From: Ostrea edulis
Lineage: Eukaryota
Direction of reading: 5' to 3'
NCBI RefSeq assembly: GCF_947568905.1
Contig: NC_079169.1
Coordinates: 52,762,001 to 52,826,000, forward strand
Length of the DNA stretch: 64,000 bases
Below, piece after piece: positions 1 to 64,000 of the stretch (positions are counted from its first letter, which is position 1; each line of letters begins with the position of its first letter). Made by a program: the position numbers and the translations under genes. The notes beneath the pieces were generated by a model. That model was not told the origin of the DNA and searched no databases. It saw only the letters and a list, made by a program, of their open reading frames with translations.

Positions 1-264
1 ACAGAACTGATGATATGTTTTTCTTTATATTTTTCACATTCTTGGCTATTTGCCTTTCTCTTGGATTTTTTAAATTTATTTTTGTTTGATGTACGTACAG
101 TTTACATTCTGTACATCATGTACATAGACACTTGAATAAAGATTATAATTAACTATTTCTCAATAACCATTCATAATCTGAGTAAATAACATAAACTTAA
201 GTGAATAGTTTATTAAGGAAATAGTTTATTATTTTTTATTCAAGTGCTTATACTCTATAAAATT

Positions 265-715
265 CGTGGAGTATGATCCGACTTTCTGGATCACCACACT
301 GGTTTTCTGAATCCATATCATGTCTCTCTGAAGCTGATGATGTCACAATGCATCAATACAACTTTTGGGGGGGGGGGGGGGGTTTGTGGGAAATATATCG
401 ACCGTGTGACAAACAAAACTGCATTCACAAAAAATAATTTCACTCTATGTTTGTGGTTTTGATAATATGGAATACATTTATCATCTTATAAACATGGATT
501 TAAAAATAAATAAGGAGACATTACTATGTGGTGACTTTATCAATTGCTACATTAACTTGATCCTAAGAGTTTGATCAGGTCTATAGTTGATAGGCTCGGC
601 GGATCATCGATCAGATCATATTTGACGCTTCATGTCGCATTTCATCTTATGATCTGTGGCTGTCAACTCATGTGATCCGACTTCAGATCAAATGACTGCA
701 GTAATCGGTAATAAA
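265..715 (+). repeat. Dispersed repeat with a terminal hairpin; second copy at about 17612-18012
   Basis: Colinear similarity between the two sites; the second copy has a 19-bp perfect stem AGGCACGGATCATCAGATC. Confidence 0.6.
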
Positions 716-1448
716 TGATATATTTATGTATCCTTGTGTATGGACCCTATCACTGAGGTAGTGGCTCCAAGAAAATTTGGATTTGGTTTTATAAGAAAAT
801 TATATTCATGAGTAATCATTGGGCTAAATTGTGTTTTTCAATATTACTGATTCCAGTTCAAATTATTCCATGATTGAAGTGAGGTAATGATCCTATAATC
901 AGAATCAATAATAAAGGGAGAACGTGTATCAAGCATGTCAGAAATATTAACTAATATTGACAACAAAATTGTCATACTTTGTGTTTGATTTGGAACAGTA
1001 AATTTTTCTAATGTCTGGTAAACAACCCATATTCACAACCTCGGATTGCTAGAGCTCAAAAAGGTTTGTTGGTAAAAACTGCCGGGTTTAATTAGTGGTT
1101 CATATAGGGATCAAGGTGCCCCTCTTTTGAAATTGATACATTCATATGATATTCTAAAGTCACCCATTGGTCACTTTGTCTCCAAATACCATGCGCTGAA
1201 AACTCACCATTTTACTGCTATACAAATAAAACCAATTTTAAAAGTTTTTCTGCCCCCTGAAGCCCCAACGGGAATTGTGACTTTGTCACTCTTATTGTAC
1301 CATAATTATTGTTACTCATTTCATCCTTGATCGGATCATTCCCCCTTTTAAAAAATCCAGGATCTGCCACTATTGATATTTTTTGTTTGGATTATGGATA
1401 GATTTGTAATGATTGTTTATTTCTTCAGTTTATACAGGCGAATCATTC

Positions 1449-2979
1449 ATGTGTGACAATCAGCCTGCCACTAAGAAACCCCGAACAGGTACCATGAAGA
1501 TAGGAACCCACAACGGCCACTTCCACTGTGACGAGATCCTGGCCTGTTTCATGCTGCGGCAGCTTCCGAAATACGCAGATGCTGAAATAGTCAGGTATCA
1601 ATATATAACATTCCGCAGATTAGATGGTATTGAGCATAAAAAATCTAATGAAATGTAATTCATTTCCATCACTTATACATATATATCTAAATATGAAATA
1701 GCTGGACATTAACCATGGTGAGTATTTGCGGACAAGGATACAGAATGTACGTAGATATTTCATGTTCTTTGATAAGGGCTTCCTCATTCAGTAATTTAGG
1801 GCCCAGGTCAGCCAGAGCCATTGGGAGTGGGAAAAGTAATGAAATGCTCATGACAGAGAATCGATATTAATTACTGGTTAAATGTCTCACACATCCGTTT
1901 CATGGGAAATGTGGCCCTAACAAGAGTGGGACTCTTTTCATATTAAGAATGGGGTCCTCTAGATATTAAGAATATGGCCTATCCACTTTACGTAATCACA
2001 AGCCCTATATTTGCTAGTGCAATCAATATAAAAACATCTGGAGAGGTATTGTATTGCTGTTCTCCTTTTTTTGACATAGAACACGTGATCCTGCTGTCAT
2101 TGACACATGTGACATTGTGGTGGATGTGGGAGGAGTTTATGACCCTGCTAAAAATAGATTTGACCATCATCAGAGGTAAGAGCTGTTTACCGTTCAGATG
2201 TAAATCAAACATAGGATATTACATGGATATGTAGTAGTTAGGGCTATACAGACTGTGGCTATCAGCCCGGATAGCTCAGTGGTTAGAGCATCTGACTAGT
2301 AATGCAGGGTTACTGAGTTTGATTCCCGGTCCAGCCCTAAAAGTTCCTCCTTTCCTATACTGTAGAATCATTTAAATTCGTGGGAGCCAATTTTCGTGGA
2401 TTGCTGAATTTTTACGGGTTCGTTGGGAGGTAATTTCATGGATTAATATATTTGTAAGAAAGATAACTATGGAATATCTTTATTCGTTGAGGATGTAAAT
2501 TCGTGGGTGAGGGGTACCCACGAATTCCATGAAAATTGAGCCACCACGAATTCTAATGATTCCACAGTATATTACATTTTGTCGCTTCTGGCAGGACAAC
2601 CTAGATTTCCTCCTTTCCTATATATTACATACTACAGGTATCCCTGTCCTCTGTATTGAAGCAGTATACAGTCATTGTATGGATTTAAGTTGTTTTTGGT
2701 TTTTTTACAATTCTTTAAATGTAACTTAAGAAGATTCTCAAAATCCTACCAGAATTAGGTCAACTGTGACAGCTTTCAAGGGGCGTAGACACGGTTTTTG
2801 ATCAATTTATTTCAGAAATTGACAAGGTTTTTTGTTTGTTTTAAAAATAAAGATCTTTTATAAAAAGTGGATTAAAAGCATTTTTACACAGGATATACTT
2901 TGCATTTACATAAAATTTAGCTCTCAAAATTGTGTTTGTCAACACACTTGTCATAGCCAGGTGATGTCATGAAAACAGT

Positions 2980-3017
<38 letters not shown>

Positions 3018-6000
3018 ACATGTGGCTGCATATACATATTTCATAGTGATCGTTTTTTTTGATGACTCGAAAAAATCTTATTAAATAAGTATTCACATAT
3101 ATACAGTGACACGCTTATAACAATCACTTTTATAACAAACACGCTTTATATAGAGAATTAAATACTTATAACAAACATGCTTATAACGAATTCATGCTTA
3201 TATTGAATTCATGCTTATAACGCATTCATGCTTATATTGAATTCATGCTTATAACGCATTCATGCTTATAACGCATTCATGCTTATTGCAAAGTGATATT
3301 TATTCCTCTTTGAGAGGAATATACCAAACATTTTATTGGATACATATGTAATGTAGTTCGGTTATAATGAACTGTTTTTGGCTGGCCTTGGAGGTTTGCT
3401 ATAACTGCATGTGTTTTACTGTATAATGAAGTTTGGTTGTAATGAACTGTTTTTGGCTGGCCGTGGAGGTTCACTATAATTGTTTTACTGTACAATGACG
3501 TTTGGTTATAGTGAACTGTTTTTGGCTGGCCCTGGAGGTTCACTATAACTGTGTTTCACTGTAGTTACTAATCCTTGACCAGTTTTATTAGCCTAGTGGT
3601 TAGGGTGCTTGATTTACAACCAGGAGATCTCAAGTACGATTTCTCAAACCCTGTACCAACTTAAGATCGATTTTAACATAGGTAGTGATTATCCTTCCTC
3701 AAATGCCCAGCGGTAGAAATGAAAGTCGCAGATCTTTCGGATATGACCTTAGAAATGAAGGTAGGCATTGGCACAATTAAAAACTAATCGTCACTATCTA
3801 TGGGTGAAAATTTGTGACAGTTCGCTTATTCTGTACATTTCTATAAAATTTCTAGCTCAGTAAGAGAAGAAGGGGTTTTTGAGTTTGCTATAAGAATTAA
3901 TACATTTTATAAACCCTTCCTTTCATTAAAACTTTCCACACCTTTCTCAATGATTACAGTGCAATGGTCTAGTAATTTTTGCACAGAAAATAATAACTAA
4001 TAAAAAGGTTTCATTAGTCCCCCATATCAGGCAGATAAAGGACATCTAAGTTGTACTCTTCCCCGCTTTGAATTTTTTTTTTTCTGAATGCAACCCAACA
4101 GTAGTGGAACTGGGATACCACACAAGAAGGCCAGTTCAAAACTTAACTCTAAAGATGCTGAAAATTGAAAAGTTAATATCATATACTGGTAGCACATTTT
4201 GTACAAGAATTTATGGAGTTACATCCCTTCTCCTATGGCTCCTTCCTTTATAAAATTTAAGCTATGAATAAATGAAATTCCTCAACACCTGGACAAGGTA
4301 ACTCTTTTTTTTTTCTTTTTTAGAGATTAATAATATTCTTTTCAAGATGCAATCATTAACATCAGAATGATTTCTTTGAAAATTATTTTTAGGTGAGGTA
4401 TAATTTTTTGATAAACTGACAAGACTTTTGTGATAACATTTCAGGACTTTCAATGAGTCGATGAGTACTGTGAATTCCTCCAAGAAGTGGACGATCAAGC
4501 TCAGTAGTGCCGGCCTGGTGTACTGTCACTTTGGTGCAGAGATTGTGGCCAGCATTCTCGAGCTTCCTGTTGAGGACCCAGTCGTAGACATTGTTTATGA
4601 CAAAGTGTATGAAAACTTTGTGGAGGAAATTGATGCCATTGACAATGGAATCAACCAGTATGATGGGGTTGCAAGGTATGGACTCTCTTGTGTGTTACAG
4701 TTTACAAGATGTCCCGCTAAATAAAAAATAAATCAAGTTTTGCAGATCAAGTGCATATTGCAGCATCTATGTATTTTTAGTAAAAGCTCAGTTAAATATT
4801 TCTTTAATGTTGTAAACGTAATTAGTATTATTGTTTGACTTTTAGTTCATCACTTGTTATCTTTTACTTGTAGTTGCTGTATATCACTTTTCATACGTTA
4901 CTTTCACTCTATTACTTTTCATGTGTTACTTTCACTATTACTTTCCTTGTTACTTTCACTCTATTACTTTTCATGTTTTACTTTCACTTTATTACTTTTC
5001 ATGTGTTACTTTCACTTTATTACTTTTCATGTGTTACTTTTACTTTATTACTTTCACTCTATAACTGTAAACATTTCATGTTACTTTCACTCTATTGCTT
5101 TACATATGTTACTTTCACTCTATTGCTTTACATGTGTTACTTTCACTCTTTTACTCTTCCGTGGCCGATTGGTTAGAGCATCGTGCTCAAAATTACACAG
5201 CCTTTCACCTCTGTGGGCGTGGGTTCAAATCCCGCTCGTGCCGGTTAGTGAGAAAGTTTTCCAGTTTATTTTCGGAAGGTCGGTGGTCTCTTACCAGGTA
5301 CATTGTATCTGGGTTCTCTCTTCCACCAATAAAAACTGGACGCCACCATATAACTGAAAAATTGTTGAGTGTGGCGAAAAACATAAATCAATCTTTTACT
5401 CTTTATATTCATTTAATTCTATTTTCCATTACTTCTCTCCTTGTCACAGGTATCAAATATCCACAAACCTGAGCAGCAGGGTCAGTCACTTTAATCCTCT
5501 GTGGAATGAACCAAATGCTGATGAAATGGTATGTGGAATCAGCAAAACTTTCAGAGAGAAATCATGGAAAAGAAACATCACTGTCATTTCTGATTTTACT
5601 GAATGCTTTTAGGCTGGTTTTCTGAAGGCCATGAAGATGGTGGGGGATGAATTTATGGACAAAGTGTTATATTACAAGAAATCATGGTTACCAGCCAGAG
5701 AATTAGTGGAGGAGGCTGTTAAAGGCAGGATGGAGGCAAGTCCTGATTATCAGGTTGATAGTTGATAGAGTAGGCTCAGAGGTCAAAGGCAGGGTAGGGG
5801 TACATGTAAATGCAGGTTGCCAGCCAGAGAATTAGTGGAGGAGGCTGTTGAAGGCAGGATGGAGGTAAGTGGTGGTTACCAGCCAAAGAACTAGTGATGG
5901 AGGCTAGCCTCAAAAGACAGGATGGAGGCAAGTCCTGGTAACTGGCCAGGATGTTGGTCTAAGAGGCTGTCAGAGTGGTAGTTACTAGCCAGAAGTAATC

Positions 6001-8509
6001 CGAGATTCCTCTGACTCTTAACCCCGCTTTTATTTTTGTGACTTCTGCGGGGGAGAGTCAGAGCGGACTCCATATTGAAAAGTGGGAATTCAGCGACACC
6101 AACTGGTGTCGCTGCTTTACTTACCTCTTACAACTTTATTTCGCGGACCCATCTTCCAAGACGCGAGGATTCAGTTATCGGAAGATTATTCTACAAATAC
6201 ATTATGATTAATACGATGCTATCACCGTTTAAACGGCCCTAATACCGACAAATGGAGCATCACTTGAATTAGGTCGCTGCCTCGCCATTTGATTTCTTTG
6301 CGCATGACGTCAGCACATGTAAACACAAAATTCCATCGTTTAAACGGCAATAGCATCGTATTAATCATGATGTATTTGTAGAATAATCTTCCGATAACTG
6401 AATCCTCGCGTCTTGGAAGATGGGTCCGCGAAATAAAGTTGTAAGAGGTAGGTAAAGCAGCGACACCAGCTGGTGTCGCTGAATTCCCACTTTTCAATAT
6501 GGAGTCCGCTCTGACTCTCCCCCGCACATGTCAAATATAAAAGCGGGGGTAAGAGTCAGAGGAATCTCGGATTAGCCAGAAGATGGTGGCAAGTCCTAGT
6601 TAACAGCCAAAGAGTTGATGACATACAGGATAGGGGTAAGCAACAATGTTTTAATTCGTATAAATGCATATTCTTGTCTGGTGTTTTATATTAGGGCTGT
6701 TCCAGAAATGATCAAATGGGGGGGTCGGGCGGCAAATGATATTTTTTTGTGTGGGTGGTCGTATTTTTTCATATTTTAATTGGTCCGTGGTGGGATTGTT
6801 AATAAAATATTTATTATGGGTAGTGGGTAGTTTCTATTGTTTTATTTTGTGCTACGTGGGTGTTGAGTTTTCAGAATATTTTTATTGTCGCTCTTGTCGT
6901 GTTGGTTACAAAACGTCGGAGGGAAATTGAAAACGTGCTTTCGAAATGCTGCTTTCGAAATCGAAAGTAACATAGAACTATTCGAGTTGTCGCTCTTTGC
7001 AGCGCATAACTTTCCATTACGGCACTCTTCAAATTAGAGGCGCGTTTAATAGGGTCCCTTTGGACGTGATGGCGGCGAACTCTGTTCTGTAGATTATTAC
7101 AGTTTACAGTGCATCGATTTTGGGAATATTTTGAAACCAATAGGTATTCCGTTTTCTAATAAAAATAGGCAAACCTTAGTTGATTTATACGAGGGTACCG
7201 ATGCATTATATTTATCAGTCGGTGTGATGGTCAATGTCGCACAAGCATTACCGCGTCATTGACTAGAATGTTTGTCCCGAAAACCTCGCGAGATTTGTAC
7301 CGTTTTCATTTTTAAAAATATTTTTGTGGTGGGTCTGGTTAGTTTTTTTTTTTTATTAGATGGGTCATTGTAAAATGAGTTTATTAATTTGATGGGTCAT
7401 GGGGTAATTTTTTATTTTTTTTTATGGGTGCTTGGTATATACAAAAGGTGCCTCCCGACCCCCCCATGTATTTATTTCTGGAATAGCCCTTACTTTTTTA
7501 TAATACTTATTAAATAAGTCGCTATTTCCTCCCATGACAGGGTAAAATCATTCATTTTTCCAAATCTATGTGTACTGCAAAATGAGAAAATCTGTCCAGT
7601 TTTTGAAACCGGAAATGAAGTTGGATGTATAAATATTTACGATTATAGAAGGAGATAGTACATGTATTCATATTCATGACTTTTAATCTTATTTACAGTG
7701 GCACAATTACAACTGTTCCTATTGAAAATACATAGTCTTTTATTACACACTGACAGGTGGATCCCAGTGGAGAGATTGCGGTTTTTAAGTCTGGGGGTTG
7801 TCCTTGGAAAGATCACCTGTTTAATTTGGAGGCAGAGCTAAACATCAATCCACCAATCAAATACGTCCTCTACACAGATAATAACAACAAATGGCGGGTA
7901 CAATGTGTACCAGAGGCAGTGGGCTCATTTTCAAACAGGTACATGAAATACTAATGTCCATTCTATTATGCAATATTTCATTATATGTTTATGTCTGTCA
8001 ACTGCTGCAATACATAAGAGCATGTTCTGCGTATGGTCAATTTTTAAATCAAGGCAAGCTACTGACAGATACATTGATGTTACAGGGTTTGAACAGTCTC
8101 GTTTGAAGTCAGTATTTTGCAAATTCGATGGTTGTTATAATGATCTTAGTTGAAAATACAAACTGTCATTAGATTGAATTCTGTCTAATGTGTTTCATAC
8201 CAATTGTTAGACATTGTTTCATACCAATTGTTAGGTGACCGCCGCGGTGGTCTAGAGGTAGAGCGTTCGCCCCGCATGCGGAAGGTCGGGGTTCAAATCC
8301 CGGCTGCGACAGACCTAAGTCGTTAAAACAGGTAGTGACAGTTCCATCACCAAACGCTCGGCATCAGGTGTGAATACCATGGGTCCTTGGAGATGACCTT
8401 AAAAACGGATGTCCTGTGTCACAGTAGGTGTGACACACTAAAGAAACTTCACTGCTCAATGGCTGTAAGCGCCAAGCATATGCCTAAATTTGAAGCCCCT
8501 CACCTGTCT

Positions 8510-8540
<31 letters not shown>

Positions 8541-9479
8541 TGAGAGGGATGTTAAACAAGATACAATCAACTAATTGTTAGGGTGTTCTTTACATACTGA
8601 TTTTGACTATGGATTGCTTCATTTACGTGATCAAGATAGAGCGGTGACAGCAAGTGTGACCAGTCAACAAGGGATGCTTATTCTTTGGCATCTGATCCCA
8701 CCTCTGGTCTACTCTTAATTTTGTATTCTGTATGGCTTTATGAAATTGATCACTGTTCATTATCTTCACTTTTTCATTAAGATGGTCAATGAAAGATGAA
8801 GATAAATCGGTGATCAATCTCATAACTCCTATAAGCAATACAAAATAAAGAGTTGGGCAAACACAGACCCCTGGACACACCAGAGGTTGGATCTGGATCA
8901 GGTGCCTAGGCGGAGTAAACATTCCCTGTCGACCGGTCACACCAACCATGAGCTCTACCTCTCAATCAGGTAAACGGAGCAACCCGTAGTCTAAATCTGC
9001 CTAATAATTGGTATGAAACACATCAGACTACATTTGACCAAATGATGGGTTGTATGATTCCCATTCAGAATCAAATGAAATTAACAAATATTTCAGCGTT
9101 GATGAAGCGTTTTGTGTTTAGATTGAATAACAAGCATAAAATTTTGATTTTGTATTACATGGTTTTAAGCAGTTGATCTCTTATAAATCATACACCAGTA
9201 ATACACATTGACTTCTTGATAATTAGATATGACCAGCTAACTAAAGGTATAACACTATATTTGATTTGAGGATAAAAATCTCCTACTGTGTTTGTGTTTT
9301 TCAGACTGTCCCTGCCAGAAGACTGGCGAGGTCTAAGGGACGATGTTCTCACGGAGAAGTCCGGGATTGCAGGCTGTATATTTATCCATGCGGGAGGGTT
9401 CATTGGTGGAAATCATACTTATGAAGGAGCCCTGGAAATGGCAAAGCAAAGTCTGAAGATGTCACAGAAAAATACTTAA
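1449..9479 (+). CDS. MYG1: MYG1 exonuclease (UPF0160), 7 coding exons, 343 aa from the first ATG seen
   Basis: Exons 1449-1594, 2080-2175, 4445-4675, 5450-5528, 5613-5735 (GC donor), 7757-7938 and 9305-9479 sum to 1032 nt with consistent phases. Hallmark motifs: [71 protein letters not shown]. An acceptor at 1428 implies a further upstream exon that was not located. Confidence 0.95.
2265..2338 (+). pseudogene. tRNA-Thr(AGT)-like sequence, probably a SINE head or tRNA pseudogene
   Basis: TAGCTCAGTGG A-box and CTAGTAA anticodon loop, but a TTTGA T-loop and a poorly paired acceptor stem. Confidence 0.5.
2360..2567. mobile_element. Tc1/mariner-type MITE
   Basis: TIR CTGT(A/G)GAATCATT with TA TSD. 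Confidence 0.7.
3104..3561. mobile_element. TA-flanked MITE with internal short tandem repeats (GCTTATAACGAATTCAT) and about 72-bp repeats
   Basis: CAGTGA...TCACTG ends with TA flanks; a related partial copy lies at about 27958-28035. Confidence 0.65.
4876..5155. repeat. About 28-bp minisatellite (TTACTTTCACTCTATTACTTTTCATGTG)
   Basis: About 10 imperfect copies. Confidence 0.9.
5158..5392 (+). mobile_element. tRNA-derived SINE
   Basis: TGGCCGATTGG A-box, GGTTCAAATCC B-box, conserved body, AATC tail. Confidence 0.75.
5996..6574. mobile_element. Foldback MITE, about 240-bp TIRs, 8-bp TSD (hAT-like)
   Basis: TAATCCGAG...CTCGGATTA flanked by GCCAGAAG at 5988-5995 and 6575-6582; the TSD could also be read as 9-10 bp. 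Lies in MYG1 intron 5. Confidence 0.85.
6694..7489. mobile_element. PIF/Harbinger-type MITE
   Basis: TIR GGGCT(G/A)TTCCAGAAAT with TTA TSD on both sides. Confidence 0.8.
7949..9055. mobile_element. Inverted pair of Penelope-like fragments (+ 7949-8772, - 8795-9055)
   Basis: [29 protein letters not shown]-terminus; tails face each other; lies in MYG1 intron 6. Confidence 0.75.
8235..8572 (+). mobile_element. tRNA-derived SINE inserted in a Penelope-like fragment
   Basis: A and B boxes (GGTCTAGAGG; GGTTCAAATCC), same central domain and tail as 17308, TSD AATTGTTAG. Confidence 0.85.
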
Positions 9480-9800
9480 AATTTCAAAGAGAACTACAAA
9501 CTGAAATGAAAATTGACAGCACAGATTGCAGTTACATTTTGTATATAAAATTAAGGTCATATCCATCGTCAGTTTGAATCTCATTAAGTGATATTGTGAA
9601 TAAAAAGCCTGATGTTGTGTTGATGTCAGGCAAAAATGCTTCATGTTTTTTCGGTTTTGTCATGTGTCTGGAGATGTGAATGTAGTTTGTCACAGTTAGC
9701 TTGTCCTATTCTGCAATATTCAGCTCTGAGTGTACAAATAAGAAAATAAAATACACAATGAAGAATTTAATCTACACAATCATAAAGGTTAACAATTGCA

Positions 9801-12800
9801 TTACTTCCTGAAGAAGTGACCCCAAGGATTGTAATTGTCAGGATGACCATCCCTTTGTCCAAAGTGTCCACTATCGCCATGCCCATGCTCTGAGTTATGA
9901 CCATGCCCGGTGTGTTCATGATAAGTATGATGACCATACCCATATCCTCCATGGTCAAATATATGATGACCAAACTCTACATGAAGGGGGATGTTTTTGT
10001 GATGTGGTCCGTATCCTTGCTCGTAATTATAGACACACTTCACGGGACATTTGACGCCTTTGAACTCCTGATATTTGTACGTAACATGACAGTGCTGTGG
10101 ATGCTTGCACTTGGGTTTGGGAGGACACTTGCATTTGATTCTGCAGGATAACGCACAGTGGAGACCATTAATGGTTTTGTGCATGAGAACTTTCTGGCAG
10201 ATTCCAGGGTATCCCTTGTAAATGGGGATTTTCGGACATTTTGGCAATTTTGGACAGTTGCATTTGACCTTACAGTTAATGGGACAGATACGACCATTTA
10301 TGTTCTTAAAGACAAAATTGTATTGACACAAACTTTTGTACCCAGGAGTTTTTGGTAAGTCCGGACATTTTGGTAAAGTGGGACAGAAGCATCCAATATT
10401 GCACTTTACAGGGCATCTGATGCCGTGTATATATTTATAGTGGTAGTCATAGGTACAGATATTCTTATACTTGGGGTAGGTTTTCATGGGTGGACATTTT
10501 GGTTTGGGGGGACAATGGCAAATCCTGTCGCACTTGTAAGCACAATTCCTACCCCCGATGGTTTTATACCTATATACATATTTACACAAGCGCCTGTTGG
10601 CCTTTCCAATTTTAGGGCATTTTGGGAATGGCGGGCAAGTGCATTTTACATCACATTTGACTGCACACTCTTTGTCGTGAATCTTTTTATATGTATATTT
10701 ATATCGACAGAAGTCTTCAAGACCTTTATACTTTTGAAGTGAGGGGCATTTGGGGAAATTTGGACATCCGCATTCAGCTTCGCATTTAATGGGACAGAGG
10801 ACCCCTTGGATATTCTGGTATTCGTACTTAGGACTGCAAGTCTCTTTGTTTTGCTCCAATATTTTTGGACATGTAGGAGCAGGAGGACAGTAACAGTCTA
10901 CATTGCATCTTACAGGACAAAGTTGACCGTACACCTTCGCGAAAACATAGGTAGGGTGACATTGCTTTGCGATTGTGGAATTTGTAGGGAGTGGTGGACA
11001 TTTTGGAACAGGTGGACAGCGGCATGTGACGTTACAGCTCACTGCACAGGTCAGACCATTGATCTTTTCGTACTTGTAGACGGGTTGACACAATCCCTGA
11101 CCGAGTGGCGGACATCGTGGCATGGGAGGACAGCTACAGGTCGTGGAACACTTAACGGGGCACTTCTTCTTCCCAATCATCTTGTAGGTAATCTGGTTTA
11201 CACACAGATTCCCGTACTTTGGATTCTGCTTAATGACGGGACATTTGGGATGTTTTGGACACAAACATATCAGTTTATACCTTACAGCACAAAGCAGGTG
11301 ATTGATGTTGTCATATATATATCTGAGATGACAATTTTTGGGAATTACTTTTGGAAGTTTGGGTAAAGGTGGACAGTGGCAATCGATGGAACAATTGACT
11401 GCACATCGTTTTTTGTTAAACGCTTTGTATTGAACGTTGTGACGGCATAAATTCTTGTAGACTTTATGTTCTGGAAGTGGTGGACACTTCGGAAGTGGCG
11501 GACAACGACATTCCAATACACACTTAATGGGACAACTGAGACCTTGGTCTGGCTTGGAAAAGACGTACCTTGTTCTGCACAGGTGGTTTGAGTCCTCTTC
11601 GATTTGGGGACACTTGGGGAAAGGATTACAGCGACAAGTATTTGTACAGTTAACAGCGCACGTCAGACCATTGATTTCCTGATAACTATAGACCGGGGAA
11701 CAGACACCATATTTAGGTTTCTTTAATGGAGGACAATTGGGAAGTGGGGGACATTGACATTTAATAGTGCATTTCACTGGGCAAGGGATTCCGTTTATTT
11801 TTGTACTTATAAAGATTCTTTGACAAAATTTCTTATATTTTCCATATTTAGTTAAAGATGGGCATTTCGGAATAGGTGGGCATTCGCATTTGTTTTCACA
11901 TTTAACGGGGCACTTGTTTCCTTGTATTGTTTTGTAAGTATAATTAGGTTTACAGAATTTGGCGTATCGACCCTCGACTGGTTTGCATATTGGGGCTGGG
12001 GGACATCTACAGACCAACTGACATTTTATGGCACAAGTTTTGCCCTGAATTTCTTTATACGTGTACAGAGGTTTACAAAGTTTGGCCTTCTCTGGTTTCT
12101 GGGGTGGGCATTTTGGAAGTGGCGGGCACCTACATCTCAGCCGACACCTTACAGGGCATCTTAAACCATCGATGTGCGTATACGCATAAACGGGAGAGCA
12201 CAGGTTTTCTTCCCCTTTGGGCGACTTTGGACATTTAGGAGCAGGAGAGCAGCCACATTGAATTTTACATTTGACAGGACATCGTATACCGAACCTCTTC
12301 TGGTATTCATACACAGGACGACATAACCTTTCTTTTGAAATAGGAGGGCATTGCGGCGGTGGGGGACAAAAGCATTTAGAAGTACATTTGACCGGACACT
12401 TTTTGCCATTGATCTTCTTGTATTGGTAAGTTCTCTGACAGTGTCGTCCCTTGTGTTTAGTTATACATGAGGGGCGTGGTGGACAAACACATACCGTTTT
12501 ACATTTGATAGCGCAATTCTTCTTATTTATCTTTTTGTAGATGTATTTTTCGTAACACAGCTGACCGAATCCTTTCGTTTGCGGCGGTGTGGTACACTTC
12601 GGAAGTGGGGGACAGTGGCAGTCCAACACACATTTGACCGGGCACCGGTGACCTTTGATCGTGGTGTAGATATACCGTGGATGACACAACTTCCCGTGCG
12701 CTCCACTTGCAACCGGACATTTTGGAACAGGAGGAAAGGAGCACCTGTACTTACAGCGGACAGGACAAAGTTTTGCACCGACCTTCGTGAAGTGGTAGGA

Positions 12801-25000: not shown

Positions 25001-26773
25001 TTTCCTGAAAAAGAATTCTAGACTATTTAATTTCTAATATGAAAATCATGAAAGTGACAGCTGTTTTATACGTTTGAGAGAAATTGTAACTGAAATTCCC
25101 TTTCAGAAATGTGATAGAAAGCTCCAAGTGTTATTAATCACACGGTTGTTCAAATCCTAAGTGGATGAGATATGCTGAAGACATTACCATATATAATGAA
25201 TATTCCAATATAATTCTAATCTATGATTTTGACCCACCTGGACAACAGACTCCCACAGCCCCGGTGGTTGTACACTTATAACCATATGGACAGGAGTAGG
25301 CTTTGGAACACTTGAAAAGTCCGCCACTTCTGGTCACATAAGGGGTACTTACTTTACAGGGGTTCTGAGCTATTCAAAACACAAAAGTGCTTCAGTTTCA
25401 ATACACAGAGAAGAATGGCTGGTGTGGAAAAACACACCAATTCTAAACAGATGTATAATATACATTATTTTATGAAAATGAAGTCTTTTTCGGGCTCGAG
25501 CAATTAAAGGCCTTGTTTCTGAATTGGAAGACAACACCATGACATCTTGTAATGCTTCTTTTGAATCAGTGTTCATGAAAGCATCAATATCAATGTAAAT
25601 ATTTCTTCGACACGACCTCCCACGAAAACAACGACATCAATGTATAATATTCGGTTACCACAAGACGATACACCCAAGATACCCCCGACAATGGATTGTT
25701 GTTACATACCAGCACAGCAGATTCCCTTGCTACACACAAATCCATCAGGACAACCGTTCCTGTTTCTACACCGCACGGTCAGTCCGTAGCGGTCAGTCAG
25801 GGCGCCATATTTACACGCATTCCGGGATTCTGAAATAGACAATAGTTACATCTGAGATATAGTTAGGACAGTCAGAGCGCCATATTTACACGCATACCGG
25901 GATTCTGAAATAGACAATAGTTACATCTGAGATATAGTTAGGACAGTCAGGGCGCCATATTTACACGCATTCCGGGATTCTGAAATAGACAATAGTTACA
26001 TCTGAGATATAGTTAGGACAGTCAGAGCGCCATATTTACACGCATACCGGGATTCTGAAATAGACAATAGTTACATCTGAGATATAGTTAGGACAGTCAG
26101 GGCGCCATATTTACACGCATACCGGGATTCTGAAAAAGACAATAGTTATATCTGAGATATAGTTGGGACTATCAGAGCGCCATATTTACACATAATGAAA
26201 TTCCGAAATAGAGGAGGTTTAGTTCAGACTGTCAAAGCGTCATGTTTACACACATACCGGGATTCTGAAATAGACAATAGTTAAATCTTGTTTCCAAGGA
26301 TGCTGTTTTTAAAAATTAATTTCATTTTATTTGTTGTTTTGTCTTTTTTCGAAATGTCACAAGTTATGACTGGACTAAATTCTATGTATTTGATAGAAAC
26401 ATACTAATAAACGACAAATAAATATTTTTGTACCACTATGTCGAGAAAATTTTGACAAAGTTTAAGCTAAAATCTATGCACGAAGAATTAGGATGCAGGA
26501 TACCGGTAAATCTGTACTTATTCTGTTTAAATATTCTATATTTTATGTACGAATTAATAGGATACCGGTAAATCTGTATTTATCCTGTTTAAATGATCTA
26601 TATTTCAGCAGAAATGTCCACTTCTGCTGAAGATTGTATAGTCTAAAAAAAAAAACCATTGACGAAGTACTCATGGGAATATACAACGCTCAGTAACCTA
26701 ACAACACATCACCAATTTTACCTGCCACTCCCACAAAGACTGCCAGGGCGAGGATAGCTCCCAGGGTCCTCAT
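22027..26773 (-). CDS. Secreted Cys/Pro/Lys/Tyr-rich repeat protein B (about 1093 aa), tandem paralogue of A
   Basis: Exons (minus) 26773-26722 (MRTLGAILALAVFVGVA), 25829-25710 (RNACKYGALTDRYG..CRNRNGCPDGFVCSKGICC), 25369-25238 (NPCKVSTP..CSKAYSCPYGYKC..GVCCP) and 25004-22027 (24 repeats). All introns are phase 1, matching the architecture of A. Confidence 0.9.
25794..26283. repeat. 75-bp minisatellite, about 7 copies, containing the acceptor and first 36 nt of gene B exon 2
   Basis: CAGTCAG recurs at 25794, 25869, 25944, 26019, 26094, with degenerate copies at 26169 and 26229. Confidence 0.95.
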
Positions 26774-29700
26774 TTTGCCATTCTAGCAAATCTCCTCCCG
26801 GTGACCGTTTTTATAACCCCAGCAATCAATCGTGTATTTGATTACGTTGTAGAACAGGGAAACTGTGGGATTTTTACTTGTCCGTGGTATATACGATTAG
26901 ATATTCTTTCAACTGTACTACACAGATGGGGATGTTGAGACCTTGTTAGACCGATTAATAGGGACTGGAAACAACGTATAGGTAATGGAGCAAGAACTGC
27001 AATGTAAACTATATTTACACAGAATCTGGTAATGAGATTTGTAGCAGGTAATGTTAACTTGTGGAGTTAGATTAATATCAAATCCAGGAAAGAGAAATTT
27101 CATGGAAAATTGTTATTGCAGAAACCGTATATGTGGGGAATTTCAAACTTTTTGGTGGAATATTAACATATTACAATGAGAAATGACTTTTAAGAAATGT
27201 TCATTTCAAATCGAAATCTATATACACGAGTCGAAGGTTGTGCTGTTCTGGTGCAATTTAAAGGGTTTTATTTTATTACGTGTAAGTTGTTAAAAAAAGG
27301 AAAAGGACAACAAAATAGGCCTATTTAATAAATATTATTTGCCAAAAGCATATCATGTTCGTCTCAAGGCCAAATTCGTTATGTTGTGGTTAATGTCATT
27401 CATCCTTTGTGTTTGCGTTTTAGAAGATATTACAGAGTGATAATCATGTACTTTAAAGAATAAACATGGTAGGATAACTGTTTTGCTTTCAATATTAACA
27501 GTTCCCAATCACTCCTAAAACTCTCTTGTAATCAGTTACACATAAGGGGGTCGGATATGAAAATTGATGCACAATTCTAAACGAAAACGAGAATTTTGCC
27601 AGCCGTCAACTCGATGATGAGGGACTGTAACATAAAGCACCTTAAATGACCAGGTCATTCTGACAACCTCAAGGATCACCGATTAACGATTGCTGGTACG
27701 TAGAAGCTGACGACATTGGGACACCGTTTAATCCGGAGAAAATAATTCATTTTACAATTTTCAGCCCATTTGGCTCAGTAGTCTGAAATGGTTCCCATAT
27801 CATAGAGATTCATAGTAGAAAAACAATTATCTGCACGCTCATTGACTAAATCATCACCTCCTCAAATTCTATAAGGCATGATATATAATATGTACACATG
27901 TTACCAGTCACTTACAAATCTTCCTACATTGCGTCAATCGGCTTCAACATCCTTATATAGTAAAACACGCTTATAACGAACACCCTTAAAACGAATTCGC
28001 GCTTATTGCGAAGTGATATTTATTCCCCTATGAAAGCAATAACGAAAAATCAATATATGCACCCAGGGGTGCATGAGCCGAGTTGCATGGGATACATTTT
28101 AAAGTCAGGAATGATGTGGCATATTTATAATTGTGAAGAACTAATTTCAGTTTTAAACTTTTCGAGTCACTGTCCAGAAACCATATTTGTCTAAAGTTTT
28201 CAATCTATTTTCGGTCACTGTGACCTTGACCTTTAACTTTTTTCCTCCAAAATCAATAGGGGCCTGCATTTTGTAACTATATAAGGTAATCCTTTGAAAG
28301 TTTTCAATTTCAAAATCTTTTTGTACATATCCTCCACTCTCCAACCATATAAGATTTCTCGGGTGTGTTATTCCCCCTGAAGACATTTGTCAATGGTGAT
28401 ACAAGTACGTTGTTCCTGGATTTCATTGGTTGTCAACCATCATTACTATCTATCGTTCCTCCTTATAAATGTATGTATAGGTAAGGACTAGAGAAGTAAA
28501 GAAGTGGATCGAAATTTTTAAAGTAAAATACATTTAAGCATATACTTTGTAAAACATAAATCTAAAACAAAATTAATCTTCTTAACCCAAAAATCACACA
28601 TTACGTATACCTTCTTGTTTGTTCTATAAAGCATTTTTGTCGTTAATTCAATGTTACTATACGTTGTGCATGTATGCATGCATATGTTCATTAAAAACAG
28701 CGACGGTAATAATTCACATTATGTACATTTGTATATAACGATTGACTTTGAATGTGTAGTTACATGCATGTTTCATCTGTATAGAGAAATTTCTACCACA
28801 CTAACCGATGGTATCGTTATTTTCCTCGCACCTGTTGGCCTTGAGCCTCTGACGATGGTGGTCAGTTTTGACAGTCTTCACGATATCGCAGTGCATTACT
28901 CAGCTTGGGGAATCCCCTTGGTAGATCCAGGAACTAGGTCACCTACAGAAAATGTATACTTGTTTACCATGCACATACTATGCACATTTTCTTGCTTTGA
29001 TAACTTTCAATCAAGAAACCCAGTGGTTTCATTCTTTCTCACAATACACTCGGACTGCGGATCAAACTCTGAATGGTATTTGTGTCCGAGGTTAGGACAC
29101 TTGATTTTTTAAAAACAAACAATGGTTTGATATAAATGCTTATATATTGGGTGGGGTTTTTTTTTGGCTTAGTTTGGATTCGATAAGGACAAATAAAATT
29201 CCTTTTTAAATTTTCTATGCATATGATGTTCAAAAGTTGAACTACATCACCCTCCCTATCTGCCTCTACATATTTCCTCACTTTTTAGGCTTCTTGAGGA
29301 ATCATGAAAATAAGCTATATTCCATACGGTAAATTGTATTCATTTTACTTACAGAATTTTCATTTTTTGAAAAAAAAACTTTGTTCGTAGCAAATGACGA
29401 CGTTTAGATCCAAATGCCCCGTAAAGCAGCTATGATTGTAGTTGCGTCGGAAATCACTGTTCAGAATACGTTTGAAATATGAATGTCATCGAATGCACAT
29501 CTATACCAATATCAAGGAATGTATTTCTGAATTTCATGACAGAAATCCTTTAAGTGTTTACACCAAACGCCCGATGTCAGATAAAAAACCAAACACTTCG
29601 TTCATGCAGGGTTTTTTTCCAACATGATTGAATACATGGTCTGCATATGATGACATCCCTCAGATAAATAGGCGGAATGGCACCGATAGGGGACATGTAT

Positions 29701-29904
29701 TGTCTCTGAAATACTCCCAGAATGCTTGTATTATCTGACATTCATCTTTCAAGAAATATTTATACATATTATGTAGGTTTATGATGTTACGATCGCAACA
29801 TCTAGTACGCTGCCCCACAAGTCATAATGTCATCTTTATATCATTTTATTATGCCCCATGTATTTATCTATTAATCAATATATTTTATGTTTTATTCGAT
29901 ATAT

Positions 29905-30268
29905 CCTTGTGAACTCGAAACCAAAGACACCACAGAGTCGTTCACTTCTGCTTCATACTTAGATATTTTATTGAAAGTAGATATTAACGGCAAAACTAAC
30001 AACTCAACTTTATGACAAACGGAATGATTTTAGCTTCTCCATCGTCAACTTTCCTTATTTATGTAGCAATGTTCCATTATCACCTGCACATGGTGTTCAG
30101 GATATAAGGCTCACAGCGGGTGTGACCGGTCGACAGGGAATGCTTACTCCTCCTAGGCACCCGATGTCACCTCTGGTGTGCCAAATGGGTCTGTGTTTGC
30201 CCAACTATCTATTTTGTATTGCTTATAGGAGTTATGAGATTGATCACTGTTCGTTATCTTCACCTTTC
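29905..30268 (+). mobile_element. Penelope-like fragment
   Basis: KTKDTTES..SASYLDILL..DING..TTQLYDKRNDFSFSIVNFPYL..N followed by the family tail. Confidence 0.75.
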
Positions 30269-30716
30269 ATATAAAAATCTAATCTTTATGATATCTTTAT
30301 ATGTTGAGTTTTATGGTTTTGAAATCTGTATTTACTATTATATGCATATATGTTTTTATCAACTATTTTGTATAGTTACGAGTTCAGTGATGCGTAAAGC
30401 AGTTGGCAGTATTTAGCTCGATGCCTAATCAATATTCAGGAGGGTCACGTGTCGTCTGACGTAACACTGAAAACGATAAGTGCAAATTTTTCTTTATGTT
30501 TGAAATGTACAAAATATTAAAAGCTAACTGTAAATTTTCTTAAAATATTTTGACTTTACGTAACATGAATGTATATGTTTCCATAATCAAGCGCCTTAAA
30601 GGAGGTGAGATTAATCATGTTTTTGTTGTCATTACTAAGGGAAATGACGGTCGCGCGTCATTTAATTGTCTTACAACGCTGGCAACTTCCCATATCCTTA
30701 ATAATGGAAACAAATG

Positions 30717-30875
30717 CACACTTCATTGTTTACATACCAGTCAAAATTTAACAAATGAACACTTTATTGTTTACATATCAGTCAAAATTTAACAAATCCA
30801 CACTTTATTGTTTACATATCAGTCAAAATTTAACAAATCCACACATCATTGTTTACATATCAGTCAAAATTCAAT
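30717..30875. repeat. About 41-bp tandem repeat, 4 copies
   Basis: TTGTTTACATATCAGTCAAAATTTAACAAAT units. Confidence 0.85.
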
Positions 30876-31233
30876 AAAAATATACATTGCTGTTCTCCAC
30901 GAGAATTTAGATTGGATGGGTGTAACCTTCACCTGCTGGTGGTAAAATTACAGCAGATTAGGTTTGTTATCTTATCATATGTCCGTCCTTAAATTTCCCG
31001 CCAAAGTTGTTGTCAGCCATGCTATGTTGCCGTGCACGTGGTTTTAAATCATGTTTGTTCTCCAGTCAATTTAATTACTCCTTATGCAATAATGATATCA
31101 CTACGGACACTCTTGTTGGACATTTTGTATTCAGGGTAAGTCGCCATGACAGTGACAGATCCGGAAATAGATGACAAAGTGCAGTAACGAACTACATGTA
31201 CTGCCTTATAAGGAATTATTGCCTGCTGTATAA

Positions 31234-31600
31234 AACTATTGACTACTCTCTCTCACAATAAGTATTAAACTACTAGTATTTACTACTCCCTCACAATGGG
31301 TATGAAATTATTGACTACTCACTCACAATAAGTATCACAGTATTGACTACCCCCTCACAATAAATATTAAACTATTAACTACTCCCTTACAATGAGTATC
31401 AAACTATTGACTACTCATCACTCACAATAAATATTAAACTATTAACTTCTCCCTCACAATGAGTATCAAACTATTGACTACTCCCTCACAATAAATATTA
31501 AATTATTGACTACTCCCTCACAATAAGCATCAAACTATTGACTACTCCCTCACAATGAGTATCAAAATATTGACTACTCCCTCACGATAAAAGTATCAAA
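31234..31600. repeat. About 32-bp minisatellite, about 11 copies
   Basis: ACTATTGACTACTCCCTCACAATAAGTATCAA units. Confidence 0.9.
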
Positions 31601-32183
31601 CTTGGCGCACTTGTTTCATCGCCCGGGTCAAGCCGGTTGATACTTCCGGAAGCGGGTAAGTAACTTGTTTCAAGTATTTTTAAGCCGCCGGTCGACCGAA
31701 AAGTAGCCCGGATCGCCCGATAAATTTAGAGCGGGCACATGGAAAACAATATGGCGAAAAATAGAGATAAACATTTTCTGCTCGTTATTCATCCATTTTT
31801 CATTCATTAAAAGAGTTTAAATTTCAATTAGCATAAAGTAGTGAGGTAAGAGGTAAGTTTATTGACATTTTCGTTTCCGAATGCTGGATGATACGATCAA
31901 CACCGCTTCTCTGTGGGAGTTACAGCCCAGTCTGCAGTGTTTGTGAGCAAAATGTTTGAATATAAAACTGATTATCAATTATGATTTTTAAACTTACATG
32001 GGTTAAATTTTATGAAATCTGTTTTGCAGATGTTCTTTGAAAAATACATAATTTTTGTTTTTACATTTTGATATATATTCGGCCGATTTCCCACTCGTTT
32101 CGCAAGACAAACCGGGTCACAATGTCATGTGATAAACGTGAACCGGGTCGTCGCCCGGATTTCTGAAACAAGTGCGCCCAGTG
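31601..32183. mobile_element. Probable MITE with (CAC)TGGGCGCACTTGTTTCA ends
   Basis: 18-bp inverted match; the left end abuts a minisatellite and no TSD is seen. Confidence 0.45.
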
Positions 32184-32914
32184 ACGTTCAGCGTGTCTGT
32201 TCGTACGAAGAACATATTTGTGGTCTGTAATGGCATCACTGATCAAAGGACCCTCACGCAAGGACCAGCTATGGAAAAAACCACAACAGATCTGGAAAGG
32301 AACAACCAATAAAATCCGCTCATGTTGAAATGACCCCCCCCCCCCCCCCCAAAAAAAATAAATAACCATGACGATTACAGACTCTGAAAGGGCTACTTGT
32401 ACAGACCTTGAAATGGCTACTTGTACAGATCCTAAAAGGGCTACTTGTAGCTATTATGGGTGAAGAAAATGATTAACAGCACATATTTGAATTATGCGAC
32501 GGCATGCAATCTAAAATTACCTTAATATTATGTATTTATATACATATATATGTTTTCCACATACAGGGCTTTCAATTGATAACGTAAAATATTTAAAAAA
32601 TTCCAGCATCGCTTTCATAACGAAACAGTAAGTTGACCCCAAACTACATCAACAAATACTGAATATTTGGTTGTCGAAGAGTAGAGATCTTAATGGATTG
32701 GCGAATCCAACATTTCCCATTTTTTATCATGCAAATAACACCATCTGACGTTCTGCACAAACAAATACTGAACATATCTTAGATCTAACACACTGTCTGG
32801 GAAATCCCCGGGTATTCCGACCCATAACTGATCCCTCTGTGCCCAGGATTAACAAAAACACGCACCCAAGCGTCACCAAATTCACTGCGTAGCTTAACAA
32901 TTCTAATTGCATTC

Positions 32915-33065
32915 AGACTGATTCACAATTTTAATTTCATTTACACTGCTTCACAATTTTAATTAAATTTAAACTGATTCATAATTTTGATTTCATTTAC
33001 ACTGCTTCACAATTTTAATTTCATTTACACTGCTTCACAATTTCAATTACACTGCTTCACAATTG
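32915..33065. repeat. About 28-bp tandem repeat
   Basis: ACTGCTTCACAATTTTAATTTCATTTAC units. Confidence 0.75.
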
Positions 33066-33469
33066 TAAAAAGTTGAATAACATGCATTGTAAGAGCTTAT
33101 TCTGAGGTGAACGTAAGCCTATGTTGTATTGTATTGTTCACTGACCAAGAACCATACAGTTCATAGGTATAAAGTATATACAACAACAAACCATACAATG
33201 AAATAGTAACAGAACATAATATATCATACTGATGCACATAGACAAGATAGATACTGAGGATAATCTTATAACAACTGAGATCTAATAGATGAACATTTAT
33301 ATAGGTATTTACCAAGTTTACATAATTCCGTAATATTTCCAGTTGATAATAGTTGGACAAGCTTGAAAGTGGAGGGGTGTTTATAACAATATTTCTTTAA
33401 ATACTGTTTTCTACAATCATTATAAAAATGACATACTAATATAAAATGATATTCATCTTCAATACCCTC

Positions 33470-33815
33470 TTAACATAATTTACATTTTCTTTCATTTCTT
33501 GGAATATTGTTAAATCTACCTTGTTCAATTTCTAATCTATGTGAGAATAATCGGTATTTACTAATTTTTTGAACATACATATTTGGAGCAGATTTTGTAA
33601 GATACAAATGTAATTTAAAACCTTCATTGACATATTTATATAAGTTACATTTTGGCGACGTCTCAAAACCACTATTAATTTCTTGTACATGTATAAACAC
33701 ATCTTGTGGTCTTTGTTTTACTTCAGATAAAAATTTGTTTTCATTTATATCATAAGTACAATTCCATACATATCCAAATCCTAAAGAATATAATAAATGT
33801 CGTAACGTAACTAGA
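33470..33815 (-). mobile_element. 3' fragment of a non-LTR retrotransposon ORF2 (L2/CR1-group-like C-terminus)
   Basis: LLYSLGFGYVW...SPKCNLYKY..F....YL...ISKYRLFSHRLEIEQGRFNNIPRNERKCKLC matches the typical post-RT Cys-motif tail. Confidence 0.75.
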
Positions 33816-36369
33816 AGAAAAGAAAAAGTAATCTTCAGAGCTGTGTTTACCTTGCCTGTAATTGATGTGTACATATAATATGTATATAAATAAGACACCA
33901 TACACATGTATCTATATAAAACTAGTATGTATATTAATATGTTAATTGATGTATACATATAAAAACATCATATATCTATATAACACTAGTCTACGTATTA
34001 ATATTTAATATTCCACGCATTATTTAAGATATTTTCACGACAACAGAACCGCTTGTCGCCGCTCGGTGTGGACCCACCAGACGACCTATTTCCTCGTACG
34101 CGGTGTCCATATACATTTAATGAGGAGTGCAGCACGTGCGTTTTTTGTTACCTGGCTTCGGACACCCACGCGCATAATACTGTCGTGTTTTCTCATTTCC
34201 ATGGCCAAACTAACGTTCTGAGATGTGAAATTAATGATCAGGTACATCGGTACTATACACAGATGACGGTGTGCCGGATCTGCGATGAGAAAGTCCGGAA
34301 ATACATTGAACCCGAATTAATTAAAGTCCTTGAAGAACGCCTCTAAAATCCGGCTACAAGTTAAATTCCACATTTTTCTTCATTCTTAAGAATTGTAATT
34401 AATTATCTGTTTAGTGCTCCTGTACTAAGATATTTTAATAAACCAATACTGAATGAACTTAAAGTAAAGATTTTTGTCATTAAAATAAAGGAAAAACCGT
34501 GTTAATTTTAACGCGAGACAAATCTACGTATAATTATTTATTCGTGCCCATTTTAATATATATATATATATATATATACGAGCGTGCACCGGTATCATAC
34601 AGATACACAATTTACTTTTAAGCCCTTTCAAAATTTTACTAGAAGTTTCATTGTATTCCATTCAATACTCTTTCACGTAGAATTTCAAAGAGTTTTGATA
34701 TTTGACCTTTATACTTATTTTTCAATAATGATTTAGAAATGATGGCGAATTAACACAGAGAAATATTTCCAATTTTCACTATGTAATATAAAATAATACG
34801 ATACAATTTTGGTTAGACTTCAGACTTCTAAGAAAATGAAACTTCCTAGTGAACATCCATGGCAGTGGCATTTATGAAAAAAAAAATCATATCTGTTGAG
34901 CGATTGACTTAATCTTCATTTCGAGCATTCGACATATTACCTCGTATATTCGACACAATTATCTGGTGCGGTTGAGATGTCATCTCGTTCGCTCGACTTG
35001 ATATTTCGATTGTTCATGTGCAGGAGATATATGAGCTAGAGCTCTCGACATATACATCACTACTCAATAATGTACCACCTTATGAATGAGAGGCACGATG
35101 AATACACTTTATCTTTAAAAATACATGAGGATATGAATTGCGACGCTTCACGCCGGCGTACTTCGATCTTAAAGCGCGTTAACATTTCATGAAAATATGT
35201 CAGCGAAAAGTGTTGCAGTTCATACCCTCGTGTATTTTCAAAAAATGTTTATGATTTATATTTACGTTCTACTTTCATTTCGGTCGGAATTCCCAGTCGT
35301 TAAAATAGACGAACTATATTTATCAAGATTGAAGCGTGCATTGTTCACAACTCAGCGCATTCATGAGGAGATGCCTATCATTATAATTTGTAAAGATATC
35401 AAAGGCAACAACAATGAAAATGTTAATAGTTGTATTCAGGTCAAAGAGCAGTATCCAGAGATATGCTTTATTGCCATATATATACTTATTCCGTATATTA
35501 TATCTATCTTTATAATCACTGAAAATTACTTTTGACAGAAACAACTGAAATTTTTTGAAAATAAGGAATAAATGTCCGAGTCGTTTGTATTTTGAGTATA
35601 TAAACACAGTGGAAGTATTGGGGGTAATTTCTGCCGATTATAAAAAAGAAATAGGACCGTACTTCAATTGTTTTATAACATAATATAAACACCCAAGACA
35701 TTCATTTTTTAATCAAAGTGTCATGTTTCGATCCCGTGTTTTAAACATGAAAAGTACAGTCCAAATTGTCTACTTCGACACCTAAATAATCACTGGGTAT
35801 TCTGACTCTTATTTGCATGATTTCATTGTATTCCGACACATTGTATTTTTTCGACAAAATTGTTGTCTCCCACTGCCTGCCAGATTAGACATGTTTTCAA
35901 TTCTTTGAAGTTGCTTATTCTGCAGATTTATAACGATTACATTCACAGTTCTGTCGCTATACGGAATATTTATGTGATCCCACATACATACAAATACAGT
36001 ACTTTTGTAGTTATGGCGGATTATACAATGTACTATAATTAATGATAAACTAAACATCAGAATTAGATAGAATACAAGTCAATCACTCGGGGTGTGTGCT
36101 CGAGATATAATAAATTGATCGCTCGACAAAGATTTTGTCGTGTGTCCCAAGTAAACCATCGAATATCGATACTTTAAAAAAAAAAAAACTTCTATCTTTT
36201 TTAGAATAAAAAAAAATGATGTTAAAGAAAATCAAACAAGTGCTTTTATAAAAATCAGTTTTCTATGAAACTTATAGTAGTGCATGAAAGTGTTTATCTC
36301 CATTGATGTTATATCGACTTTGTAGATCCGACACTTCTGGATATTAGAACGACGGTATCCAATGCTGTG

Positions 36370-36409
<40 letters not shown>

Positions 36410-37079
36410 CTATCGACATGAAATTGGAGGTAAACAATGACTCATAACCATTTGTCGTTTGCGCTGACATTGCATGAACAACCCCGAGGGTTCAATTTTC
36501 ACATATTTGCATTGATATAAACATTTCCATCCCAAATTAATATTTCTAATTGAGATTTCTTTTGTGCCGGTGTGAATGAAAACACAATATGCTTGATTGT
36601 CCCTGATGTTAACTTTACACTATAACATGCATTCTCTTTGACCCCAAATCTTCCAACTACTGCTGTAACGACAAGCATTGAGTAGATGACCTAAGATTCC
36701 ACAGGTGAAACAAAATTATTTTGATTTAAATTAAATTTAGTTTTTAATTATTTGATAATCTGACCAAAATACACCAGTAAATTGTCCTAATGTCCAAGAA
36801 ATTAATGTTACTCATGATCATGGAATTTAATTGAATCCATGCATTTAATTTAAGTATTAGTCATAGTATTTCTTAATTAAAAGAGCAAAGGACGTGTTAC
36901 CTATCATACCTTAATCGTGATTATAATTAGAACATACAACATAGAATACGTCATCCGGCTGGTTTACGTGGTCGGAATCCCCGAATTCCCGGACGCTGAT
37001 TGGTTAATTAATTATTTACTCGTGTTTTCTGACGGACGTTTACATCTATCATCATAAACCTCCCGCTCCCACAAACCTG

Positions 37080-37113
37080 TATATATACCTACTGCAGGGC
37101 GCCTCTGTCAGTC
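37080..37113 (+). promoter_or_regulatory. TATA box and initiator of gene C
   Basis: TATATATA at 37080-37087 lies 30 nt upstream of the Inr-like TCAGTC (A at 37110), which is 29 nt before the ATG. Confidence 0.6.
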
Positions 37114-37138
37114 AAACAGCGACAGCGATCAGAGAACC

Positions 37139-39111
37139 ATGGCTTTACTCGCTACATTGGTCACTATTTTGTTCGTTAGCTCTTCTGTGAACGGTACGTA
37201 ATGCACTAAAAATTGTTCTTGAAAAAAAAAAAGAATGAACGGAAGAAGAAAAAAAAAATCAGCAAGATTTGCAAACTTTATATGAATCATTTTGTTTTTC
37301 TGTGTAATATTAAGCACACAAATTGAAAGACTTTGCTTTTCTTACCTGAATTTTAAATAGCGATTTCATATTAATAAAAAGAAAACCAAAATATCCAAAT
37401 TCAATATATTTATACCATTGCAATTTCAGGTCAGAACCAGTTTTTCCCGTGGATTTGGAGAGCATTCCCTACATGTCCTCATTTACCGTGCGAACCAATT
37501 CCTTTAAATGTTGCGGAATATTGCATTGTTCCAGGGCATCTCATGTTCCCGGGCTGGTCGATCTGTAGAAGTTGTGACGTTGTAAACCCAGAATGCTTAT
37601 CTGTAAATGAAAACCTACTTTTAACACCAACCAGCAACACACCTCCAATAGGTGGAGCACCTGTCGTGGGATCCGGGATCTCCGCACAAAAACCGGGAGT
37701 ACTTCCATGTTTGCATGTCTCGTGTTCATCTTTCAAGTCTCTGAACAGCTCATGCAAGAAAGAGGGACCAGTTATTGAATTCAATGGGGCTCAATGTAGA
37801 GACTGTGATACCATCGATCCTTTCTGCGAAGGCTTGAACCTGGACATTTGTCAGAACCACATTGTGGACTGCACGGGGGTCCCTAAGTCGACACCAAAAC
37901 AATGTATTGACCAGAGTGTCATTCAGTACAACAACCAACCTTGCTTGTCGTGTCCATTCCTAAAAACGTCAGAACCAGGGTGTGACGCAGCGGAATTCAG
38001 GCGGTGTCCCGGGCTACCCTGCTCAGATACGTCCAAAATACCAAAATCATGTCTTAAGGAAGGCCGGATGGTTATTCTTGGTTCATCTCAATGCCAGCTC
38101 TGTCCGGAAGTAGATCAATTCTGTCCGGATCTGAACTTGAATGTCTGTCCTCATCAGTCTTCCGGGTGTGTTAACCTTGATGCGAGAACTCCCAAGGAAT
38201 GCATTGATCAAGAAGTAATTGTGTACGAGAACAACCATTGTCTGACCTGTCCTAAGCTTAAACCCTCCGCCACCTGTAGACAATACATTCCTACAGGTGG
38301 TCAACAAGTCCAGCTCTGTCCAGAATCTTTCTGCCCACCGCTTACTGGAATCCCTCAGAATTGCATTACACAAGGAGAAATGTCCAGTGTTGAAGGCGTA
38401 CCTTGCAGGAAGTGTCCGGTGATCGATCCATTCTGTCCTGGTCTTAATCTACAAATCTGCCGGAATCATATCCTAGATTGCTGGGGAGCTCCAAGAAACG
38501 CCCCAAATAGGTGCAAGTCTCAATCGGTCATTTCCTTTGAAAATAGTGCATGTCTAACGTGTCCCTACTTCAAAACCGAGGAATCGGGATGTATAGAGGA
38601 AACCTACAACATGTGCCCAGGAATCCAATGTCCTGAGGTAAAAGGGGTACCCTACCGCTGTTTACGGGAGAAGAGGCCCGTGGGAACACAGTGCTCAACA
38701 GAATGTCCGTCCAAACTTGCGATTCCCGGATGTCCAATGGCGCCAAGGCCGCCGCAACTTCCATCCGCAACATCTGCTCCAGAAACACCAAGGCCACCCT
38801 TCAACCCACAGCTCTGTCCAGCTCTTATGTGTCCGGACCTTCCCATTGGTACACGCCAATCCTGTCTAAGGCCCGGTGTAATTGCCGGTCTGAACGGTCA
38901 GGAATGTCCAGGATGCCCACAGATTGACCCTGCCTGCCAACAAGAAAAGCAAATACAGATCTGTGAAAATCTCCGCCCCACATGCAGACCGATTCCACGG
39001 GGATTTCCCGCCAGGTGTTACGAACAAGCAACCACCTCTTACAATGGACAAAGGTGTTTGACGTGTCCAGATATTCTACCCTTCTGTCTGAGGTCGAATC
39101 CCTTGAACTAA
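37139..39111 (+). CDS. Secreted protein C (578 aa) with 10 six-Cys modules and Pro-rich linkers
   Basis: Exon 1 37139-37193 (MALLATLVTILFVSSSVN, donor G|GTACGT) joins by a phase-1 intron to exon 2 37430-39111, which extends the 522-aa ORF upstream. AATAAA at 39321. Confidence 0.9.
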
Positions 39112-40624
39112 ACTTGTGATTGTGCTGGCACTTCACTATCTTGAGAAATCCAATGCTTGTGTATATATTTCTGTAGTTGGTTCATCCTTGCATCTTTCAT
39201 TGTATATTACAAATCATAAACTTACATTTCATTTTTATTTTGTGGTAAATTTTGTAGTATTTATTTACATGTTTATCTTACATATACAATATGATTTTTT
39301 GTGATATAGAAAATGAAACAAATAAAACAATGAAATCTTAGACAGCATATTTTCATTTGTACAAAAAGACCACCTGAAATAAAGGGAGGAATCAATTTCT
39401 TAAACTTCAAACTCAAGGCAATAAAGTTATCAACTTAGTTGTCGACGACAATGTTGACCAGACAAAGATTATGCTATATCTAGATAAAAGGTGAATAATC
39501 AGGAAACTTTTCGAAACGCCAAGGAACACATGTAGACCCGGCTACCTAGCATGGCTACATCAACAAACGAAATCATTTGAAGCTGGGAGTTTTCGGGTCG
39601 TATGGGGCTTTAATGAATATTTGAAGGTATGTTTGGACACAAGTATAGTAGGAAAATGTGTTAAGAATGTTATTATATTAAATTTATGAGACAGTAACAC
39701 AAAAATACAACGATATCAGGCCTCAACCGTGCGCAGCTTTTTGTGCGCCGTAAATCGAAGGTTTTTATAAGGGGGTGAATCTGTAGCTCTTTGTTCCATC
39801 AAAAAAAAAATTCAGAGAGCTACAGTTCTTCAGCTAAGTTTACGGGGGCTCAACGTTCATGGGTTGCCACGATTTTACAGTTTTGTTGGAAAGTAATTTC
39901 ATTGATATGGTTTTTCTGCATTACAACATAAATTGGAACGTGCATCTCGTGTTTTGAAATCCAATTGAGAAGGGGGGGGGGGTTACCCACGAAAATTGAG
40001 TCCCCATGAAATCTACTTATTCCACTGTATATAGAAAGCTTGTACTTGAGGCTTGAGCCAACGAAATGTGTATAACTTTAATTATATTAAACCAACAGCA
40101 CACAGAAGCTGCACTAATTCCAATTCATACCTCTGGGTCATTCACAAAATTTGTTTATGACAGAGATTATGTGTGAAATATTTTATTGACGAGCACAAAT
40201 AAAACATGACCCCTGTAAAACCTCTACATACCTGACCGATGCCGTGGAACCCTCCAGCTACTATTCATCATCAACTTGTTTTCTACTGTCGCAGATTAAA
40301 TCTATTCTGCATAACTTATTGTACAACATTACTCGTGATATAATTAATAACAGCTGTCTCTACAGTTTTGCAGTACATGTGGATTGAAAACAAGGTAAAA
40401 AAAACAAAAAACCCAGCCCTATTACCGTCCTTCCTTAAGCTTTCTATTACTCATGTATACACATATTTCTTGCGGTGTTTGTATTGACAGTGTTATTCCC
40501 TGTATATAGGCAACATTAACTAATAATCAAACAAATAATGTGCACAAAGGTTTGTTTATCAAGTCACGTGCAGTCTACATTGACCACATTGTTTATAGTT
40601 TCGAAATACATACACATGTATACG

Positions 40625-41250
40625 TTGTATCAATCCGTAAATATAAAACATACGTGTGTTGTATCAATAAATATAAAATACACGTGTGTTGTATCAATCA
40701 GTAAATATATAAAACACACGTGTGTTGTATCAGTAAATATAAAACATACGTGTGTTGTATCAATAAATATAAAATACACGTGTGTTGTATCAATCAGTAA
40801 ATATATAAAACACACGTGTGTTGTATCAGTAAATATAAAACATACGTGTGTTGTATCAATAAATATAAAATACACGTGTGTTGTATCAATCAGTAAATAT
40901 ATAAAACACACGTGTGTTGTATCAGTAAATATAAAACATACGTGTGTTGTATCAATAAATATAAAATACACGTGTGTTGTATCAATCAGTAAATATATAA
41001 AACACACGTGTGTTGTATCAGTAAATATAAAACATGTGTGTTGTATCAGTAATATAAAACACACGTGTGTTGTATCATTAAATATAAAACACTCGTGTGT
41101 TGTATCAATCAGTATATATAAAACACATGTGTTGTATCAGTAAATATAAAACACACGTGTGTTGTATCAGTAAATATAAAGCACACGTGTGTTGTATCAG
41201 TAAATATAAAGCACGCATGTGTTGTATCAATCAGTAAATATAAAACATGA
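40625..41250. repeat. 30-34-bp minisatellite with a 96-bp higher-order trimer
   Basis: Units of 30+34+32 nt repeated 4 times from 40637, then degenerate monomers. Confidence 0.9.
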
Positions 41251-41423
41251 GTATATTTTATATTTACTGATACATGTAGATACATTGATTGATAAAGCTC
41301 AATGATACGGTGGCATAATCAGGACACGCAAATATTATTACTGGGTAGTAACTACGTCGAACACTCGACATAAATATCTCATGCGCTCGGCATCAGTGTA
41401 GACCATTACGTAAATATCAAGAT

Positions 41424-44352
41424 CACTGTCATGATCGTGTGCAGGATTGGACAAAACAAGATGGCAGACGGCATTTCCAAACAAAGGTAGGCTCTTAAAA
41501 CTCTTCATTTTACCGACTTATTAGACGACGAATTTATGAATTTAAAACACTGCCTGGCCAGGGAGGCATCATTAAGTTGATTGGTTGTTGGAATTCTTAC
41601 TCATGTACACGTACAACTTTAAATTCATTGATCGAAGTTGACGATGTTGCCTCGATAGAATTCGAAGCGGACGAAGATGTTTCTAATCATGTTTTCATGC
41701 ATTTTAAGAAAGATACTTTCGGTGAAATAGACTCTGCACATATCTTTTGATGAAAACTTGAACTAGTGTATGCGATTTGTCCCTTAAATTGCCTTGGTTA
41801 GATAGATATCTTGACTTGAACATTTGCTGATGTGCAGGATTGGACTGTGGTCGTTTCCACGATAAACGTGCCGGATTGGACCTCGATTTTGGTTCAGGAT
41901 TGGACCCTTTCTTAAATACATGCATTTTTTTTCTTACAGATACAATCAGGAGCGGACTTCCTTAAGCTTAAAAGTTGCAAGTGAATGAAGTGTGTTCTAT
42001 TTTATGTCTCCTACTAAAACCATAGTTTTGATAAACCTAAAAGAGCACATGGAGCAAGGAACTATCAGTAAGCCGGAAGAGCCAGCTCGGAAATCTTTAA
42101 GTGTTTGAGAATTTCACCGCGCACATGAATCTAAAGTTCTGCCATACGTTAGAAGGAGCCTTGTTCTCGAAGATCAACATGTTGAAAAGTCTTCATTTTG
42201 CAGAAGCAAATACATTTATATTGTATATACACATGTAGACCATGTTCGATTCCCAACCACTTAACATTTGTGATATCTGCATGGAATTATTAAAACTGAG
42301 CATGGTTTGACGTATAATAATCTCTTCAGGCATGATGGTTTACATTTCACAAAGCTGTTCAATGACAATAAAGACTATAAGATGTTGAGATGTTCATGTT
42401 TTCAATACTTAATCATCTCTCCACATGCACTTGTTCCTTTCATATGTATGCTTCTGTTGGAACCAGTTTTGATTGTTAAAGCGGGATTTATTATCTTTTG
42501 AAAAATTTCCCTATCATTTTGATTCTAATAATCTTGAGTGCATATGTCGTGCAAGATATCGAGGCCAACTCACTTACAAGGATAATTACTTACGGTAAAA
42601 GTGTTTGTTGGAATGTAGTAAATATCAGTATTTTTGTATTTAAAAACCTTTCGTTTCTTGTAATTACATTGAATTCAACCTTAGAGTGCATATACTGATG
42701 AAACAAAATAAAAAGGATATTTTCTCAGAAATTCGCAATATCACTCCTGTAGCTGAAATATGAACCTAAATGAAAAGCAGTTTTGTCCATGATATTTTTT
42801 CTTCTTCAATATTTGCTGCTCAGATGAGAGGTTACTCGTCAATACAAATTTTTCACTAGTTGTTATCAGTTCAATACAAACGCAATAACATTGAAATATA
42901 TTTAATAACAAGTAAAAATTAAGAACACTTCTGGTTCAATGAAGTAACAAATCAACATGTGTAAAATGCAATGCAAAAGATTAGTAGTATCTCTGTAAAA
43001 CAAAGCATAATACCGTAAAAATAATCGTTTCATAATGTACATAAACGGATATATAAAACGGCTGCCATGGTATATGTATGCACTTCGTGTATTCAGAAAA
43101 CAATGTAATTATTTTTACTTCATGTTTCTTTTATAATGTGCAAAAGCGTGTGTTGCACTGGTCACAAACGAAGACAATTTCTCTGATTGATGTTTCCTTT
43201 TTACATGCCTACGAAATTCAGAATTGGTCTTGAATTCCCCACCACCAATTTCGCACATTCGAAGTGTACCCATCTCATGGAATGAAGTTCTAGGGCTTGA
43301 TACCTGAAACAAAGGAGAAAATCTATATAACAGAGTTAGGAATTAGGGAATATGTAAGCGGATTAATTGAATTCAGGAAACGTCGAATTTATATTGTTAC
43401 AGAGGATTATAAAATGATGATAATTTCTCACGTGTTTTATAGGTCAAAATGGCCTTATATATCCTGGATACGAACAGTCAACGTTACATCTGTCGTAAGC
43501 AAAGATTGGTGATTCATGTATAGATCTGTTATATTGGTTTAATTGGAGGGAGATAGCGAATGAATATTTTTACAGTAGCAATTGTCGTCGTTGGGAACTT
43601 AATTGGAAATGTCTGAGAATCTAATAACTACATTAATCAAACTAAAATATGATAAAGTGAAGTCGATATTCGAAAATATAAAGGATTTTGAAAATAAAGA
43701 TAAAAAGAGGGTCCAATCCTGAACCAAAATCGAGGTCCAATCCGGCACGTTTATAGTGGAAACGACCACAGTCCAATAGAACACACTTCATTCACTTGCA
43801 ACTTTTAAGCTTAAGGAAGTCCGCTCCTGATTGTATCTGTAAGAAAAAAAATGCATGTATTTAAGAAAGGGTCCAATCCTGAACCAAAATCGAGGTCCAA
43901 TCCGGCACGTTTATCGTGGAAACGACCACAGTCCAATCCTGCACATCAGCAAATGTTCAAGTCAAGATATCTATCTAACCAAGGCAATTTAAGGGACAAA
44001 TCGCATACACTGGTTCAAGTTTTCATCAAAAGATATGTGCAGAGTCTATTTTACCGAAAGTATCTTTCTTAAAATGCATGAAAACATGATTAGAAACATC
44101 TTCGCCCGCTTCGAATTCTATCGAGACAACATCGTCAACTTCGATCAATGAATTTAGAATTGTACGTGTACATGAGTAAGAATTCCAACAACCAATCAAC
44201 TTAATGATGTGTCCCTGGCCAGGCAGTGTTTTAAATTCATAAATTCGTCGTCTAATAAGTCGGTAAAATGAAGAGTTTTAAGAACCTACCTTTGTTTGGA
44301 AATGCCGTCTGCCATCTTGTTTTGTCCAATCCTGCACACGATCATGACAGTG
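41424..44352. mobile_element. Non-autonomous DNA transposon with about 580-bp TIRs, CACTG termini and 5-bp TSD (Transib-like)
   Basis: Ends CACTGTCATGATCGTGTGC / GCACACGATCATGACAGTG. AAGAT at 41419-41423 and 44353-44357. Arms about 41424-42000 and 43782-44352 with internal GGATTGGAC repeats. Confidence 0.85.
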
Positions 44353-44852
44353 AAGATAAACACAAAAACTTTCATTTGCGGTTACGGAAATAGCCAAGTA
44401 GTTACGATTGAAAATTACTGTTACTTTTTTACCATTTTGAATTCATTGGTTAATTTTGTTTAGTTTTAACGGCCTTTTTCATTGCATACCGAATGTATTA
44501 TTGTTGTTTATAATTGTTTGCTTTGAAAAAGAGAAAAACGTCCAGGCTAAATGTGACGTCACGATGCACAGTTTACGTCGTCTTGCGTTTTATTTCCCGC
44601 GTTCAATGAATAGGCGGATCCCGTAAAACTGTTGTCCCCATATAAACCCCTTTAATACTGAGATGTTACTGGGTGTTTAGCGCAAGGAAAATTTCATTCA
44701 AAATATATATTATGATTACTACTTGGGACACTCCAATGACCATTACATTCTTCGCTCGGTCCAACGGTCACACCGTATACATATTATAATATTCACAATT
44801 ACTATGTAGCTATACAATGTTATTATTTCATTGTATTATTTCATTGAAGATC

Positions 44853-47800
44853 ATGCAATTTATACATGTTGCTCTGATGGTATGGCTTTCGAATTCACCG
44901 ACTTCCAGTTGCGTGAACTTTGATCAAGAGTTTACGTTCTCTTGCCCCTACAACCAGTCTATCACGCAAATCCACAGCGAGCACAAGAACGTTTACGAAG
45001 ACCGGGTATTTGATTTCAAATGCCCGTCTACACCAATTCGGAAAACTGAACCTGGTCAGGTCTGACTTTTATATTTGCTTACTAAGAGTTTTTAACCCTT
45101 TTATATTTATGCATACTTACCAAAAACTAATAGCTTTAAACACCATTTAATTGGTGACAAGACAATTATCAAGAAAATCATGAAATATCAGTGGCGGATT
45201 CAGAAATTTCTAAATACGATGGGGAAAGGTGTCTGGGGTGGTGGGGCTATCATGAGGCCACTAAAATATATGTCTTACTTTGATAGATTTAAGTATATTA
45301 AGGGGGCTTTGTCCTTTGGGACTCCACCAGTGTTTTTGGACATAATTATTCCTTATAAAAATAGATCATATTTGTGAAAGGGGATAGACGGCGTCCGGCG
45401 CTATACCCGCAACTTAATATGACTGTCTCTTTGAATATGAAAACACAGATTTCTTCATACAGCTTGTCAGGATGTATATCAATGAATAACATAATGCTGC
45501 CATCTTAACACAATAGTGTGCTAACTTATTTTGTACACGCATACCCAATCCAAAATAACTGTAGAGAGAATGCAGGTTGAGATATTGTAAAAAAGAAAAA
45601 AAAGAAAAAGAAAAAAAAAAAAAAAAGAAAGAAAGAAGTGTTTTGAAGTATGTTTATACCAGACACTTCCCAAAGGAAATTTTGACGAGAGGAAACGAAG
45701 CTTATCTTAGTCCTTAGAATCATATCGCTCTTTAACAATTCACTTGACTTTAATAACTATTATTACATTTGTCCGCCAAGGGGTTTAATGGAGATTCTTT
45801 AGCAATGGCTTTTGGTCTCCTCCAGAAGAAATGTATTTTGCACGTATTACAAAGACTAGAAATAAATACCGTATTGTCAAAATATTATGATAACCCTGTG
45901 GGTCTTGAGATATTGTAAAATAAAAACCGAGCACGAATTTTTCAACAACCTTCGGGTATTATTTTCTGACAAATTTCTTTTGTGCGGTTATTTCTTCAGT
46001 ATCACAATTTAGACAATATTTTAAAACCTAAATTTGAATAATTTCTGAATTAAGTACGGGAAGAAATCCATTATGAGTTGATTCATGCCGGCTCAAATGG
46101 ATACACCAAGAGAGTATAATTCCTGCTTTGTTGTTAACTTTACTGTTTACTTCTGTCTTTTCAGACTATGCCAAGAAGTTTGACAATCTCTTGGTTTACC
46201 AGTGCCCTAGCGCCGGGGTCATCGATGGCGTATCCAGTTACCATGTCAACCAGTATGAAGACAGACGCTTCCGGTTCTACTGCTGTCAGAAACCCGGTAA
46301 ACGATAGAACGTTCGCTGTTTAACAAATTTAATGCCAAGAAAGGTGAAGATACCGAACAGAGATCAATTTCTAAACTTCTGTAAGCAATACAAAATAGAG
46401 AGTTGGACAAACACAGACCCCCTGGATATACCAGAGGTGGGATCAGATGCCTAGGAGGAGTAAGCATCCCCTGTTGACCGGTCACATCCGCCGTAAACCC
46501 TATATCTTGATCAGTTAAACGAATTTATCCGTAGTCAAAATTAGTGTGCCAAGAACGGCCTAACAATCGTTATGAAACAAGTCAGACAGCATTTGACCCA
46601 ATGATGGGTTGTATTGGCAAAATAGATTGTTATAACGACCATAGAATTTGCAAACTGCTGACTTTACACGAGACTGTTGAAACCCCTGTACCATCAACGT
46701 GTTCGTCAGTAGCCTGCCTCGATTTAAAAACTGATCATACGCCAAGCTCTTGCGTATCGAATCAGTTGAGAGATATAAACACCATAGTTTCTGTGGAAAC
46801 GAGGGGGTTAATTATATTCGGTCTTTCATATCCCCCTCGTTTCTGTCCAAGCCTTCATAAAGTATGTGGGAAATCAGTCGTGCTTCGGTTTGAATTTATT
46901 TCAGCTTACATTTGATGTGAATCGTTCGAAAACTTACATAAATCAATTCATGAATGATTTTGCCGCAAGGGAATACAATTGAAACCATTCAATTCCACAC
47001 TAAAGCAACGATAATCGTCGTCATTTCAAACACTACATTCTTTCGCTATCAAATTCGCCTCCATGATAAACAATGTCTTCAGCGCATGCGTCACTTCTTT
47101 TTGTAAAACACCTAGAGAATCAAAAGGGGTGAAATGACTTACTGCTAGTAAATCGCACAAAAATCTAACTTTTTGGGAAGTTGACGATGGGGAGGCTGTA
47201 ATCATCCCGTTTATCATAAAGTTGAGTTGGTAGTTTGCCGTTAGTATCTACTTTCAATAAAATATCTAAGTATGAAGCAGAAGTGGATGACTTTGTGATG
47301 TATTTTATTTCGAGTTCGCAGGGATATATCGAATCGAGATATGAATGGAAATTACCATTGATAATAGATAAAACATCGTCGATTTATCTAAATGTCGCTT
47401 GAAGGCCACAGCAAGAGATTTTTTTTTCTTCTCACGTAGAATTCTTTAAATCAATTCTGCTTCGTATGAATATAAAACAGGTCAGCTAAAAAAGGAGCAC
47501 AATTCGTGCCTATGGATATTCCAACAGACTGTTGGAAGACCTGATCACCAAAGACTACAAGTACGACGATATTGTCAATGAGGAACTCCAGCATATTTTG
47601 TTTATTTCATCTTCAGAGTACTTGTGCGTGAAATCAGAGTAGTGTTTAACAGAGTGGTTTGTTAGATGACTAATCACTAAATACGAATATTTGCGTTTTC
47701 CATTTTTTGTTGAAGAAGCAACTGTCTATAATGTCAAAAAGTCTAGTCTTTAATTTATTGTGCGGAATGGTCGTGTAAAGTGTTGAAAAGTCATACGTTT

Positions 47801-47964
47801 CGATATTGTTGATTTGAGAAAAGCTTTGCGATTTCAAGTTTAATAAAATTTCTTTAGAATATTTTTAGAATCCATATTTGATTTACATCACTTCTGGCAT
47901 AGTAACTAATGACAAAGAATTCAAGGTATCACACCAATAATTATTTTCAGTATACATTGTATAT

Positions 47965-48017
<53 letters not shown>

Positions 48018-50371
48018 ATCATTAGAATTCAGTTTGTTGAATTTATGCCAAATAAGGCAGTCATAAATCTTGTATTTTAATCGCCCAGTCTGCCGACATC
48101 GGAAAAAACAACACCATTTATAGCATTTTCTTTTTTTTTTAAAAAATACAACATTATCATTTTACCTGCAAACAAGACTACCCTCAACTCCATGTGTTTT
48201 TCACATGAGTGTAAACAGCCTGAGTGCACCACATAAAGTAGCCTCTTCTACCAATATCAAATAGTTCCTTTATAAACAATTGGTTATTTCTACAATCTAC
48301 ACTGAAGTACACGAATTATGAAGAAGAAAAAGAAGATAAGAGGGAAGTGTGGAAAATCGCGCATGAAAAAAAAATCATTCTTTTAAATACATGGAACTAC
48401 AATCGATTGAGTTCAGTTTGATTGGACAATTACCTGTGCACCTTCTTCTGTACCTACCAATATCTATACAGTTGGTCATGTGATCAAATCATATGAAGCC
48501 CGAAGGACATCATAGTAAATCTGATCACGATCCAAAACTGCAGTATACATCCCAGTGAGGTTATAGCTTATTGCTTTTATTTCCATACCAATTGTTTCTT
48601 TGCAGTATATGAACTCTACACCAAGCAGTTGCATCTATGAGACTGTAGACGCCATGGCTCTCTCTTTGACCGCAATTACCTTGTCTTGCTTTAAAAGCTA
48701 TCAGAAAGTTATGTTTTAGGAAATTAACACCACCAATATGTATTAGATAACAAAACTATATTTATAGACAGTTTTAATATCCTCTTATAATCATAGACAG
48801 TTTTTTAAAAACATATTCTTATATTCCTTTTTAAAACACATCGAGTTAGAAAACTGAAAGGAATTTAGCCCAAATAAATTTCTTTCAATCATTTTTCGTA
48901 TTTTACGAAGGATGAATATAATTAGGTTTTACTGACACAAGTGTGTCTCACCTGTCTCAGGTATGTGTCTTACCTCTCTCAGGTATGTGTCTTACCTGTC
49001 TCAGGTATGTGTGTCTACAACTGTCGGTACACGGACTGGGTCAACTCTTACGATCAACCAATCAGTTTCTCTGTTCCCAATGGTTACGTCATCAGGGGAT
49101 TGATCAGCGTGGACAGCAACTTCACGGAGTAATTATCGTTTAATTATCTTATTTACAAAGTAATTATTATTTAATTAATTAACTTCTTATATACAGCATA
49201 TTTACAAAGTAATTATCATTTAATTAATTAACTTCTTATATACCGCATATTTACAGAGTAATTTTCATTTAATTAATTAACTTCTTATATACAATGCAAC
49301 ATATTTACAGAGTAAATATCATTTAATTAATTAACTTCTTATATACCACATATTTACAGAGTAATTTTCATTTAATTGATTAACTTCTTATATACAACAT
49401 ATTTACAGAGTGATTATCATTTTATTATTTAACTTCAACTACACAGCACCTTCATCAAGTAAAATGTTAGCTTTCAAGTGTAAAAGTTAATGAATTTTGA
49501 TGGCCATTCAACATTATATTGATCTAGCTAACTTCACAGAGTCTGCTTTATGTTTCATTCAAAATACTTACATAAAGGACAAAAAGAGGAGCGGTAGCTC
49601 GGTGGTAGAGAGTTCAAGCCCTTCGTGTCATGACCGCTTCTAAACTAAGACGTAAATATAGATAGGGATTGCTCCTTCGTCAAACTCTCGGCATTTAGAA
49701 GTGAGAATCACGGGTCTTTCGGATTTGATCTTCCAAATGAGGTCGATCCCGTGTCGCGGCAGGCGTTGACATGTTAAGGAACCCTCACTGCTACGGCCGT
49801 AAGCGCTAAGCATAGCTCTAAATTTGTGGTACTTCACTTACAACTAGTGACGTGTCGCGAACAGGCGTTGGCACGTTAAAGAACCGTCACTGCTAAAGAT
49901 CTTAGCAAATTAAACTATAATCTAACTGTGTGGTTCTTCATCTACAACAGGAGTTGTCTCGACCGAAAAAAGTAATTTCTAAAATCTAAGTTGAGTAAGG
50001 GTGATCTACTTTATCATCTGCAGGTTGACTGCAAATACTATGTTGAGTACAGGACCTTACGAAATGTGCGCCAACAAGTTACTTTGTCAACGACGATGCG
50101 TTTCTATGAAAAACATGTATTGAATTTGAATATCATTTGCAGAGATAGGTTGTTTAAGTACGACATTTGCAAAATTTCGGATACCTGTGACGGATTCCCA
50201 TCAACTGTTACACATCTGTTTTCCGGATCTATACTCACGGCACCGTCGTCTCTGAACCACCAGGGCCAAACTCAGCCATTAACGTTGGTGTTCTACCCGA
50301 ACACATCGTCTGGGAGCAGCCTGATTGGCAAAAGAGACTCAAACAATTTACTATCAAACATTTTACATTGA
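44853..50371 (+). CDS. Dermatopontin / haemagglutinin-amoebocyte aggregation factor-like gene D (3 DERM repeats); exon 1 damaged, possibly a pseudogene
   Basis: Exons 44853-45054 (or -45059), 46165-46296, 49005-49128 and 50143-50371. Motifs: FDQEFTFSCP..HKNVYEDRVFDFKC, FDN..YQCP..GVSSYHVNQYEDRRFRFYCC, WVNSYDQP..GLIS..EDRLFKY. AATAAA at 50567. Confidence 0.8.
46340..47590 (-). mobile_element. Penelope-like RT fragment interrupted by a further insertion at about 46785-47165
   Basis: LEFLIDNI..GDQVFQQSVGI..GTNCAP and RYARAC-type segments plus the 3' tail; lies in gene D intron 2. Confidence 0.8.
47967..48013. repeat. (AG)n microsatellite
   Basis: Direct observation. Confidence 0.95.
48940..49012 (+). 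repeat. 22-bp triplication of the gene D exon-3 acceptor
   Basis: CTCAG|GTATGTG ends at 48960, 48982 and 49004. Confidence 0.9.
49124..49440 (+). repeat. About 49-bp AT-rich tandem repeat starting at the gene D exon-3 donor
   Basis: ACAGAGTAATTATCATTTAATTAATTAACTTCTTATATAC units, about 6 copies. Confidence 0.8.
49588..49900 (+). mobile_element. Degenerate tRNA-derived SINE with duplicated central domain
   Basis: TAGCTCGGTGG A-box; GTGTCGCG..GGCACGTTAAAGAACC occurs twice. Confidence 0.6.
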
Positions 50372-50629
50372 AGAAATGAATTACTAGGATGCCAGACTTA
50401 TGCGCGGGTTGACGGTTGATTAAAGCAGCCTGATATCATATTGATCTACATTTTTATTACAAATTTACGAATGCATCATGTTCTTATAGTATCATGTGAA
50501 AAGTGCAGATAACGAAGTGATGTATGGCCACAGGGTATTTCTATTACGAATTATGAAAATCGCTATAATAAATACTTTTTTCGTCCTTTTCACTTCTCCA
50601 ATACCATATTGCCAGAATCGAGCATTACA

Positions 50630-51003
50630 CAGTGGCGGATTTAGAGGGGGCGCAAATTTTCAAATTTAAGGTAAATCGCGGTATCTTGTTTCGGAAAATG
50701 TACTAAACGATAAAGAAGCAATAATTTCTTCCACTCCCGGAGAAATAAATTACAAAGTCTTTTGATTTCTTGAATTACTTTATTGGGAGAACTTAATTTT
50801 TTCCAAAAAACCCTTAAAATTTGGGTCATTTTATTAATTTCACCTTTAAAAAATGATAGAAAATAGTACAAATGACTTAATAGGAGAAATATTTCAAGCC
50901 CCATAAAATCTGTAAAACCCAGGAGCTTCCGGGGGCTTCGCCCTGGACCCACTGCCTCATAAAGTGACGCCCCCCGTAACCGCAATTCCTGGATCCGCCC
51001 CTG
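50630..51003. mobile_element. MITE with CAGTGGCGGAT / GGATCCGCCCCTG ends
   Basis: Short TIRs; no clean TSD. Confidence 0.55.
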
Positions 51004-51299
51004 ATGCATACTTTAAACCCGTGCTTCTAGCCTCAGTCATAAGTTTGAATCGTATTATTGACGTTGAATCGTGTGGTTGACGTTGAATTTGAATCTTGTG
51101 GGGTTTCTGTTTTGTTTGTTATTTTTGTTGTTTGTTTGTTTTTGTTATTGCTGAACTTGTATGGTTTTTGCATAATTATAGTGGTGAGGATGACGTTGAA
51201 TTTGAATTGTGTGGTTTACATTGAAGTCGAATCATATGCTTTTTTATGCTTCCCGAAAATCTTCGGGGAACATCTAGTCGCTGTCATGTCCGTTCGTCC

Positions 51300-52072
51300 T
51301 AGCTGCAATAATGTAGCCCTCTTCGATTTTTTTGGGGTGGGTGGGGCTACAACTCCTTAGGATATCCGTAATGGTGCAAATGCGGGAGTGATTTCCTCCT
51401 GCAACATTTTCGATCATTCTAAACATTTGCCGACTTTCTTTACGTAAATAAAATGATATTCTGTTTCTTAGTCAATATACAAATTTACAACCTGCAACTT
51501 ACGATTTACGAGGCTCTATTCTACCGTTTTCAACAATTTCGATATATTCCAAATTCTCAATTCATATTTGTGCGCCATGTTTGATGTACGGAAGTTTCAA
51601 TTTCCGATTGTCAAGTTATTTGCATATGCCATATAAGGTAGTATTTACATCAATGGACAAATACGGAGGAGAAAGCTATTTCGTCGTGATAAACTATTAA
51701 AAAGGTTTAGATTTAATATAAAGTTAAAAAACAAACAGCAGATAGTGTAAATTCTTTCTGCAACCAAATGATTCAGAGTGGCTCGAGTAACTACATTTTC
51801 GCGCATATTGTCAACGTTTAGGTTTTTCAGTAGATCCACCTACGAGATCTCGCGATAACAAGCATGGCGGAGCAGACGAAAAAATTTTCATGCTGCACAT
51901 GATGTTTAATGAAAAACACCCTTATTAGACATGCCCGAGCACAAAGTTTGGGAGCTTATTATCGGTTATTCATAAAATCATTTTGCACCATTACGGAGAT
52001 CCTATGGAATTGTAGCCCTATCCCGAAAACGTCAGAATAAAAAAATCGGATTGGGCTACATTATTGCAGCTA
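51300..52072. mobile_element. hAT-type non-autonomous element
   Basis: TAGCTGCAATAATGTAGCCC TIRs (imperfect, about 80 bp); 8-bp TSD GTTCGTCC at 51292-51299 and 52073-52080. Confidence 0.85.
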
Positions 52073-52470
52073 GTTCGTCCGAGCTCATCTCTTCCAAACT
52101 TTTCATCAGAAATTGATTTAATTTTTTTTTTATATAAAAGCTCCCATCTCCTAAACCTATCATAATTGATCAAAAATATTCCTTGGGACAGGGAACTTTT
52201 GGACCAAGGTAATTTTGGAAAGGTCAAGGTCACTCATAACATATACCCTGTATAAGGAAAAAGTTCCTTATTTACAGTTTTTGAACAGGCATTGATCATA
52301 TATCTCACCAACTCGTAACAGGCAAATGGCTATTAGACAAAGATCACCCAAGGTTATTTTGGAAAAGGTCAAGGTCACTCAGAACATAATACTTTGTATA
52401 TGGATAAACCTTCATTTCAACAATAATTCCTTCATTTCAACAATAATTCCTTCATTTCAATAATAATTCA

Positions 52471-53524
52471 TCCGGTGGGGATCCGGGTTAGAATAGGTCC
52501 TCAGTACCCCTTGCTTATCGTAAGCGGGGACTAAATGGGGCGGTAATTCCACAGGCACTTGTTTCTGTAAATAACTTGCGACCTCTTTATACTAATAATG
52601 ACACAAGGTACCTAGCTTCAAATGACACCGAATGGCATCCCCCGAGAATGTCGGCCTTTTGAGCTTCCAGGGAATATGCGATGCGAATGTATTTATTACC
52701 GTTCTATTGTACAATCATTCAACTAAAAAACCATGTATGACATGTATGACATGACTGCATTCATTGCCTCTTATCGTCGAAATCTGCAACAAAACATGGG
52801 TCTACAGCTCGATTTGTACTGATACCGCGCAGAATACGTGCACGATTTTGACTGGCTAGCACGGTCTTCTAAAATTACGTTTGGAATTCTTTTGAGTTAT
52901 TTATAGAAAGATGAAGAATCAGAGATGAATTTAAAATAACAGGCAAAAGGATGGTTTTAATAGTGACCATTGACCACAATTGATCTTATTTTATATTATT
53001 TAGTTACTAACGTTAGGGGGGAAATGCTACAAAAAATAAAGGGGGCTCCACCCCCCCCACCCCCCCCCACCCCCTACAACTACCCCCCCCCCCCCCATTC
53101 TGTTATTTATTTATTATTTTTTTTGCGGTGACAACTTCCCCAAAATGTGTGGATTCCTTGACTGTCTCATCTCAATTTCGATTAATGTAGTCGTTTCACG
53201 CTTTTTATAAGCTTTAAGAGATTGGCCTTCTACTGGACTGGTATACTAAAATATACTTATTATAAACAGTATAAGGCTTTCAATAAGTGTGTTCACGATT
53301 ACATAAATTTCGAAGAAATAATCACCGCCCAAAAATCAAAATGGGGGCTAATGGTGTCCGTAATTCAGTTGCGAGTGAATTTTTCCTTGTCGGCACAGAT
53401 TCGTAAAATTAGGTATGCGGGGGAGGGGGGCGCCAGAGAAGTTGGAAGTTACACATGGCTTGTTTAAATTTCCTGACAGGCAATAATAAAAATATAATAG
53501 TCATGATAAAGATCTTCAGAACCT

Positions 53525-53556
<32 letters not shown>

Positions 53557-54620
53557 GGGGTCGCAATATATCTTCATTTGCATATATGCAAATAACAGGC
53601 AATGTTCATTGTCAATTAATTAAGATGGTGGGCCAGTCCCTTCCGAAAAACATTGTTAGGGTTTCTTAAGACTTCAATGTAAAAACAGGTACTCGTCACA
53701 TCAATAATACTACAAAGTCAATAACACATCACTAAAAACTTTCCTTGCTCTATTTTGCATACTTCCAAATAATCTTTGATCTGTATTTTCACTGACTTTC
53801 CATAAATCTGCAGGCATGAAACATGCAATTGGCAGAAATGTTTTTCATAAGTTGTGTTTACAGTAAGTCATAATTTCATGAAATGATTCCGACACGAAAA
53901 TATTTTTTAAATCTCCACTCGGGAAGTCTTAGCTTCTATCTTCTGACGACATGTAAAATCCCAAAACGTACGAACAGCTTTGGGTTTTTTTTCCCAGTAA
54001 CTAAAAATAGCGTACAGCGTCTTCAATTCAAAATTCTTATTTTGTTAACAAAGCAATATTTTCAAGATTTTTTTTGTTCATAAAAATCATATCAATTTAT
54101 TGTGATGATAAAACAATGAGACTTTATTTTTCAACACAACGAATCTGTGCGGTACCACTTCGTGGTATAAAACGGAAAATCGAGCTGTAGACCCATGTTT
54201 TGTTGTAGTTTTCGGCGATAATAGGCAATGAATGCAGTCATGCCAACATGGTTCTTTAGTTGAATGATTATACAAGAGAACGGTAATAAGTACATTTACA
54301 TAAGATATTCCCTGGAAGCTCAAAAGTCCGACATTCTCAGGAGGCCATTCGGTGTCATTTGAAGCTAGGTACCTTGTATTATTATTAGTATACAGAGGTC
54401 ATAAGTTATTTACAGAAACAAGTGCCTGTGGGTCATTCGGATGAAACCGCAAAAACCGAAGTCACAGCAGGTGTGGCACAATAAAGATCCCTCCCTGCTC
54501 ACAGGTCGTAAGCGCCGTGCATAGGCCTAAATTTTGCAGCCCATCACCGGCAATGGTGACGTCTCCATATCAGTGAAACATTGTCGAGAGGAGCTTTAAA
54601 CAATATACAATCAATCAATC
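52471..54620 (+). mobile_element. SINE-like element with a non-tRNA head, split by the TIR element
   Basis: Head GGGGATCC..CTAAATGGGG at 52471-52543, body and (TCAA)n tail at 54433-54620. Flanking CAA(C/T)AATAATTCA is TSD-like. Confidence 0.75.
52548..54432. mobile_element. Unclassified TIR element (about 130-bp TIRs) inserted in a SINE
   Basis: (T/C)CCACAGGCACTTGTTTCTGTAAATAAC ends with an imperfect 4-bp TSD TAAT/TCAT. The SINE sequence resumes exactly after it. Confidence 0.8.
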
Positions 54621-54909
54621 AACAATAATTCAACAGTTATTGATCTTTTGGACCAAGGTCTCTCAAGGTAATTTTGTTAAAGTCAAAGTCACCCAACATA
54701 TACCTTGCATATAATTTTAAAAACCTCCATTTCGACAGTATTTCAACAGTAATTAATCATTGCGCAGTTCATTCGTCATATGAAGAAGTTCATTGGTTAA
54801 ATGCAGTTCAGGGAACATCCATCAGTTTTACTGATATTCTTAAGCTTGTGTTGAATTTCAGTCCTGTGGTTGACGTTGAATTTGAATCCTGTGGTTGACG
54901 CTGAATTTT

Positions 54910-55176
54910 GATTGATTGATTTAATATTGTTGAACGTCCCTCTCGAGAATCTTTCGCTCATATGGAGATGTCACCACTGCCGGTGAAGGGATGCAAAATT
55001 TAGACCTGTGCTCGGCGCTTACGGCCTTTGAACAGGGAGGGATCTTTATCGTGCAACACCTGTTGTGACACGGGACCTCGGTTTTTGCGGTCTTATCCGA
55101 AGGATCGCCCCCATTTAGTAGTCTCTTACGACAAGCAAGGTGTGCTAAGGACCAGTTCTAACCTGGATCCCCAAGG
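54910..55176 (-). mobile_element. SINE-like element, same family
   Basis: Reverse complement of the 17308 copy, with (TCAA)n tail. Confidence 0.75.
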
Positions 55177-56294
55177 GATTTTTTGAATAGTGTAGTTGGT
55201 GGTTGACGGTGAATTTTGAATCCTGTGGTTGATGCTTAATTTGAATCGTGCCGTTGACGTTGAATTTGCATCGTGCGGTTGACGTTTAATTAGAATCCTG
55301 TGATTGATGTTGAATTTTTGAATCCCGAATTTTGAAAGTCAACAATTTCATGGCAACGCGAAAGCATGGACGGCCTGCAGGCTGTTAGCGGGACACATTC
55401 AGCGATAAAAGACAGTCAGACGGAAACAGGTAGATAGAACCACTTTGAGCAATATTTCATGTTTAATATGAAATCGCAATTCAGGACGACTACATGTGTT
55501 CATACTGTAAACGAAACGCTCATCTCACATGGTGTTTCTAATAATATTTTTCTCGCGTACTTCCCCACATCCACCATAAATGTCATTTAAAATACCCATA
55601 TTTGTTAAAAAATTGTCTAATCGTATTATTTTTCATTGTTTATCATACTGACAAAATTTTGGTCTGGTTTTTAACATCGAACAAACTACTGTTTAATACG
55701 GCACATATACCTTTAAGATAAAAAGTCTTCCTCGTGCATTTTCGCGTGTATTGAAATGTGTCAAGTAACCAAATGGCAGATGACCGTAGCAGATTCGTTT
55801 TCAAAGCAGACATATCTCCAACATTAATTTGATATTACATTCACCGCTCTGATAAGTCGTTTGTCTACTGCACTGGACAGATGATTAAGCTCTCTGTATA
55901 TACAGCATGAAAAGAACGACTGTCACAGGTATAGATATTATCTATCTCTTAAAACAACTGACATTATTCAGATTTCAGGGATACTTCAATTATAAATGGT
56001 GGACAATTTTGTTTTTGCATGACACTTTGATTTCATATTTTCTTGCACGCTTTATACGACTTCGATGCTAGGTATGTTGGTATAATTATATTTCTATGTG
56101 GAACTATTATTATTTTTCCGTTTGGACAATTTTACCACCTACGTACCTTATCAAAGAAGAGCGTACATTAATGTTAAATATTTCTAAAACATTTTTGAAT
56201 TGTTTTATTCATAATTGTTAATAAAAAGAATTACAGTCTTATCATGAAAAATACAGGTAACGTTAAGGCAGAGGTAAATCATAGACCACTACTA

Positions 56295-56535
56295 AGTACA
56301 ACTCATCGAACATTCTTAGGAAGACTTCATCGATCTTTGACTTATGACTTCAGTACAACGCATCGAACACTCTTAGGTACACTTCATCGATCTTTAACTT
56401 AATACTTCAGTACAACTCATCGAACACTCTTGGGAAGATTTAATCGATCTTTGACTAATGACTCCAGTACAACTCATCGAACACTCTTAGGTACACTTCA
56501 TTGATCTCTGGCTTAGGTACAACTCGTAGACCACT
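56295..56535. repeat. 57-bp tandem repeat, 4 copies
   Basis: AGTACAAC recurs at 56295, 56352, 56409 and 56466. Confidence 0.9.
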
Positions 56536-56692
56536 AAAGTTGTATGTCAAGAACATAGGCGTATATAAAAGGTAGATGCATCGATGAAAATGCACAGCTA
56601 ATCTAAAATATTTTTTAGCATTGTATGAATGATGAAATGAATGGAATTTTACTCCTATTCTAATGTCAGAAAGCATTTCATTCTAATGAGTG

Positions 56693-57605
56693 AAAACGTG
56701 AAGATTAAAAACAGTGATCAATGTAATAAATCATATCAAGAATACAATAGTATGATTAGTGCTAACACGGGTCCTGTACACACCAGAGGCGGGATCAGGT
56801 GCACGTGCCAAGGAAGAGTGAGCATCACGTGTAGACCGGCCACACCCGTCTTGACCCCAATATCTTGATCAGGTAAACGGAGTTATCTGTAGTCAAAATC
56901 ATTAAGTATATCTCCTTATAGGAGTTATGAGATTGATCACTGTTCGCTATCTTCACCTTTTCATGTAGAGAACGCCCTAACAACTGGTATGAAACACGCG
57001 AGATAGCATTCGACCCAATGACAGATTGTATCTGTCAATCAGATCGTTATAACGACCATAGAAAATGCGAAATGCTGACTTTATACGAGACTGTTAACCC
57101 CTCTGTAACATCAACTTATTTGTCAGTAGCCTGCCTTGATTTAAATTCTTAACATAGAAAGAACAAGATCTTGCGTATTGAATCAGTTGAGAGACAAACA
57201 ACATGCAAGTTGGCGATGGGGAAGCTGATGTCATCCCGTTTGTCATAAAGTTGAATTGTTAGTTTGCCTTAACACCTATGCTCAATTTATCCAAGTATGA
57301 AGAATATGTGGAAGACTCTGTAGTGATTTTAATTTAAATTCACTGGGATATATCGAATCGAAATATAAATGAAAATGATTATTGTTAATAGATAAAACGT
57401 CGTCGAGATATCTAAATGTTGAGTTGAAGGCCACTGCAAGAGATTTTTTATTCACATGTAGAAGCTTCTGAACTGTTCTAATTCGTTAGAATATAAAAAC
57501 AGTTCAGCTAATAAAAGCGCACAATTCGTGCGCATGGGTCTTCCAACAGACTGTTGGAAGACCTGATCACCAATGACTACGAAGATATTGTCAATGAGGA
57601 ACTTC
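56693..57605 (-). mobile_element. Penelope-like retroelement, decayed RT and 3' region
   Basis: Minus strand encodes FLIDNIFVVIGDQVFQQSVGRPMRTNCALLLAELFLYS and TFRYLDDVLSINN (RT motifs), followed by the family 3' tail. Confidence 0.85.
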
Positions 57606-57853
57606 AGTCATCGACCACTAACTACTTTTATAGAACTCATACACAACAATTATAGGCTTGAGTACAACTCTTAAACCACTCCCAAATGGCTTTTAAACTG
57701 ATGTCTCACAAACCAAAAACTTATGACTTTAATTCTAATCGACCTCTAATTGATGACGTAGATATAACTCAATGACCACTAACTAATAACTTCAATACAT
57801 TTCATTGAAAGGCTTCTCCTGTCGTGGAATTCATTTAATACCAACACTATTTT

Positions 57854-60266
57854 GTGCTGGACAGCTGCAGAAGTCGATTTTATATTGTAGCAATCATTTT
57901 CCCTCTGGTTCTGTTGTTGGAAGGCTGCATCTCTTACTGGTCTTGGGTGAACGATTATGACCAAACCTTTCACTTTCAATGTCCTAAGGACCAGTACCTA
58001 ACAGGGTTAGAGAGTGTATTCAGTAAATCTCACAACGACCGGAAGTTCAATCTCCGCTGTACCCCCAGCTCCTCTCTACTACATTCCTCCTGTGCATGGA
58101 CAGGTATAATCATTTTCACTTTATGCACAGAAACAACATGCGAGTGCAGATAAAAAGATAATGAACAGCGATCAATATGATAATTCGTATAAAGAATACA
58201 ACATTAAGATTGGGACAAACACATGCCCCTGGACACACCAACGGTGGGACGGGGTGCCTAGAAGGCGTTAGCATATCCAATTGACCGGTCACACCTACCA
58301 TAAGCCCTATAACTTGATCAGTTAAACAGACTAATCCGTACATAAAATTAGCATACAAAGAACGGGTTAACAATTGGCATAAAACACATCAGACAGCATT
58401 CCCCCTAATGACTGGCTGTATTTTTAGATTAAATCTCCGAAACTAGTAAAAGTTCTACACATAGCGGTATACTCACAGGAGCATACTTCTTCTGAATCTT
58501 GATTTTGATACAAAAGTGAAAGGTCACCAATTTGAACCTTACAGCGGTTTGTTATTAGCTAAAGGCAGGGCTTATTTGTGATAGGTTCCGAAAGCTGTAA
58601 TATCTAAAATAACACTGCTTAGTTTCAAAACCAGCGACATTTCGTTATAATTTAGCATAAGCGAGTACATATATGTTTATGATCCACTAATTTTTTTGGG
58701 GGGTACAGATTACGTGAATGTGATGGATGAACCTTTGGTGTTCCAATGTCCCGCTGGTGGAATTGTCAACGGAATAGGAAGCTCTCATGACGATGCTTAC
58801 GAAGATAGGAAGTTTGAATTTCGATGTTGTAATATTTCGCGTGAGTAGACATCTATTATGTCATTACGTTCTTCTAGTTTCTGAAGGCTCGTCTGCATTT
58901 TCCAATTGCAAGTCTGTTTAAGTCTAGCTAGACGTCTATGTCTTTAACTGTCTGTTTCTCTGTCTGTCCGTCCGTTTGTCTCTTTCGTCGCTGTTCGTTT
59001 ATTTTTCACATTTTATTCTTTTCCACACCCCAGAAAAAAAATCAACGAAACTTATTTCGTTGAGAAAATTCAAATGTGATTAATCTAAGACTTCTCTCAA
59101 CACACATCCTTAGAGATAATTAGACAATGATAAATATACAATGTACATTTTAGGGTAGAGTCATATCGACAAATTCAAGATCAGATATTAAAACAGATCC
59201 GTGATAGGTCACTCGTGTAAAGCAAAAACCAAATTATGAAACCATGATGCAGCAATGTAACCCTGAATTACATCCTTTGATAGTTTTTTCTAGACAGGTT
59301 TGTGAACACAATATACAAACACCCCCATACAATGTATATTGAGCACCCCAGTATAATGAAAACGTGTCCTACACAAGATTGGTCCTTAATAGTTTTATAT
59401 AGGAATTTATTGAGGAAAACCTTGAGAACAAGCTTTCAATTTGACACAAAAATATATAGAAATTTTGTAACTTTGTTTTGTGTTAACTCACCTTCCAAGG
59501 ACCAGAATGACATGCCAAGAAATTGACGAAAGTTTTCATTTGAATTTTTGTTTCCAAATCTGCATATATTTACATTCTAACGACTCCACTTTGAATCAAA
59601 ACTTTCTCTACAAATGTACCGTAGATGTATAATTATTATAGTATATAGATCAGCAGAGTGATCAAAGAACGGGGATTACATACCCTACCGTTAAGGTTTT
59701 ATATTTTATCCTACACAGTGACGTGCGTGTATAACTGTAAATACACGGGGTGGCTGAATGGATTAGAAGGACACCTTAATTACGTGGTTCCGCCAAACCA
59801 GTTCATTAGAGGAATTGTTAGCTTTCACAATAACGCACATGAGTAAGCCCTTGGTGTATGTGTGAGTGCATGTGTATGATAAACTTGTTACCCACAGTCT
59901 TATCACGTTAAATAGAGAAGTTATATACTATAATTGTGTGTGTTCGCTAAATGGAAACATTCACAAACTTCAAACTTTATTTTGCAAAAATTTGGAAATT
60001 GTTTAGCCTAAAAGTTTGTATCACACGAATGTAGTATAATTTTCGGGATTCTTTGTTGGGTTTTTCTTTTCTTTTTGTTTGTTTGTTTACATCTATATTT
60101 TAGGGACAGGAGGTTTGATCTTGAGGTGTGTTCCCTCAGCTATGATTGCCGTCATAGTCTTACTACACCACCCTCCACAACCACCTCCACAACAACAACA
60201 GGGAAACATCACCTTTTCCCGATAGTAACCGGAAACGCTCCAAACCCGGTACCCATCCTAGGGTAG
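57854..60266 (+). CDS. Dermatopontin / HAAF-like gene E (3 DERM repeats plus Thr-rich tail); start codon uncertain
   Basis: Exons about 57854-58103, 58709-58840, 59719-59842 and 60104-60266. Internal exon sizes (132, 124 nt) and phases match gene D. Motifs: WVNDYDQTFHFQCP, EDRKFEFRCC, EDRRFDLEVC. AATAAA at 60279. Confidence 0.9.
58150..58420 (-). mobile_element. Penelope-like 3' fragment
   Basis: Family tail in gene E intron 1. Confidence 0.65.
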
Positions 60267-60389
60267 GAGACCACCAACAATAAACTGCGCTCCTTATGAT
60301 GCATGTAAATCTTCCTTTAGATTAAACAACACTATTGTGTATCACGTGTGATAGTATGATAACAAACAAATATCAAACCCCGCTACATT

Positions 60390-60725
60390 CAGGGGTTCAA
60401 CAGTCAAGTTTAAAATCAGCATTTTGTAAATTCTGTGGTCGTTAGTTTGCTGATACAACATGTCATTGAGTCAAATGCTGTCTGACGTATTCCATACAAA
60501 TTGTTATGCCGTTCTTTACACACTGATTTTGAGTACGCATTACTACGTTTACAAGATCAAGATATAGGGCTCACGGCGGGATTGACCAGTCAAAAGGGGA
60601 TGCTTACTCCTCCTAGGCACCTGACCCCACCTGTGGTATGGCCAGGGGTCTGTATTTGCCCAGCTCTTTATTTCGTATATTCCTCATAGGAGTTTTGAGA
60701 TTGATCATTGTTCGTTATCTTTGCC
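60390..60725 (+). mobile_element. Penelope-like 3' fragment
   Basis: Family tail downstream of gene E. Confidence 0.65.
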
Positions 60726-60856
60726 TTTCCTTACTATCTTCCTCAGGTGAACGGAGTAATTCGCAGTCAAAGTTAGTAAACATGTTGATGATGCAACGTG
60801 TGTATCTTTCAAATTCGAAGAACGGAGTGGGTTTTAAATTTTGGGATCAATCATGA

Positions 60857-61372
60857 AAGGGGCATGAACACAATTTGAACTGAAATTTTTCAAATTCTAT
60901 TTTTTCATTTATTTGTTTGCATTGCTTAACTAAAGTATTTCTAATGGTCAACCAAAATTTGAACATAAGTTTTTTAGTTACATGCAAGATACAAGTCTTT
61001 GTTATGTAAACAAGGCTCGTGCCATGTCTTTGTTTACATATATACATGTATTGCTGAATAGAAAATAGCATGTTTAAAACAAAATGAGATGTGCTAAACA
61101 CTAGAATATATCTAATTATATTCAGAATTAACTCGTAAATTGAAAAATCTACTTAAAACGAACTTTTATTAGTATATATAACCTACGTAAACAAAAACAT
61201 GACACGAGCCTTGTTTACATAACAGAGAATTGTGGGCACTTTATATCTCATGTACCTTGACAACTGACATTCAATTTTTTGTTGACCATTAGAAATACCT
61301 TAGTTAAGCATTCTAAGCATTAAAAATGGAAAAATAAAATTTGAAAATTTTCAGCTCAAATCGTTCCCTTTA
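60857..61372. mobile_element. Foldback MITE (Kolobok-like AGGGG termini)
   Basis: About 200-bp imperfect inverted arms with TTAA-like flanks. Confidence 0.55.
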
Positions 61373-63599
61373 AATACTATCAGGTCATAGGCTACGTTTG
61401 TGTCAAGTATAACTTCTAAAGTCTCTTTATCACAGCGGTGTCGCCTATATACAAGTAGAGCGAAAGACATAGAATGGTCATTAACAGGCATAGTGATATC
61501 TACCAGCTGAATTTCATTTGCAGTGGATATTATTCAGAACTCAAGTTGATATCAGTATGCTCAGGAGTGAACATGAGAAGATTCTTCAAAATTCGAAGCT
61601 TTATCCCCCATAGATGATCTATATATAGCCCTGAGAAATAGCATACTTCTGTATGCTAGCTTTAAATCCCCGCCCTAACAACATATTTCCTGACCCAGGA
61701 GCCATGATTTTCACAAGTGTGGTAAAGACTTCTCTCTTCGTAGCATTATGTACTTAAGTTTTATTGTTTGATGTCTAGTAGTAAAATTGTGTTATAAAGA
61801 AATAATGCATTTTTCTCTATGTGAGTAACAACGTCCTACCCTAGCACCAGAACCCCTGGATCGGGGAGAATGAGTTTCACATTTCTTGTCAAGGCTTCTT
61901 TTTCTCTTTATGTACTCAGTACTTTTGTTTGATGTCCAGTATTTTTGTTTGATGTCCGGGAGTTAAGAAGTTACTGTACTTTCAGATTGGAACTTTAATG
62001 CCCGTCCTCGCACCAGAACCCCTAACTCAACAGCCATGGATTTAACAATTTTGGTACAGACTATACACAGTTTGTGTGCGTGATGCCCCTGAGTAAAGCA
62101 TGCGATTTTTACAAATTACATTATTTTTTAAAAGATTTTAAACCCCCAAACAGGGATGATGTTATAGAATTTACAATTTCAGTTTTCCTAACCCCTAAAA
62201 TATGTCATACAAAATTTCATGAAAATGGTAATTTTCTTACAGGAAACAAGTTGACTATTTTTTTTAAAAAACCCCCAAAAAACAACAACAAAAAAACAGA
62301 CGACCATTCCCTATGAATAATCGTAGTGACCTAGAATATAATTCAAATACCACTGATTGTTTTCTGACAAACTTTAGAAAATATATCATTAAATCTGTCC
62401 TTTGAGGAAACACTTTTTATTTTGGAGATATTTTTTTTTACATGTAGCATCCACAAGCCAAATTTTGAATTTACAATCTAGACTAACACTTATTTCCATA
62501 GTGATACACTGCGTAACATAATTTAACGTCAAATCTCTTGTAGACGATGTATCTATAGCTTTGCTTTCGTAATATTTACTGTGATCATTTCTATTCATTT
62601 CTCAATTCTGAATTTAAATAACGATATAACACTCGCTAAATATCGATCATGATAACGAGTCTTCCTCATCATACTTGGCTTAGATCAATTTCAACTATGT
62701 CGTTCATATAATTCAATTGTTTATTTGTCAGATTAGAATAAGTCTGCGTCACGTCATCGTCGTGTATTTCTTCAAAATTCAGTACAAGACATAAATGTTA
62801 AAAGGGGAGTTAACAAACACTCAACAGTGCTCAATTTGTAAAATCCTATAAATAAACAAGACGGCAAACACGGACCTCCAGAAACTAGATCAGTAAACCA
62901 TAACTGTAGAAGACCCGTCTCCAATATTAACCAGGACGCCTTCAATATTGACAAGGACGTCTCCAATATTGACCAGGACGTCATGTGCACATGTCAGTAC
63001 TAGATAAACCCTCCAAGATAATTTAGTAGAGCATGGAGGACTGATAAACACTGGTAGATAGGATACGAATAACTTAGCTTTCCCTTCCCGCGAAGTTATA
63101 TTGAATGATGTCAGAAGTTTAGTGTGAAATTCTGATTCCAAATTTAATTGAAACATCGGGGGGGGGGGGGGGGGGGGACCAGTTACTTTTAGCATTATGT
63201 TCATACAAACATTATACTGGTGAAAAGTAGCCATGTAATATATGTTATAGTCAGGGTTTCTTTCAACTTGTAAACAAATAGATATTAAACATGAAACATC
63301 AAATAAAGACACAACATGCATTCACAGTGTTTATTTGTTGTATTGGATACATGACCGAAAAGAGTTCAACTACGCCATACATGTGTGTGGAAGAATATGA
63401 GAACATGTGTTTAATTATTTTTGAGATTCATTTCTACAGACGGCAAATAGGGTATAAAAAAAACTGGTACCGGTGAATTATTGAACAGATTATTAAGAGC
63501 TGAATTGTGTCAGGTTTCAGAGTAAAAACAAACAATTTGGTAAGTGTTTTAAGCATTCAGTTGGTGATCTAATTCATCTACATCATGTCCATATCAGGT

Positions 63600-63684
63600 T
63601 TAAAGATAAGGGTAGAAATCTTCATCGTTGTATCCATGGAAACCTTGGTATCTTTTGTTCCAGCTCCCTCGTTTCGCCGCACAT
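63600..63684 (-). CDS. Candidate terminal coding exon (CAAKRGSWNKRYQGFHGYNDEDFYPYL*) of a gene extending beyond the window
   Basis: Strong acceptor TTTCATCTTGTTTCTTTCAG. The phase-2 frame gives a KR-flanked tetrapeptide. AATAAA on the minus strand at 63330-63335. Other frames are also briefly open. Confidence 0.35.
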
Positions 63685-63739
63685 CTGAAAGAAACAAGAT
63701 GAAATAGCTTTCAGTGAAATTCCACAAACCTTTCTATGT

Positions 63740-63965
63740 ATGGCGCTCGAAGTCGTTGTTTAAAAGACTTCTACCATGACCCGGGATCTCCGTTTTAAAG
63801 GTCATATCCGAAAAACCCGTGAGGTTTATTCATGATACCGGGTGCTTCGCAAGGGGACAGTCAGTTTCTATATTCAAACTTCATAGGTTTGACAGAGCGC
63901 CGGGATCGAGAATCGGACACCCCCCTCCCCTCGTAGTGAGGCCAGCTCCCTCACCACTAGCCTTC
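63740..63965 (-). mobile_element. Degenerate tRNA-derived SINE
   Basis: Similar to the 8235 family on the reverse strand. Confidence 0.5.
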
Positions 63966-64000
63966 TGCAACCGGTGGAATAACGAAATACAGGATCTCTA

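What the first reader, a model, noticed from the sequence alone, without database searches (positions are those of the whole stretch)
9801..26773. Tandem pair of giant secreted proteins: Lustrin-type domains fused to 24 copies of an unrecognised six-cysteine module
Seen: both genes have a signal exon, two Lustrin-like exons and one about 3-kb exon with 24 units of C-P-P-x-P-x-C-(x6-14)-C-x3-Y-x-Y-K-x-I-x-G-x2-C-[PA]-V-x-C-x3-C-x. Consecutive units are joined by one residue (C-x-C), and the proteins are strongly basic and Tyr-rich. Known: Lustrin-type Cys-rich domains were named from abalone nacre Lustrin A, and Lys/Tyr/Cys-rich secreted proteins are typical of molluscan adhesive and periostracal matrices. 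Inference: I do not recognise the repeat as a described family (not Kazal, antistasin, EGF, TIL or WAP). It could form a disulfide-stapled rod or spring in shell organic matrix, periostracum, ligament or cement.
Basis: partly seen in the sequence, partly recalled or inferred. Interest (0 to 1): 0.82.

Follow-up and report, generated by a model that had tools for sequence, protein, structure and literature searches.

The report
Oyster giant six-cysteine repeat proteins
Two neighbouring flat-oyster genes each encode a very basic protein (secretion signal clear in one) made of 24 copies of a small six-cysteine module that matches no described protein family or solved fold; they are real and conserved, but what material they build has not been tested.

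Summary
Two minus-strand genes carry single exons of 3.0-3.2 kb (open frames 9804-13004 and 22030-25017). Each exon encodes 24 tandem units of 35-44 aa with the spacing C-x5-C-x5..13-C-x13-C-x3-C-x3-C-x.

Gene B has a clear signal exon and two Lustrin-type exons. In gene A only the second Lustrin exon is recognisable, and the signal exon is only a candidate.

The genome is most likely Ostrea edulis. A spliced contig from another oyster run joins the gene B exons exactly at the predicted junctions. It shows strong purifying selection (pN 0.11, pS 0.75).

The unit matches nothing:
- Pfam gives only sub-threshold TIL noise.
- PDB sequences give no match.
- A profile scan of 1.84 billion proteins finds only oyster relatives.
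- Confident AlphaFold models (pLDDT 92 for three units, 85 for one) find no fold match.

Each unit is predicted as a proline-rich strand followed by a long beta-hairpin. Natural cysteine losses suggest 1-4, 2-5, 3-6 disulfides.

Only four genes in this genome carry the module. I found no paper describing it.

The most likely role is a secreted, cross-linkable structural rod of an extracellular matrix.

The parts
26722..26773 (-). Gene B exon 1: start codon and signal peptide (MRTLGAILALAVFVGVA), ending in phase 1 before a GTAAAA donor
   Evidence: Read directly from the sequence. An upstream ATG is closed by a stop after 3 codons.
25710..25829 (-). Gene B exon 2: first Lustrin-type six-Cys domain, phase 1-1
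   Evidence: Pfam Lustrin_cystein E 7.9e-5, 23.3 bits, below the 27-bit cut-off. Splice sites. The junction with exon 3 is reproduced in the spliced contig L015.
25238..25369 (-). Gene B exon 3: second Lustrin-type domain, phase 1-1
   Evidence: Pfam Lustrin_cystein 31.2 bits, above the 27-bit cut-off, E 2.8e-7. Both junctions match L015 in length and register.
22027..25004 (-). Gene B exon 4: 24 six-Cys units, then HGYKK and the stop codon
   Evidence: The exact 984-aa ORF is present on 18 public genomic contigs.
14138..14198 (-). Gene A candidate exon 1 (MRINILHICIWICYYSKWKT, phase-1 GTAATT donor). Weak signal-peptide candidate, not established.
   Evidence: Scan for ATG plus a hydrophobic stretch plus a donor site. 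It has the same 'MR' start and the same phase as gene B exon 1, and the exon lengths sum in frame. There is no transcript support.
13864..13989 (-). Gene A exon 2: degenerate relic of the first Lustrin-type domain (4 of 6 Cys kept)
   Evidence: No Lustrin_cystein hit. Only DUF7107 at E 0.014. Splice sites and phase.
13184..13321 (-). Gene A exon 3: Lustrin-type domain
   Evidence: Pfam Lustrin_cystein 32 bits, E 1.5e-7. Splice sites.
9801..12973 (-). Gene A exon 4: 24 six-Cys units, then a 74-aa His/Gly/Tyr-rich tail (His 23%, Gly 20%) and the stop codon

Best explanation
These are two old paralogous genes of an oyster-restricted family. The genome is most likely Ostrea edulis. Each encodes a long, very basic protein of about 1100 aa. 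Gene B carries a clear secretion signal; gene A has only a candidate one. The order of parts is: signal peptide, one or two Lustrin-type cysteine domains, then 24 head-to-tail copies of a previously undescribed six-cysteine module.

Shown: each module is predicted with high confidence to be a proline-rich N-terminal strand (CPPxPxCP), a variable loop, and a 10-11-residue beta-hairpin that carries the conserved YxYKxIxG motif.

Inferred from natural cysteine losses: the three disulfides are intra-unit and pair 1-4, 2-5 and 3-6. They staple the proline strand and the first hairpin strand onto the second strand.

Inferred from geometry: because units are joined by one residue, the array should form a stiff beaded rod several tens of nanometres long. 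The Tyr/Lys/Pro-rich variable loops would stick out at each joint.

Inferred function: a structural component of an extracellular organic matrix (periostracum, ligament, cement or shell framework). It would bind anionic partners through its charge of about +140. It would be cross-linked through tyrosine (possibly DOPA), lysine and cysteine chemistry. In gene A the histidine-rich tail could add metal or pH-dependent interactions.
For: Gene reality and structure.
- Open frames of 1067 and 996 codons.
- Phase-1 introns with canonical splice sites, and exon lengths that sum in frame.
- Contig L015, from another oyster run, joins exons 2-3-4 of the gene B orthologue exactly as predicted.

Constraint.
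- Gene B against L015: 80.5% amino-acid identity, pN 0.108, pS 0.753, 76 of 77 Cys kept.
- Gene A against gene B: 55.6% amino-acid identity, third-codon-position identity 36%, 140 of 143 Cys columns kept.
- 19 of 24 units are positional best matches between the two genes, so the 24-unit array predates the duplication.

Secretion. Gene B has a signal peptide. The small paralogues P0002, P0006 and P0007 also carry N-terminal signal-like peptides.

Fold. The three-unit AlphaFold model has pLDDT 91.8 and the single unit 84.7. Both place strands at residues 20-29 and 32-42.

Disulfide inference.
- Unit 3 lacks C1 in A, B and L015, and L015 has also lost C4 (codon TAC).
- Unit 14 of gene A lost C2 and C5 together.

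Composition. pI 9.4 and net charge +138 to +148. Loop Tyr is 16.7% in B. The tail of A is 23% His and 20% Gly.

Against processing. No dibasic processing site at any of the 47 unit ends examined.
Against: There is no expression, tissue or proteomic evidence for this species.

Gene A's signal exon is not established.

The disulfide map and the rod geometry are inferred.

The unpaired Cys of unit 3 is not conserved in L015, so a conserved cross-linking thiol is doubtful.

A basic, Tyr/Lys/Cys-rich composition suggests a structural or adhesive role but does not prove one. No tyrosinase, peroxidase or other matrix gene was seen next to the genes.
Confidence: 0.45

Rival explanations
1. A multivalent binding or defence protein. 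On this reading it is a secreted polycationic array of beta-hairpins that coats, agglutinates or kills microbes. It could instead organise mucus or chitin through its repeated Tyr-bearing hairpin faces. It would not be a load-bearing matrix protein.
For: Most units carry a net charge of +3 to +11 and are predicted as disulfide-stabilised beta-hairpins. The only, very weak, Foldseek neighbours include the hairpin peptide arenicin (E about 4-5). Oysters hold many lineage-restricted secreted cysteine-rich defence families (earlier notes of this scan, unchecked).
Against: There are no dibasic or other regular cleavage sites at any of the 47 unit ends examined, and the linker is a single residue between two cysteines, so release of peptides is unlikely. 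Evolution is slow and purifying (pN/pS about 0.14), unlike many immune effectors. The fold matches are not significant.
Confidence: 0.2
2. A multi-headed protease inhibitor, in which each six-Cys unit is an inhibitor head, as in multi-Kazal or multi-TIL proteins.
For: Small disulfide-rich tandem units are typical of inhibitors. There are weak TIL hits in 5 of 39 three-unit pieces, best E 0.0056. From general knowledge, not tested here, Lustrin-type domains often accompany Kunitz or WAP domains in other animals.
Against: The TIL scores are far below the 24.5-bit cut-off, and TIL has 10 Cys where these units have 6. There was no Kazal, Kunitz, WAP, antistasin or pacifastin hit. The only exposed loop varies freely in length (5-13 residues) and in sequence, and shows no conserved reactive-site motif. 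No inhibitor structure appeared in the fold searches.
Confidence: 0.1
3. A reproductive or egg-envelope protein: a long tandem-repeat coat component of eggs, or of brooded larvae in this brooding oyster.
For: Giant tandem-repeat secreted proteins occur in mollusc egg coats (general knowledge). The family is lineage-restricted.
Against: Strong purifying selection and strict conservation of unit number and order are not the usual signature of gamete-recognition proteins. There are no ZP, lectin or other egg-coat domains.
Confidence: 0.1
4. Non-functional or unexpressed DNA in this species: relic genes that merely remain open.
For: No transcript evidence was obtained for this species. Gene A has a degenerate first Lustrin exon, an uncertain signal exon and four missing cysteines.
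Against: Open frames of about 3 kb are kept although synonymous sites are saturated between the paralogues and against the orthologue. Nearly all cysteines are conserved, and the splice sites and phases are intact. The orthologue is transcribed and spliced in another oyster.
Confidence: 0.05

Closest known systems
Lustrin A (abalone nacre matrix protein) and the Pfam family Lustrin_cystein (PF14625)
   Same: One exon of each gene passes the Lustrin_cystein threshold (31-32 bits). Like Lustrin A these are modular, cysteine- and proline-rich proteins of a mollusc with a secretion signal (clear in gene B only).
   Different: There are only one or two such domains, at the N-terminus. No WAP-like end or other Lustrin A part was detected by Pfam. 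About 90% of the protein is a different module.
Mussel foot protein 2 (mfp-2), a byssal plaque protein made of tandem EGF-like six-Cys repeats (from memory and as cited in PMC6337334)
   Same: It is a tandem array of roughly 40-aa six-cysteine units in a basic, Tyr- and Lys-rich secreted bivalve protein, so it is the nearest functional analogy.
   Different: The cysteine spacing is not that of EGF. No EGF model matched any of the 39 three-unit pieces at E up to 10. The predicted fold is a single long hairpin plus a proline strand.
TIL (trypsin-inhibitor-like) cysteine-rich domain, PF01826
   Same: It is the only Pfam family hit more than twice: 5 of 39 pieces, best E 0.0056.
   Different: The scores are far below the gathering cut-off (about 10 bits in the tabulated piece, against 24.5). 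TIL has ten cysteines. No TIL structure appeared in the fold searches.
'Late cornified envelope-like proline-rich protein 1', the automatic NCBI name of the small four-unit paralogue in Saccostrea echinata (XP_061163825)
   Same: That oyster protein really does carry four copies of the same module. The name reflects its Cys/Pro richness.
   Different: The name is an automatic label taken from a mammalian skin protein. The oyster proteins have a signal peptide and an ordered six-Cys module. No homology to the mammalian family was shown here.
His/Gly-rich ends of byssal collagens and His-rich jaw and beak proteins (from memory)
   Same: Gene A ends in a 74-aa tail with 23% His, 20% Gly and 8% Tyr. 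That composition is used elsewhere for metal- or pH-dependent cross-linking.
   Different: This is a resemblance in composition only. Gene B has no such tail. Nothing was tested.

Membership tests
Lustrin_cystein domain (PF14625) | Score above Pfam's gathering cut-off (27 bits) | tested here: met
   Gene A exon 3 scores 32 bits and gene B exon 3 scores 31.2 bits. Gene B exon 2 is below the cut-off at 23.3 bits, and gene A exon 2 is not hit.
Lustrin A-type protein (orthologue of abalone Lustrin A) | Many alternating Cys-rich and Pro-rich domains, plus a Gly/Ser-rich region and a WAP-like C-terminus | tested here: not met
   There are only 1-2 Lustrin domains. No WAP or other Pfam hit was found in the large exons.
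EGF-like repeat proteins (for example mfp-2) | Match to an EGF model and the EGF cysteine spacing | tested here: not met
   No EGF family was listed at E up to 10 for 39 three-unit pieces. The spacing is C-x5-C-x5..13-C-x13-C-x3-C-x3-C.
TIL domain (PF01826) | Ten cysteines and a score of at least 24.5 bits | tested here: not met
   The units have six cysteines. The best E-value is 0.0056, the tabulated piece scores about 10 bits, and only 5 of 39 pieces are hit.
Kazal, Kunitz, WAP, antistasin and pacifastin inhibitor domains | Match to the family model | tested here: not met
   None was listed by Pfam at E up to 10. No PDB sequence matched.
Any solved fold (PDB) or ESM Atlas cluster | A significant structural match to a confident model | tested here: not met
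   Three-unit model: best Foldseek E 0.98, best VIA Z 2.1, best Atlas TM 0.37. Single-unit model: best Foldseek E 2.9, best VIA Z 2.1. Small disulfide-rich domains are hard to match, so this does not prove the fold is new.
The oyster six-Cys module family defined here | CPPxPxC, then a loop, then C-x13-C-x3-C-x3-C with YxYxxIxG in the hairpin | tested here: met
   47 units of genes A and B align with the units of the small paralogues. Profile hits in this genome fall in only four genes. In public proteins they fall only on oyster sequences.
Secreted matrix or adhesive protein of a mollusc biomaterial | Expression in a secretory epithelium and presence in the material | not testable with these tools
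No proteome of this species could be searched.

The most novel reading that the evidence does not exclude
The module is a truly new protein fold family, so far seen only in oyster sequences: a proline strand stapled by three disulfides onto a long beta-hairpin. The 24-unit arrays would form stiff cationic rods several tens of nanometres long. These rods would be a main structural or adhesive element of an oyster material whose proteins are still poorly known, such as cement, ligament or periostracum.
Probability: 0.3. Interest if true: 0.7.

Novelty: new variant of a known kind. Interest (0 to 1): 0.5.

Why it matters
Molluscs build shells, ligaments, periostracum and cements from lineage-specific secreted proteins, and oyster adhesive and ligament proteins are still poorly catalogued. 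Here is a conserved, intact pair of giant genes built from a compact, confidently modelled disulfide module with no known relative. Such a module could serve as a defined building block for stiff protein rods. It gives proteomics searches of oyster materials concrete sequences to look for. If the proteins turn out to be matrix components, they add a new domain type to the biomineralisation and adhesion toolkit. If not, they still define a new oyster-restricted domain family of four genes.

Tried and rejected
Searches that found nothing useful.
- The word-index protein search with the whole gene B exon found nothing. With the first six units of gene A it found only P0001. The exact gene B ORF is in the collection but was not returned. 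Proteins of the window's own genome therefore seem to be withheld, so these blanks say nothing about whether this species' genes are annotated.
- The ESM Atlas feature search gave no usable hit.
- Paper searches for the run id, for the automatic protein name, and for oyster, lustrin, adhesive and periostracum terms found no description of this family.
- Tandem Repeats Finder finds no DNA-level repeat inside the big exons, so the units are old and diverged.

Ideas tested and rejected.
- I tested whether the neighbouring cysteine-rich ORF (37378-39108) carries a distant version of the same module. hhalign gave a probability of 2%, so this is rejected.
- I considered a polyprotein of hairpin peptides. 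It is rejected for lack of cleavage sites.
- I considered a metallothionein-like metal binder. It is rejected because of the signal peptide, the aromatic-rich ordered beta structure and the regular disulfide-type spacing.

Steps that could not be run.
- The first scan for a gene A signal exon in the same phase found no convincing candidate. A relaxed scan gave the weak candidate at 14198-14138.
I did not try further, and read laying was not used.
All searches were exon by exon.
Full report
WHAT IS THERE

The minus strand of the window holds two very long open frames, 9804-13004 (1067 codons) and 22030-25017 (996 codons). Next comes a 577-codon open frame of a third, unrelated cysteine-rich gene; no other ORF listed exceeds about 340 codons.

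Both products are 13-14% Cys, 13-14% Pro and 13% Lys. Tyr is 6.6% in gene A and 9.9% in gene B. The pI is about 9.4 and net charge is +138 to +148.

The cysteine spacing is almost perfectly periodic: C-x5-C-x(5-13)-C-x13-C-x3-C-x3-C, then one residue, then the next unit. Parsing by this pattern gives 24 units of 35-44 aa in each gene. The consensus is CPPxPKCP...LCxxxYxYKxIxGxxCPVKCxxxCx.

GENE MODELS

Gene B reads cleanly.
- Exon 1, 26773-26722, encodes MRTLGAILALAVFVGVA and ends before a GTAAAA donor.
- Exon 2 is 25829-25710.
- Exon 3 is 25369-25238.
- Exon 4 is 25004-22027.
- All introns are phase 1, all have AG/GT boundaries, and the exon lengths sum to 3282 nt, which is in frame.
- Pfam recognises exon 3 as Lustrin_cystein (31.2 bits against a cut-off of 27). 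Exon 2 is below threshold (23.3 bits, E 8e-5).

Gene A has the same layout for exons 2-4: 13989-13864, 13321-13184 and 12973-9801, again all phase 1.
- Exon 3 is a good Lustrin_cystein match (32 bits).
- Exon 2 has lost two of the six cysteines and is no longer recognised.
- A first scan found no convincing signal exon.
- A relaxed scan gave one candidate at 14198-14138 (MRINILHICIWICYYSKWKT). It has the same phase and the same 'MR' start as gene B, and it keeps the total in frame. I regard it as unproven.
- Gene A ends in a 74-aa tail with 23% His and 20% Gly, which gene B lacks.

WHOSE GENOME

The small paralogue on contig C2 is annotated in NCBI as an uncharacterised Ostrea edulis protein. 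It sits on a contig of 109,476,225 bases, which is exactly the length of C2 of this assembly. The window is therefore most likely European flat oyster, as earlier notes of this scan also say.

ARE THE GENES REAL AND USED?

Evidence from another species.
- The exhaustive profile search returned a 292-aa protein (P0001) from a public run, SRR13528984.
- Its 2015-nt contig (L015) is the gene B orthologue of a different oyster species, at 76-78% nucleotide identity.
- In it, Lustrin exon 2, Lustrin exon 3 and the repeat exon are joined without introns. The joins fall exactly at my predicted junctions, with the same length and register.
- This is transcript-type evidence for the model, but in another species.

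Selection.
- Over 528 aligned codons, amino-acid identity is 80.5%, with pN 0.108 and pS 0.753, which is near saturation. 76 of 77 Cys are kept.
- Genes A and B are 55.6% identical in protein, with third-position identity of 36%. 140 of 143 Cys columns are conserved.
- 19 of 24 units have their best match at the same ordinal position in the other gene.
- The 24-unit array is therefore older than the A/B duplication. That duplication is in turn older than the split from the L015 species, because L015 is far closer to B than to A.
- Tandem Repeats Finder sees no DNA-level repeat inside the exons, so there is no recent homogenisation.

Gaps in the evidence.
- The 18 public contigs that carry the exact gene B ORF are colinear with the genome, so they are DNA.

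IS THE MODULE KNOWN?

No test found a described family.
- Pfam found nothing in the whole exons.
- Scanning 39 three-unit pieces at E up to 10 gave only TIL in 5 pieces (best E 0.0056; about 10 bits in the tabulated piece, against a 24.5-bit cut-off) and scattered noise. There was no EGF, Kazal, Kunitz, WAP or antistasin hit.
- A profile of 47 units found nothing credible among PDB sequences.
- The same profile, run with HMMER against 1.84 billion representative proteins, gave five hits at E up to 0.001. Two are real: P0001 and a four-unit secreted protein of Saccostrea echinata. One (P0004) looks like a heavily altered copy of gene A/B units (perhaps from bisulfite-treated DNA), and two are low-complexity noise.
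- The Saccostrea protein is automatically named 'late cornified envelope-like proline-rich protein 1'.
- A word search with that protein found its O. edulis orthologue and two unnamed contig proteins.
- In this genome the module occurs in only four genes: A, B, a four-unit gene on C2 and a two-unit gene on C10. This held with both a narrow and a broadened profile.
- Paper searches found no description.

One caution applies. The word-index search did not return even the window's own ORF, although that ORF is in the collection. Blanks for this species' own annotation therefore mean nothing.

PREDICTED STRUCTURE

A three-unit segment (gene B units 19-21) was folded with an alignment of 39 three-unit windows. 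It gave pLDDT 91.8 and pTM 0.63. A single unit with 47 aligned units gave pLDDT 84.7.

Both models show the same picture. Residues 1-19 are non-regular: the proline-rich CPPxPxCP strand and the variable loop. Residues 20-29 and 32-42 form a long beta-hairpin whose turn is the conserved xG.

Neither model found a match.
- Three-unit model: best Foldseek E against PDB 0.98, best VIA-align Z against 48,161 chains 2.1, best ESM Atlas TM 0.37.
- Single-unit model: best Foldseek E 2.9, best VIA-align Z 2.1.

Small disulfide-rich modules are hard for these tools, so this shows 'no recognisable relative', not a proven new fold.

DISULFIDE MAP (INFERENCE)

I had no access to model coordinates, but natural losses are informative.
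- Unit 14 of gene A lost C2 and C5 together.
- Unit 3 lacks C1 in A, B and L015, and L015 has also lost C4 of that unit (codon TAC).
- The first and last units of gene B have all six cysteines.

This pattern fits intra-unit pairs 1-4 and 2-5, and by elimination 3-6. On that map the proline strand runs alongside the second hairpin strand, and C3 and C6 close the open end of the hairpin. The variable loop sits at the joint to the next unit, so units stack head to tail.

With hairpins of 10-11 residues, 24 units would span several tens of nanometres. The loops are where A and B differ most: loop Tyr is 16.7% in B and 6.5% in A, and loop Lys is 11% in B and 18.6% in A.

WHAT IT MOST LIKELY DOES

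The shown facts are these:
- a secretion signal in gene B;
- ordered disulfide-stapled units;
- extreme positive charge;
- exposed Tyr/Lys/Pro-rich loops;
- a His/Gly-rich tail in gene A;
- strong purifying selection on unit number, unit order and cysteines.

My best reading (confidence 0.45) is a secreted structural rod of an extracellular organic matrix. It would bind anionic partners and be cross-linked by tyrosine-, lysine-, cysteine- or histidine-based chemistry, in analogy to mussel foot protein 2. Which material it belongs to (periostracum, ligament, cement or shell framework) is open.

Rival explanations:
- a multivalent binding or defence protein (0.2);
- a multi-headed protease inhibitor (0.1), weakened by the failed family tests and the freely variable loop;
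- an egg or larval coat protein (0.1);
- unexpressed relics (0.05), made unlikely by the conservation.

A polyprotein that releases hairpin peptides is unlikely. None of the 47 unit ends examined has a dibasic site, and each linker is one residue between two cysteines.

VERDICT

The functional reading is plausible but untested.

I rate this a new variant of a known kind: a new domain family inside the familiar class of lineage-restricted, secreted, cysteine-rich repeat proteins of molluscs. Interest is 0.5.

Noticed in passing
window 37378-39108 (+): This is a third cysteine-rich open frame of 577 codons with 60 Cys arranged as ten six-Cys modules of two alternating types. Type one is C-x4-C-x9/10-C-x13-C-x2-C-x6-C and type two is C-x6-C-x10-C-x12-C-x2-C-x8/9-C. 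It has no Pfam match. Part of the spacing recalls the module of genes A and B, but profile-profile comparison gives no support for kinship (hhalign probability 2%).
   Followed up: partly
window 25794-26191 (intron 1 of gene B): A minisatellite of 75-bp units (5.3 copies, 95% alike). Each unit repeats the 3' end of intron 1 plus the first bases of Lustrin exon 2, so several copies of the splice acceptor are stacked upstream of the real one.
   Followed up: partly
L013 4628-5146 (-) = G000:C2:65382627-65383145; L014 5028-5456 (+) = G000:C10:32355027-32355455: Two small paralogues carry the same module. One has four units; it is annotated in O. edulis as uncharacterised, and its Saccostrea orthologue is named 'late cornified envelope-like proline-rich protein 1'. 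The other is a two-unit gene. In the four-unit protein the last unit lacks C2, and the preceding unit has an extra Cys directly after C6. This may be a compensating change.
   Followed up: partly
P0004 (public contig protein, 97 aa): This hit of the profile search looks like units 11-13 of gene A or B, but most prolines are replaced by Leu or Phe and there are other changes. One possible cause, not checked, is a contig assembled from bisulfite-treated DNA of a related oyster.
   Followed up: no
window 40520-41250: A tandem DNA repeat that reads as repeated 'NIKHTCVVS'-like peptides on the + strand and as 'DTTHVCFIF'-like peptides on the - strand. It looks like a satellite rather than a gene.
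   Followed up: no
L015 1-143 and around 1060: The spliced orthologue contig has an unexplained 5' part. No in-frame start codon lies upstream of Lustrin exon 2, and a signal-like peptide (MSFNCLTMLYFTILF...) sits in another frame. There is also a frameshift after unit 6. These could be assembly errors, a retained intron or a different first exon.
   Followed up: partly
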